From IMG/VR virus record IMGVR_UViG_3300032173_000008, positions 1 through 53,563 of that record: a stretch of 53,563 nt of DNA, one strand, 5' to 3'. This document shows positions 1-53,563 of the stretch, one piece after another. Each line of letters opens with the position of its first letter. The stretch's first letter is position 1. Under the pieces are notes generated by a model, which searched no databases, was not told where the DNA came from, and saw nothing but the letters and a program-made list of their open reading frames with translations. This DNA is from a virus (Duplodnaviria > Caudoviricetes). The position numbers and the translations under genes are program-made.

Positions 1-126
1 ACGAAGTCTCCAGCCTCTTCGCTCGAGATGATCCCGCGCAGCTTGTCCGGGAAGGCGTCACGCAGGGCGAACCCGCGGGCGCGCTGCTGCAGCATGCGCT
101 TCGGGTACTGCGACCACGGTCCTTGT
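1..126. repeat. Terminal direct repeat / circular overlap (copy 1)
   Basis: 1-126 identical to 53419-53544; the RecT-like ORF reads through the join. Confidence 0.95.
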
Positions 127-575
127 TTGCCAGCGAGACCCGCCGTCTTGGCGTCCCCCATCGAAAACGTGCGCTCGATCGGCGTTCGGCCGACGCGCTT
201 CACCATGCACGTCGCGGTCATCGTCTTTTCGTCGAGGCTCTCGACGACGTCTTCGCATCGAGGATCGGACACGACGAGCGCGAGCACCGCGTCACCCCAA
301 AGCGACGGTCGTCCGTTGATCACGGCGATGTTTTGGATAGAAGATAGCGGTGACAGCCCGAGCTCGGCGCCCATCTGAATCGCGACGAGCACGGCACCGG
401 GGTTCCCCTCGTACTGTTTGGGCACCATGCCCGAGTGCGCCATGAGCTTGGCGACCTCGATCGCCTCGGTCAGATTGCTCGGGCGCAGCACGCCACCTTG
501 GCCCATCGTCACGGGGACGAGCGAACGCTTGGGTTGGTCTTTCGCTGCCACTTCGTTTTTGTTCACCTCTGCCAT
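1..575 (-). CDS. RecT-like ssDNA annealing protein, 5' part (continues across the origin to 53178)
   Basis: Manual translation from ATG 575 (GGAG RBS): MAEVNKNEV...SGMVPKQYEGNPGAVLVAIQMGAELGLSPLSSIQNIAVINGRPSLWGD...GPWSQYPKRMLQQRARGFALRDAFPD; lies next to exonuclease; missing from ORF track because it spans the join. Confidence 0.75.
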   Translation of the reverse strand, partial: MAEVNKNEVAAKDQPKRSLVPVTMGQGGVLRPSNLTEAIEVAKLMAHSGMVPKQYEGNPGAVLVAIQMGAELGLSPLSSIQNIAVINGRPSLWGDAVLALVVSDPRCEDVVESLDEKTMTATCMVKRVGRTPIERTFSMGDAKTAGLAGKQGPWSQYPKRMLQQRARGFALRDAFPDKLRGIISSEEAGDF

Positions 576-584
576 GGTGTCTCC

Positions 585-1682
585 CTAGGCGGCCTCGGCC
601 GCGTCGATGACTGTTTTGGTTTGCTTATCGACCTGCTCGATCGCGCCGGCCTCGCGCAGGGCGCCGAGCACACGCCGCATCTCGGCCGCCGCCCCGCCCT
701 TCGCGACGCGCTCTTTGACCACTCGCTCGATGCCTGCCTTGCTCACCGACAACGCCGCAGTCAGATCGGACGACGTGAGCAACGGCAGCGCTTTGTCGGC
801 TAGGATTTGGTCTTGCGACTTCGCGACGAGCGCCAGCATCTTGCCGCCTCCGATCGGCACGGGGCCCTGCTCGAGCGCGTCGTCGAGCATCGACTCGTAG
901 CTGGCAATCGCGCGCTTGAGCATCTTCGCTCGGTCGTACAGAGAGCCGAGCACCTCGCGCGTCAATGCCTGCGGCTCTCCGCCGGCCGGGACCAGCGCGA
1001 CAACGGACGCGCGCAGATACTCGTCACGAGCCACGCACGCATTGCGCCGCGGGCAGAAGTTGCAGTGACCGCCAGCGGCGTACTGTTTGCCGGCTTTCGC
1101 AATCTGGCGCTTCGCACGCTCGCGGAATCCGTCGAGCTCGGCCTCGGTCAGGTTGCGGGTGTTGGTCTCGCGGTGCTGTAGGTGCACCTCGATCGCGGTG
1201 ATGACTCCGCTCGTCGGCATGCCGAATTCTGAGCGCGCGGCGTCGGCGTACGCCATGAGCTGGTGATCGTGCTCGGCGTGTCCCCATCCCGTCTTCCAGT
1301 CGAGGATTGCGATAGACTTCGAGCCGGTGGTGTGCGATTGGTTGTCCGGGATGACCGACAGCACGTCGGCCGTACCGACCGTCACCAGGCCTTCAATCCT
1401 GACCTCGGCCTTCGGGCTCGGAAACCACTTACCCAATTCGCGCCACGCCTGCTTGCCGTACACGACTGCGCGTGAGATCTCATCGGCGTCGACCTGGTGG
1501 CGCTCGGCGATCTGGTCGATCGGTGGCTCTTCACCGCGGACGATGCATGCAAGTGCTTCGTGCTTCGCGGTACCGGCGCGGGCCTCGTCGGTGTTTTCGT
1601 TGTACGGAGTTGCGATCTCGAGCAGCGAGCCTGCGCACTCCATCGCGCAGTCGGCTCGGCTGCCTCTAATTTTCGTCAACAT
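585..1682 (-). CDS. PD-(D/E)XK exonuclease (RecE/Cas4-like)
   Basis: GTAKH, GTADV, ILDWKTG, QLMAYA and HCNFCPRRNAC motifs; likely start MLTKIRGS. Confidence 0.8.
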   Translation of the reverse strand: MLTKIRGSRADCAMECAGSLLEIATPYNENTDEARAGTAKHEALACIVRGEEPPIDQIAERHQVDADEISRAVVYGKQAWRELGKWFPSPKAEVRIEGLVTVGTADVLSVIPDNQSHTTGSKSIAILDWKTGWGHAEHDHQLMAYADAARSEFGMPTSGVITAIEVHLQHRETNTRNLTEAELDGFRERAKRQIAKAGKQYAAGGHCNFCPRRNACVARDEYLRASVVALVPAGGEPQALTREVLGSLYDRAKMLKRAIASYESMLDDALEQGPVPIGGGKMLALVAKSQDQILADKALPLLTSSDLTAALSVSKAGIERVVKERVAKGGAAAEMRRVLGALREAGAIEQVDKQTKTVIDAAEAA

Positions 1683-2028
1683 CGTCGTCCTCGTCTCTGG
1701 CTGATTTGCCCTGGTAGTCGAACGCGTGGTCGTCTTCGCTCCAGGGGTTGGCCGGGCCGGAGGTTTTGCGCGCCTCCGACCCGGCACTGGCCTGGTTGCC
1801 GTCGACCGGACGGCGCGGTGCCGGCGATGTGCCGGGCGATTTTGATGTCTTCTCGGAGATGGCGCGGGCGATGAGATCGAGCTTGCGATGCGCGACCGGA
1901 GTGTAGAGATAGATGCTCCCGGGACGCGGGTTTCTGTTCGATGCGTTCGAGCGAATCTCGTTGCCTCGCGACAACAGTTGCGCCACGGACAACTGGCGCA
2001 GGGATTCCATTTCGTCGGCGAAGCTCAT
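1666..2028 (-). CDS. Hypothetical protein
   Basis: MSFADEMESL..., coupled to neighbours. Confidence 0.55.
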   Translation of the reverse strand: MSFADEMESLRQLSVAQLLSRGNEIRSNASNRNPRPGSIYLYTPVAHRKLDLIARAISEKTSKSPGTSPAPRRPVDGNQASAGSEARKTSGPANPWSEDDHAFDYQGKSARDEDDDVDEN

Positions 2029-2225
2029 GGCGCCACCGCCATCCAGAGCGCCGCGGTCGCTACCACGACGGCCGCGAGCAACAGAGCCACGCGCACCACC
2101 TCGCCACGGGCGCACGACCGGCGCATGCTCACGACCTCGGGCAATGGATCCGGCGCGTCGGTGAGCGAGTCGACGTAGTCGGCTAGGGCCACGTCCTCGG
2201 GGCGGATGCGCGCGAGCGGGGTCAC
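2025..2225 (-). CDS. Small hypothetical protein with C-terminal hydrophobic helix
   Basis: VVRVALLLAAVVVATAALWMAV; overlapping start/stop with neighbours. Confidence 0.55.
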   Translation of the reverse strand: MTPLARIRPEDVALADYVDSLTDAPDPLPEVVSMRRSCARGEVVRVALLLAAVVVATAALWMAVAP

Positions 2226-2569
2226 AGCACCACCCCCGCGGCCGCGCTGAGAGTTGCATCAAGCTCGATGGAGTTGACCGGCTTGGCGAGGACCGCGACT
2301 CCGGCGGGCGCGCGGTCAGGTGAGCCAGTGAACACCACGACCGGCGTGCCCGCATCATGGCAAGCCGAGAGCGTCTCCGGCCCGAGCGGCTGCCAGTCAG
2401 TCAGCACCACGTCATAGCGGTTCGCGTCGGCGATGGACGGGGCGTCTACGGTGGTATCTACGTCCCACCCGGCGGCCTTGAGAACTCGAGACGTGGCGCG
2501 CAGTGACAGTGGGTCGTCGTCGACGATGAGCACGCGGGGGCGGCGGGCGAGCGCGGTTGCACTACACAT
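2222..2569 (-). CDS. Stand-alone response regulator receiver (CheY-like) domain
   Basis: RVLIVDDD, YDVVLTD (phospho-acceptor), VVVFTG and LAKP motifs in correct order; no output domain. Confidence 0.85.
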   Translation of the reverse strand: MCSATALARRPRVLIVDDDPLSLRATSRVLKAAGWDVDTTVDAPSIADANRYDVVLTDWQPLGPETLSACHDAGTPVVVFTGSPDRAPAGVAVLAKPVNSIELDATLSAAAGVVL

Positions 2570-2849
2570 TGAGCACGCCCTCCTCGTTGAAGCCTCGAGC
2601 ACCGAGTTGCGCGCGCATGATGTCGCGAGTCTCAGGGCTGCCATCCCAGAACGATGCAATCCCCGTCGATTGGAGCCAGCCGATCGCGTGCTCAACCTCG
2701 AAGGCCTTGCACGCCGCTACGACCCAAGCAGGTCCGTGCTCGGCAACTACCTCCACGAGACGGTTGAGGGCGTCTGTCTCGGAGTCGAGGTCCAGACGCG
2801 CGACTTCGGCGGTCTCTTCCGGGAGCGAGAACGGGTCGATGCGTGTCAT
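2562..2849 (-). CDS. Hypothetical protein
   Basis: MTRIDPFSLPEE..., in leftward operon. Confidence 0.55.
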   Translation of the reverse strand: MTRIDPFSLPEETAEVARLDLDSETDALNRLVEVVAEHGPAWVVAACKAFEVEHAIGWLQSTGIASFWDGSPETRDIMRAQLGARGFNEEGVLNV

Positions 2850-2851
2850 GG

Positions 2852-3298
2852 TCAGACCCCCTTCGCGGTGCAACCGATTGAGCGGAAGGTTTCGGCAAGC
2901 CCGTCGAGAGCGGCCGCGACGTCGTTGCACTCTGTCAGGCTGCGGGCCTCCATCGCCCGGGTAGCGGCGGCCATGATCGCGTAGATGGACTGGCGCAGGA
3001 TGCGCGCGTCCTCACTGGACCCGGATAACGCCACCTGCGTCGGGTCTACCGCTAGCACCTGGCTGGTCAGTGCCTTAACCGCGGCCGACGTTGTGGCGAG
3101 CTTGCGCTGGAGCGGGCTCGCGGCGAGCGCCTCACGTGCGGCGTGGAAGTGGTCGGCGGGAGTGGTCAGGGAACCGGCGGGGGGGCGACCGGCTCCCTGA
3201 CTTTTCTCGCCGCGGAGGCAAGCCGACGGCGATTCACTGCGACCGCCCTCGGGTTGGGTTTTCGTTGCGACTCGGGCGAATGCGTTTTGCGCTGTCAT
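2852..3298 (-). CDS. Hypothetical protein, first gene after PL
   Basis: ATG preceded by AGGAGG, just downstream of the promoter. Confidence 0.6.
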   Translation of the reverse strand: MTAQNAFARVATKTQPEGGRSESPSACLRGEKSQGAGRPPAGSLTTPADHFHAAREALAASPLQRKLATTSAAVKALTSQVLAVDPTQVALSGSSEDARILRQSIYAIMAAATRAMEARSLTECNDVAAALDGLAETFRSIGCTAKGV

Positions 3299-3339
3299 CA
3301 GGCTTGCCTCCTGATGCTCGGGGTGAGCACCTACTAAGG

Positions 3340-3392
3340 ATACTACACCGGACTGGTGTACACGTCAACAATAAAACACCAGAAAGGTGTTT
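3340..3392 (-). promoter_or_regulatory. Leftward early promoter (PL-like) with two operators
   Basis: Minus strand TTGACG-N17-TAGTAT; palindromes TACACC-GGACT-GGTGTA (3344-3360, between -35 and -10) and AAACACC-AGAAA-GGTGTTT (3374-3392). Confidence 0.85.
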
Positions 3393-3438
3393 GCGCGATC
3401 GCCGTGGATCGTGTCTGATTGCCGACGAAAGGGGCCTC

Positions 3439-3963
3439 ATGCCAACCAAAGACGAAATTTCTGCTCAGATTCGATCGATCGGCTATGTCGGAACCGTTTG
3501 GACGCGGAAGGAAATCAAGTCTCTTCCGGCTCTGCTCACGCCGGACGAGACCGTACTAGGCCTCGCGTCGGGGTGGCACGCGAACGCCACGTGGGTGGTG
3601 GTCTGCACGAATAAACGGGTTATCTTCCTCGACAAAGGTCTTCTCTACGGATTGCGACAAAAAGATGTTCCGTTGGACAAGATCAACTCGATCACGCAAG
3701 AGACCGGAATGATCTGGGGCACGGTCGGGATCTGGGACGGCGCGTCGAAGATGTCCATTGAACGGATGGACAAGCGCACCGTAGCTCCGTTCACGGCCGC
3801 TGTTCGTTCGGCGATGGAAAGACGCAAGTCTCCAGGAGCGGCCGCCCAGCCACCTCAAAATGACGTGGTCTCCCAGCTTGAACGCTTGGCCGCCTTGCGC
3901 ACGAGCGGAGTGCTAAATGATGCCGAATTCTCGGCGCAGAAAGCGAAGCTACTGGGCGCTTAG
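3439..3963 (+). CDS. Bacterial PH domain + SHOCT domain protein
   Basis: VVVCTNKRVIFLDKG...DVPLDKINSI (bPH-like); SQLERLAALRTSGVLNDAEFSAQKAKLL (SHOCT). Confidence 0.8.
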   Translation: MPTKDEISAQIRSIGYVGTVWTRKEIKSLPALLTPDETVLGLASGWHANATWVVVCTNKRVIFLDKGLLYGLRQKDVPLDKINSITQETGMIWGTVGIWDGASKMSIERMDKRTVAPFTAAVRSAMERRKSPGAAAQPPQNDVVSQLERLAALRTSGVLNDAEFSAQKAKLLGA

Positions 3964-3970
3964 AACGGTC

Positions 3971-4561
3971 TCATGCCCTCTTCACCCACTCGATCGGGGA
4001 CGCCCACACCACGGCGGCATCATTCATGACCGGATGGTTGTGGGAAACGAGACGCATCTTCCCGTTGTGCCGCTCTAGCCGCTTGACATAGACCTGCCCG
4101 GCAGCGAGCTCAACGACGCAGTCCTTTCCGATGCAGCTCTCAACGTCCCATCCGTCGTGCTGATGGATGTAGAGGAGATCTCCATTCCGGTAGACCGGCT
4201 CCATCGAAACGCCGCGGACACGCAACGCCACTACGTCAACAGCTCCTGGCGGGGCCGGCACGCGTTCGATGCCGACCCATGGTCCTTTTTCTGGGTCTGG
4301 GTAGTACAAGTCTCCTGCTCCTGCATATCCGATTAGATCAACAGTCGCCGGAATACTCGCTTTACCCAAATCTGTCGATAGATCTGTTGCCGGACATCCA
4401 AGGGCATCCGCTATTCTGGTCAGCCAGTCGACGGTGAGTCTGCGTTCACCATTCTCCAGACGCGAGACCTGCTGCTGGGTGGTGCCGATTTTCACGGCGA
4501 GCTGATCCGCAGTCAGGCCCTTCGCTTCACGCACTTCTCGAATCTTGTTCACACCAACCAT
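3971..4561 (-). CDS. cI: CI-like repressor (XRE HTH + S24 autopeptidase)
   Basis: IREVREAKGLTADQLAVKIGTTQQQVSRLENG; AG cleavage site; VRGVSMEP (Ser) and YVKRL (Lys). Confidence 0.9.
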   Translation of the reverse strand: MVGVNKIREVREAKGLTADQLAVKIGTTQQQVSRLENGERRLTVDWLTRIADALGCPATDLSTDLGKASIPATVDLIGYAGAGDLYYPDPEKGPWVGIERVPAPPGAVDVVALRVRGVSMEPVYRNGDLLYIHQHDGWDVESCIGKDCVVELAAGQVYVKRLERHNGKMRLVSHNHPVMNDAAVVWASPIEWVKRA

Positions 4562-4587
4562 TTTGCATGCCTCACGATCGCAGTCAC

Positions 4588-4637
4588 ACACCGAAACGGT
4601 ATTTATGTTTGACCAATACACCTGTTTGGTGTATTCG
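4588..4637 (+). promoter_or_regulatory. Rightward early promoter (PR-like) with two operators
   Basis: TTGACC(4609)-N17-TATTCG; ACACC-GAAAC-GGTAT (4588-4602) and AATACACC-TGTTT-GGTGTATT (4615-4635), same consensus as at PL. Confidence 0.85.
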
Positions 4638-4643
4638 AATGTC

Positions 4644-4850
4644 ATGCAGCTCCAAACTTGGTGTGAGAAGCACGGGGTCAGAGAGGCCAAGCTGAGAAAG
4701 CTTCTGCGCGTCTCGCAGCAATCGGCATCTCGCTACCTCCTCGGTCAGCGCATCCCTCGGAAGGACGTCATGCGCCGCATCCATTCGATCACGGACGGAG
4801 AAGTCACGGCGAACGACTTTTATCCCGCACCGCGCAAACGCGTCGCCTAA
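4644..4850 (+). CDS. cro: Cro-like HTH repressor
   Basis: Divergent from cI; VSQQSASRYLLGQRIP...ITDGEVTANDFY. Confidence 0.85.
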   Translation: MQLQTWCEKHGVREAKLRKLLRVSQQSASRYLLGQRIPRKDVMRRIHSITDGEVTANDFYPAPRKRVA

Positions 4851-4865
4851 CCACGGGGGTCTCAG

Positions 4866-5324
4866 ATGGCACCTCATGCCCGAAGTATCGCCGACGAGCC
4901 CTGCGCAACCCGCGTCAATTGTGAGGACGCACGTTGCGCGCAGGGGCAGCTCCCTCTGCGCTACAACGATCGCTACCTAGCTGGCGAGGCCACCGAAAAA
5001 CTTTACGACGCCGCCAGCGCGGTCGTCTCCAACGCCACGTTGAAGCAAGCCGCGTTCGACCTAGATCAGCCGGCCAGCACTCTGTGCAAAGCGCTCAAAC
5101 GTCAGGAACGTCACTACGGCCAACTGGACTGGCTCTTCTGGCTCGTGACGCACGACGGGTCGAACTGGATCGTCAAGCTCGTCTGCAGGTGGGCCGGTGG
5201 AGAGTTTTGCCAGAGCCACCAGATGTCAGACCGCGAGCGTGCCGACGCGCTCGAGCGTGCACTCGACAAGGTGGCCGGCGAGAAGCTGGCCTCAGTCGTG
5301 CGCCAAGAGGCGGGTCTCAAATGA
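4866..5324 (+). CDS. CII-like regulatory protein
   Basis: Position after cro; LKQAAFDLDQPASTLCKAL HTH-like segment. Confidence 0.5.
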   Translation: MAPHARSIADEPCATRVNCEDARCAQGQLPLRYNDRYLAGEATEKLYDAASAVVSNATLKQAAFDLDQPASTLCKALKRQERHYGQLDWLFWLVTHDGSNWIVKLVCRWAGGEFCQSHQMSDRERADALERALDKVAGEKLASVVRQEAGLK

Positions 5325-5509
5325 CGTTCGCCGACTGGCTTGAGCGCAGCCACCTGCCGGTGGGCCTTGTCGCCGATCGTCTCAAGGTCAGCGAGTTCGC
5401 CGTGCACTCGTGGCTCCTCGGCAAGGTGCCGGCCCGCAAGAACCAGATCAGCGTCGCGATCCTCACCCGCGGCATGGTCCGATGGGAAGATCGAGGCCGG
5501 GCGCCATGA
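5321..5509 (+). CDS. Second Cro-like HTH protein
   Basis: MTFADWL...VADRLKVSEFAVHSWLLGKVP...ILTRGMV. Confidence 0.65.
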   Translation: MTFADWLERSHLPVGLVADRLKVSEFAVHSWLLGKVPARKNQISVAILTRGMVRWEDRGRAP

Positions 5510-5728
5510 GACTCGGGATGTGGCACCTGGCGACGGCGCTCGGCGCACTGCTCCTCTTGCAGACATGCGAGGAGGTTCACGCGAGGGCTGTTCTCGAACG
5601 TGAGTCCGAGACAGCGCGCACGCTCGCTCACCGATGCGAGCTGCACCTGGTCGCGGCCCGGGCGCGGGTCACTGCATTCGAAGATCTGTTCGGCGCGGTC
5701 GGCGCCAAAATCACGAGAGGGACGGACG

Positions 5729-6019
5729 ATGTGCAAACCCTACAAGCGGGATCTCCGGGCGGAGTTGGCGGAGGAGAAGACTCGGTTCAACCAGCTGCTG
5801 CGCGAGAACGTGCAGCTGGTCGCTGACGCCAAGCGGAGGTCGGAGCTGCACGCGGAGATGATCGAGTCTCGCGACGTGAAGATCGCACAGCTCGAATCGA
5901 TGCTGCGCCCGTTGCTGTCGTCGTGCGGGTGCGACGTGGGCAAGCCGTGCGGGCGCTGCCTGGCGATTCGTCACGCGATGACGAAGAAGCCGACTGGGAA
6001 GAAAGTGCAGGCGGCGTGA
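5729..6019 (+). CDS. Hypothetical coiled-coil protein with Cys cluster
   Basis: CGCDVGKPCGRC; coupled to next gene. Confidence 0.5.
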   Translation: MCKPYKRDLRAELAEEKTRFNQLLRENVQLVADAKRRSELHAEMIESRDVKIAQLESMLRPLLSSCGCDVGKPCGRCLAIRHAMTKKPTGKKVQAA

Positions 6020-6582
6020 TGGAAGACGCACGGCCAAAGATCGACCGAGCAATCGAGATTCTCGCCGAGTGCAAAACGATCCCGGAAGTGAAGAAGATCA
6101 GGGACGAATATCTGGCACTGCAAACAGCGGCAGAAGAATCAAGAAAAAGCATCGCCGTCGTAAACGGCTTCGCGGAGATTGTAATCCGCGCCGAACGCAG
6201 ACTCGGGCAGCTAATCAAGCCACTGTTGGATGAGGAAGCAAAAAGAAAATCAGAATGGATGAAAGCCGCTCGGGAGAGCTTCGCCCCGGGAAAACCGCAG
6301 TCCTGCGCCTTTTGCCGACGATTCAGATCCATCGTCCACGCCCATCACATCTGGCCGCTGGTGCAACAATTCGACGATCATCACGGCATTGATGAGCCTG
6401 ACCACCGGTCCGTATGGCTTTGCCCGAACCACCACGCCCTCATCCACGCGTTCTTCAACCGAGCCGATGACGACGCCGACAGGGGGCATCGAAGTTTTGA
6501 GGCCCTGAACGATATCGACGACGAGCACGAGCGCACGGCGTTTATACGGTGGTGCCTCAATCTCGTGGGGGTGGAGTCATGA
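6019..6582 (+). CDS. HNH endonuclease-domain protein
   Basis: CAFC...HAHH...WLCPNHH. Confidence 0.7.
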   Translation: MEDARPKIDRAIEILAECKTIPEVKKIRDEYLALQTAAEESRKSIAVVNGFAEIVIRAERRLGQLIKPLLDEEAKRKSEWMKAARESFAPGKPQSCAFCRRFRSIVHAHHIWPLVQQFDDHHGIDEPDHRSVWLCPNHHALIHAFFNRADDDADRGHRSFEALNDIDDEHERTAFIRWCLNLVGVES

Positions 6583-7658
6583 GCGAAAAACGCTTTCACG
6601 CGGCCTCCCAGATCTTCCCAATGATGGACCCAGGCGAGATCGCAAATCTCGCCGATGACATCAAAAACAACGGACTGCGCGAGCCCATCGTGCTCGATAG
6701 CCAGAAAGGGCTCATCGTCGACGGACGTAACCGATTCCTCGCGTGCCGAATAGCTGGGGTCAAGCCGCAGTACGTTGTGTGGGACGGCCGAGGATCACTC
6801 CTGTCGTACGTGGTTTCTCTAAACCTGCACCGCAGGCATCTGGATGCGAGCCAGCGGGCGATGGTGGCAGCCAAGCTCGCCACGCTGTGCGACGGTCAGC
6901 GCCAGCTCGGCAAATTTGCCGAGGTGGCGACCCAGGCAGAAGCGTCGGAAATGCTCAACGTCGGCGAACGCACCATCAGACACGCCCGCGAAGTGACTGC
7001 CCACGGCGTCCCCGAGCTCGTCGCCGCTGTCGAGCGTGGTCGCGTGAGCGTGAGCGCCGCTGCCGACCTGGCAGACGATTCTGAGGAAGAGCAGCGAAGG
7101 GTGCTCGAGCTATCCGATGACGAGGTCCTGGCGAGAGCTAAAGAAATCCGCGCAAGCCATGCGCAGGACAACGGTCGCGGCGACGAGTGGCGCACTCCGC
7201 CCGATTACATCGATCGGGCCCGCCGCGTCATGGGATCCATCGACCTCGATCCGGCGTCGACCGCGCGAGCCAACGAGATCGTCAAGGCCAAGGCGTTCTT
7301 CGACAAAGGCATCGACGGGCGCACTCGCGAGTGGCGCGGGAATGTTTGGCTCAACCCACCGTTCAGCACGCCGTTGATCGGCGAGTTCGTCAGCATGCTG
7401 GTCGACGCGACCGAAGACAAGAAGGTTCCACAGGCAACCCTGCTGACCAATAACGCTACTGAGACGGGGTGGTTTCAGCAGGCGTTACGGGCGGCCGACT
7501 TTTGTTGCTTTCCTGACCAGCGCATCGCGTTCATCGGTGCCGACGGCCGGCCGGCGCCTGGGAATCGCCAAGCGCAGGCGTTCTTTTTCTTCGGATGCGA
7601 CCTCGCCCTCGTGCAGCGCGAGTTCGGACCTGTCGGGACGTTGGTCACGACGATCTAG
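6579..7658 (+). CDS. ParB-like domain fused to phage N6-adenine DNA methyltransferase
   Basis: IVDGRNRF (ParB/Srx); DEWRTP, IDLDPAS and WLNPPF. Confidence 0.85.
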   Translation: MSEKRFHAASQIFPMMDPGEIANLADDIKNNGLREPIVLDSQKGLIVDGRNRFLACRIAGVKPQYVVWDGRGSLLSYVVSLNLHRRHLDASQRAMVAAKLATLCDGQRQLGKFAEVATQAEASEMLNVGERTIRHAREVTAHGVPELVAAVERGRVSVSAAADLADDSEEEQRRVLELSDDEVLARAKEIRASHAQDNGRGDEWRTPPDYIDRARRVMGSIDLDPASTARANEIVKAKAFFDKGIDGRTREWRGNVWLNPPFSTPLIGEFVSMLVDATEDKKVPQATLLTNNATETGWFQQALRAADFCCFPDQRIAFIGADGRPAPGNRQAQAFFFFGCDLALVQREFGPVGTLVTTI

Positions 7659-7699
7659 CGTTTACCGCCGGCATGCCGCTGGCGTAGGAGGATAGCAGA

Positions 7700-8143
7700 G
7701 TGCGAATCACCAAGACGTTTGACGCTGACGTGAAGTCCATCACACTAAAAAAAGCCAAGGACTCAGAAGAGAAGGTCGTCGTTCCGATCCTGGGCCTGAC
7801 GCTGACGTACAAGCAGCTTACCGACTTTGTTGGCCCCGAGCTCAGCAACATGGTGAGCCAGGCGTCCACCGACAACGACGGCAAGGTGCCATTCGCGCAG
7901 ATCAAGCCAGCCATCGTCTACGAATCCCACCAAGTGAAGTTTGGCGACCGCAAGCAGATCTCAACCTTCCCTGTCGCCAAGAAGATCGTTCCGCTCGGCA
8001 GCGGAGTCCGGCTCGAGCTGGCTCTACCGTTCACGTTTTGCAAACAGCACTTCGACGCCCTGGTGGCGAATTTCCCGGGCGCTATCGACGTGGAGCTCGA
8101 GCCGAGTCAGCAAGAGTTGCCACTTGCTGGTGACAAGTCGTGA
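7700..8143 (+). CDS. Hypothetical protein
   Basis: AGGAGG RBS and GTG start. Confidence 0.6.
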   Translation: MRITKTFDADVKSITLKKAKDSEEKVVVPILGLTLTYKQLTDFVGPELSNMVSQASTDNDGKVPFAQIKPAIVYESHQVKFGDRKQISTFPVAKKIVPLGSGVRLELALPFTFCKQHFDALVANFPGAIDVELEPSQQELPLAGDKS

Positions 8144-8676
8144 TCGTGGTGGGAATCGATCCTGGCATCACCGGCGGCATCGCCGCGGTGGGAGACGACT
8201 CGACCGCGGCCGTGATCGACATCCCTACCGTAGATGTCAAGGTCAACGGCAAATGCCGTCGGCGGGTCGACGTTGAGGCCCTAGCCTTGGAGATGCGCCG
8301 CCCGCCGGTATGTGACGCCAAGCTCGTGATCATCGAGCGGGCCCAAGCATCCACTCGCATGGGGGTATCGAGCGCGTTCGCTTACGGCGAGATATTCGGT
8401 CTCATCCGCGGAGTGGTGGCGGCCAACAAGATACCGATTCGGTTGGCGGGGGCGTCGCAGTGGAAGCGCGACCTCGGCCTCATCAAGCCTGGCTGCCGCG
8501 AGATTGGTCGCGATGACGAGCGCGAAAAAGGCTCGTCGCTCGATCTGGCTCGCAAGCTATTCCCCCGGCTCGCGGACAAGTTGGCGCGCGCTAAAGACGA
8601 CGGGAGGGCGGATGCGTTGCTGCTGGCCCATTGGGGACACGAGCAAATCGAATCGTCAAACACTGAGAGGTACTGA
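8140..8676 (+). CDS. RuvC-like Holliday junction resolvase
   Basis: VGIDPGITG, IIERAQ, SAFAYG and DDGRADALL. Confidence 0.85.
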   Translation: MIVVGIDPGITGGIAAVGDDSTAAVIDIPTVDVKVNGKCRRRVDVEALALEMRRPPVCDAKLVIIERAQASTRMGVSSAFAYGEIFGLIRGVVAANKIPIRLAGASQWKRDLGLIKPGCREIGRDDEREKGSSLDLARKLFPRLADKLARAKDDGRADALLLAHWGHEQIESSNTERY

Positions 8677-8677
8677 G

Positions 8678-8956
8678 ATGGCGGACCAAGCAAAATACGA
8701 GTTCAAAAATCTGTGCGGCGTCTGGCTGAGTAAACCTCGCAAAGGGAAGGCCCGCTACATGTCGGGCACGCTCACCCGCGAGATGATCGCCGAGATCCTA
8801 TCGTGTTCGAATGAGGGCGATGGGGGCGTGCGACTCTTCATCCACAAGAACAACAAGCGGCCCGACAAGAAGGACCCCGACTACCGAATCAGTTGCGCGA
8901 AGTGCAGGCCGAAGGATGCGGCCCCCCCCCCGATCGATAACGGCGAGCCGTTCTGA
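8678..8956 (+). CDS. Small putative ssDNA-binding protein
   Basis: GVW...YMSG...KNNKRPDKKDPDYRI; SSB-like tail DNGEPF. Confidence 0.45.
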   Translation: MADQAKYEFKNLCGVWLSKPRKGKARYMSGTLTREMIAEILSCSNEGDGGVRLFIHKNNKRPDKKDPDYRISCAKCRPKDAAPPPIDNGEPF

Positions 8957-8988
8957 CCGGTTACAATTGGCGGTGGAGGTGACGATCG

Positions 8989-9525
8989 ATGCGTGAAGGA
9001 ATCCCAACGAAGTATGCGCACATCAATTTTCGTAGCCGTCTCGAGGCCCAATGGGCTCACTTCTTCGACGAGCTCGGGTGGCCGTGGGAATACGAGCCGT
9101 TCGACCTGAACGGATACATCCCGGACTTCGTCGTAAAGTTCCCGCACGCGCCGCTACTCGTCGAGGTCAAGCCGTGCGTCGTGATCGGCGAACTCGTGCC
9201 GTCAGCCGCCGAGAAGATCGAAAAATCTGGCTGGGTCAAAGAGGCGCTGATCGTCGGTGCGACGCTGTTTGGTGTCAGGTCATTCAAGGGCCTCGCTATC
9301 GGCATGCTTGCCGATCAGGAGTTCGGCGGCAAGTGGCAATGGGGACCTGGACTGCTTTCCAGATGCCCGACGTGCAATGAGCTATCTCTGTTTCACGAGC
9401 ACGCATCGTACCACTGCCGCCGGTGTGGAGCCGTCCGCGGCGACGGTGAGGAGCCGTACTCTGACCTCGAGCAGAGATGGGCTCGCGCCAAAAACAAAGT
9501 CCAGTGGAAAGGTGGATCGAGATGA
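8989..9525 (+). CDS. PD-(D/E)XK nuclease family protein
   Basis: FRSRLEAQWA, YIPDF and VEVK. Confidence 0.75.
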   Translation: MREGIPTKYAHINFRSRLEAQWAHFFDELGWPWEYEPFDLNGYIPDFVVKFPHAPLLVEVKPCVVIGELVPSAAEKIEKSGWVKEALIVGATLFGVRSFKGLAIGMLADQEFGGKWQWGPGLLSRCPTCNELSLFHEHASYHCRRCGAVRGDGEEPYSDLEQRWARAKNKVQWKGGSR

Positions 9526-10454
9526 CCTGGTTCAAGGTCGACGACGGCTTCCCCGAGCACCGAAAGCTTGAGGAGCTCGAAGCAAACGCCGACGAGTGGG
9601 CGGCATGCCTGGCGGTCTGGTTGGCTGCCGGATGTGACTGCTCGAGGCGCCTAACTGAGGGCAAAATATCGGCCGCGAGGCTGTCAAGAATCACTCCTTT
9701 TGGTCGCAAAGCGGTGGCCATCGCCGACCGTCTAGTAGGACTCAATCTGTGGGAAAAACACGGTATCGACTACACGTTCCACGACTGGCATGACTACCAG
9801 CCAGAAGCGGAAGTAGTTGAAGAGAATAGAGAAAAATCCAGAGAGCGGTGGCGCGAGTGGAAGAAGCGCAAGCGAGAGCAACGGGCCGCAAACGCGTTAG
9901 CAACCACTACCACAAACGCCGTAGCAAACGCGTTTGCAAACGTCCCTCTAACGGCGTCCCGACCCGACCCGATCCCGACCCGGATCCCGTCCCCGGATCC
10001 CGTCCCGACCCGTCCCCCTCCAGATCTAGATCAAAGCGAGAGTCCAGCGCGCGCGTCTGGCGTGTCGCTTCGCGACTTCGGGGACCAGGTCGCCAACAAC
10101 GGCTTGGCGATACAGCTCGGGCGCAGCGACCGGGAGCGGTTCTCGAAGCTGGCACCTGTTGAACAGTACGAGATTGACCACGCGCTTGCCAGGTCGAAGG
10201 GAAAGGGCGTCGGATACGCGCTGAGCGTCATCGAAGGAGAGCGCACCGATGCGCTCAAGGCCAAAGACCAACCACCATCGCAAGCCCCACCTCGCCGAAA
10301 CATGAGCCCATCCGAAGAACGAGCCCAAGAAAATGCCACACGCATCGAAGCCGAGCGCCTCGAAAGAAAACGGCTGAGGTCGCTTGGAAAGTCTGGGGAC
10401 GAAATCGAGCAGATCGAGAAACAGAACCGGCAGGCTGGGGCGGATCATGGATGA
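9522..10454 (+). CDS. Phage replication initiator
   Basis: MTWFKVDDGFPEH...FHDWHDYQ N-terminus, internal repeats, upstream of helicase. Confidence 0.7.
   Translation: MTWFKVDDGFPEHRKLEELEANADEWAACLAVWLAAGCDCSRRLTEGKISAARLSRITPFGRKAVAIADRLVGLNLWEKHGIDYTFHDWHDYQPEAEVVEENREKSRERWREWKKRKREQRAANALATTTTNAVANAFANVPLTASRPDPIPTRIPSPDPVPTRPPPDLDQSESPARASGVSLRDFGDQVANNGLAIQLGRSDRERFSKLAPVEQYEIDHALARSKGKGVGYALSVIEGERTDALKAKDQPPSQAPPRRNMSPSEERAQENATRIEAERLERKRLRSLGKSGDEIEQIEKQNRQAGADHG
9888..10020 (+). repeat. 12-bp-period repeats plus CCCG(A/T) repeats; candidate replication origin
   Basis: GCAAACGCGTTA/GCAACCACTACC/ACAAACGCCGTA/GCAAACGCGTTT/GCAAACGTCCCT inside the initiator gene. Confidence 0.55.
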
Positions 10455-11967
10455 CGAACGCGACATCGAGAGCATGATGGCTCAGGTCGAAGAGACCGTG
10501 GCGCTGTGCGACGGTTCGGCGGATGCGATCAACACGTCCCGCGTGAAGCGCGGAGCTGCGCCCATCGACTGGCTGGGCGTCGAGAATCCCAAGCTGGACA
10601 AAAATAGCCCAGTGGCCAAAGCGCCGACCGAGGCGACAGTGCTCGGGGCGATCATGATCCTCGGGCAGAAAAAGATTCCGGCCGAAGTGCACGAGCTCGG
10701 CGTCGAATGCTTTACGCAGCAGCCCTACGCGTACGTCTGGTCGATGATCGAAGACTGCCTCGCTGAGGGACTCGATTGCGACGAGGTCACCGTGTGGGAT
10801 CGCATCGCGAAGGATGCTGACCGGCCGGCCGGGATCGAGTCCAACTTCCATTGCCTCACCGCGATATGCCCGAGCGTCGTCAACCTCGACCGCTGGGTCG
10901 CGGGTCTGGTCGCAGAAGCTGAGGGCAAGCGCCAACAGCTGCAGCTCGAGAACATCATGGGCAACAAGGACCTCGATGCAGAAACGAAAGCGGCCGAGGT
11001 ACAGCGGTTGCTGATGGGGGTCAAGCCGAAGTCTGGATCGATCCGCAGGGTGAAAGACTTGCTGCCAACGTGGCTCAACGACTTCCAGGCGGAACAAGTG
11101 GACCCTGAGCACGGCATCGTGGCGAAGACCGGGATCCCATCCATCGACCACAAGACCAAGCTCAAGGCGGGCGAGATGACTATCATCGCCGGCCGACCCG
11201 GCATGGGCAAGAGCGCGTTGGCTGGCAACATCGCCGCTTACTGCGCCGTGAGGGCCGGTGGTGACGTCGCTCTCTTCTCGCTCGAGATGACGGCGAGCGC
11301 GGTGATCACGCGGCTCGTGACCGCATCCGCGAGGATCAACCTCGGAGGGAAAATTCTCGACCACCAGTGGGGACGAATCATCGAGTCCGCAGACGGCATT
11401 TCGTCCATGTCGCTCTGGGTCGACGAGCGCTCGTCGCTGGATGTCTCCGACATGCGCTCGGCGCTGATGCGCGTGCCGAACACCAAGCTCATCGTGGTCG
11501 ACTACCTGGGCCTACTCAACGAAGACAAGCGGGCGCCGAGGCACGATCTGGCAGTCGGATGGAACGTGAAAGAGGTCAGAGCCCTCGCCAAAGACTTCGG
11601 TGCCCACGCCATCGTGTTGTGCCAGCTCAACCGAAAAGTCGAAGAACGCAAGCCGCCGATCCCGCAGCTGTCTGATCTGCGCGACTCGGGAAACATCGAG
11701 GAGCACGCGGACAACGTGTGGTTCGTCTACCGACCTGGCTACTACGACTCGAAGACTCCGGACAACGAGGCGACGATCATCGTCGACAAGCAGCGCCACG
11801 GGGAGAAGTCGCGAGTCGAAATTGGTTGGGACGGTGCCACGCAGAGGTTCTTCGACGTCGACACACAACACACGGATGAACCGCCGCAGCGCCCGCTATT
11901 CCTCGTGCCATCTGCAAAATCAGATGCCCACGATTGGAAGCAAGCGGCAGCCGGGAGAGATGACTGA
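10447..11967 (+). CDS. dnaB: Replicative DNA helicase
   Basis: AGRPGMGKS, FSLEM, VVDYL, CQLNR, SDLRDSGNIEEHAD and KQRHG. Confidence 0.95.
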   Translation: MDDERDIESMMAQVEETVALCDGSADAINTSRVKRGAAPIDWLGVENPKLDKNSPVAKAPTEATVLGAIMILGQKKIPAEVHELGVECFTQQPYAYVWSMIEDCLAEGLDCDEVTVWDRIAKDADRPAGIESNFHCLTAICPSVVNLDRWVAGLVAEAEGKRQQLQLENIMGNKDLDAETKAAEVQRLLMGVKPKSGSIRRVKDLLPTWLNDFQAEQVDPEHGIVAKTGIPSIDHKTKLKAGEMTIIAGRPGMGKSALAGNIAAYCAVRAGGDVALFSLEMTASAVITRLVTASARINLGGKILDHQWGRIIESADGISSMSLWVDERSSLDVSDMRSALMRVPNTKLIVVDYLGLLNEDKRAPRHDLAVGWNVKEVRALAKDFGAHAIVLCQLNRKVEERKPPIPQLSDLRDSGNIEEHADNVWFVYRPGYYDSKTPDNEATIIVDKQRHGEKSRVEIGWDGATQRFFDVDTQHTDEPPQRPLFLVPSAKSDAHDWKQAAAGRDD

Positions 11968-12418
11968 TGGGACTGTTGGCGCAGGAAGAGAAGCTGGATA
12001 GCGCGCCCGTGGCCGCGGCCAAGTTGCGAATCACCAAGATCCTCGAGGAGCAGCCATGGCTCAAAACCAAACCCAAGACCAGAGGCCGCAGGGGCTGGCA
12101 GCGGTCTTCGGCCAAAACTAAAACGCAGGCTGACGACGGCGGGAGGGCGGCGTGACCATGGCAACCGAAGAACGACCTCGTCGCTGGGCACTGGAGCACA
12201 ACGGGATCTGGCACGCGGTGATGCATGCCAATCACCACGTGGTTGGTCTCTGTCGACACGTGTTCCGGTCGGTGAGGACGCTGCCCGCCGGCGAGACACC
12301 CCCGATCGCGGAGATCTGCTGCGGGTGCCGAGGCGAGATTGAGCTGACTGCCAGGCATCGTCGCGCACCAAGCGCCGGTTCGCCGCCGGCTGCCGACGCG
12401 CAGGGGTAGTCTTTGATC

Positions 12419-12898
12419 ATGCAGAACAAACGGACACAGAGAAGAGGGAAGCGCCGAGGCGCCGCAAAGGTTGGCAGACCCCAAGCTGAGGTCAACTGGA
12501 AGGTCGTAGACGCCCTGTGCGCCGCCCAATCAACTGTCGATGGAATATGTGCTTACCTGGATATATCGCGCGTGACCATTTGGCGTGCCTGCAAACGGGA
12601 GCGCGGTTGCAATTTTGAAACCTACTTTCGTCAAAAACGAAAACGCGGCCTCGAGGGGTTGCGCGTCAAGCAGTACGAGCTGGCGATGAAGGGCGACAGG
12701 GTGATGCTCATCTGGACCGGGAAGCAATGGCTCGGCCAGAAAGAACCCCGTACGGTGCACGAGGTTAGCGGTCCCAAGGGAGGTCCTGTCACTGTCAATG
12801 TTGATGACGTGCTGGACCTGACCAAGCTGAGCGGGCCGGAGCTCGAAGCGTACGAGGTACTTCTGCGCAAGGCCGCCGGGAAGGGCGCATCGAGATGA
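12419..12898 (+). CDS. terS: Terminase small subunit
   Basis: GRP, HTH, MLIWTGKQWLGQ, VSGPKGGP; upstream of terL. Confidence 0.75.
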   Translation: MQNKRTQRRGKRRGAAKVGRPQAEVNWKVVDALCAAQSTVDGICAYLDISRVTIWRACKRERGCNFETYFRQKRKRGLEGLRVKQYELAMKGDRVMLIWTGKQWLGQKEPRTVHEVSGPKGGPVTVNVDDVLDLTKLSGPELEAYEVLLRKAAGKGASR

Positions 12899-13299
12899 GT
12901 GCCGAGGGCGCGCTTAGATACGCCTACGTCGGTATGAGAAATCGGGCGATCTCGAATGGCTTGTACGCGCCCGGTTACCGTTTCTTCGAAATCGATCTCC
13001 TTGTCCGATTGCTACGCGACCTGAACGTGCTGTTCTGGGTTGCCGATCCAAACTACGGCATCTGTGGCAAGACGCCATCGCTCAACGGGGCGCCGGAAAT
13101 CGCGATTGTTACACCACCTCCAGCGAAGCCGGAGTCCAGAGGCCTGGCCATCTGGGTGTGCGGTACGAAGTGCCACCATCACGTTGCTACTCAAGACGAA
13201 AGATGGATCGATCATTTGCGCTCGTCTGGCTGGGAATGTTGCATCGCATTCCTAGCCGAGGACGTGCGCGTGGACTTGAGGCGGCTGGGCTACGAATGA
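12895..13299 (+). CDS. Degenerate VRR-NUC-like protein
   Basis: GAPEIAIV...QDERWIDHLRSSGW pattern; catalytic residues appear substituted. Confidence 0.4.
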   Translation: MSAEGALRYAYVGMRNRAISNGLYAPGYRFFEIDLLVRLLRDLNVLFWVADPNYGICGKTPSLNGAPEIAIVTPPPAKPESRGLAIWVCGTKCHHHVATQDERWIDHLRSSGWECCIAFLAEDVRVDLRRLGYE

Positions 13300-14825
13300 C
13301 AGCGAACCCACCCAGCAGTGATCTCTATCGCGTGGTCGGCGAGCTGTGCCGGCGCGACTTCGCGCGCTTCGTTCGCGAGGCCTGGCCGATCATCGACACG
13401 CGCGAACTCGTCTGGAGCTGGTACGTCGAGGCGATTTGCAGACATCTGCAAGCCGTCGCAGACGGTCAGATCCGTAACCTGCTGCTAAACATCCCGCCGG
13501 GGATGGGTAAAAGCACCCTGGTGTCGGTGCTGTGGCCGGCCTGGATGTGGCTGCGCCGACCGGACTACCAGCTACTGACGACGAGCCACGCCGAGCCGCT
13601 CGCGCTGCGTGACGCGGTGAAGGCGCGCGAGATCATGCGCTCGGTCTGGTACATGCAACTACGCGGCGACGCGTGGGATTTCAAAGGCGACCAGGACGTC
13701 AAGGGCTATTATGCCAACACTGCCGGCGGGCATCGTGTGTCATTCGGCCTCACCGGCCACACCGGATGGCGCGGCGATTGTCGCCTCGTCGACGACCCGC
13801 TGAATGCGAAGAAGTTCCCGACGCCCGGCGAGCTCGCCTCGGCGATCGAGGCCTGGGATTTCTCGCTGGCCACCCGCCTCAACGACCGCGACCATGCAGC
13901 GTCGATCGTTGTGATGCAGCGCCTGCACCAGGACGACCTCGCCGGACATCTCATCCGCCAGGGCGGATACGTGCACCTGCGTCTGCCGATGGAATTTGAG
14001 CCAGAGGATCGCTGCGACACCGGCATCTACCGTGACCCACGCGTCAACGCCGGCGACCTGCTCTGCCCGGAAGTGATCTCCTCGAGCGGCGTTGCCGAAA
14101 TCAAGCGTCCCCTGGGAAGCTACGGCGTGGCGAGCCAACTCCAACAGCACCCGGCGCCACCCGGCGGCTTCATCGTTAAGCGTGAGCACCTGAAGACGTA
14201 TCGCGTGCTGCCTGACAGCGCGTCTGATTTTCTCCAGTCGTGGGACTGCAACTTGAAACAGACCAAGTCCGGGTCGTTCATCGTTGGCCAGGTGTGGGCG
14301 CGCTCCGGATCTGCGCGTTACCTCGTCGACCAGGTGCGCGCTCGCGTGGGCTTTACCGAATCGATAGCCATGGTCAAGGCACTCACGGGGAAGTGGCCGC
14401 GGGCTGCGCTCAAGCTCGTCGAGGACGAAGCGAACGGGCCCGCGCTTGTCGACACCCTCAAGGGTGAGATCCCGGGCTTCAATCCGCCTGACGACAAGGA
14501 CATCTACCGGCCGAAGGACAGCAAAGAGGATCGGCTGCGCTCGCAGTTGCCGTACTTCGAGGCCGGCAACGTGTTCATACCCGACCCGTCAGCTGCGCCA
14601 TGGGTGAATGACTACGTCGAGGAAGTCGTCACGTTCCCCAGCGCACCAAGCGACGACCAGGTCGACACTACGACCCAAGCTTTGAGATGGTACCAGAAGC
14701 ATGAGCCGGCACTTTATGAATACAAAGCGACAACTGCCGACTTGGCCAAACGACAGCAAGATGATCGCCATTCCGTGCTCGCCCAAGGTGGCGGATTTCG
14801 CGGACGGCGCGGTGGAGTGATTTGA
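13296..14825 (+). CDS. terL: Terminase large subunit
   Basis: NIPPGMGKS, LVDDP, MQRLHQDD, QSWD and FPSAPSDDQVD. Confidence 0.95.
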   Translation: MTANPPSSDLYRVVGELCRRDFARFVREAWPIIDTRELVWSWYVEAICRHLQAVADGQIRNLLLNIPPGMGKSTLVSVLWPAWMWLRRPDYQLLTTSHAEPLALRDAVKAREIMRSVWYMQLRGDAWDFKGDQDVKGYYANTAGGHRVSFGLTGHTGWRGDCRLVDDPLNAKKFPTPGELASAIEAWDFSLATRLNDRDHAASIVVMQRLHQDDLAGHLIRQGGYVHLRLPMEFEPEDRCDTGIYRDPRVNAGDLLCPEVISSSGVAEIKRPLGSYGVASQLQQHPAPPGGFIVKREHLKTYRVLPDSASDFLQSWDCNLKQTKSGSFIVGQVWARSGSARYLVDQVRARVGFTESIAMVKALTGKWPRAALKLVEDEANGPALVDTLKGEIPGFNPPDDKDIYRPKDSKEDRLRSQLPYFEAGNVFIPDPSAAPWVNDYVEEVVTFPSAPSDDQVDTTTQALRWYQKHEPALYEYKATTADLAKRQQDDRHSVLAQGGGFRGRRGGVI

Positions 14826-16516
14826 TGGCACAGATTCTTGACTATCGCGGACAGCCCGTAGAGATGAAGACACTCGCGGAGGAACTCGCGGCGCCGTCCA
14901 TGGCCGGCGTGCGCACGCCATGGTGGCCAGCGGTCTACAACCTGACCCCGGATCGACTCGGTCAGATCCTTGCGGCCGTGGATAGCAACGACATCAACGA
15001 GTACCTGACGCTCGCCGAGCAGATGGAGGAGAGCGACCTCCACTACCACTCGGTGTTGAGCACGCGCAAACTTGCCGTGGGCAGCCTGGCGCTCACTATC
15101 GAGTCAGTCACCGACGACAAGCGCGACGAAGAGATTGCCGACTTTGTCGGTGAGGTTATGCGGGACGACGCGGCCCCTGGCCTGCTGTCTGATCTACTTG
15201 ACGCGGTGGGCAAGGGATTCTCCGTCTGCGAGATCATGTGGGATCGATCTGGGAGCCAGTGGGTGCCGAGCGCCTATGAGTGGCGCGACCCGCGGTTCTT
15301 CATGTTCGACCGCGACACCGGCAGGGAGCTGCGCCTGCGCGACGAGAAGGACCTCGCGGTGGGCGTCCCGCTCGCTCCGTACAAGTTTGTCCAGCACAGG
15401 CCGAAGATTAAGACGGGCGTGCCAATCCGCGGCGGCCTCGCGCGGCTCGCGGCCATCGCCTACATGTGCAAGAACTACTCGCTCAAAGATTGGCTCGCGT
15501 TTGCCGAGGTCTTCGGCATGCCGATCCGCGTGGGCAAGTACGACTCAGGCGCGACCGACGACCAGAAGCGCGAGCTGCTGCGCGCGGTCAGCAACATCGG
15601 TACCGACGCCGCGTGCATCATCCCGAAGTCGATGCTCATCGACTTCATCAGCGCGTCGACGTCGACCGGCGGCGACAAGCTATTCATGGGCCTCGCCGAT
15701 TGGCTCGACGCCCAGGTGTCGAAGGGCGTACTCGGCCAGACGATGACGGCCGACGCCCACGCCTCCGGCATCGGCTCCGGTCAGGCGCAGGTGCACAACG
15801 AGGTCAGGCAAGACATCCGCGACGACGACGCGAACAAGTTGGCAGCGACGATCAAGCGCGACGTTGTGCGTCCGCTCGTAGACCTCAACTTTGGACCTCC
15901 GGCGAGTGGGCATTACCCGCGTGTGCGCCTCGTGCTCGAGACCGCGGACGACCTCGAATCGTTGTCAAAGTCTCTCCCGCCGTTCATCGAGCAGGGCTTG
16001 CGCGTCGAAGAGTCCGTCATCCGCGACAAGTTCAATTTACCTGCACCAGCTCCGGACGCCATGCTGCTACACCCAAGGGCGTCCTCGGCGCCGGCGCCGG
16101 TCACCCCAGCAGAGCCGGGCGTCGCTGCACCACCGACTACGCCGGCAGCGACCGCACGTCGCATCCAGGAACTGACCGCCATCGAGCTCCTGGCGCGCGT
16201 CAGGCACGGCGAGACATTGACCCCAGACCAGCGTGGGCTGCTCGCGGCGTACGTGGCGACCTGCCAGTCACATGGCACTCAGGACGAAGACGAGATCGAT
16301 CGCCTGACGAATGAGGCGTTGAGGGGGTGGCGGCAAGTGGCAGATCCGGTGCTCGCGCCAATCATCCAGGCGGCCGAACAAGCCGGCAGTGCAGACGACT
16401 TCGTGGCCGAGCTCGGCCGCATCGCCGGCACCACCAATCTGGACGAGCTGGCGCAGCAGTTGGCGACGAGGACTTTTGAGTCGAGAGCACTCGGCGATGT
16501 GAAGGACAAGCCATGA
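14825..16516 (+). CDS. Mu gp29-like portal protein (DUF935)
   Basis: WLAFAEVFGMPIRVGKY, VSKGVLGQT and VHNEVRQDI. Confidence 0.9.
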   Translation: MAQILDYRGQPVEMKTLAEELAAPSMAGVRTPWWPAVYNLTPDRLGQILAAVDSNDINEYLTLAEQMEESDLHYHSVLSTRKLAVGSLALTIESVTDDKRDEEIADFVGEVMRDDAAPGLLSDLLDAVGKGFSVCEIMWDRSGSQWVPSAYEWRDPRFFMFDRDTGRELRLRDEKDLAVGVPLAPYKFVQHRPKIKTGVPIRGGLARLAAIAYMCKNYSLKDWLAFAEVFGMPIRVGKYDSGATDDQKRELLRAVSNIGTDAACIIPKSMLIDFISASTSTGGDKLFMGLADWLDAQVSKGVLGQTMTADAHASGIGSGQAQVHNEVRQDIRDDDANKLAATIKRDVVRPLVDLNFGPPASGHYPRVRLVLETADDLESLSKSLPPFIEQGLRVEESVIRDKFNLPAPAPDAMLLHPRASSAPAPVTPAEPGVAAPPTTPAATARRIQELTAIELLARVRHGETLTPDQRGLLAAYVATCQSHGTQDEDEIDRLTNEALRGWRQVADPVLAPIIQAAEQAGSADDFVAELGRIAGTTNLDELAQQLATRTFESRALGDVKDKP

Positions 16517-17070
16517 CAATGATTGAACGGTTCTGGTCGAAAGTGAAGAAGTCGCCAGGGTGTTGGATGTGGGATGGGTCTCCATCAAAGAGATACGGAT
16601 ACTTCCGCACCAACAGAACTCGGGTAGCTGCTCACCGCTTTTCGTGGGAGATTCACAACGGAGAAATACCGCCAGGACTGTGCGTCCTTCACCGGTGTGA
16701 TGTCGCCAAATGCGTGCGCCCTGACCACCTGTTTCTCGGCTCTCAACTAGAAAACATCGCCGACAGAGATCGCAAAGGGAGAACGGCGCGCGGCGAAAAG
16801 CTTGGCCACAATCGCGGTGACCGCAACGGGACGCATACGATGCCGGAGCGTGTTGCACGCGGAGATAGAAATTGGGCCAAGGCACATCCTGAGTTAATGC
16901 CGCGCGGAGAGCAGGTTAAAACGGCCAAGCTCACACGGGAGAGGGTTGCGGAAATTTTGTCGTCTTCCATGCGCCAAGACGATATCGCGCGAAAGTTTGG
17001 TGTCAGTCAGTCGCTGATTTCGGCGGTCCGCTTGCGTCAGATTTGGAAACACGTGGAGGTGCACTCATGA
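16513..17070 (+). CDS. HNH homing endonuclease
   Basis: RFWSKV, CWMW, VLHRCD..CVRPDHL; C-terminal HTH. Confidence 0.9.
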   Translation: MTMIERFWSKVKKSPGCWMWDGSPSKRYGYFRTNRTRVAAHRFSWEIHNGEIPPGLCVLHRCDVAKCVRPDHLFLGSQLENIADRDRKGRTARGEKLGHNRGDRNGTHTMPERVARGDRNWAKAHPELMPRGEQVKTAKLTRERVAEILSSSMRQDDIARKFGVSQSLISAVRLRQIWKHVEVHS

Positions 17071-17555
17071 AATCGGGAGAGATCCCCGGAACGACTGTCG
17101 ATATCTTCGGAAAACCGTTAGATTTTGGCACCAAGGATAACAGCAAACCCACGGGCGGAATGTGCTGCCAGTGTTTGGTGCTCTTCTGGACCAACGCCGA
17201 TCTCAAAGCCAGCTACGAGGCGGCGTCCGCGGGCGAGCACACGTTTGTCCGCCCAGAGAGCGGTGAGCGCGTGCAGACCATTGCTGACATCCTGACGATA
17301 GGCCCGATGTTGCGGCGCGTCGGTGTCTGCGACGAGAACCCGCTGACCGGCGACAAGTTCCCGGAGCCGCGCAAGGTTTATCGCTGCGCGCACCAGCGCG
17401 AAGACTACACCTGCGCAATCTACGACAAGCGACCGGCGATGTGCCGCGCCTATCCGGAGACGACGCTCGATCAGTCCAGCCACTCGTGCCAGTACCGGCA
17501 CTGCGGCAGCGTCGACTGCCCGGGCCACGTTGCGAATGAGAAGCACGATGGCTGA
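17067..17555 (+). CDS. YkgJ-like cysteine-cluster (Zn/Fe-chelating) protein
   Basis: GMCC...C...CAIYDKRPAMCRAYP. Confidence 0.75.
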   Translation: MKSGEIPGTTVDIFGKPLDFGTKDNSKPTGGMCCQCLVLFWTNADLKASYEAASAGEHTFVRPESGERVQTIADILTIGPMLRRVGVCDENPLTGDKFPEPRKVYRCAHQREDYTCAIYDKRPAMCRAYPETTLDQSSHSCQYRHCGSVDCPGHVANEKHDG

Positions 17556-17841
17556 GTCGAGGATCGTGTTGCCCGGCTTGCCTCGAAGGCCTTCTCCGGT
17601 CGAAGCGCTCGGTGCCGACATGCAGGTCATCCTGGGGATATTGGACCGTCTCCGCAGGTCTGATGATCCGGCTCCGTCCGCGACGCTCAAGCGGGTCCTC
17701 GACCAACTGTTGTCGACGACCACCGCACTCGTCTCGGTGAGCAAGGAGCTTGCCCCGTATCGGGCGTCAGACGACGAGCCTGTGCTTGATACACTTCGGC
17801 GCGTCCTCGCAGAGTGCAGCGCCACGGAGCACCATGGGTGA
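17548..17841 (+). CDS. Hypothetical protein
   Basis: Overlap-coupled ORF. Confidence 0.5.
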   Translation: MAESRIVLPGLPRRPSPVEALGADMQVILGILDRLRRSDDPAPSATLKRVLDQLLSTTTALVSVSKELAPYRASDDEPVLDTLRRVLAECSATEHHG

Positions 17842-18049
17842 AGCGCGCGACATCGTGCTGAAGTCGATCGTCGAAGACGTCGAAAAACGTCTCGACGCAT
17901 ATCTGCACGAGGAGCGCTGCTTTGTGGACTTGGAGATCGACGGCGCCGTCGACGAGCGTCAGGACACCCTTCGCATCGTGGTGCGTGTGAGCAAGATGGC
18001 GAGCGGGCCGCAGATCTTGCCGTGGAGTGGTGAGGTGGGCAATGCATAG
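17834..18049 (+). CDS. Hypothetical protein
   Basis: GGAG RBS; overlap-coupled. Confidence 0.5.
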   Translation: MGEARDIVLKSIVEDVEKRLDAYLHEERCFVDLEIDGAVDERQDTLRIVVRVSKMASGPQILPWSGEVGNA

Positions 18050-19868
18050 GGCGCGCCCCAAGCCGCCGCCCGGCCCGGTTCCGCAGGCGGCGATCGACTA
18101 CCTCGAGGCCAAGAAGCTCAAGCCGGGCTTTAGCTACCTGGACGTGTGGCGCGAGGAACATCTCACCGCATTCACTGTCGCCAAGGTGATGGAGAAAGAC
18201 GTCCTGAAAGACGTCAAGGACTCCCTGGCTGCGGCGCTGCGTGAGGGGATGACGTTTCGAGAGTGGGCGAAGGACATTAAGCCGACGCTCGATAAGTCGG
18301 GCTGGAGCAACTACGTCGGAGACAACCAGAAGCCACGCCGACTCGCGACCATCTTCGACGCTAACATGCGGACCGCCCGCGCCGTTGGTCAGTGGGGGCG
18401 AATAACCAGGGCTGAGCGCACCCACCCGTACCTCCAGTACAACCTCGGTCCGAGCAAGGTGCATCGCGAGCAGCACAAGGCGTGGGAAGGACTCATCCTT
18501 CCGGTCACCGATTCGTTCTGGCGCGTCGCCATGCCACCGAATGGCTACGGCTGCCGTTGTCACGTAAGGCAACTCACGCAAGAGGAGGCATTCAGCCTCG
18601 GAGGTCCAAGCCAATCGCCTGACCTCCAGCTCGTCAAATGGGAGAACCCCAAGACCGGCGCCAGCGTCGAAGTCCCGGAGGGCATACAACCGGGTTGGGA
18701 CTTCAATCCTGGGGCCATCTCGCGCGACGATCTCAACAGCCGCATCACCGACAGCGCGTCGGCGCCGACTAAGCCAGAGGAGCAGCACACTCCGGTGGTG
18801 CCTACCGAGCCGCCGGTCCAGCTGCCACTGCCAATCCCTGCCAACATCAAGCTCGGCGCACCGGTGGGCGACGAATACTGGAGTCGACCGACATCGCCGA
18901 CCGGGAAATTCAATCCCAAGCCATTCGGCGATGCGCTCGCACGGACGAAGCTGCGCGGCAACGACAGGCTGAGCAAAGAGGACCAGATCACCATCCGACG
19001 CGAGTTGAACAACCTGCTCGCCGAGGTGGGTATGGTCAGTGCGGATGTTCGCCGCGACCTATCTGGCGCTGGTGCGATGACCTTCGGCAAACTTCCAAAA
19101 GATTGGCGTGGCGTGCACGGATGGGATGGCGCCATCACACTGCACCGGAGTCTCGCGGTGTTGGTCCGCCAAGTCGGTCTTGCGCTGGCGTCAAGAAAGG
19201 CCGGTGAGAGACTGGCAATCGACACGGACCAGATGCAGGCTTTGCGTACGCTGATCCACGAGACGGTACATGGCCACAGTGCAATTCTGCCGGCCGTGTA
19301 CGCACGAGACGCCGGTCGTGTCGTCGAGGAGGCCACGACCGAGGTTGCAGCCCAGCGATTCGTCGAGCAGTTAACGGGAAAGAAGGCCAGGCCGAACGTC
19401 GTTCGCGAGCATGAGAAGGACGCTGACGCAACGGGGACGTACGACGAAGAAGTCACGTTGTTTGTGAACCTGATTGCACCGCGCCTGGTCGAGGCAGATC
19501 CGACGCTGCGTCCAGCGCAGACCACCAACAAGGCAACCCTCACGGCAGAGGCTTACCGCGAGCTCGGTGACGCTGCGGTAGCGATGCGAGCCGTCAACCA
19601 CACGTTCAACTCGTCCGACGACTACCTTGTGCACTTCCTGGCCAATCTGCCGCGCGTCGGCAAGCAGATCCGCGAGGCGCGCGACAAGGCGCTTGCCGAG
19701 TACGATGCTCTGCCACCGGATGCACGCCGGCGCGAATTTGTCGACCGAGAAGACCTCGCTGGCCGTGTCGCGCGCGAGGCTGCAGGCGATCTGTTCAGCA
19801 ACTTCAAGGGCAATATTGTTTTGCTTGAGGCAGACATAAAGAGCCGAAAACGAAGGAGGAGAAGATGA
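18042..19868 (+). CDS. MuF (gp30) minor head protein with C-terminal zinc-metallopeptidase extension
   Basis: AFTVAK, RLATIFDANMRTA and PPNGYGCRC; Pro-rich linker; LIHETVH...EEATTE. Confidence 0.85.
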   Translation: MHRARPKPPPGPVPQAAIDYLEAKKLKPGFSYLDVWREEHLTAFTVAKVMEKDVLKDVKDSLAAALREGMTFREWAKDIKPTLDKSGWSNYVGDNQKPRRLATIFDANMRTARAVGQWGRITRAERTHPYLQYNLGPSKVHREQHKAWEGLILPVTDSFWRVAMPPNGYGCRCHVRQLTQEEAFSLGGPSQSPDLQLVKWENPKTGASVEVPEGIQPGWDFNPGAISRDDLNSRITDSASAPTKPEEQHTPVVPTEPPVQLPLPIPANIKLGAPVGDEYWSRPTSPTGKFNPKPFGDALARTKLRGNDRLSKEDQITIRRELNNLLAEVGMVSADVRRDLSGAGAMTFGKLPKDWRGVHGWDGAITLHRSLAVLVRQVGLALASRKAGERLAIDTDQMQALRTLIHETVHGHSAILPAVYARDAGRVVEEATTEVAAQRFVEQLTGKKARPNVVREHEKDADATGTYDEEVTLFVNLIAPRLVEADPTLRPAQTTNKATLTAEAYRELGDAAVAMRAVNHTFNSSDDYLVHFLANLPRVGKQIREARDKALAEYDALPPDARRREFVDREDLAGRVAREAAGDLFSNFKGNIVLLEADIKSRKRRRRR

Positions 19869-20053
19869 GCGACGCGTTGGGAAAGTTCGAGGACGTCGAT
19901 TGGACGGACCTGAAAGAGATCGCGGCTTACGTGGCGGACGCTAGGCGACTGGACGTGTGGTCCCCAGAACTCTGTGAGCAGGTCACAAAAATGGCCCTAG
20001 CCTACCACCCGCTCGATGCAGTGACGGAGGTGATCGACAAGGAGGGCACATGA
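19865..20053 (+). CDS. Small acidic protein, candidate MuF immunity protein
   Basis: 62 aa, ATGA overlap with MuF, AGGAGG RBS. Confidence 0.5.
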   Translation: MSDALGKFEDVDWTDLKEIAAYVADARRLDVWSPELCEQVTKMALAYHPLDAVTEVIDKEGT

Positions 20054-20259
20054 GGGACTGGAAGGGATTCATCTGCCCGTCACAGGCAGCCGATAGAATG
20101 CACGTGTGCATCAGGACTGTCATAGCAAGGGCACACCAATCACTCGAGCGCCAAGACGGTGAAGAAGTTTGGTTCCCTGGCGTCGTCCAATTGAAATCTC
20201 GTCGGATTCTCATTCCGCTCGAAGATGTCGAGCGCCTGTTGCCCCGCAGGCGACGCTGA
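20050..20259 (+). CDS. Xis/MerR-like HTH DNA-binding protein
   Basis: PSQAADRMHVCIRTV...RRILIPLEDVERLL. Confidence 0.55.
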   Translation: MRDWKGFICPSQAADRMHVCIRTVIARAHQSLERQDGEEVWFPGVVQLKSRRILIPLEDVERLLPRRRR

Positions 20260-20299
20260 CAAAAACTCCATACACCTCCCCACTGACCAAGCCCGGAAA

Positions 20300-20413
20300 C
20301 GCCAAAAATGGCACGTGGTGCCCCACGGCGAGGCCTAAAAATGGCCTCCGCGTAAAAAGCCAAGCAAACCAAGCAAACGGGTAATTCCAAAACCTGCTCA
20401 TTTCGTTCATCAT
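20300..20413 (+). promoter_or_regulatory. Putative late promoter with upstream repeats
   Basis: A-tract-rich gap; AAAAATGGC x2, tandem CCAAGCAAA x2 (20360-20377), TTCCAA-N17-CATCAT. Confidence 0.45.
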
Positions 20414-20422
20414 CCGCGACAC

Positions 20423-21559
20423 ATGCCGACCCCCTTATTCTTGGAGCTTTGCCATGCACCTCCGGCGAAAACCGGAAGGAAGGGGCGGTTGGTCACGTGC
20501 TCACGCACGGGTCGGCCGTCCCTTTCTCTTTGCGAGCTAAAGCTTGGCGACCAGGGGGGGGCACCGGAATGGATCATGCTCCTCCCTGCCGGCGCCGACA
20601 TCAAAGCGCTCGACGGCCGAGTCTTTAAGAACACAAATCCGCAGGCCGTCGTCGACAAATTCCGCACGGAAGGACTCGACATTCCTATCGACATCAACCA
20701 CGCCGAGGAAAAGAAGGCGCCGAAGGGCGAGCCAGCCCCGGCAGTTGGTTGGATCAAGGACATGGAGGTCCGCGAAGGCGCCATCTGGGCGCGTGTCGAG
20801 TGGACTGATACGGGGGCCAAGATGGTGGCGTCGAAGGACTATCGCTACCTGAGCCCGTCGTTTTGGAACGACAAGAAATCTGGCGTCGTGACGGATATTT
20901 CCTCCGCGGCGCTCGTCAACAAGCCTGCCCTGGTCATGCCATCGCTGGCACACAGCCAGTTGGACTCTGAAATCAACGAAAGGACGTCCACCATGGACCC
21001 CAAGCTGTTAGCCCTTCTCGGCCTCGCTGCCGACGCCACCCCGGAACAGATTTTCGCCGCCGTACAGGCGATGAAAGACGGCGCCGCGAAGTCGTCCAAG
21101 GAGCTCGACGCAGCCAGGGGCGAGGTGGCCGCGACCCGCTCGCAGCAGCCGTCGCTCGAGAAGTTCGTCCCGCGCGCTGACTTTGAGAAGGTCGTCGCCC
21201 GCGCCGAGACGGCAGAGAGGCTTGTTGCCGACGAGAAGGCGTCGCAGTTCAAGAAAGAGGCGGACGCCGAGATCGACGCGGCACTCAAGGCTGGCAAGAT
21301 CGCCCCGATCAGCAAGGACTTCTACGTCGCAACGTGCGCGACAGAAGCTGGCCTCAAGCTGTTTCGTGACTTCGTCAAGGCGGCCCCCGTCGTCGCCCCG
21401 GATTCCGGCCTCGATGGCAAGCCGACGCCGATCCCGGCTGGCGGTGTGTCACCGACCGACGAGCAGCTCTCTTCGCTCAGGGCTGGTGGCTGCGCCATCA
21501 GCGCCGAGGACCTCAAGAAGCAATTGACCGAGATGGCAGCCGAAAGGCCGGCCGCGTAA
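20423..21559 (+). CDS. Mu gpI-like prohead protease/scaffold
   Basis: IPIDINH, PAVGWI, VEWT, YRYLSPSF and ALVNKPAL; internal Met for scaffold. Confidence 0.9.
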   Translation: MPTPLFLELCHAPPAKTGRKGRLVTCSRTGRPSLSLCELKLGDQGGAPEWIMLLPAGADIKALDGRVFKNTNPQAVVDKFRTEGLDIPIDINHAEEKKAPKGEPAPAVGWIKDMEVREGAIWARVEWTDTGAKMVASKDYRYLSPSFWNDKKSGVVTDISSAALVNKPALVMPSLAHSQLDSEINERTSTMDPKLLALLGLAADATPEQIFAAVQAMKDGAAKSSKELDAARGEVAATRSQQPSLEKFVPRADFEKVVARAETAERLVADEKASQFKKEADAEIDAALKAGKIAPISKDFYVATCATEAGLKLFRDFVKAAPVVAPDSGLDGKPTPIPAGGVSPTDEQLSSLRAGGCAISAEDLKKQLTEMAAERPAA

Positions 21560-21606
21560 CCAGGAGACGACGCGCGTAGAGAGATACGCCGCGACAGGAG
21601 ATCACG

Positions 21607-22620
21607 ATGGCACTCGCAGCAGACAAACAAGTCCCCTTCATGGCCGGTGAGGTATTTAGCTATCCGGTCGCGGCAACTACGCACATCTACGCCGGGTCCA
21701 TGGTTGTGCTCGACAGCGCAGGCAACGCCGAGCCCGCGACTCTGGCGACCGGCAAGATGTCAGTCGGTATCGCGCAAGAGGAAGTGAACAACACCGGCGC
21801 GGCCGCGGCGAAGCACGTCACTGTCAGGGTTGGCGTGCAGAAGGTCGCCAAGAACGGCGCCATGACCAAGACGTCGATCGGCGACATCGTCTACCTGTAT
21901 GACGACGAAAAGGTCCAGACGAGCGCGACGAGCGCAAGCGCTGCCGGCCGTCTTGTCCAGGTCGACGCCGATGGCGGCATGTGGGTCGACTTCTTTTCTC
22001 CCTCGAACACCGTCGGCACCGCACTGCTCGCGGCCAGCAATCTGGCAGACGTGACGAGTGCTGCCGCCGCGCGATCGAGCCTCGGGCTCGACACCGGCGA
22101 CTCGCCCACCTTCACGGGCGTCACGGCCACCGGTGCGATCAAGGGGGCGACCTTGGAATCGACCGGCTTGGCGACGCTGAACAGCGCAAGTGTGACGACC
22201 ACCTTGGCAGTCACGCAGACCGGAAAGTTCACGGGCGCTCTTTCGGGTCCTGCCTATGAGTCGATCGGCGCGATCGATGTCGCCGTCGGCACCGCGCCGA
22301 ACGTCGGCGGCGGAACCTACCAAATCAGCGCGGACGGCAAAGCTGCTACGTTGCCCGCCATCGCGGCGGGCAACAAGGGCATGAGGGTGACCGTGCAGAA
22401 CATTGGCACTGCGACGGCGACCGAGGTCACTGTCAAGGTGACTGGCTCGGACAAGCTCATTGGCTCCGTCGCAGCTGTGACGCTTACCGGCTCAGCCGGT
22501 AAGGGCGCGGTCAACACCAAGGCGACCTCGACCAAGGGCGCCTACCTCACCGTGCAGTCTGATGGCACGGACACCTGGTGGGTCGTCGGCGGTGTCGGCG
22601 TTTGGGCGGCGGAGTCATAA
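21607..22620 (+). CDS. Capsid decoration-like protein with fibre-like C-terminal extension
   Basis: N-terminal YPVAATTHIYAGSMV domain between protease and capsid; NLADVTSAAAARSSLGL then a G/T/A-rich tail. Confidence 0.6.
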   Translation: MALAADKQVPFMAGEVFSYPVAATTHIYAGSMVVLDSAGNAEPATLATGKMSVGIAQEEVNNTGAAAAKHVTVRVGVQKVAKNGAMTKTSIGDIVYLYDDEKVQTSATSASAAGRLVQVDADGGMWVDFFSPSNTVGTALLAASNLADVTSAAAARSSLGLDTGDSPTFTGVTATGAIKGATLESTGLATLNSASVTTTLAVTQTGKFTGALSGPAYESIGAIDVAVGTAPNVGGGTYQISADGKAATLPAIAAGNKGMRVTVQNIGTATATEVTVKVTGSDKLIGSVAAVTLTGSAGKGAVNTKATSTKGAYLTVQSDGTDTWWVVGGVGVWAAES

Positions 22621-22696
22621 TCGAGGAGTTTACCGGCGGTCCGCGTTGACCGCTTGAAAGCGAAAGTTGACGCGGCGCAGCCGCAGGAGAACGAAG

Positions 22697-23578
22697 ATGA
22701 TTATCAATTCCGCAAATCTGGCAGCCGTCGCCGCGAACTACCGCAAGGAATTCCAGAACGGTTTCGCGATGGCCAAGCCGCAATGGCAGGACATCGCGTC
22801 TTTGGTGACCGGCAACGGGAAGTCGTTCGTTTACCCGTTCCTCGACAACTTCCCCGCGCTGCGCAAGTGGCTCGGAGACCGCGTCGTCAAGGCCTTGAAG
22901 GCCAACTCGTATACCATCGTGAACGATCCCTTCGAGGCATCGGTCGAAGTCCCCGAGCAGGACATCATCGCGGACAGCTTCGGCGTGTTCAACACCAGCC
23001 TCCAGAGCATGGGCCAGGCATCAGCGATCCACCCGGATCAGCTGGTGATGGCAATCGCCGCGGCCGGTCACAGCACGCTGTGCTACGACGGCCAGTATTT
23101 CCTGGACACCGACCACCCGATGGCTGGTTCGACGAAGTCGAACTACGACGCCACCGGTGGCGGCGCTCTCTGGATTCTGCTCGATTGCTCGCGCCCCCTT
23201 AAGCCGCTCATCTTCCAGAAGCAGCGCGACTATCGGTTCACCTACGTCACCAATCCGCAGTCGGACAGCGTGTACCGCACGGGCAAGTACTCCTACGGCG
23301 TGGACGCGATGCTGGGTGCCGGTCCAGGTTTGTGGCAGCTGGCCTACGGCTCGCTGAACAGCCTGAATTCGACCAACTTCGACGCCGCGGTCACCGCGAT
23401 GATGACCTTCACCGACGACGAGAGCAAACCGCTCGGCGTGCGCCCGACGCACATTTTGTGCGGTCCGAGCAACCGGGCAGCCGCACGGTCGTTGATCAAG
23501 ACTCAAATCCTGGCCAACGGCGCAAGCAACCCGAACTTTGACGAAGTCCAAATCATCGTCAGCCCCTATCTCACCTGA
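22697..23578 (+). CDS. Mu gpT-like major capsid protein
   Basis: FPALRKWLGDR, CYDGQYFLDTDHP, KPLIFQ and GLWQLAYGS. Confidence 0.92.
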   Translation: MIINSANLAAVAANYRKEFQNGFAMAKPQWQDIASLVTGNGKSFVYPFLDNFPALRKWLGDRVVKALKANSYTIVNDPFEASVEVPEQDIIADSFGVFNTSLQSMGQASAIHPDQLVMAIAAAGHSTLCYDGQYFLDTDHPMAGSTKSNYDATGGGALWILLDCSRPLKPLIFQKQRDYRFTYVTNPQSDSVYRTGKYSYGVDAMLGAGPGLWQLAYGSLNSLNSTNFDAAVTAMMTFTDDESKPLGVRPTHILCGPSNRAAARSLIKTQILANGASNPNFDEVQIIVSPYLT

Positions 23579-23607
23579 TCCGAAGGGACAGGTAGCAGGA
23601 GAAGGCC

Positions 23608-23970
23608 ATGTCAAAGAAATCGTATCCGGGGAAGGCTCAAACGCAGGACGAGTCGCCAGATGACTCTGGCGAGCCAACGCAGGAGGTCGAGACCTCTCCC
23701 GAGCTGCTCGCCGCTTCGCAGCCAACGCAGGAGGTCGAGGCCCAGGCGGTTGTCGACGAAGCGCCAGTTGTTGTGGTGGAGCCAGCAAAGCCGGTCGAGA
23801 AGGCTCACTTGTTCTTGCGGGTTGCCAGCAAGAGCCAGGGGGGCTTCTGGAGATGCAAGCGCCACTTCACGACGAAGCCGGAAGAAATCCCACTAGAGGA
23901 TTTGACCAAGGCGGAACTCGAAGAACTTGAGCATGAGCCCGCGCTCAATGTGGCGCTGATCGAAAAGTGA
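23608..23970 (+). CDS. HI1506/Mu gp35-like protein
   Basis: GFWRCKRHF...LEHEPALNV; position after capsid. Confidence 0.65.
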   Translation: MSKKSYPGKAQTQDESPDDSGEPTQEVETSPELLAASQPTQEVEAQAVVDEAPVVVVEPAKPVEKAHLFLRVASKSQGGFWRCKRHFTTKPEEIPLEDLTKAELEELEHEPALNVALIEK

Positions 23971-23980
23971 GGAGGCCCGT

Positions 23981-24418
23981 GTGTTGTACGCTACGCAAGC
24001 AGACCTTGAGAGCCAATTCGGCGCTCAAGAGGTTGCGATAGCCGCAGACCGGGACCGCACTGGATCGACCGACGCTGATTCCATAGCCGCCTCTGTCCTC
24101 AAATCCCTCACCGACGCGTCCGAGGAAATCGACAGCTACCTAGCGACCCGCTACGAGCTGCCGCTCGCAACTGCTCCCGGCGTCCTCACACGCGTGTGTG
24201 GCGACATCGCGATGTACCGCATGTCTTCCGACCGCGGGGCACTCACCGATGAGAAGCGCACGCGCTACGAGGACGCCGTGAAGTGGTTGACCGCGCTGTC
24301 TGCCGGGAAAGCGACGCTCGGGCTGCAGGATGCCACCGACCAGGTCGCCGACTTGCCCCAGGCGTCATCTGACAACCCAGCGCGTATTTTCACGCGCAGC
24401 AAGATGGGGCTGCTCTAA
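23981..24418 (+). CDS. Mu gp36-like head-tail adaptor (DUF1320)
   Basis: YATQADL, IDSYLATRYELPL and RYEDAVKWL. Confidence 0.9.
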   Translation: MLYATQADLESQFGAQEVAIAADRDRTGSTDADSIAASVLKSLTDASEEIDSYLATRYELPLATAPGVLTRVCGDIAMYRMSSDRGALTDEKRTRYEDAVKWLTALSAGKATLGLQDATDQVADLPQASSDNPARIFTRSKMGLL

Positions 24419-24906
24419 TGGCCGGCGCCGAGCTCACGTTTGACCTGCGTGCTCTCGATGGCGTCGAGGAGCGGCTAAGGCGCCTGACGACGAAGGACCT
24501 CGTCGACCTGTTTGAAGGCATCGGCGCCGAGGTTGAATCGCAGACACGCCGGCGTATCCAGGAAGAAAAGACCGGGCCAGACGGACAGCCGTGGGCGGAG
24601 TGGAGCGAGGCGTACGCTGGAAGTCATCACGGCCGTGTCAAGAGCCACGAGCCGCATCCGGACGAACTCAAGTCGTCGCAGGGCCACACCATCCTCGAGC
24701 TGAGCGGCGATCTGCTCGACTCCATCATGCACGAGACACACCTGGACCGGTCGGTCATCGGGTCAAACATGGTGTACGCCGCCGCGCAGCAATACGGCCG
24801 GCCGGAGATCAATCTGGTCGCACGTCCATACCTGGGCCTGAGCCGCAAGAACCAGGACGACATCGAGCACTTGGTCGTCAACTTTCTCGAAGGGGCACTA
24901 CAGTGA
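24418..24906 (+). CDS. Virion morphogenesis protein (Mu gpG-like)
   Basis: GPDGQPW, GSNMVYAAAQQYG and ARPYLGLS. Confidence 0.85.
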   Translation: MAGAELTFDLRALDGVEERLRRLTTKDLVDLFEGIGAEVESQTRRRIQEEKTGPDGQPWAEWSEAYAGSHHGRVKSHEPHPDELKSSQGHTILELSGDLLDSIMHETHLDRSVIGSNMVYAAAQQYGRPEINLVARPYLGLSRKNQDDIEHLVVNFLEGALQ

Positions 24907-25445
24907 GCCTCATCACGGTCAGGGCAGAGATAGCCAAGGCGCTGCGCAAGTCGCTCGTTGGCACCGACGTGCTCGAGCACGGTGGGACCTTCGACCTGGG
25001 CGAGCTCAAGCGCGTCGCCACCCGCATGCCGGCCGTAGTCATCGTGTGCCTCGGAGTAACCGACTTCGAGCGTCAGGCCGGTGCGGTGATAGCAAATAGC
25101 ATCTTTGCCGCCTTCGTCGTCGCCGCCAACACTCTCAAGGCACAGCGTGACGTTGCCGCACTGGCTCTCGTCGAGGAAATTGCGGTCGAGCTGCCGTTCC
25201 AAACGTGGGACCACAAGGCGGCCAAGGCTCCCACCGGAGTAGTCGCTACCAACATGTACTCGGCGGCACTCGACAAAGAGGGCGTGACGATCTGGGCGAT
25301 TCGCTGGAATCAGCAGGTCCAGCTCGAGCACCGTACCCCCGCCGAATACGACGCACTACTGAGCGTTTACACCACGATGACGGCGGCGGACGACGCGGAC
25401 AACACCCTTGCCGAAGGAAAAGTGACGCTGGCCGGACCGGCGTAG
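24903..25445 (+). CDS. Mu gp37-like tail terminator
   Basis: HGGTFDLGELKR, NMYS...IWAIRWNQ; synteny. Confidence 0.7.
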   Translation: MSLITVRAEIAKALRKSLVGTDVLEHGGTFDLGELKRVATRMPAVVIVCLGVTDFERQAGAVIANSIFAAFVVAANTLKAQRDVAALALVEEIAVELPFQTWDHKAAKAPTGVVATNMYSAALDKEGVTIWAIRWNQQVQLEHRTPAEYDALLSVYTTMTAADDADNTLAEGKVTLAGPA

Positions 25446-25454
25446 GAGACCACC

Positions 25455-25688
25455 ATGCAACAAGCCATGTTCACCCCGTCGCTAGGCGCTCTCGTGCGCG
25501 ACCCTCTCACCCTCAAACAGGTGGATGCCGTGGGCGAATTGAAGCCGATGACCAGCTACTGGCTGCGCCGCGTGCACGACGGTAGCGGCACTTTCAGCGC
25601 CGTTGCGCCCAAAGCCGAGGCCGCTCCCGCTCCGGAGGCGCAGCTCGAATCCAAGCGCTCACGCAAGAACGAGGCCGACAAGCAATAA
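25455..25688 (+). CDS. Mu gp38-like protein (DUF2635)
   Basis: VRDP...YWLRRVHDG. Confidence 0.8.
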   Translation: MQQAMFTPSLGALVRDPLTLKQVDAVGELKPMTSYWLRRVHDGSGTFSAVAPKAEAAPAPEAQLESKRSRKNEADKQ

Positions 25689-25712
25689 CGCCCGGACGGG
25701 CAGGAGAACCCC

Positions 25713-27182
25713 ATGATCACGTTTGCAGGCATCCCTATCACCCTCCGCACGCCGGGCCAGTTCATCGAGATGGACAACTCGCGAGCGGTCCAAGGCACTT
25801 CGGCTCGTCCGAAGGTCGCATGCATCATCGCGCCGATGACGTCCGTAGGCACAGCGACCAAGGACATCCCGGTTCGCATCGTCTCGAACGCGGCCGCGCG
25901 CACGTTGCTGGGCGTGAATTCGATCGGTGCCGCCATGGTCGCCGCATACCGTGCCATCAATCCGCAGACCGAGTTATGGGCGATCCCGGTTGACACGTTC
26001 ACGTCCGGAACTGCCAGGGTGGAACGAATCACGTTCGTCGGTACCACGACCGCGGCCGGCACGGTCCATCTGTACATTGGCGGTCGGTACATCCCGGTTG
26101 CCATCGCGGCCAGCTCCGACGTGACCGCTACCGCCCTAGCTTGCAAAAATGCCATTAACGCGGTTACGGACATCAGTTGGACGGCAGACAGCTCGTCCGG
26201 CGTCTTGTCGATGACGTGCACGCATAAGGGCGCGTTCACCAACGTAGCCGACTTCCGACTCAACTACGTCTACGGGCAGACACTTCCGGCCGGCATCAGC
26301 TCCGCGACGATAGCTCAGACGACGCCCGGCGCGACTGACGCGAGCATCGCCAACGCCGTCGCCGCCATGGGCGACGTCCAGTACGACTCCGTCGTCAACC
26401 CGTTCCGTGACGACACCAACCAGGACATCCTCGAGACCGAGCTGCTGCGCCGCTGGGGCCCGTTGGTCCAGAAGTACGGCCAGTCGTTCGTCGGCGTATC
26501 AGATACGTTGGCCAACACCAGCAGCTACGGCAACGCGCGCAACTCGTTCCTGTGCTGTGCCCTGGCTGTCGGCGCATCACCCACTCCGGAGTGGGAGTGT
26601 GCGGCGATGGTCGCGGCCCTGCGTGACGCGCAGACGCGCGCCAACATCCCTTACCAGGGTCTTGCCCTTACCGGCATGCTGGCGCCGGCGGCCGAGGACC
26701 GTTTCGACGGCAGCGAGCGCAACGTCGTGCTCTACGACGGCATGAGCACCTACACCGTCGACAGCGGCGGCGTGTGCCGACTCGAGCGCCTGATCACGAC
26801 CTACCAGACAAGTGCAGGCGTAGCCGATCCGTCGTATCTCGACCTCACGACGCCGGACACGCTCGATTACCTGCGCTACTCGGTCAACCAGCTCATCGCG
26901 CTGCGCTTCCCGCGGTTCAACCTGGCGGATGACGGCACCATCGTCGAGCCCGGCTCGAACGTGGTGACCCCGAACATGATCAAGTCGCAGATCTTGGCGC
27001 TCGCGCTCTCCGAGTGGGAGGGCATCTATTGCCAGGGCTTTGACCAATTCAAGACCGAGCTGATTGTCGAGCGCAATGTGAGCGACCCGAACCGTGTCGA
27101 CATGCAGATGGGCCCGAATCTGCTCGGCGCGTTCATGGTCTTCGCGGGGCAGATCCAATTCTTACTTGGGACGGCCGCGTAA
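25713..27182 (+). CDS. Tail sheath protein (Mu gpL-like)
   Basis: LRTPGQFIEMDNSRA, ERLITTYQ and VERNVSDPNRVD. Confidence 0.92.
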   Translation: MITFAGIPITLRTPGQFIEMDNSRAVQGTSARPKVACIIAPMTSVGTATKDIPVRIVSNAAARTLLGVNSIGAAMVAAYRAINPQTELWAIPVDTFTSGTARVERITFVGTTTAAGTVHLYIGGRYIPVAIAASSDVTATALACKNAINAVTDISWTADSSSGVLSMTCTHKGAFTNVADFRLNYVYGQTLPAGISSATIAQTTPGATDASIANAVAAMGDVQYDSVVNPFRDDTNQDILETELLRRWGPLVQKYGQSFVGVSDTLANTSSYGNARNSFLCCALAVGASPTPEWECAAMVAALRDAQTRANIPYQGLALTGMLAPAAEDRFDGSERNVVLYDGMSTYTVDSGGVCRLERLITTYQTSAGVADPSYLDLTTPDTLDYLRYSVNQLIALRFPRFNLADDGTIVEPGSNVVTPNMIKSQILALALSEWEGIYCQGFDQFKTELIVERNVSDPNRVDMQMGPNLLGAFMVFAGQIQFLLGTAA

Positions 27183-27202
27183 GCGGTTGAGAGGAGACTC
27201 AA

Positions 27203-27550
27203 ATGCAGGTCACGGGAATTGCCTACGTCAGTGTCAACGGCGCCATGCTGCGGTCGAAAGAGGGAGCCAAGCTCAAGGTCGGCGGCATGGAGCGCGTTGC
27301 GGTTGTCTCCAATGGCAAGGTCATCGGCTACACCGAGAAGGCCGTGCCGGCCGAGATCGACTGCACCGTGGCGCACACGGCCGACACCGACCTCCTCGCC
27401 ATGTCCAAATTCAAGGACGCGACGGTCACCTTCGAGACTGACACCGGGAAAACCTACACCATTCCCAAAGCCTTCACGACCGAGCCGTGCGAGCTGTCGG
27501 GAGGGAGCGGCGACGTTTCGCTGAAGATGCAGGGTCAGGCCGCGATCTGA
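27203..27550 (+). CDS. Tail tube protein
   Basis: Size and synteny; TVTFETDTGKTY. Confidence 0.85.
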   Translation: MQVTGIAYVSVNGAMLRSKEGAKLKVGGMERVAVVSNGKVIGYTEKAVPAEIDCTVAHTADTDLLAMSKFKDATVTFETDTGKTYTIPKAFTTEPCELSGGSGDVSLKMQGQAAI

Positions 27551-27577
27551 ACCGAGTGAGGACGAGAGGAAAACATC

Positions 27578-27856
27578 ATGGCAGAGGTAACGTACAACGC
27601 CGACGGCACGGTGCTGGTTGAGTTGGTGCATCCAATCAGCCCGAAAGGCCAACCACAGATCAGCTCGGTCACCCTTCGACGTCTCACCGCCGGCGACCTC
27701 ATCGAAACCGACATGGCCACGAGTGGCCCCCGCAAGTTACAGGCGCTACTCGTCCGAATAGCGCAACTCCCGCCCTCGACTGTCGCAATGATCGATGCCG
27801 AAGACTTCGACCGCATCGACCAGGAGGTCGCCAAGCTCCTGGGAAAATCGAAGTAG
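27578..27856 (+). CDS. Tail assembly chaperone
   Basis: LRRLTAGDL...IDAEDF; position. Confidence 0.8.
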   Translation: MAEVTYNADGTVLVELVHPISPKGQPQISSVTLRRLTAGDLIETDMATSGPRKLQALLVRIAQLPPSTVAMIDAEDFDRIDQEVAKLLGKSK

Positions 27857-27987
27857 ACTGGCGCGAGGTACTCGGACGGCTCGCGTTTGTCTTTCATTGG
27901 CCACCGTCTGAACTAAAGCAGCTCACGGTGGAGGAGATGCTGGCCTGGAGCGCACAGGCCGTGAAGTTCGGAGGCGGACATGGCTGA
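27841..27987 (+). other. Programmed -1 frameshift site and extended chaperone frame (GpE'-like)
   Basis: Slippery G GGA AAA at 27841-27847; -1 frame IEVDWREVLGRLAFVFHWPPSELKQLTVEEMLAW. Confidence 0.85.
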
Positions 27988-29761
27988 CATGAAAGTCGGG
28001 TTGGTCGTCGAGCTGGTCAACAAGACCGGCGCCGCGCTCAAAGAAATCACCAACAACTTCTCGGTGATGAGGGCCGCAGCCAAGACGGCCGAGAGATACT
28101 TCGACTGGGGCATGAAGCTCAACCAGAGCTCCGAGGCCTTCTCCAGATTCAGTGACAAAGCGCAGCACCTTATCGAGAAGCCGGTCGAGGACGCCTCGGA
28201 CCTGCAGGCCGCTCTGAGCCAGATAGGGGCCAGGTCGCAGGCCTCCGCCGGTCAGATGGCGGCGATCAGCGACGCCGCACTGCGTATTGGGACCGAGAGC
28301 GAGTTCAACGTCACCGCCGTGGCCACGGCGCTTAAGTCGCTGATGCGCCCGGGAGCAGACGTCAACAAGGTTCTCGGGGCCATGCCGCAGATCACGGCCT
28401 TCGCATCCGCCGGCGTGACGGACCTCGGCACAGCCACGTCCCTCGTATCGCACACGATGAAGGCTTACGGCCTGACACTCGACGACGTTGGTACGGTGAC
28501 GGACACGCTGACCAAGGCCGCTAGGCTTTCTGGGCAGCCAGTCGCGCAGCTCGGTGAGAGCATCGCCGAGCTCGGCCCCGTTGCACATGCGATGGGATTG
28601 GATTTCAGCCAATCGACCTCGATGATCGGCATGATGACCCGCGCCGGTCTCTCCGGAGAGCGGGCGATGGGAGCGATGCGCGCGGTTCTCTTGCGCCTGG
28701 CGGCGCCGCGCTCCGTAAAGGAATCGGCCGCCGTCCTAAGCAGCATCGGTGTCAGCGCCTATGATGCGCAGCGCAATCTCCGTTCTCTGCCAGAGCTGCT
28801 CGCCGACATCGGGGAGAAGACCGCCTCGATGGGTTCTGCTGAGCGGATCCGGGCCTTCAAGACACTCTTTGGCTCGATGGCTGGCGGAAACGTGGCCGCG
28901 ATGTTCGAGGGCCTTGGCTCCGGCGGCGTCGCCTCCTACATGACGCAGATGGCCAACGTCACCGGCGAAACCAAAATTGCCGAGAAGACCATCGAGGCCA
29001 CTGCTAAAGCGTCGAAAGAGCGACTCGAGGCATCGTACACGTCACTGAGTGCGACGATGGGGACGGCGCTCATCCCGGCGACGACCAGGTGGAACAATCT
29101 ACTCGCGTCGGTGGTAGGTGGAACCGCAAAGCTCGCATCCGCTGCCCCGATCACGACGTTTGCCCTCATGGGGACGGCGAAAGGAGCCGCGACGCTGGCC
29201 TCGGCAGGGTCTGAAACACTCAAGACGTTGTCGGCGCTGAGCGGGGCAGCGGGGTTGGTGGCTCTCGCTACAGGTGGCAAACATACGGCGGCGGAGCTAG
29301 TTGGGAAGCTCATCCCGGCCCTTAACGCGTCCAAGTTCGCCGCTCTCGGGCTCAAGGCAGGATTGATAGGCGCCGCCGCGGCATCGACGACGTGGGCTGT
29401 CGGTCAGTGGGTGGACGTTTTCAAGACTGCCCGCAGTATACGCGACAAAAAAGGCGAAATTCAGACGCAAGAAAAAATGAATCTCGAACGCCGTACGCAG
29501 GCGGTCCTCGAGGGAAGGATGCCGGCTGACTTTACTGGCGGAAACCAGACCGCTGGCGCTCTTGGCTCACCAATGACGGAGGAGGAAGTCCGGGCGCGTG
29601 TTGGATCATCAAAGAGCGCAGCTCCGGAGCAGCCCATGACGGGTACGCTCCATATCGTGGTCGAGGGAAAAGACGGAGCTCAGGCCACCGTAAAAAACAT
29701 CAAGACGGCTGCCGGCATGAATCTCGACATCAACAACGGCATCTCCGTGGGAGCCTACTGA
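27980..29761 (+). CDS. Tape measure protein
   Basis: Ala-rich helical protein with TP901-like core; synteny. Confidence 0.9.
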   Translation: MADMKVGLVVELVNKTGAALKEITNNFSVMRAAAKTAERYFDWGMKLNQSSEAFSRFSDKAQHLIEKPVEDASDLQAALSQIGARSQASAGQMAAISDAALRIGTESEFNVTAVATALKSLMRPGADVNKVLGAMPQITAFASAGVTDLGTATSLVSHTMKAYGLTLDDVGTVTDTLTKAARLSGQPVAQLGESIAELGPVAHAMGLDFSQSTSMIGMMTRAGLSGERAMGAMRAVLLRLAAPRSVKESAAVLSSIGVSAYDAQRNLRSLPELLADIGEKTASMGSAERIRAFKTLFGSMAGGNVAAMFEGLGSGGVASYMTQMANVTGETKIAEKTIEATAKASKERLEASYTSLSATMGTALIPATTRWNNLLASVVGGTAKLASAAPITTFALMGTAKGAATLASAGSETLKTLSALSGAAGLVALATGGKHTAAELVGKLIPALNASKFAALGLKAGLIGAAAASTTWAVGQWVDVFKTARSIRDKKGEIQTQEKMNLERRTQAVLEGRMPADFTGGNQTAGALGSPMTEEEVRARVGSSKSAAPEQPMTGTLHIVVEGKDGAQATVKNIKTAAGMNLDINNGISVGAY

Positions 29762-29762
29762 C

Positions 29763-31091
29763 GTGGCTGCGGACGCCTTCGACACCAGCAAGATGCGCCC
29801 GGCCTCATTCCGCGGAGTGCAGTTCTACGTTGCATCATCGAGCCACAGTTTCGGCCGTCGCACCATCGTCAAGGAGTTTCCCGGACGATCAGAGCCATTC
29901 GTTGAGGACGTCGGGAAGCGCGCGCGACGGTACCAACTCGACGCCTTCGTGCTTGGGCCGAAATATTCCGCGCAACGGAACAAGCTCCGCGCTGCATTCG
30001 AGATTGAGGACCCCGGTACGCTCATTCACCCGTATTGGGGCACAATGTCGGTCGTCACCGACGGCGAGGTGTCGGTCAAGGAGATCGACTCCGAAATGGG
30101 ATTGGCGCGCCTGACGGTAACGCTTGTTGAGTTTGGCAAGCTGCCGGTGGTCGTGTCGATTGACACCGTTGCCGGCGTGCTTGGCGCGTGCTCCGCCGTG
30201 AAAGCGTCGCTCGTCACTGATTTTGCTCGTGCCACCACGTTCGTGTCCGCGATCGGCACTGTTTACAATGAGGGCGTCGCCATTGTCGGACAGGCGGCAT
30301 CGGCCGTGCGCGCTGCCCTCGGCAGGGTCCAGTCGGTCGTCAACACCATTGATGAAATCAGCGACCAGATACTGGCAATAGAGAATGGCGTCTCGTCGCT
30401 GCTCGCACTTCCGGGTAACCTCGTCAACTCCATCGTCGGGGTCTGGACATCGGTGTGCTCGTCTGTCTCCGGCATTGAATCTGCGTTTCTCTCTGCCGTT
30501 GGACTTGGTCCAGAGGGAGACAGCAGGGCCGACGTGCTTGCGAGACTTCCGTCGGCCGGTGGCCCGCTCTCGGACGACACACGCGCCTCCCTGCTGGGTG
30601 ACATTCTCACCAGCGGCAAGACCTTCGGTGATGACTGGACACCGATCCCGCTCACGACCACGAGCCGGCAGCAGCAGCAGGACAACCGTGACGCTTTCAT
30701 CCGAACCTCGCGAACATCAATCGCTGTCGGGGTGGCGGCCGCGGTGGTCGCCGACGGCATGACCTTCGCAGACAAGGACCAGGCGCTCTCCATGCGCGAC
30801 GCACTGGTGGACGAAATTGACGCGATCATCGCACTGGGCGGCATGGACGACGGCCTCTATGCTGCGCTGCGCGACTTGCAAGTAGCCGTTGTTGCGCACC
30901 TCAACAATGTCTCCGGATCGCTCCCGGACGTCATCGAGTTTACGCCATCGGTGACACTGCCGAGCCTCGTCGTTGCGCATCGGCTGTATGGAGACATCGG
31001 TCGCGAGGCCGAGATCATCGCGCGCAATCCACAGATCCGACACCCCGGCATGATTTGGCCGACCACGGCACTGAGAGTGCTGGCGCCATGA
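29763..31091 (+). CDS. Mu gpN-like DNA circularization protein
   Basis: ASFRGVQF, GTLIHPYWG and PSLVVAHRLYGD. Confidence 0.9.
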   Translation: MAADAFDTSKMRPASFRGVQFYVASSSHSFGRRTIVKEFPGRSEPFVEDVGKRARRYQLDAFVLGPKYSAQRNKLRAAFEIEDPGTLIHPYWGTMSVVTDGEVSVKEIDSEMGLARLTVTLVEFGKLPVVVSIDTVAGVLGACSAVKASLVTDFARATTFVSAIGTVYNEGVAIVGQAASAVRAALGRVQSVVNTIDEISDQILAIENGVSSLLALPGNLVNSIVGVWTSVCSSVSGIESAFLSAVGLGPEGDSRADVLARLPSAGGPLSDDTRASLLGDILTSGKTFGDDWTPIPLTTTSRQQQQDNRDAFIRTSRTSIAVGVAAAVVADGMTFADKDQALSMRDALVDEIDAIIALGGMDDGLYAALRDLQVAVVAHLNNVSGSLPDVIEFTPSVTLPSLVVAHRLYGDIGREAEIIARNPQIRHPGMIWPTTALRVLAP

Positions 31092-32134
31092 GTGAGGTCA
31101 CCCTTCACGCACGCGGCAAGACCTTCGGCGGCTGGCAGACCGTCGAAGTGAAACGCTCGATGGAAGCACTCGCCTCAGATTTCTCAGTCGGCTACGCGGA
31201 GAAGTGGGACCCCGACGCCGACCCCAGCATCATCTGTGGCGGCGACACGGTGATAGTAAAAGTCGACGGCGACGTTGTGATTAGCGGGTACGTCGACGAG
31301 GACGGCACCGACTACGACGCCACCTCGCACACGCTCAATGTCAACGGCCGATCCAAGACTGGCGACCTGGTCGATTGCAGCGTTCTGACACCACCGACGG
31401 AGTGGAACAATACCGACCTGCTGCACATCTGCCAGGCGGTCTGTAAACCGTTCGGTATTTCTGCCTCGCTGGTGACATTCGGCGGTCCGGCGTTTGAAAA
31501 ATTCGCGGTACAGCCAGGAGAAACGGCATTCGAGTGCCTGAACCGAGCCGCCCGGCAGCGCGGGAACATGCTCTTTACGACGCCGGCCGGAAACCTCCAG
31601 ATCATTCGTTCCACGGCCGCGCCGAGAATCAAGACGGTCCTCGAACTGGGTGTCAACGTCCTCCGCGGCTCTCGCCGCACAAATGTCCGCGAGCGCCATT
31701 CGCAGTATATCGCCTTCGCCCAGGTGCCAGGCACCGACCAATCCTTCGGCTCCTCGGTCAACGAACAGAAGCGGACAACCAATGACGCCGGCGTCAAACG
31801 GTACCGTCCGTTGGTCATCATGTCCGAGTCCCCGGATGCGAACGACCTCCAGCAGCGCGTGAACTGGGAACGCAACACGCGGCAGGGCCGTTGCCGGCGT
31901 CTGACATACACGGTGCAGGGTTGGCGGCATGACGCTGGCGTATGGTCGCCGAATACTGTTGCGCGCGTGAAGGACTATATAGCGCGGGTGGACTCAGATT
32001 GGCTGATCGTCACCGTTCGCCTTTTGAAAGGTGAGGAGGGCGAGACCACTGAGTTGGAGCTCGCCGGCGTCCACGCCTTCGACGTCGAGCCATGGGTCGA
32101 GAAGGCGAACCCGGCAGAGGTTTATCCGTCATGA
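31088..32134 (+). CDS. Mu gpP (gp44)-like baseplate hub
   Basis: FGGWQTVEVKRSME, GRSKTGDLVDCS and YTVQGWR. Confidence 0.9.
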   Translation: MSEVTLHARGKTFGGWQTVEVKRSMEALASDFSVGYAEKWDPDADPSIICGGDTVIVKVDGDVVISGYVDEDGTDYDATSHTLNVNGRSKTGDLVDCSVLTPPTEWNNTDLLHICQAVCKPFGISASLVTFGGPAFEKFAVQPGETAFECLNRAARQRGNMLFTTPAGNLQIIRSTAAPRIKTVLELGVNVLRGSRRTNVRERHSQYIAFAQVPGTDQSFGSSVNEQKRTTNDAGVKRYRPLVIMSESPDANDLQQRVNWERNTRQGRCRRLTYTVQGWRHDAGVWSPNTVARVKDYIARVDSDWLIVTVRLLKGEEGETTELELAGVHAFDVEPWVEKANPAEVYPS

Positions 32135-32694
32135 CGACGCAGGACCTCATCAACGCTGTGCGCAAGGTCGTCGCGCCGCTTGAGCGTCGTGTTCGTCTCA
32201 TGGTGGCGCGTGGCGTGATCAACCGCGTTACGGACACCACGAAGACCCAAACCGTGCAGGTCAACTTGCTGGCTGACGAGGTTCGTGACGGTGTCGAGCG
32301 CCCGCAGCAATACGGGTTCACCTCGAGGCCGTTCGCTGGTGCAGAAGCCGTGTTTCTGGCCGTTGGCGGATCACGTGACCACGGAGTTATTGTGGCGACT
32401 GATGATCGTCGGTACCGACCGCTAACGTTGGCCGAGGGCGAAGTCGCACTCTACACACATCAGGGCATTCTGGTCGTGCTCAAAGTGGGGCAGGTCGTCG
32501 AGCTCGGGCCGTCGCCGACCGACTTCGTCGCCCTCGCGCCGAACACTGAGAACCGGCTGGCTGCACTCGAATCTTTTGCTCTCCAGCACATGCACCCGAC
32601 CGCCGCGCTCGGTCCGCCATCTGTGGCGACTCCGCCGCCAGTCCTAAACACTCCACCTGCACCGGTAGCGGCGACGAAGGTGAAGGCCAAGTGA
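32131..32694 (+). CDS. Mu gp45-like baseplate spike
   Basis: QYGFTSRP, DRRYRP, GEVALY and HMH. Confidence 0.88.
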   Translation: MTTQDLINAVRKVVAPLERRVRLMVARGVINRVTDTTKTQTVQVNLLADEVRDGVERPQQYGFTSRPFAGAEAVFLAVGGSRDHGVIVATDDRRYRPLTLAEGEVALYTHQGILVVLKVGQVVELGPSPTDFVALAPNTENRLAALESFALQHMHPTAALGPPSVATPPPVLNTPPAPVAATKVKAK

Positions 32695-33149
32695 TTCGCC
32701 TGAACTACAACGCAACGCTGCAGCGCTGCGACCTCGTGCGCAACGGCGGCAACATCCAGACCGACCAGGGCCTTGAGACGGCTGTACTGATCTCCTGGTT
32801 GACTGACCGGCGCGCAGCAGATGACGACGAACTGCCCGGTGGGCCCAACGACGATAGACGCGGTTGGTGGGGTGACTCATTCGCCAAGACACCCGGGGAC
32901 CTGGTCGGATCTCGGCGGTGGCTAATCGAGAGGATGACGGCTACCGAAGAGAACGGAAATACGGCAGCTGATTACATGCGCGAATGCCTCCAGTGGATGC
33001 TGGACGACGGCGTCGCCAGTCAGATCGACGTGACCTTGGTCGCGTGGACGCCGGCGCTGCAGCTGCAAGTCGACATCTTTCGGCCAGACGGCACCAAGTG
33101 GTGGCGCGTCTGGGACGCCCAACTAGGTCTTACAGGAGGCGCGACGTGA
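32691..33149 (+). CDS. Mu gp46-like baseplate protein
   Basis: LETAVLISWLTDRRA, RRGWWGD and LQWMLDDGVA. Confidence 0.9.
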   Translation: MIRLNYNATLQRCDLVRNGGNIQTDQGLETAVLISWLTDRRAADDDELPGGPNDDRRGWWGDSFAKTPGDLVGSRRWLIERMTATEENGNTAADYMRECLQWMLDDGVASQIDVTLVAWTPALQLQVDIFRPDGTKWWRVWDAQLGLTGGAT

Positions 33150-34222
33150 GCTTCACCCGACCGACTCTCCCCGCCATCGTGGCGCGGATCCGGACCGATA
33201 TTGAAACCAAGCTCGCCGGCGCCGACGCCGACGTGCGCCGCACCTTCGAGGACATCCTCGCCGTTGCGCTTGCCGGCGGGCATCACCTCGAACACGGCCA
33301 TCTGGTGTGGCTGTCAACCCAGCTGTTTGCTGACACTGCTGACGCTGAATTTGTGCAGCGCTGGGCGTCGCTGTTTGGCCTCACGATCCGCGCGGCCGTC
33401 AAGGCGACGACCAAGACGGCCTTGACTATTACCGGCACTGTCGGCGCCGATTGCCCGTCCCACACGAAATGGCAGACCGCCGCCGGCGTCGTCTACGACC
33501 AGGACGCGCTGTCCACCATCGGGGGTGGAGGCTCGATCACCATCGCTCTGACTGCCGACGTCGCCGGCGTCGACGGGAACGCCGCGTCCGGTGTGACACT
33601 TTCGTTGGTGTCTCCGGTAACGGGGATCGACTCATCGGCCACGTTGACGGGAGACGGTATTGAAGGTGGTCTCTATCAGGAGACCACCGAGGAACTGCGC
33701 GCCCGCCTGCTCCAGCGTCTGCGAAATCCGCCGAAGGGCGGAGGTACTGGCGACTACATCAACTGGGCCCTCGAGGTCGCCGGCGTGACGCGGGCGTGGG
33801 AATACCCCAACCTATATGGCGTCGGCACGGTCGGGCTGGCATTTGTCTGCGACAGCCTGACGCCGATCATCCCTGACCCGACGAAGTTGGCTGAGGTCGC
33901 TGCCCACATCGAAACGAAGTGCCCGGTCACCATCTCTACGGACGCTGGGACGCTGTTCGTGTTCGCATTGACTCCGCTTACGTACAACGTCACCGCCTCC
34001 ATTACGCCCAACACTGGTGCGGTGCAGGCTGCGGCCGAGGCTGAGATTGCTGATCTGTTGCTGCGGGAGGCGGAGCCGAACGGAACCGTCCTGCTGTCGC
34101 ACCTCGACGAGGTCATTTCTCGGGCCAATGGCGAGACCGATCACGTTGTTACATCGCCGGTGGCTGACTTCGATCAGGCGTTCAACGAAATCGCCGTTAT
34201 GGGGACCGTCACATGGGTGTAA
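33146..34222 (+). CDS. Baseplate J-like protein (Mu gp47)
   Basis: FTRPTL and PPKGGGTGDYINWALEVAGVTRAW. Confidence 0.9.
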   Translation: MSFTRPTLPAIVARIRTDIETKLAGADADVRRTFEDILAVALAGGHHLEHGHLVWLSTQLFADTADAEFVQRWASLFGLTIRAAVKATTKTALTITGTVGADCPSHTKWQTAAGVVYDQDALSTIGGGGSITIALTADVAGVDGNAASGVTLSLVSPVTGIDSSATLTGDGIEGGLYQETTEELRARLLQRLRNPPKGGGTGDYINWALEVAGVTRAWEYPNLYGVGTVGLAFVCDSLTPIIPDPTKLAEVAAHIETKCPVTISTDAGTLFVFALTPLTYNVTASITPNTGAVQAAAEAEIADLLLREAEPNGTVLLSHLDEVISRANGETDHVVTSPVADFDQAFNEIAVMGTVTWV

Positions 34223-35706
34223 ACGGTTCAGCTCTGGAAATGCTCCAGGGCCTGCTGCCGCCCGGGCCGGCTTGGACGCGCGATGCGGATGCGGATTTCA
34301 CTGATCTACTCGATGCCTGTGCCCAGGAGTTTGAGCGCGTCGAAGCACGAGCTGACGTGGACCTGATCAACGAGGCGGACCCGAGGACGGCATCTGAGAC
34401 CCTCGAGGATTGGGAACGCCTACTGGCTCTTCCTGATGCGTCGGCGCCGGCCGGATACGCGACCGACCGCAACGAAGCGATCACCGGTAAATACGCATTC
34501 CAAGGCGGCCAGGAGGACGGCTTCTACCGAGGCCTCGCGGCGACTGCGGGCTACTCCATTGCGCATTTTTCGCGTCCCTGGCCGGTGGCCAGCTGCGTGA
34601 GTGCGTGTGTCGCTCCTCTCTATGATTGGCATTGGCGTTCAGCGTGGCTGACGAAGGTTGTTGGGCACACGGACAACTCGGTTCTGGAGTGGCTTTTTGC
34701 GTCGAACAAGCAGCTCCACACCTGGCCGTTGTTCGCCTACCTCGGGACGAGCTGGACCGAGCGCACAAACCCGAAGAACAAACGACTCAGCGCTGTCTGT
34801 TGGGCGCCGGAGCTCGGCATCTATTGTGCAGTCGGGTCTGACGATGGATCGGACGCGTACATCTGCACGTCGCACGATGGGATCACGTGGGGTGAACAGG
34901 CCAACCCCAAGAACGTCTCACTCTCGGGGGTCTGCTGGTCGCCGGAACTGACGCTCTTTGTCGCTGTGGGCGCGGCTGATGGCGGCGACGCATATATCAT
35001 CACCTCGCCTAACGGAATCGCATGGACGGAGCAGGCGAACCCGAAAAACAAGCAACTCTACTCGGTCTGCTGGTCGCCCGAGCTGACGCTCTTCGTGGCG
35101 GTCGGTTACTTCGATGGCGTCGATGCGTATCTCATCACCTCGGCCAACGGTACGGCTTGGACCGAGCGCGCAAATCCGAAAAATAAGATCCTCAACGGAG
35201 TCTGCTGGGCGCCGGAACTCGGCCTGTTCGTGGCCGTTGGCAACGACGATGGTTCCGACGCGTATATCGTGACTTCGACCAACGGTACAGCGTGGGCTGA
35301 ACAGACCAACCCGCAGAACATACAACTCAACGCGGTGGCGTGGAGTCCGGCGCTCCATCTCTTTGTCGCGACTGGCGAATACACGAGCACGGGCGTTGTC
35401 GGACCCTACACGGTCACGTCTCCGGACGGTCAGAACTGGACGCTCCTCGCGGCTGAACCCTCCACGTTTTTCTCGGCCTACGCGGTCTCATGGGCGGCCG
35501 ACCTCGGTCTGTTCGTACTGGGCGGCACTGGCGCAGGCGCCGGCAGCTCGCTTCTCTGGACCTCTCCGGATGGTGCGACATGGACGCAGCAAACGAATCC
35601 GAAGGGATGGGCGGCGTTCGGCATCGCATGGAGCCACGAACTTTTTCAATTCGTCACGGTTGGCGCGGCCGACGGCGGCGACGCATATCTCTTGACCTCT
35701 CCATAG
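34213..35706 (+). CDS. Mu gp48/YmfQ-like protein fused to seven beta-propeller repeats
   Basis: LLPPGPAW and ETLEDWERLLALP; seven ~45-aa repeats W..Q.NPKN..L..VCWSPEL.LFVAVG. Confidence 0.8.
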   Translation: MGVNGSALEMLQGLLPPGPAWTRDADADFTDLLDACAQEFERVEARADVDLINEADPRTASETLEDWERLLALPDASAPAGYATDRNEAITGKYAFQGGQEDGFYRGLAATAGYSIAHFSRPWPVASCVSACVAPLYDWHWRSAWLTKVVGHTDNSVLEWLFASNKQLHTWPLFAYLGTSWTERTNPKNKRLSAVCWAPELGIYCAVGSDDGSDAYICTSHDGITWGEQANPKNVSLSGVCWSPELTLFVAVGAADGGDAYIITSPNGIAWTEQANPKNKQLYSVCWSPELTLFVAVGYFDGVDAYLITSANGTAWTERANPKNKILNGVCWAPELGLFVAVGNDDGSDAYIVTSTNGTAWAEQTNPQNIQLNAVAWSPALHLFVATGEYTSTGVVGPYTVTSPDGQNWTLLAAEPSTFFSAYAVSWAADLGLFVLGGTGAGAGSSLLWTSPDGATWTQQTNPKGWAAFGIAWSHELFQFVTVGAADGGDAYLLTSP

Positions 35707-35715
35707 GAGACTCAG

Positions 35716-36924
35716 ATGCACCGTATCGACAGCGCAAACGTAGACCCCAATGAGTTTGGTACCGGCAAGGCGGGATTTACCGCTGGCGACCCGGAGCACG
35801 GCATATCGCCCACCGACCTCAATCCCGACTGGCTGGACTCGGTGCAGGAGGAAATCTCCGGCGTTGTCGAGGGCGAGGGTGCGACGTTGGTCAAGGGGAC
35901 GAACACGCAACTCGCCGCAGCCATCACGCAATTCGTGCACAGGACGGCTGATGCCATCGCGCTCATGAATGCCAAGCGCTACCTCTCCAGTGTGGGCAAC
36001 GACTACCGCGGGCTGGCTAAATTCACCGGGGCTCCAGTGGTGATTGTCGGCGGTTCGGGGGGCGCAGGGTCAATCCAGACGTTTGACGGATTCACGTTGA
36101 CCTCGCACACGCCGGACAACTCCTTCGTTGGTATTTTTTACGACGTGTGTGCGTACTCTGGCGGTTTGTTTGTCGCTGTCGGATCAGCGGGGGAGATCCA
36201 AAAGTCAAACGATGGAGCGACCTGGGCACACCAAGCTGCTGATAGCGCCTACGCTGGCGCATTCCACAGCGTCGCCTGCCAGGCAGGGGTAGAGCTTTTC
36301 GTCGCAGTTGGGTCTGGCGGGGAGATTCAGACATCGACGAACGCTACTACATGGACGCACCGGACGGCGGATGCCAGCTATTCCGGCACCTTTTATCGGG
36401 TGTTCTGGTCGGTCACGCTCGGCAAGTTTGTAGCGGTCGGCACCGGCAGCGAGATCCAGACTTCATCTGACGGCACGACTTGGTCACACAAGACGAACGC
36501 CACGTTCACTGGCACATTCATGGGGGGATGCGACGCCGTAATCAATGGCGTCGCTGGCGTTGTCATCGTCGGTGCCACGGCCGGCGGTGTGAACGAGGTG
36601 CAAACCTCGACCAATGGTACGACCTGGGCTCACCGAACCTGCCCGAGCGCTGGCGCATACGGCGTCTACTGGGTCGTCCAGACGGGAGTGGCCTATGGAA
36701 GCAACTTCCTGGTGGTCGCCGGCGGTGCCGAGGTTGTCTACTCGATTGACGGTTGCGTGACGTGGCACAGCCTTGGAGCGACGGGCCTCACGTACGCGGC
36801 CATGCTCTATCCGAACACCATGGGGACAGGTAAGGCCAGGATCGCTATCGCCTCTGGCTCGGTGGCCTATCCCGTCGCGCAGGGGGTGTTCCTTCTCACC
36901 GAGGTGGTCGGAGCATGGGCATGA
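35716..36924 (+). CDS. Tail fibre/receptor-binding protein with Asp-box-like repeats
   Basis: MHRID...WLDSVQEEI N-terminus; repeated FVAVG..GEIQTS.DG.TW.H. Confidence 0.8.
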   Translation: MHRIDSANVDPNEFGTGKAGFTAGDPEHGISPTDLNPDWLDSVQEEISGVVEGEGATLVKGTNTQLAAAITQFVHRTADAIALMNAKRYLSSVGNDYRGLAKFTGAPVVIVGGSGGAGSIQTFDGFTLTSHTPDNSFVGIFYDVCAYSGGLFVAVGSAGEIQKSNDGATWAHQAADSAYAGAFHSVACQAGVELFVAVGSGGEIQTSTNATTWTHRTADASYSGTFYRVFWSVTLGKFVAVGTGSEIQTSSDGTTWSHKTNATFTGTFMGGCDAVINGVAGVVIVGATAGGVNEVQTSTNGTTWAHRTCPSAGAYGVYWVVQTGVAYGSNFLVVAGGAEVVYSIDGCVTWHSLGATGLTYAAMLYPNTMGTGKARIAIASGSVAYPVAQGVFLLTEVVGAWA

Positions 36925-37265
36925 CCGTCGTCCGTCTCACCTGGGACCTGCCGCTCGGCATCGCCGCGCTGACGGTGCACGACCGCGTGTTGGTGTCGTG
37001 GTCGACGTGGAGGTCTTGGACGGCCGAGGAGATGGCGGCGCTGCTCCTGCACGAGGGAAAGCACGTCGAGCAGATCGCGCGCTGGCACGCGAGGGCGTGG
37101 TGGCTCGGCGACGTCGCCTGGTGGCTCGTCTACCTGTTCTGCCTGCCGGCTGGTTGGAATCCGTGCCGACGCCGGTGGGAGACCGAGGCCTACGTCGCCG
37201 AGGGCTTCACCGCCGACGAGGCGCGCGACATCCTGAGAGGGGCGCCGCACTGGCTATGGGCGTGA
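36921..37265 (+). CDS. Small HExxH metallopeptidase-like protein
   Basis: LLHEGKHVEQ...WETEAY. Confidence 0.6.
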   Translation: MTVVRLTWDLPLGIAALTVHDRVLVSWSTWRSWTAEEMAALLLHEGKHVEQIARWHARAWWLGDVAWWLVYLFCLPAGWNPCRRRWETEAYVAEGFTADEARDILRGAPHWLWA

Positions 37266-37549
37266 GCTGGCTACCATACGCGGCGCTCGGGCTGGCGGCT
37301 CTGCTCTGCCTCGTCAGCCTGCTCGTGCTCTGGCGGCTCAACCGGGCGGTCAGCTACCTGACCGGCCGCGTTGGCATCGTCGAGCAGCGCGTCGAGTACC
37401 CGACCGAGCAGGTGCGCCGGCTGACGGACACGTTCTCAGACGTGGTCGTCGAGGAGCTGCAGGCGGCGGCCGACCGCATCGACGAGCGCCTCGACCCGAC
37501 GGTCGTGCGCGAGAAACCGCCTGAGATCAAGAAACGGAAGCGCGCATGA
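37256..37549 (+). CDS. Single-pass membrane protein
   Basis: YAALGLAALLCLVSLLVLW. Confidence 0.55.
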   Translation: MGVSWLPYAALGLAALLCLVSLLVLWRLNRAVSYLTGRVGIVEQRVEYPTEQVRRLTDTFSDVVVEELQAAADRIDERLDPTVVREKPPEIKKRKRA

Positions 37550-38865
37550 TCGTCAGCGAGCACGCCACCGACGTTGTCCTGGCCGGCCGGCAGATGCGCC
37601 GGACGATCGGCAACTATCTGAATTGGCGCGACGCCAACGGCGTCCTCGCACCGACCGACCTGGCGCTGGAGCCGATCGCTTCTCCGCCCCCCGGCTGGGT
37701 CGGCCAGTTCAAGGCACTGCACGCGGTCCAGCGCGGCCCGCTCCAGATCTATCTCGGCGACTCGTCCGACGCGGTTAACACGGCGCTTGTCGCGATTCGC
37801 CGTAGCGACCGGCCGAACATCGGGCTCGCGTTCAAACCGTTGGGTGTCAACACGGTCCCGATGACGACCTATCCGGCGCAGCAGGCGGTCGGGTGGACGG
37901 GGCTCTGGGCGAAGTCCAACCTGTTCTATAGCGCCGCGCGCGGCCGGCTCGACAAGCAGATCCGGCTGATCGGTCCGGGGCACCCCGCGGCGTTTCGCTT
38001 CGCCTACAAACTCTGGCCAGGCATGACCGCGGCCATCGTCGACGGCGGCGTCGAGCTGCGCGACTCGCTCGGCGTGCTTGCGTTACGCATGCCTGCGCCC
38101 TACGGCTGGGACTCGTCGACCACGGCACTGACGCCGGACGGCACGCAGCGGATCCGGGTCACGTTGACGGCCGGCGCGCCGGTGACCTACGAGGGCGTCC
38201 AGGTGCCGACGTTCTGGCTGACGCCGAACGCGACGGATCTGACGGGCGCGACGTACCCGGTGTACCTCGACCCGACCGCGACAGTCAGCACCGGCATCGA
38301 GGACACGTTCCTCTTCGCGGGCGCGTCGTCGAACTGGGGCGGCTACTCGTCGCCGTACTATGCACCGACCTATTTTCCTCTCTACCGCTTTCCGGCTGCG
38401 TCGATCCCCGCGGGTACGATCAGCGCACTGCGGTTCTTCGGTAGAACGCCGCACACGGGCAACACGCTCAAGGCGTACTTCGTCAAGGACGCGGACACGT
38501 GGGTCGAAGGCACTGGAACGGGTTCGGCGCAGAACGGATCGTGTTGCGCAACGCACTGCAAGTACAACACGCAGACGTGGATTTCGGGCAACTTCTCGTC
38601 ATCCGACTACGACGCCGACGCGGCACCCCCAACGCTCGTCACGTCCACGGGGGCGTATGAAAATTGGGCGCTCAAGGCCTCGTGGGCGATTGCGTGGCGC
38701 GACGCCGCGCGCGCCAACAATGGCTTCGTTGTCATCGAGACCGCGGGTGGCACAGGCTACTTCTACGGCGTGGGCTCCGCTTATCCGCCCTATTTCGAAA
38801 TCGATTACGTCGCGGGCGCGTCCATGCCGCTGCTCGCCCAATATCTCAGCAGGAGGCGCCGATGA
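37546..38865 (+). CDS. Putative virion protein with DNRLRE-like C-terminal domain
   Basis: YPVYLDPT followed by EDTFL...NWGG...NNGF...PYFEIDY. Confidence 0.5.
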   Translation: MIVSEHATDVVLAGRQMRRTIGNYLNWRDANGVLAPTDLALEPIASPPPGWVGQFKALHAVQRGPLQIYLGDSSDAVNTALVAIRRSDRPNIGLAFKPLGVNTVPMTTYPAQQAVGWTGLWAKSNLFYSAARGRLDKQIRLIGPGHPAAFRFAYKLWPGMTAAIVDGGVELRDSLGVLALRMPAPYGWDSSTTALTPDGTQRIRVTLTAGAPVTYEGVQVPTFWLTPNATDLTGATYPVYLDPTATVSTGIEDTFLFAGASSNWGGYSSPYYAPTYFPLYRFPAASIPAGTISALRFFGRTPHTGNTLKAYFVKDADTWVEGTGTGSAQNGSCCATHCKYNTQTWISGNFSSSDYDADAAPPTLVTSTGAYENWALKASWAIAWRDAARANNGFVVIETAGGTGYFYGVGSAYPPYFEIDYVAGASMPLLAQYLSRRRR

Positions 38866-40655
38866 AGTTTTTACGCCAATCCACCGCCGTCACTGTTCCG
38901 GTCGGCCCCTTTTTGGACAAAGCAGACGGCCTCACGGCGTTAGCCGCACTGGCCGATCAGAGCGCCAACGGACGTCTCGTCAAAAACGGCACCGGCGGCG
39001 CCATCACCGCTGCGAGCTGGGCGCACGACGGCAACGGACACTATCTCGTCGGCCTCTCGACGGCGCATACGGATACGCTTGGTAGACTGCGCTTGGACTT
39101 CGGCCTAGCGGGCACCTACTGCCCGGTCTGGGAGGACTGGACTGTGCTCCCCGCGGCGGCGTGGGACGAGCTGTTCGGCACCGGCGTCCACGGTATCGCG
39201 GCGGCGGGTGGCGCCAGCTCGATCACGTTTGACAGCACCGGCTCGACGACCAACGACGTCTACAACGGCAACTACATCCACATCTCGTCGGGCACGGGCG
39301 CCGGTCAGACGCGGCTGGTCACGGCCTACGTTGGCTCGACCAAGGTCGCCACCGTGGCGCCGGCCTGGACCACACAGCCGAGCACGGACAGCGTCTATGA
39401 CGTTATCCCTGGCGGACAGGTGCGGGCGCTCGACGCGGCCGGCAATGCCGTCGCCACCGACGCCAAGCAGGGCACGCCTGCGGCGCTCGCGGGCGGCACG
39501 GCGACATTGGCCGGCATGCTCGCCTCGATGGCTGGCGGGTCGTTCGCGACCAACGACGACCTGCACGCGGTCAAAGCAGCGATCCCCGCGGCGGCACCCG
39601 CAGTAAGTGCGATCGCTGACGCTATATGCGACGAGGTCATCAGCACGGGACACGCCGTCGACAATTCGCTAGCCAAAATACTCTACGGCAATTTGAATGC
39701 GCCCGTTGGTAGTATTCCCACGTCGCCCGCGTTGCCTGCGGACGTGACCAATGCTGTTACAGCGGTCAACGGGCATACAGACAGCGCGACGACTGGACTT
39801 GCAACGGGTCTATCGGCCATCACGACGAACCTCGACGCTAAAGTCAGCACGCGCTCGACGTACGCAGGTGGCGCAGCAACACCAACTGACGTTACCAACG
39901 CGGTCGCGACCGTAGACGCGTATACGGGCGCTGCGGCTTCGGCGATTCTCAGTGCACTATCTCCTGTCGATACGGCGGTCGAGATTGCGGCTGCGGTGCT
40001 CGACGCGGCACGGTCGTCGCACGTCGCCTCGGGCTCGGTGGGTGAGGCTCTCAACCTTGTGGCACCGACCGGTGCGCGGCAGATCACAATCCACGTACAG
40101 GACGGCGCCGGCGCCGCGCTGGAGGGCGTCGAGGTCGACATCTACGACGCGGCGAACACGGCGCACAAGGCGCATGGGCTGACCGACAGCTCGGGCAACT
40201 GGGTCATTCACCGCGACGACGCGGTCTACAAGGTTCGGCTCGTCAAGGCGCTCTACGCGTTCTCGCTCGGCACGCTCACGGTAACGGCCGACGCGACGGC
40301 GACCTTTGTGGGTTCGGCCGTCGTGCCAATAGGAATCCCGACCTCCGGCAAGTGTCTGGTATACGGCACGACGGACGACGGCGCCGGCGAGCACGTCACT
40401 GGGGTGGTTATCGACTTCCACGCCGATGCCCCCCTGGGGGTCGGCAGCGCGGTGCTGACCACAACCAAGGTCTCGGTCACAAGCGGACCATCGACTGACC
40501 ACCCGGCGTGGACCGCTGGCTATTTCGAGGTCAACTTGCTGCGTGGCGCCAAGGTGCGCTTGTCGTCGCGTCTGCCCAAGCTGGACGGGCTGGTAATCAC
40601 TGTCCCGTCGACCAGCACGGCCGAGTTGGCGGATCTCGTCGAGGCTGCGAAGTAG
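38862..40655 (+). CDS. Ala/Thr-rich putative virion accessory protein
   Basis: AGGAGG RBS; MKFLRQSTAVTVPVGPF; internal ISSGTGAGQTRLVTAYVGSTKVATV. Confidence 0.6.
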   Translation: MKFLRQSTAVTVPVGPFLDKADGLTALAALADQSANGRLVKNGTGGAITAASWAHDGNGHYLVGLSTAHTDTLGRLRLDFGLAGTYCPVWEDWTVLPAAAWDELFGTGVHGIAAAGGASSITFDSTGSTTNDVYNGNYIHISSGTGAGQTRLVTAYVGSTKVATVAPAWTTQPSTDSVYDVIPGGQVRALDAAGNAVATDAKQGTPAALAGGTATLAGMLASMAGGSFATNDDLHAVKAAIPAAAPAVSAIADAICDEVISTGHAVDNSLAKILYGNLNAPVGSIPTSPALPADVTNAVTAVNGHTDSATTGLATGLSAITTNLDAKVSTRSTYAGGAATPTDVTNAVATVDAYTGAAASAILSALSPVDTAVEIAAAVLDAARSSHVASGSVGEALNLVAPTGARQITIHVQDGAGAALEGVEVDIYDAANTAHKAHGLTDSSGNWVIHRDDAVYKVRLVKALYAFSLGTLTVTADATATFVGSAVVPIGIPTSGKCLVYGTTDDGAGEHVTGVVIDFHADAPLGVGSAVLTTTKVSVTSGPSTDHPAWTAGYFEVNLLRGAKVRLSSRLPKLDGLVITVPSTSTAELADLVEAAK

Positions 40656-41021
40656 ATGACTCTGGAACTGTTGCTGGGATATGGCGGCATCGTCGGCGGG
40701 ACGTTTGTGGTCCTTTATGTGGCGGTCAAGACCGTCGACAAATTCTTGGGTACGAAGTCCCGGACGGTGCCGATTTGTCCGCTGAACAACGATCCAGAGT
40801 TTCGCGCCATCCTCACACAGCAGACCGAACAGATGACTGAGCTGCTGCGCTTGTCGGCGCGGCAGATAGACGTCAGTCACGAAGGACAGAATGACAGCTC
40901 TGTCTTGCTTAACCGGCTGATCGATCTGGTCCAATCAATGCAGACGCGGACGGAGGTCGATCACCGGGGGCATGATATTCGGCTCGAAGAACTCAGGAGG
41001 GCGGTGGGCAATGGCGGCTGA
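40656..41021 (+). CDS. Membrane protein, holin/antiholin-like
   Basis: N-terminal hydrophobic helix; upstream of endolysin. Confidence 0.45.
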   Translation: MTLELLLGYGGIVGGTFVVLYVAVKTVDKFLGTKSRTVPICPLNNDPEFRAILTQQTEQMTELLRLSARQIDVSHEGQNDSSVLLNRLIDLVQSMQTRTEVDHRGHDIRLEELRRAVGNGG

Positions 41022-41364
41022 CCGTTTAGCAACGCGGCTGAGCGACGCGCTGCAAATCCTGCTGCGCTCCAAGGGTGAACATGCCAGGGCGGAACTCGTA
41101 CGTAAGGACACTGAGGCCTACTACGCGGACGAGGTGATTACCAACGTCCAGCTCGGGCAATACATCATCGGAAACGGGCACATCACCTATGGCGAGCTGG
41201 AGCAGGCCCTTGTGATGCAGCATTCAGAGATCGTGGCTCTGGACAAAATGTCACCGAAGGAACGAAGCGCCTACGTTGATAGGGTCCTGGCTGACGCTAG
41301 GGACGCCGTCGTCGAAGCCCGGTTCGCAATCGACAGGTCGATGCAAGCGGACAAGAAAACATGA
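41011..41364 (+). CDS. Hypothetical protein with a single MshEN-like motif
   Basis: QLGQYIIGNGHITYGELEQALVMQ (41149-41220). Confidence 0.55.
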   Translation: MAADRLATRLSDALQILLRSKGEHARAELVRKDTEAYYADEVITNVQLGQYIIGNGHITYGELEQALVMQHSEIVALDKMSPKERSAYVDRVLADARDAVVEARFAIDRSMQADKKT

Positions 41365-41573
41365 CACATACCACCTGCGCCAGACATCCGATCGTCGAGA
41401 TGGAACTCGGCCGCGCCCTCTCTCGCGCCACCGTGGCTATCAACGACACCACCTCGCTGCGTGCCGACATCAGAGCGGCGATTGAGGAGATGCGCGAGGG
41501 GCGCAAAGCCTTCTCCGAGGCGCAGACGAATTTCTACAAAACGCTCGCGCGGTGGGAGAAAAGACGCCCATGA
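41361..41573 (+). CDS. Hypothetical protein
   Basis: ATGA-coupled on both sides. Confidence 0.5.
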   Translation: MTHTTCARHPIVEMELGRALSRATVAINDTTSLRADIRAAIEEMREGRKAFSEAQTNFYKTLARWEKRRP

Positions 41574-42151
41574 ACATCATCAACAACTTTACGGACCCAA
41601 GGGCGATACAGCTCCCGCTGGTCCAGCCGCTCACACACATTTTCCTCCACCACTGCTCGCTCGCCGTCGCCGGCGCCGACAATCCCAGACCGATCGCGGA
41701 CGCGGATGTCACGGGCCTGAACCTATCCCAGGAATTTGAGCGCAACCGCGAACTCGGCACGGGCTGCATTCGGCCCTACCATATCGTCATCCGGCAAGAC
41801 GGGACTGTTGACCAATGTCTTCGGCTCACGCTCCGAGGCTCGCACGGCATCATCTACAACCCGACAACGCTAGCCGTCGTCACCGCGGGTGAGAAGGGCT
41901 TGACGCCGGAGCAGCGATCCGCCATTCCGGAAGTGCTGGCGGACCTGCTCCTGTACTCCGAAGGCGTCCCGGTCGTAGGGCACACCTCGATGCCGGCGGC
42001 GACGAAGCCCGGCCATCCCGTATGCCCGCATCCGACGACAGACGTCGCCGGCCTCGCGGCGGAAGCCGCGGCGCTCCTGACCGTCGCCCAATGCTCCTTA
42101 ACCCCTGCCCAGCGGGCGGACGCCATGCGCGCCCGCGGCTGGACCGTCTGA
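41570..42151 (+). CDS. Endolysin, N-acetylmuramoyl-L-alanine amidase (T7 lysozyme-like)
   Basis: IFLHHC, YHIVIRQDG, GSH, VVGH and CP. Confidence 0.8.
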   Translation: MNIINNFTDPRAIQLPLVQPLTHIFLHHCSLAVAGADNPRPIADADVTGLNLSQEFERNRELGTGCIRPYHIVIRQDGTVDQCLRLTLRGSHGIIYNPTTLAVVTAGEKGLTPEQRSAIPEVLADLLLYSEGVPVVGHTSMPAATKPGHPVCPHPTTDVAGLAAEAAALLTVAQCSLTPAQRADAMRARGWTV

Positions 42152-42162
42152 AGTAGGTTCCC

Positions 42163-42486
42163 GTGGACTTGATTACCCCGTTCCTGACCGTCACCAACCT
42201 CGGCATCATCTTCGCCTCAGCTGGCATTCTCGCAGCAATTCGCCAGTACATGCCCGCCGTCGACGAGCACCGGATCTGGGCGCGAGTCCAGCCGGTTGCG
42301 CCGCTCGTTGTCTGCACCGCGCTGGTCTTCTTGCCGAGCGCCACTGTCGCCGGGAAGTGGGGCGACAAGATCGTCCTCGGCATCGCGCTGGGCGCTCTCT
42401 CGACGCTGGTTTACAAGGTCGCGGTACAAACGATCCTCGGCCGAGACAAACGCATCCAGCCCGCGACGCCGTCGGTGCAGCCATGA
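42163..42486 (+). CDS. Holin-like protein
   Basis: About three hydrophobic helices; follows endolysin. Confidence 0.6.
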   Translation: MDLITPFLTVTNLGIIFASAGILAAIRQYMPAVDEHRIWARVQPVAPLVVCTALVFLPSATVAGKWGDKIVLGIALGALSTLVYKVAVQTILGRDKRIQPATPSVQP

Positions 42487-42749
42487 CCACGCTTCGCAAG
42501 GCCTGGAGTTTTGTGGTCGCCACTGTGGCCATTGTCGCTCTAGTCGTGATCGCGCTGCTCGGCCGTGGAGGGTCCATCGGCGGGCGCCTGGCTGCATACC
42601 TCAAGCGCCGAGAGTCTGCCGAGGCAAAGGCCAGGGCGGCCGCGGATGCCGAACTCGCCAAGATCAACGGCGATGTCGCCAAAGCCAACGAGGAAATTCG
42701 CCATGACGCTGATTCTCCTGCTCGCACTATCAACGGCTCCGGGCGCTGA
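42483..42749 (+). CDS. Inner-membrane spanin-like protein
   Basis: N-terminal TM helix plus Ala-rich coiled coil. Confidence 0.45.
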   Translation: MTTLRKAWSFVVATVAIVALVVIALLGRGGSIGGRLAAYLKRRESAEAKARAAADAELAKINGDVAKANEEIRHDADSPARTINGSGR

Positions 42750-43098
42750 TTTCCCGGACCTGATTATTCCGCCCGCGCGCGTGGGGGTCGTACCAATACT
42801 GTCGCCGGCGCCGAGCGGGTTGCCGCCGGCAGTCGAACAACCAGGCGGCAGCATGCTGGTTCCGCCGTTGCGTGCGCGCTATGTGGCCGCCCAGGTGTCG
42901 GCGCTCTACCGGCTGCCTGGACTCTCTCAAAAAGCGCTAGATATCGCCGTCGACGCGGAGCGAGATGCGTGTGACATCCGGGTGTTGGATGCCCGTGCCG
43001 AGATGCCAACATGGACCGATCGACTGCGATCGGGCGTGCTCTGGGCGATCGGTGGCGCGGTGTTGGGCGGGGCGCTCGTCGCGTACCTGACGAGATAA
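42703..43098 (+). CDS. Spanin-like/secreted membrane protein
   Basis: Signal-like N-terminus, Pro-rich body, C-terminal TM helix. Confidence 0.4.
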   Translation: MTLILLLALSTAPGADFPDLIIPPARVGVVPILSPAPSGLPPAVEQPGGSMLVPPLRARYVAAQVSALYRLPGLSQKALDIAVDAERDACDIRVLDARAEMPTWTDRLRSGVLWAIGGAVLGGALVAYLTR

Positions 43099-43102
43099 CA
43101 CG

Positions 43103-43693
43103 ATGGCCAAAACGCTGATTGCTCCGACATCGATGGCTGACCTCAAGCCGGCCCCATATAACCCGCGCAAGATTTCACCCAAGGCCGCCAGCGCACTGCA
43201 GCGGTCACTCGGGGAGTTCGGTGACTTGTCGGGCATCACCTGGAATTCGCGTACCGGACACGTCGTGGCCGGTCACCAGCGTCTCGCCGAGCTGCGCAAG
43301 ATGGGGGCCAACCTCGTCGACGGTTGCGTTGTCGCCACAGGCGAGCGCTATCAGGTCCGGGTTGTCGACTGGCCAGAAGGCAAAGAGAAGGCGGCCAACG
43401 TCGTTGCCAACAGCCCCTCGATCGCGGGCGAGTTCACCGATGGACTGCAAGACGTCCTCGTCGACGTCGGCGCCGAACTCGACCACGAGCTATTCGCTGA
43501 CCTGTTACTGTCCGACCTGGAGGAAGAGGAGCGCGAAGGGGCGACCGAGTTGAAAGAGTGGGACGCTTCAGATGTGTCGGCTGACGGTCTCTTCATTTTC
43601 CACGCGCCTATTGAGTTGCAAGGCAAGGTCCGCGCGGTGCTCGAGCGCGAGTTCCCTGGCGTGAGCTTTGATGAGGAGATCGTTTTTGGGTGA
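43103..43693 (+). CDS. ParB/Srx-like domain protein
   Basis: LKPAPYNPRKI and VAGHQRL. Confidence 0.8.
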   Translation: MAKTLIAPTSMADLKPAPYNPRKISPKAASALQRSLGEFGDLSGITWNSRTGHVVAGHQRLAELRKMGANLVDGCVVATGERYQVRVVDWPEGKEKAANVVANSPSIAGEFTDGLQDVLVDVGAELDHELFADLLLSDLEEEEREGATELKEWDASDVSADGLFIFHAPIELQGKVRAVLEREFPGVSFDEEIVFG

Positions 43694-44233
43694 CAAGGTC
43701 CACAACTCGGCTCCGGCACGCAAGGCGGAGTTGCGTCTCTGCCTGGTCGAGTCCCTTGGGGGGGGGAGAACGTCCGGGTAATCGAGACGCATGCGGGCCC
43801 GGGGAAGATGCATGAGCTCGCTTATGCGGACTGCGCCGACTGGCTTGGGGTAGACAAGGACATCCGGTCTCCTGGCTCAGTGCACTGCGATAGCCGCCTG
43901 GTGCTTCGGGCGATTGACATCCAACCATTCAACCTCTTCGACATCGACGCGTTCGGCGCTCCGTGGGAGCACGTCTGGATCGTGGCGCAGCGGCGCAAAC
44001 TCAAACGTGGCGAGTCGATTGCGCTGGCGATTACGTCCGGGGCCAACGCCGCGTGCGCAGCTCGTCAGCCAAATCTTCGCGCGGCCGGCTGGTCGTCCCA
44101 AATGCAGGCGGTCATTGGAGCCGACGTGGTCGTTGGTCACAAATGGTTCTGCCGCGAGGACGGGGCACGCCCGGTTAGCCTATGGAGAGACACCGGTCTC
44201 GATGAAGCAGGAACTCCTGGCAGCTTAGGCTGA
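43686..44233 (+). pseudogene. SAM-dependent methyltransferase-like gene, frameshifted at G9 tract and with 3' end replaced by IS remnant
   Basis: TTG start with GAGGAG RBS; stop at 43781; other frame after G9 gives VRVIETHAGPG...FDIDAFGAPW. Confidence 0.6.
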
Positions 44234-44272
44234 ACCAGGAATCTCCGGCGTTTACGCCGGGGAGGATGTCAA
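44155..44272 (+). mobile_element. IS200/IS605-family right-end remnant (tnpB 3' tail / omegaRNA scaffold)
   Basis: Encodes GHARLAYGE..SMKQE; ends GGAATCTCCGGCGTTTACGCCGGGGAGGATGTCAA (hairpin + TCAA). Confidence 0.75.
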
Positions 44273-44283
44273 TGCCGATCGGG

Positions 44284-44526
44284 CTAGATCTTCACGGACG
44301 TCTCAATAGTAGTAGATTCCGAACGCGGCAATAGAGATTCCGAACGCCCGTAGACGGGTTTGTGTGCCGACACAATGCAATGCCGCACACAGTCGTCGTG
44401 CAGAGTCGCCAGGCCGATTCCGTATTTTTTCGCAGTGGCGCGAATGCTGGCGCCGGCGCGGATTTCGTCGAGCGCCTGCGGCGGGATTGTTCGGCGAGGT
44501 CTGCCGCCCTGGTGCCTACCCCGCAT
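44284..44526 (-). CDS. Small HTH protein
   Basis: GGRP...GASIRATAKKYGIGLATL. Confidence 0.6.
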   Translation of the reverse strand: MRGRHQGGRPRRTIPPQALDEIRAGASIRATAKKYGIGLATLHDDCVRHCIVSAHKPVYGRSESLLPRSESTTIETSVKI

Positions 44527-44677
44527 TGGCGCACCGTTTGCGCACGATTCCGCTCACGGTCGTGGCCTTTAGGTCGTAGTCCAGAGCCAGTTCCCGTTGC
44601 GGAACTCCGGCCAGATACCGGCGGCGGATTTCAGCGTTGCGGTCTACTATCGATGGGCGGTGCATGCCATCCAGCAT
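44516..44677 (-). CDS. Small Mor-like HTH protein
   Basis: RNAEIRRRYLAGVPQRELALDYDLKATTVSGIV. Confidence 0.6.
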   Translation of the reverse strand: MLDGMHRPSIVDRNAEIRRRYLAGVPQRELALDYDLKATTVSGIVRKRCANAG

Positions 44678-44733
44678 AGCCTCGGCTCGCCGACGCATCG
44701 CGGTTGATTTGGGGCGGGTGGTGCAGGGGCCGA

Positions 44734-44997
44734 TCATGGTGTCGGACCTCGGCCGGCAAGAATGGCATCCAATATTATCGCGCGTTGCTCCGCGGCCGCC
44801 CCCGCCACTGTAGGATCGTCCATGTACGCGCGCCACGCCTTCGCTGCGGCCCTGATGGCGCGCAGCTCGGCAAGCTCTTTCGCCTGCGCCTCGATGATGT
44901 CGAGGGCAGACCTCAGGGCATCAGCGCCGAGGCTGTTATCCTGTTGGCGTGTGTATTTTGCGCGGCACTCGGCCACAAAATTCGTCACGTCATCCAT
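44734..44997 (-). CDS. Hypothetical protein
   Basis: AAGGAG RBS; MDDVTNFVAEC. Confidence 0.5.
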   Translation of the reverse strand: MDDVTNFVAECRAKYTRQQDNSLGADALRSALDIIEAQAKELAELRAIRAAAKAWRAYMDDPTVAGAAAEQRAIILDAILAGRGPTP

Positions 44998-45277
44998 GGC
45001 GGTCTCCTTTCGTCGCGAGGCGGGCGATGGCGGCGCGGAGTTGGTCAACTGTTGCGCGCAAATCTTCGCTGGCCTGGGTGGCTTCTGGCGTCCTCATTTT
45101 TCCGTCTCCTTTTTGGCGGCACGAATCTCGCGGGCGCAGTGGAGGGCGGCATCATAGCGCGCCTCGCTCCAGTCCTGAGCGGCGGATATGCAAATCGTCG
45201 CCGCGGCTTCGAGCGCGGCGTTGCGGTCGACGAGTTGCGCCACAACTGGACCTGGCGGCGGCAACACGGGCTCGTCA

Positions 45278-46519
45278 TCATCCCGCATCGACCCTATCGC
45301 AGCAGATTGCGGGTGCAAGGATGTCGTCGTTAAGTCGTTTCGACTCGCGCTCGATCGCAGCCGATCGCTGCTCGGCCCAATGCCGCGGGGCGGCGCGAAC
45401 CTCGCGCTCGCATCGCTCGATGACCTCGGCCGGTATCTCGGTTATCCCGAGGCGCTCCATCTGTTGCCGTTTATCGCGCAGCCGCGCCACTTCTTCGAGA
45501 GCGCAGCCGTGGATGGCCTCGGGAGTCATCGGCTTCAACATCCCGCGGTTCATCTCGCGCCACACGCGGTCCATCCACAGCCAATGCGGCACCGTGTGAT
45601 GCTGACACCCGCAGTCGTTGAGAATCAGTAGCTCGTGGACAACCGCGTGGTGGTTGCTCTTCATCGGGACGGGCACCACGCGGAATCCGTGGAGCTTCGC
45701 AAGATCCCGGACCTCAGGGGCATCGTCATAGGTGAGCATGACGGATCCGCGCACGGCGGCCATCGTGGAGAAGAGGCGGTCGTGATCGACCTCGTTGTGT
45801 CGGTAGAGCCGAGTGCCAGCGCTCTTCCCTCCTGCTGTGTATGGCGGGTCCACGAAATAGAAGGCGTGCGCATCCTTGGCGAACCGCTTGATCACATCGA
45901 AGGCGTCACCGTGCTCGAAGGTGATGCGATCCCGAAGCGTCCTTAGCTCCTTGATTCGTTCGACGATGGTTGCGGGATACCACCGTGAGGATAGCCCCCG
46001 CCCCGCCTCACCGTCCTTCATCAAGCCAGCGCCAGCCGACATGATTCCACCGCGCTGCATCCGGTTCTTGACGATAGTTCGGAAGGCTTGGTGTCGGACG
46101 CTCGCGCAGGTGCCGTCAAGTATCTGTCTCACGTTTGCCAGCGTGACATCGAAACCACGGATGCGCTCGCACAGCCATCGGGCGTCGGACTCGCTCCCCT
46201 GAAAAATCAATGACCAGACGGCGGCCACGTCGTCATCCAGTTCACAAAGGTAGACTTCCCGCGCAAGGCGTTCGTGCGCGACGGATAGCCCGGCCATCGC
46301 CCCGCCAGCAAACGGCTCGACAAACACCGATGCAGCATGACTTGAAGCGGTCAGCCACTTTCGCACCTCTGGTACGAGCCAGGTCTTTCCTCCCGGATAC
46401 CGGAAGGGGCTTAGGTGTCGAATCTCCGCAATGTTAGTCGGGGCCTCCTTGCTCTTGATCTGGTAGATGATCGCAGCAATGGGATCGCCTCGGACCCGCT
46501 GAAAGGCAAGCTGTGTCAC
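45278..46519 (-). CDS. D12-class (Dam-like) adenine methyltransferase with unrelated C-terminal extension
   Basis: SPFRYPGGKT, FVEPFAGG, FVDPPY and LTYD. Confidence 0.85.
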   Translation of the reverse strand: MTQLAFQRVRGDPIAAIIYQIKSKEAPTNIAEIRHLSPFRYPGGKTWLVPEVRKWLTASSHAASVFVEPFAGGAMAGLSVAHERLAREVYLCELDDDVAAVWSLIFQGSESDARWLCERIRGFDVTLANVRQILDGTCASVRHQAFRTIVKNRMQRGGIMSAGAGLMKDGEAGRGLSSRWYPATIVERIKELRTLRDRITFEHGDAFDVIKRFAKDAHAFYFVDPPYTAGGKSAGTRLYRHNEVDHDRLFSTMAAVRGSVMLTYDDAPEVRDLAKLHGFRVVPVPMKSNHHAVVHELLILNDCGCQHHTVPHWLWMDRVWREMNRGMLKPMTPEAIHGCALEEVARLRDKRQQMERLGITEIPAEVIERCEREVRAAPRHWAEQRSAAIERESKRLNDDILAPAICCDRVDAG

Positions 46520-46686
46520 GCCTCCCTCGCCTTCTTCTGCTTCTTCGTGCGCTTCTTTCCCTCCACGCTGAGCGTCATGCTTCCCTCCGGTCTGTGTCTG
46601 TTCCTTTTTGCCTTCACTGAGTCAAGGCGCGGGTTGAAGGGGGACTCGGCGATCTGCTCGAGCGGAAGACTGGTTGTTGCTGCCAT
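46516..46686 (-). pseudogene. Truncated ParB-like N-terminal remnant
   Basis: LPLEQIAESPFNPR followed by unrelated sequence. Confidence 0.45.
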
Positions 46687-46744
46687 GCTGACTGCTCTCC
46701 TTGCCCGTCCGAGGACGGCGCCGTTTGTGTTGATTCGGTGATGT

Positions 46745-47125
46745 TCATGCCGCCCCGCGGCGGGCTCGCCACGCGCGGACGTGAGCGCGCTGGGCCCCAC
46801 GGCACTCGTCGCACCGGCACCCGATCTCGTACATGGTCCGCGTCCCATGCCTGCGCGCCGCAATCCATTCGTATCGTGTCTTCTTTTTGTGACAGTCGAC
46901 GCAAAGCAGCTGGCACTTCGCGATTTCTTCCGTCCGACGTGCCGCGCTCCATGTCCAAATGCGATGGCTCACCTTCATCCTGCGGTCGATATGGTCGAGC
47001 TCAAGTTTTTCGATTGATCCACAGCCCACGCATGCACCGCCCATTGCCGCGTACGCCTCGCGTTTGCGCTGCTGAATCCAGCGGAGGTTGTAGATTCGCC
47101 GCGCCTGCCTATCGAGGATTGGCAT
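46745..47125 (-). CDS. HNH endonuclease
   Basis: CVGCG..LELDHID...CQLLCVDCH; HGT..Y..GCRCDEC. Confidence 0.85.
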   Translation of the reverse strand: MPILDRQARRIYNLRWIQQRKREAYAAMGGACVGCGSIEKLELDHIDRRMKVSHRIWTWSAARRTEEIAKCQLLCVDCHKKKTRYEWIAARRHGTRTMYEIGCRCDECRGAQRAHVRAWRARRGAA

Positions 47126-47316
47126 TGTACCGACCTTCTGTGCCGACCACGGATGAAAAATCCGTGACCATGCGTGCTGAATGTTGCCAGGAAAAACTGT
47201 GACGTGTGAGGGGAGACGCGGCCGGAACAGGCTTGTAAGGCCAGTGCTCTACCCCTGAGCTATCCGCCTGCCATGCGGGTTTGCTCACCCGCTGTACCGA
47301 CCCTACTGTACCGGCT
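47126..47316. other. Candidate attP with arm-type repeats
   Basis: TGTACCGACC (47126, 47293), TGTGCCGACC (47139) and TGTACCGGCT (47307) flank a tRNA fragment next to the integrase stop. Confidence 0.7.
47230..47269 (-). tRNA. 5' half of tRNA-Val(TAC) (fragment, att core)
   Basis: AGGCGGA TA GCTC AGGGGTA GAGC A CTGGC CTTACAA GCC; no T-arm (GTTCRA) or 3' acceptor strand follows. Confidence 0.8.
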
Positions 47317-48364
47317 TCGACCCTGTTTTCTGCATCGCGATCCAGTCGGACACAGCGGTCCCGGCCGCAATCGTTCGCTGGGCATCGGCGTGCAGGTAGA
47401 GACCAGTCGTCGCGACGTTGGCATGTCCGCCAAGCCGCTGCGCTGCAATCGGGTCCCCTGAAAGTCTCGCCGCATGAGTGAGATAGAAATGCCGCAAATC
47501 GCGCGGCGTGACAACCCCCAAGATCTTGGCCTTGGAACTGGCCCACGCGAGCGACTTGTTCGGCTTTAGGCGCCGGAACGGGGCGCGGCGCGCAATGATC
47601 CCATCGGCCTCGGCGCAGAGCGGAATCTCGCGAGGGTGACCCCACTTCGCACCCTCGGCAGGAACCTGCAGGATTGCCTGGCCGCCGATCGACTTGACGA
47701 CCCACGACGGTTGCAGCCGGTGCAATTCCTCGATGCGAAGTCCGGTCAGCATAATCAGACGGCACCGGTCGCGATGCCCAGCGCTCACGGCTTTGGGATG
47801 CATCCTGGACAACACAAGATCGATCTGTGCGAGGTCCCAGAGCTTGCCCTGTTGGCTCCTGTTGGGGGCGTCGCTTCGGATCTTTGGAATGTCGTCGGGG
47901 TCGAACGGGAGAGCGAAAATCGCCCGGTCCCGCTTGGCGATCCGAAGTCCTCGAACAAAGGCCTGCACCTCGCGTCTGATCGTCTGCCCCTTGACGCCCT
48001 CCCCTCGCCTCTTTCCTATGTACTGGTGCACGATCCCCACCGTTGACGACATCACATCGAAGCGCTCGCCGAGGATGCGGATCAGCGGCGCCCATAGCCA
48101 TTCTATCGTCTGGACACGTACTCTGCCCAGTCCGTCCGCCTCCGCTCGCGCAATGTCCATGGCTTCGAGGGTGCATAGGTCTACGCCTCGTCGCCGTCCA
48201 GGTGGACCTTCTCGTGATTCGACTTCAACGCGGATCGCGCGCGCTCTTTTCTCCGCTGTTCGGCGATCTCTCTCACCCGTGGTGAAACGGTACTCGGTGC
48301 CGCAATGCTGAAATTTGGTCCACCAGATAGAGCCGCGACGGAAGAGCATGAGCCGGCCTCGCAC
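47303..48364 (-). CDS. int: Tyrosine integrase
   Basis: Arm-binding-like N-terminus; TGLRIEEL, PRDLRH and GGHANVATTGLY. Confidence 0.92.
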   Translation of the reverse strand: MRGRLMLFRRGSIWWTKFQHCGTEYRFTTGERDRRTAEKRARAIRVEVESREGPPGRRRGVDLCTLEAMDIARAEADGLGRVRVQTIEWLWAPLIRILGERFDVMSSTVGIVHQYIGKRRGEGVKGQTIRREVQAFVRGLRIAKRDRAIFALPFDPDDIPKIRSDAPNRSQQGKLWDLAQIDLVLSRMHPKAVSAGHRDRCRLIMLTGLRIEELHRLQPSWVVKSIGGQAILQVPAEGAKWGHPREIPLCAEADGIIARRAPFRRLKPNKSLAWASSKAKILGVVTPRDLRHFYLTHAARLSGDPIAAQRLGGHANVATTGLYLHADAQRTIAAGTAVSDWIAMQKTGSKPVQ

Positions 48365-48549
48365 GCATCAAGGTATTCGTCGAGAGCGCAGGGGCGATAT
48401 CGCACAACGCTCCCGATCACGCAAACTGCTGGCCCGCGGCCTTCGCGAGCCAGTCTGCGCAATAGTGACGAGCTCACTCCCAAGTAGTGCGCCGCGTCGT
48501 CAACCGACATCGTTGCCGGTTCGATTTTGCGTGCTGCATCGGCGCTCAT
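48181..48549 (-). CDS. xis: Excisionase-like HTH protein
   Basis: MSVDDAAHYLGVSSSLLRRLAREGRGP...VRY; overlaps int start. Confidence 0.75.
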   Translation of the reverse strand: MSADAARKIEPATMSVDDAAHYLGVSSSLLRRLAREGRGPAVCVIGSVVRYRPCALDEYLDACEAGSCSSVAALSGGPNFSIAAPSTVSPRVREIAEQRRKERARSALKSNHEKVHLDGDEA

Positions 48550-48848
48550 AGTTTTGGCGGCTCCCTCCACGGCAACTCCGGCGCGGTCATCCTCGCGTGC
48601 GCCGGGCAGAAGTCGCGGTTATGGCCGACGTGCTTGGCGCACCTCCGGCAGATGGGCTTGTCGCAGGTCTTGCCATTTTTCTCGCCGTGCAGCGGGTAGT
48701 CGCAGAGCAGATCGGACGGACGCCCGCATCCGACACAGGGCTTACTCGCCTGACGGCCACGAGAGCATACCCAGCCGACGGCGTGACCGCTGCTGTCGGT
48801 GATGACTCGGCACGGGCTCATACGCACATCTCCTTGGCTCCAGTCCAT
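48546..48848 (-). CDS. Cys-rich hypothetical protein
   Basis: LLCDYP..TCDKPICRRC...DFCPAH. Confidence 0.6.
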   Translation of the reverse strand: MDWSQGDVRMSPCRVITDSSGHAVGWVCSRGRQASKPCVGCGRPSDLLCDYPLHGEKNGKTCDKPICRRCAKHVGHNRDFCPAHARMTAPELPWREPPKL

Positions 48849-49102
48849 ATGCCGCCCCTGATCGATCTCTCAGATGCATCTCGGCGCAGAGCCTCGATCC
48901 GCACATGCCTGACCAGATGATTTTCAACGTCGGACTGCGGCCACGCGATGTCAGTGTCGCGCATACTGGCGACTTCGGACGCGGTGAAAAGCCCGGCGTC
49001 GTCAAGGTCGGTGGTGTAGCCCATGCCCTCGTTGCGCCACCACAGGATGCAATTGCCAACGTAATACCGCGCGTCCTGGACGTAGTAGAGCTGTTCGGTC
49101 AC
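48818..49102 (-). CDS. Hypothetical protein
   Basis: YVGNCILWW..GYTTDLDDAG. Confidence 0.6.
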   Translation of the reverse strand: MTEQLYYVQDARYYVGNCILWWRNEGMGYTTDLDDAGLFTASEVASMRDTDIAWPQSDVENHLVRHVRIEALRRDASERSIRGGIWTGAKEMCV

Positions 49103-49650
49103 GTCCGCACCTCGTCATGGCACGGACACGCGCCCTCGCAAGAACACCCGCGGTAGTCGCTGTCAGGATCGTCGATGTTGTGGCATCCCTGCGTGCAGAC
49201 GAGTTGCCTCATCACCTCAGTCTCGACATCATCCGGCAAGGTCCACAGTCCTTGCGCGCCCCGGCACGGCACCGGGCACGACAGGGCAACGACGTCGGCG
49301 AGCACCCATCCTACAGGTCCACCAAACCACGGCGAGTCGATAGCCTCACAGATTTCTTGCTGGGTGAGCAGACCGTTGCCACGACCGCAAAAGTTTTTGA
49401 GGGCAATGCACCCGCGCAGTGTCGCCACGCACTCAATCGCGCCGTGAACAAACTCCTCTTTTGTGGGCACTTGTGCGGATGTCTCCTCACGAATCCAGAC
49501 AAGTGCGCGGTCGTCGAATTTCTTCCCCGCGTGGATGGCAACCCGCTGGCCGAACAATGAGTCCGGCGGCTGCCATTCACGGTTTTCGACTCGCTTGCCG
49601 GCATGGGCAATAGCCCAGGCCCAGGGCTGAATGAGGGTGAGGGCGCGCAT
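49099..49650 (-). CDS. ASCH domain protein
   Basis: ALTLIQPWAWAI..GKRVENREW, AIHAGK and RGAQGLW. Confidence 0.85.
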   Translation of the reverse strand: MRALTLIQPWAWAIAHAGKRVENREWQPPDSLFGQRVAIHAGKKFDDRALVWIREETSAQVPTKEEFVHGAIECVATLRGCIALKNFCGRGNGLLTQQEICEAIDSPWFGGPVGWVLADVVALSCPVPCRGAQGLWTLPDDVETEVMRQLVCTQGCHNIDDPDSDYRGCSCEGACPCHDEVRT

Positions 49651-50081
49651 CAGAACGGCCTCCCTCCGCTGTCATCGTCGACGCCGTTGTTCCCAAGGTC
49701 CTCGTCGTCATCGCCGGTCAGAGACGACAGGTCGTAAACCCCCGAACCGTGGGCCTCTCCGTCGTGCATGTCTCCACCGCAGAAGGTGCACGGAGGCGCG
49801 ACCAGTGCCGGCCGCTGTGGCATGTCCCACGCGTTGATGGGCGCTGGCATGCAGCGCGCTGCGATTGCTCGGCCTACTTCCTCTGTGCACGGCGTCTCTC
49901 GGTAGAGCGAGGCGCCGCCGAAAAACTGCGTCTTGAATCCGGCGCCGTCGGGGATGTCGATGCGGACGCACTTGGCGCCGTAGCGCTCGACCTCGGAGAC
50001 CTTACCCGCCATGCGGACGTAACCCATCAGCTCGACGACTGCCCAATATTCTTGCTCGTCTTTAATCATCGTTGCCATCAA
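49650..50081 (-). CDS. Hypothetical phage protein
   Basis: WAVVELMG...RIDIP...SLYRETP; acidic tail. Confidence 0.6.
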
Positions 50082-50379
50082 CTATTTCCTTTGCGAGGTG
50101 CTTGAAGCACCCGAGGTCGATCGCTCTGGGGTCGCTGGCGACGAAGCTGAAGCGCCCCTCCTGTTCGATCCAGGGCTGCACCTCGATGCGGTCGTCGGCG
50201 GTGATGCCGCCAGCGCGCGCCACGTCTTCCTCATCGCGGAGGTAGGTGCCGTCCTTGTCCGGGTCGTGGTCGGGCGAGGCCGCGCCCTTCATCACCGCAA
50301 CGATGCGGACCTTGTGGCCGCGGAGGTACGCGTGCTCGCTGCCGTGGTAGGTGGTGACGGTGCCGATGGTCTTCTTCAT
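50062..50379 (-). CDS. Hypothetical protein
   Basis: AAGGAGG RBS; strongly G/C-ending codons. Confidence 0.65.
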
Positions 50380-50391
50380 GGTCGTCCTCCT

Positions 50392-50661
50392 TCAGCGGCG
50401 AGCCGCGTCCCACGCGGCCTTGCTGCCGTAGCGAAGCTGCTGGCCTTCGACGATGAAGACGTCGTTCCGCGCCGTGCCCTTTTCGAACCGGGGTTCCTCG
50501 CGATCTTCGTCATCGAGGTCTTCGTCGTCCTCGACGAGGTCCTCACGGACCGCGACCCCGGCGATCCCGTTCTCGAAGGGCCAGCTCTGCTGGCTCATGA
50601 GCAGGACCTCCGCTTCGGGGTCCAGGTCCTCCAGGATCTCGATCAGCTGTTTCACGTTCAT
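50392..50661 (-). CDS. Acidic hypothetical protein
   Basis: GGAGG RBS; MNVKQLIEILEDLDPEAEV. Confidence 0.65.
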   Translation of the reverse strand: MNVKQLIEILEDLDPEAEVLLMSQQSWPFENGIAGVAVREDLVEDDEDLDDEDREEPRFEKGTARNDVFIVEGQQLRYGSKAAWDAARR

Positions 50662-50719
50662 GGTCGTTTCCTCCGCGCCCGGGATGTCCAAGCGTCGAGC
50701 ACATACAGGCGTCGCTTTC

Positions 50720-50805
50720 CACGACACGGACACGCCGAGATACTGCGCCGCGGCGTGGCGGTTGAGGCGTCCGTCTTCTAGCTTGCGTGCGGCGTCGGCG
50801 CTCAT
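50720..50805 (-). pseudogene. Truncated second excisionase-like gene
   Basis: MSADAARKLEDGRLNRHAAAQYLGVSVSW; same start as xis. Confidence 0.55.
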
Positions 50806-51569
50806 GCGGCCTTTCCTTTTTTCTGCGCATCGACGGCGCGGCGCATCTGGCCAACGACTCGCTCGATGTTTGCCAGGTCTCGGTCGAGCGTGACGAGCCC
50901 GCCGGACACCAGATCGCCAAGATCGCGGCGGAACGCATCGACGGCCCAATGGTCGTCGGGATTGATTCCGCGCGCCGTCAGCTCAGAGCGGAGCGACTCA
51001 TACGATGCGACCTTCGTCTCGGCCGCAGAGACTCTTGTTGACGCGCCCAGGACCATCTCGCGAATACGCCGCGAGACTCTGCGGCCGAGGTCCGCGCGGT
51101 CGTTTTTATCCTCGAGCCATCGCCACCAATATTCGCGGTCGCCCGACGTCTCCTCAACGCGCTCCCTGGTGATCTTTGTACGACACATCAACACGTAGAC
51201 GAGCAGCGCGGCGGGCAACTCGATCTCGCGTCTCGCTGCCTTGCGCTTGGTATGCAGACGCTCACCCTCGCCCGACCAGAGCAGGCCTACGCCCTCGCCG
51301 AGTTCCTCCGGCTGAATGAGGCCGCGCGGGCAGACGAAATAGAGCTGGTGGCACAGCGGCAGATACGCCGGCCATTTGTCGTCGCGCAGGAAGTCCGACC
51401 GCGACTCTTTGATTTCGTACCCGATCATCGTGATCGGAGACCAACTTCGTCGCATTGCCCACGCATCGAGGCGGTGGTGCGATCCGGACTGCGTCGGCCC
51501 GTCCTTGCATTCGGAGACGAAGACGTCGGCGGCGTGCTTGGAGCGGAGCTTTTCGAGGATGTCGGTCAT
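50802..51569 (-). CDS. MmcB-like PD-(D/E)XK nuclease
   Basis: RLDAW, GYEIKESRSDFLRDDKW and LYFVCP. Confidence 0.75.
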   Translation of the reverse strand: MTDILEKLRSKHAADVFVSECKDGPTQSGSHHRLDAWAMRRSWSPITMIGYEIKESRSDFLRDDKWPAYLPLCHQLYFVCPRGLIQPEELGEGVGLLWSGEGERLHTKRKAARREIELPAALLVYVLMCRTKITRERVEETSGDREYWWRWLEDKNDRADLGRRVSRRIREMVLGASTRVSAAETKVASYESLRSELTARGINPDDHWAVDAFRRDLGDLVSGGLVTLDRDLANIERVVGQMRRAVDAQKKGKAA

Positions 51570-51871
51570 GTTCTGGCCCTCGTCTCCGCATGATGCTCTC
51601 GGTCGTAGCGCAAATGACAGCGCTGACAGAGCGCCCGCAGGTTCGACGGGCTGCAGTGCTCCGGCATGTGGTCAAGGTGCGCGACTGTCAGCACGATTTT
51701 ACCTCTCGCCCACGTCGCAGGCGTGCGGTTGCGCTCCTCGCATCGCCGGCCGTGGTGCAGGCCGCACTCGCCGGTGCACTCGCAGCGGTCGCCGGCCCGT
51801 CCTCGAATTGACCGCGAGATAGCCGGCCAGTTGTGCGGGTAGCGGGACTTGTTTTCGGGGCTGATTGGCAC
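51566..51871 (-). CDS. HNH-like protein
   Basis: VLTVAHLDH..NLRALCQRCHLRYD. Confidence 0.75.
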   Translation of the reverse strand: MPISPENKSRYPHNWPAISRSIRGRAGDRCECTGECGLHHGRRCEERNRTPATWARGKIVLTVAHLDHMPEHCSPSNLRALCQRCHLRYDREHHAETRART

Positions 51872-51875
51872 GACG

Positions 51876-53177
51876 TCACCCCTCCGCGCCCGGCTCGCGC
51901 ATCGGCAACGCGGCCTGTACACGCGCCGGCTTGGCGTCTGAGACTACATGCCCGTCCTCGATTACGACCGTGCACTCGTCGCCCTTGCCTACGCGTTCGA
52001 CCCACACCTGCGCCTCGGCCAAGGACGCCATCTCCGCGACCATCGCGAGGCTCTGCTCGTCGAGCAGCGACCCGTCTCGCACGAGCAACACCTTGAGCTT
52101 CGGGTGCATCGCGAGGCCGATCGCCACGCTCGCGCGCAATTGCTCGGCGCTCGATGCCTGGGCCAGCGGGAGTCCGGCGAGCGTGACGCCCGACTCGTCG
52201 AAGGCGAGGCCGTCGATCGGCATCTTGCAGGCCTCGAGCTTCTCGCGCTTGTGGTCCTCGGCCGCAGAAATCTCGTCGGTCAGCGCGTCCGACTTCGCAG
52301 TCTGCTCGGCCAGTTCGGCGGCGAGCTTCCTCCGCTCGATGGCATGGCGCGCCGCCGCGTTGATGTTCTGCACATCCTCGATCTGTTTGAGCACTTCGGC
52401 CTCATTCGCCTCAGACGTCGCGGCGAGTTCGGCAGACAGAGATCTACCAGTCGCCGTGACATGATCGAGTTCATGTCGCACCATCTCTAGATCGCTCTCG
52501 AATTTTGCGATCTTCTCCTTGTAAGACACCGCCGACTTGCGCAGTTGCTCAAGCCCGCTCGCCATCGTCGCTCTCTTGGCGTTGTGCTGTCGCCTCGTCG
52601 ACAGCTCGGCGGACAGGTCATGGATCGATACCTCGGCCGTCGGGGCGCCTTCGACCGAAGGTGGCAGCTTCGCGAGCGCGCCCTCGATGCGTTTGGCCTC
52701 GCGGTTGATGTCCGTGCGTTTATCGTACGCGGCTTGGCGCTTCGCCTCGATCGCGGATAGGTCGAGCCCGACGAGTTCGCGCACCGTCTCGGCCTGGGCC
52801 TTGGGGTCCATGCGAGAAAATGCGAGCGGGTCGAACGACAGCTTGCCGACGAGCCCGTCGAGCATCTTCTGTGGCGATCCGTATTTCGCTCCGTCCTTGT
52901 TGGTCACGGCGAGGGTACCCCCGCCGGCAGGCGTGAACGTGCGCTTGATGACCGTGCCGTCGTCGAGCGTCACGCAGACCTCGCCCTTGCTCGCACCGCG
53001 GCGCAGAGGCTCGGCCGGAACGAGGTCTTTTCCTCCTAGAGCCATGGCGATCGAGTCCAGCAGCGACGTTTTTCCCTGACCGTTGCGACCGCCCACGACG
53101 ACGAGCGATCCGTCGGGTTTCACACTCACGGCGACCAGACGCTTGACGTTCTCGGCTCTCAATTCGGTGATGTGCAT
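51876..53177 (-). CDS. SMC/Rad50-like ATPase with coiled coil
   Basis: GRNGQGKTS Walker A, long coiled coil, SSAEQ signature, LLVRDGSLLD. Confidence 0.85.
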   Translation of the reverse strand: MHITELRAENVKRLVAVSVKPDGSLVVVGGRNGQGKTSLLDSIAMALGGKDLVPAEPLRRGASKGEVCVTLDDGTVIKRTFTPAGGGTLAVTNKDGAKYGSPQKMLDGLVGKLSFDPLAFSRMDPKAQAETVRELVGLDLSAIEAKRQAAYDKRTDINREAKRIEGALAKLPPSVEGAPTAEVSIHDLSAELSTRRQHNAKRATMASGLEQLRKSAVSYKEKIAKFESDLEMVRHELDHVTATGRSLSAELAATSEANEAEVLKQIEDVQNINAAARHAIERRKLAAELAEQTAKSDALTDEISAAEDHKREKLEACKMPIDGLAFDESGVTLAGLPLAQASSAEQLRASVAIGLAMHPKLKVLLVRDGSLLDEQSLAMVAEMASLAEAQVWVERVGKGDECTVVIEDGHVVSDAKPARVQAALPMREPGAEG

Positions 53178-53544
53178 TTAGAACCCCGCTTCTTTCGTGT
53201 TCATGAGTGCCGAGCGCTCTCGCATCACTTCCTCGGCGGTCATCTGTTTTGGTGAGGCTGGCTCCTCGGGCTTCGTTGTCTCCACGATCTCGCCAGTCTT
53301 GGGGTCGTACGTCTCGGTCTCGGCCGGCGACGCGGCCTTCTTGCCGAACGTGCTGCGCCCCTCGGGCGGACGGCTCGGCTCTTGCTCGGTCACGTCGAGA
53401 GGTTCGGCTGCGATGTGCACGAAGTCTCCAGCCTCTTCGCTCGAGATGATCCCGCGCAGCTTGTCCGGGAAGGCGTCACGCAGGGCGAACCCGCGGGCGC
53501 GCTGCTGCAGCATGCGCTTCGGGTACTGCGACCACGGTCCTTGT
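53178..53544 (-). CDS. RecT-like protein, 3' part (continuation of 575..1)
   Basis: RMLQQRARGFALRDAFPDKLRG followed by a disordered tail. Confidence 0.75.
53419..53544. repeat. Terminal direct repeat / circular overlap (copy 2)
   Basis: Identical to 1-126. Confidence 0.95.
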
Positions 53545-53563
53545 ACCCGAAGCGCATGCTGCA

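Follow-up and report, generated by a model that had tools for sequence, protein, structure and literature searches.

In phage lambda, xis and int close a long early operon in which exonuclease- and RecT-type genes are also found; attP follows int directly, and the core of the site does not fall in a tRNA gene. Integrative elements that have their tRNA target in the reversed orientation were reportedly described by Zhao and Williams in 2002. Table 1 of the Islander paper counts 159 islands with a 5′ tRNA fragment among 3919, the remaining 3760 having a 3′ fragment, and the same paper gives 2083 anticodon-centred sites; the sublocation class names used here are those found in it. Krupovic et al. 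(2019), in the statement that concerns us, called recombination with the 5′ part ‘considerably less frequent’ and cited Zhao & Williams 2002 along with archaeal cases, and PMC9897764 held nothing on polarity. In the tRNA-dependent lysogeny of actinobacteriophages (Guerrero-Bustamante & Hatfull 2024, PMC10865867), the core is about 10 bp long, no tRNA is rebuilt at the site, and a whole tRNA gene comes with the phage.

Here we describe a locus of the rarer kind, positions 47126–47316 of an IMG/VR record of 53,563 bp; ‘the window’ denotes this whole stretch of DNA. We hold with good confidence that the locus is the attP of a temperate, contractile-tailed phage, that its core is the front 40 nt of tRNA-Val(TAC), and that strand exchange takes place in the anticodon loop. 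A first-pass annotation made from the letters of the sequence had taken carriage of the 3′ part to be the rule for tyrosine integrases that target tRNA genes, and the Islander counts agree; because the opposite polarity had already been described, the novelty of the locus was overrated there. The reversed arrangement is rare but already catalogued, and the window adds to it a new and uncultured phage lineage.

Results

The phage genome is closed and the site lies within it

The record is labelled linear and ~83% complete in IMG/VR. Positions 53419–53544 are an exact copy of the window’s first 126 nt, ending 19 nt before the window end, and a RecT-type gene on the minus strand leaves the left end and picks up again at the right end; thus, the assembly closes on itself. 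Since the window is circularly closed and phage genes lie on both sides of int, the site is in its attP form and is not a prophage junction.

The plus strand carries replication, terminase, portal, protease and major head genes, together with sheath, tube, tape measure, baseplate and lysis genes. The minus strand is a lambda-like early operon that includes a CI-like repressor (3971–4690), an exonuclease, the RecT-type gene, an SbcC-like gene, an HNH gene and small ORFs, and it runs on to att in the order HTH_17 excisionase-like ORF, integrase, att, second HNH gene, an ORF, and D12 methylase. The best large terminase matches in the public phage collection, to Aeromonas, Paracoccus and Rhizobium phages, reached at most 39%, so no host was called from them.

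Two gene groups of the window are recorded in their own right. There are three HNH endonuclease genes of different PHROG families (16513–17070, 46745–47125, 51566–51922), one placed directly after the portal gene and one being the first gene past attP. Two proteins have ParB-like domains (6549–7658 and 43103–43693); one of them is fused to a DNA methyltransferase domain, which together with the D12 enzyme (45278–46519) gives the phage at least two methylases.

Integrase and excisionase-like gene

The integrase P0001 scored 35.9 bits against Pfam Phage_integrase (PF00589), for which the cut-off is 27.1, and is thereby a tyrosine recombinase; it also matched the PHROG 1 integrases (E = 2.6e-21). 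The consensus start of its family is an ATG five codons inside the listed start. A profile of 48 integrase homologues matched XerC-like, XerD, Tn-type Int and HP1 Int structures, with E values from 1e-11 to 7.5e-4 for the XerC-like, XerD and HP1 Int matches. Residues R210, R288, R291, H314 and Y323 were invariant in the 48 homologues, and K240 was nearly so. The predicted catalytic set R, K, HxxR, H/W and Y is therefore conserved, R288 being the first HxxR position, with roles assigned by reading the motifs and not from a structure. The excisionase-like ORF lies directly upstream of int and overlaps its start; its own true end is uncertain.

The attP core is the 5′ part of a tRNA

The tRNA-like stretch begins 33 nt after the int stop, on the same strand as int. 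Its 40 nt spell the acceptor 5′ strand, U8–A9, the D-arm, the 5′ strand of the anticodon stem (CTGGC), the loop CTTACAA with the anticodon TAC, and GCC; the fit ends 3 nt past the anticodon loop, where the next bases, TG, break the stem. Rfam’s tRNA model gave the core 27.3 bits, below the gathering score of 29, with E values of 0.004 in a 1.5-kb search and 3.4e-5 over the whole record, and ARAGORN found no complete tRNA in the whole window. An independent fragment in a relative, L045, differed from the core at 2 of 40 nt. The tRNA signal is more than chance.

As a separate observation, the first tRNA base (47269) is A in the window and G in the fragments of L045, L044 and L002. The rebuilt tRNA might consequently have a mismatch at pair 1–72, unless the host has A1–U72.

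In the window, L044 and L045 the identity with tRNA extended 3 nt beyond the loop, and in L002 it extended 5–6 nt; in relatives with the classical layout the tRNA block starts just before the anticodon loop. These block ends point to the anticodon loop as the likely 7-nt crossover region. In the terms of the Islander classes the block fits class A (anticodon loop), as its end lies at the anticodon stem-loop. With tRNA positions 1–41 on the int strand downstream of int, it is also of the 5′-fragment kind, as are the corresponding blocks of four relatives.

Two pairs of direct repeats flank the core. The copies are TGTACCGACC at 47126 and 47293, TGTGCCGACC at 47139, and TGTACCGGC at 47307. Their shared word, TGTRCCGRC, has 8 matches in the window where 2.8 were expected, a count reached in 1 of 100 shuffles; 4 of the 8 sit in these 190 nt, all on one strand. 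A homologous P-arm pair occupies the same place in L051, L045, L044 and L047, and a homologous P′-arm pair lies downstream of the core in L051, L045 and L052. All four copies were found in L051 and three each in L045 and L052. Because the relatives have the same two-plus-two layout, we predict that the repeats are arm-type sites. The region would then be an attP of the lambda type, with putative Int-binding arms on both sides of the core that are conserved among relatives.

Two hairpins lie in the region (Table 1). The one at 47145–47169 pairs better as minus-strand RNA, with two G·U pairs, and was not called in the terminator scan; the fold of 47110–47330 as a whole was no better than that of shuffled sequences (z = −0.33).

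On these points the first-pass annotation stands. It had described 40 nt of tRNA-Val(TAC) 33 bp past the int stop and on the int strand, and its coordinates hold, the Rfam model, the L045 fragment and a contig from the probable source sample (see below) being in agreement. The break within the anticodon stem falls where it had been placed, at GCC followed by unpaired TG. The four copies of the two flanking repeat pairs were all located, and the closed genome with phage genes on either side bears out its reading of the region as attP.

Table 1. Features in and around the predicted attP, in window coordinates
Feature	Positions	Strand	Basis or remark
Excisionase-like HTH ORF	48181–48570	−	Pfam HTH_17 E = 4.4e-9, 36.9 bits vs cut-off 27, residues 21–69
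Tyrosine integrase (P0001, 353 aa as listed)	47303–48364	−	Stop TAG at 47305–47303
P-arm, two direct repeats, predicted arm-type sites	47307–47315, 47293–47302	−	Overlap last int codons and stop
Small hairpin, 6-bp stem, 6-nt loop	47275–47292	−	Between int stop and tRNA start; in MFE fold; no U-tract
Core, 5′ part of tRNA-Val(TAC), standard positions 1–41	47269→47230 (40 nt)	−	Rfam, relatives, sample contig
Anticodon loop CTTACAA, putative 7-nt crossover (overlap) region	47233–47239	−	Suggested by block ends
Hairpin, 10–11 bp, 5-nt loop	47145–47169	−	Between core and P′ arm; MFE and centroid folds; no U-tract
P′-arm, two direct repeats, predicted arm-type sites	47139–47148, 47126–47135	−	End at HNH start codon
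HNH endonuclease, first gene past attP, tRNA strand	46745–47125	−	PHROG 4234 E = 2e-41; Pfam HNH E = 6e-4, just under cut-off
D12-class N6-adenine DNA methyltransferase	45278–46519	−	MethyltransfD12 40.4 bits vs cut-off 22; PHROG 56 E = 9e-32

Core polarity differs within one integrase family

Metagenome protein sets yielded 97 integrase homologues, the best at 61% identity. The species-representative genomes held no integrase relative, whether queried with the single protein or then with the 48-sequence alignment, and the public phage collection gave no match to int. Viral contigs gave no match to the single integrase protein; the alignment found 42 loci there, of which only L002 (45%) is in the family. 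The other viral-contig loci matched the conserved C-terminal part only, at 23–44%, and were set aside. The tRNA stretch searched as a DNA pattern of 39 or 23 nt had 0 matches in viral contigs. A search there with the HNH protein gave one 17-residue match, which was also set aside.

We examined the DNA context of the family at ten loci, L002 from IMG/VR and L044–L052 from metagenomes, or 11 with the window. Four of the 11 give no polarity: L048 and L050 break off within int, L049 stops 39 nt past the int stop codon, and L046 has a fusion of int with a methylase. Of the seven informative loci, five have the tRNA 5′ part on the int strand, 0–33 nt after the int stop or overlapping it; apart from the window, whose Val-TAC part begins 33 nt after the stop, these are L045, L044, L002 and L047, with integrases 45–62% identical to that of the window. 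L045 (62%) has a Val-TAC part with the int stop inside it, at tRNA positions 8–10. The parts of L044 (61%, Arg-TCT) and L002 (45%, Arg-CCG) follow the int stop by 9 and 13 nt. In L047 (48%) the int stop lies inside 21 nt of a tRNA start, with an acceptor as in L044, after which the contig ends. The two remaining informative loci, L051 (37%) and L052 (36%), are classical: just downstream of int they carry the reverse complement of the 3′ part of tRNA-Val(TAC), CCA included.

In L051 the acceptor 3′ strand is complementary to positions 2–7 of the window’s tRNA part and to all 7 of L045’s. From start to start, the repeats of the window are 13, 154 and 14 nt apart and those of L051 14, 161 and 13 nt; the repeat words on the int strand are nearly the same, GTCGGCACAC in L051 as against GGTCGGCACA and GGTCGGTACA in the window. 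By manual count, 57 and 88 nt separate the anticodon loop of the window from the nearer repeats, as against 51 and 99 nt in L051. The repeats point the same way relative to int in both loci, whereas the core is inverted. The two phages thus appear to aim at the same kind of tRNA-Val gene by way of the same attP scaffold, with their cores set in opposite directions. The anticodon stem-loop is nearly palindromic (GGC-C-TT-A-CA-A-GCC), so a flip of the core is easy to imagine.

Reversed polarity is, as judged from these loci, common to every informative member of the window’s integrase clade. A quick maximum-likelihood tree was made of 65 rows, namely P0001, 46 of the 97 homologues from alignment A1, 10 hand-picked distant homologues and 8 locus translations; P0003, a duplicate of L044, and the other 40 homologues were left out. 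Its deepest split (SH-aLRT 100 on both sides, midpoint root) parted 54 rows with all five reversed loci from 11 rows with both classical loci. The quick tree, with orientation for 7 tips only, is consistent with one flip in one clade and does not prove it.

Three further observations were made on the int genes of relatives. In L046 a 591-aa ORF (302–2077) passes in one frame from int to the DPPY part of a DNA methylase, immediately behind the catalytic tyrosine motif; the locus lacks the piece that holds attP in its relatives and may be a deletion derivative or an assembly chimera. In L045 (~783–792) and L047 (~1524–1533) the int stop TAG is formed by tRNA positions 8–10 of the attP 5′ part, so that in a lysogen of this type an RNase P cut at the rebuilt tRNA would take the stop codon off the int mRNA. 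In L051 a 417-aa int frame (5010–6263) crosses the P-arm repeats, the P′ repeats and the tRNA 3′ part between them without meeting a stop; integration would change the integrase tail, if this frame is really used.

A candidate host site and the predicted integrated form

We examined one public sequencing run (X1), probably from the source sample, as contigs. At 47259, within the tRNA stretch, the phage contig (depth 13) comes to an end, and no contig was placed on 47316–48000. Another contig, of 145 nt and depth 6.7, equals 47230–47259 at 30 of 30 nt; beyond this it has a variable loop, a T-arm and an acceptor 3′ strand, the last of which pairs with the phage-borne positions 2–7. Therefore, a matching tRNA-Val(TAC) gene exists in the sample. 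The 145-nt contig could be attB or a junction, and the contigs do not separate the two. Contigs with 2–3 differences are other tRNA-Val genes. No joint was listed among the contigs of this run, which says nothing for or against integration. A comparison of the 40-mer with tRNA genes had been suggested in the first-pass annotation as a way to the host; the match in this run is the contig with a tRNA 3′ half.

An integrated relative or an attL or attR was absent from the species-representative genomes, viral contigs and metagenome loci examined, so that the search for related prophages, proposed in the same place, came back empty for the species-representative genomes. ARAGORN found 0 whole tRNAs in 8 family loci. 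All five reversed loci are in attP form, and integration is accordingly deduced for all of them and observed for none.

In the integration that we propose, Int would bridge the arm sites and the anticodon stem, and the 7-nt anticodon loop would be the place where the phage exchanges strands with the host gene for tRNA-Val(TAC). The rebuilt tRNA would consist of phage positions 1 to ~35 and the host remainder and would lie just downstream of int. The host promoter, still joined to the displaced 5′ part, would be directed at the P′ arm and at the HNH and methylase genes. Because the core, with respect to int and the arms, is turned round from the classical layout, the phage would replace the 5′ part of the tRNA gene and the region upstream of it. 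This predicted prophage geometry follows from the sequence. The first-pass annotation had arrived at the same geometry, and five of the seven informative loci share the polarity behind it. It had also held that related prophages with a 3′-end duplication would speak against it; two distant relatives (36–37%) do carry the 3′ part, and four nearer ones, at 45–62%, carry the 5′ part.

Transcription around attP

Scans ahead of the tRNA part in the window, L045, L044 and L002 revealed no consensus sigma-70 promoter. The rebuilt tRNA would thus need read-through from xis–int or a promoter that a simple scan does not see. For L045 and L047, in which the int stop is internal to the tRNA part, transcripts of int must extend into the tRNA. 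On the other side, a scan of 46600–47230 found no canonical terminator between the core and the HNH gene, and consensus promoters before the HNH or methylase gene were also absent; the 47145–47169 hairpin, which has no U-tract, could stop transcription before HNH.

As an observation apart, the only consensus promoter-like site in 46600–48600 lies at 48129–48100 on the minus strand (TGGGCA, 18-nt spacer, TAGAAT, 9/12). It sits inside the 5′ part of int and points towards attP; shuffled sequences give 0.3 such sites, so it may be there by chance.

Discussion

The switch proposed for integration

If the predicted geometry is correct, integration might act as an expression switch, the host tRNA promoter driving HNH, the methylase and the small ORFs while tRNA-Val came only from phage-controlled transcription. 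The D12 methylase would then face the host tRNA promoter in a lysogen. We regard this reading as possible but rather doubtful. The attP layout yields the required geometry, the scans of 46600–47230 revealed neither a canonical terminator nor a consensus promoter that would isolate the genes beyond the core, and the int stops inside the tRNA part of L045 and L047 agree with tRNA transcription from the phage side. Unrelated methylases lie downstream of attP and co-oriented with the tRNA part in the window (D12 N6-adenine) and L002 (C-5 cytosine), and in L046 int runs into a methylase tail of DPPY type; the downstream ORFs that were tested in the two classical loci included no methylase. However, the tally amounts to just 2 of 3 reversed against 0 of 2 classical loci, L045 has no recognisable co-oriented gene after attP, and methylases beside int and att are common cargo of temperate phages. 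A hairpin of 10–11 bp stands between the core and HNH, and L045 and L044 have terminator-like hairpins after the core, although at about the chance rate.

The first-pass annotation had proposed such a switch and had listed an HNH gene, a Dam-like methylase and HTH regulators at 44284–47125 as the genes under the host promoter. The HNH and methylase genes were confirmed, the latter as a D12 enzyme; the HTH regulators (44284–45281) were not, there being sub-threshold HTH hints for 44284–44526 only. A terminator or a promoter isolating either side had been named there as evidence to the contrary; neither a consensus promoter nor a canonical terminator turned up, but the 10–11 bp hairpin before HNH did. 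Its further suggestion that the host could come to depend on prophage transcription does not follow, because after precise excision the gene would be whole again, and hosts may have further copies of it.

A broader proposal is that the core turned round within one integrase family while int, the four arms and their spacing stayed fixed, that sisters enter the same tRNA-Val(TAC) gene in opposite directions, and that the reversed clade uses the captured tRNA promoter for cargo past attP, notably methylases (D12 in the window, C-5 in L002, DPPY in L046). Taken as a whole this is unlikely, in our judgement, to be correct. If true, integration itself would switch on host DNA methylation.

Alternative explanations of the tRNA part

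It is very unlikely that the tRNA stretch is a dead relic, for instance of aberrant excision, with the working crossover elsewhere. Such a relic would account for the A at position 1, unlike the fragments of relatives, and for an Rfam score under the gathering score, and no junction has been observed. Against it, four relatives carry the same kind of fragment in the same place between paired repeats, with three tRNA species represented, and the block ends at the same tRNA position in three loci. Fragments that keep their place while the tRNA differs do not behave as relics, since a relic would not be replaced in step with changes of target.

We give very little credence to the idea that the half-tRNA acts mainly as RNA, at the 3′ end of the int mRNA or in its stability, and not as a recombination core. 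The part does share the strand of int and begins right behind the int stop or overlaps it, with hairpins on both sides. Yet the region folds no better than shuffled sequences, a half-tRNA is without the acceptor–T domain that RNase P recognises, and the classical relatives have the complementary strand of the 3′ half in the same slot, which fits a DNA site and not an RNA element.

It is hardly credible, in spite of the IMG/VR label (linear, ~83% complete), that the window represents a prophage in its integrated state, or two elements in tandem, and that the fragment is the junction of another element. The ends overlap exactly over 126 nt with the RecT gene across them, a host-like flank and a complete tRNA are lacking, and the displaced fragment behind a classical element is a 3′ fragment.

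We return to the reading of the locus as an attP whose core is the front of tRNA-Val(TAC). Reversed polarity parts a tRNA gene from its own promoter and aims that promoter into the element, and reversed tRNA integration is among the few att layouts in which integration alone must rewire transcription on both sides. The family offers a natural comparison that could test what fixes the direction of integration. A possible use lies in the design of integrases that would place cargo, in the direction wanted, downstream of a strong promoter of the host.

Comparison with known systems

With tRNA-dependent lysogeny (PMC10865867) the window shares a tyrosine integrase at a tRNA gene and a tRNA supply tied to phage DNA. 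Unlike the phages described there, it has a block of 40 nt, the tRNA is expected to be rebuilt, and the number of tRNA genes in the window is 0; it does not belong to that class.

The arrangement of the window also resembles the int–attP region of lambda (sib retroregulation), with xis–int at the end of the early operon, attP directly 3′ of int on the same strand, and more genes beyond. Because attP is directly downstream of int, integration changes what lies 3′ of int. For an RNase III site of the sib kind, the 47145–47169 hairpin of the window is a candidate only.

The likeness to classical anticodon-loop attP sites (Williams 2002 classes; HP1-type) extends to the anticodon stem as the inverted core sites, arm repeats on both sides, and an int gene that adjoins attP. 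The window differs from them in the direction of its core, which is reversed with respect to int and the arms, and in that the 5′ part is carried.

The closest match is with elements of reversed orientation and the 5′-fragment islands of Islander, with which the window shares carriage of the tRNA 5′ part, predicted replacement of the front of the gene and the region upstream, an anticodon-loop centre, and a tyrosine integrase. Those islands were mapped in place, whereas the window shows a tailed phage of a sediment metagenome with its attP free. What is new and most useful, as read from the aligned loci, is the existence of sister layouts that appear to share their arms and their tRNA-Val target and to differ in the direction of the core.
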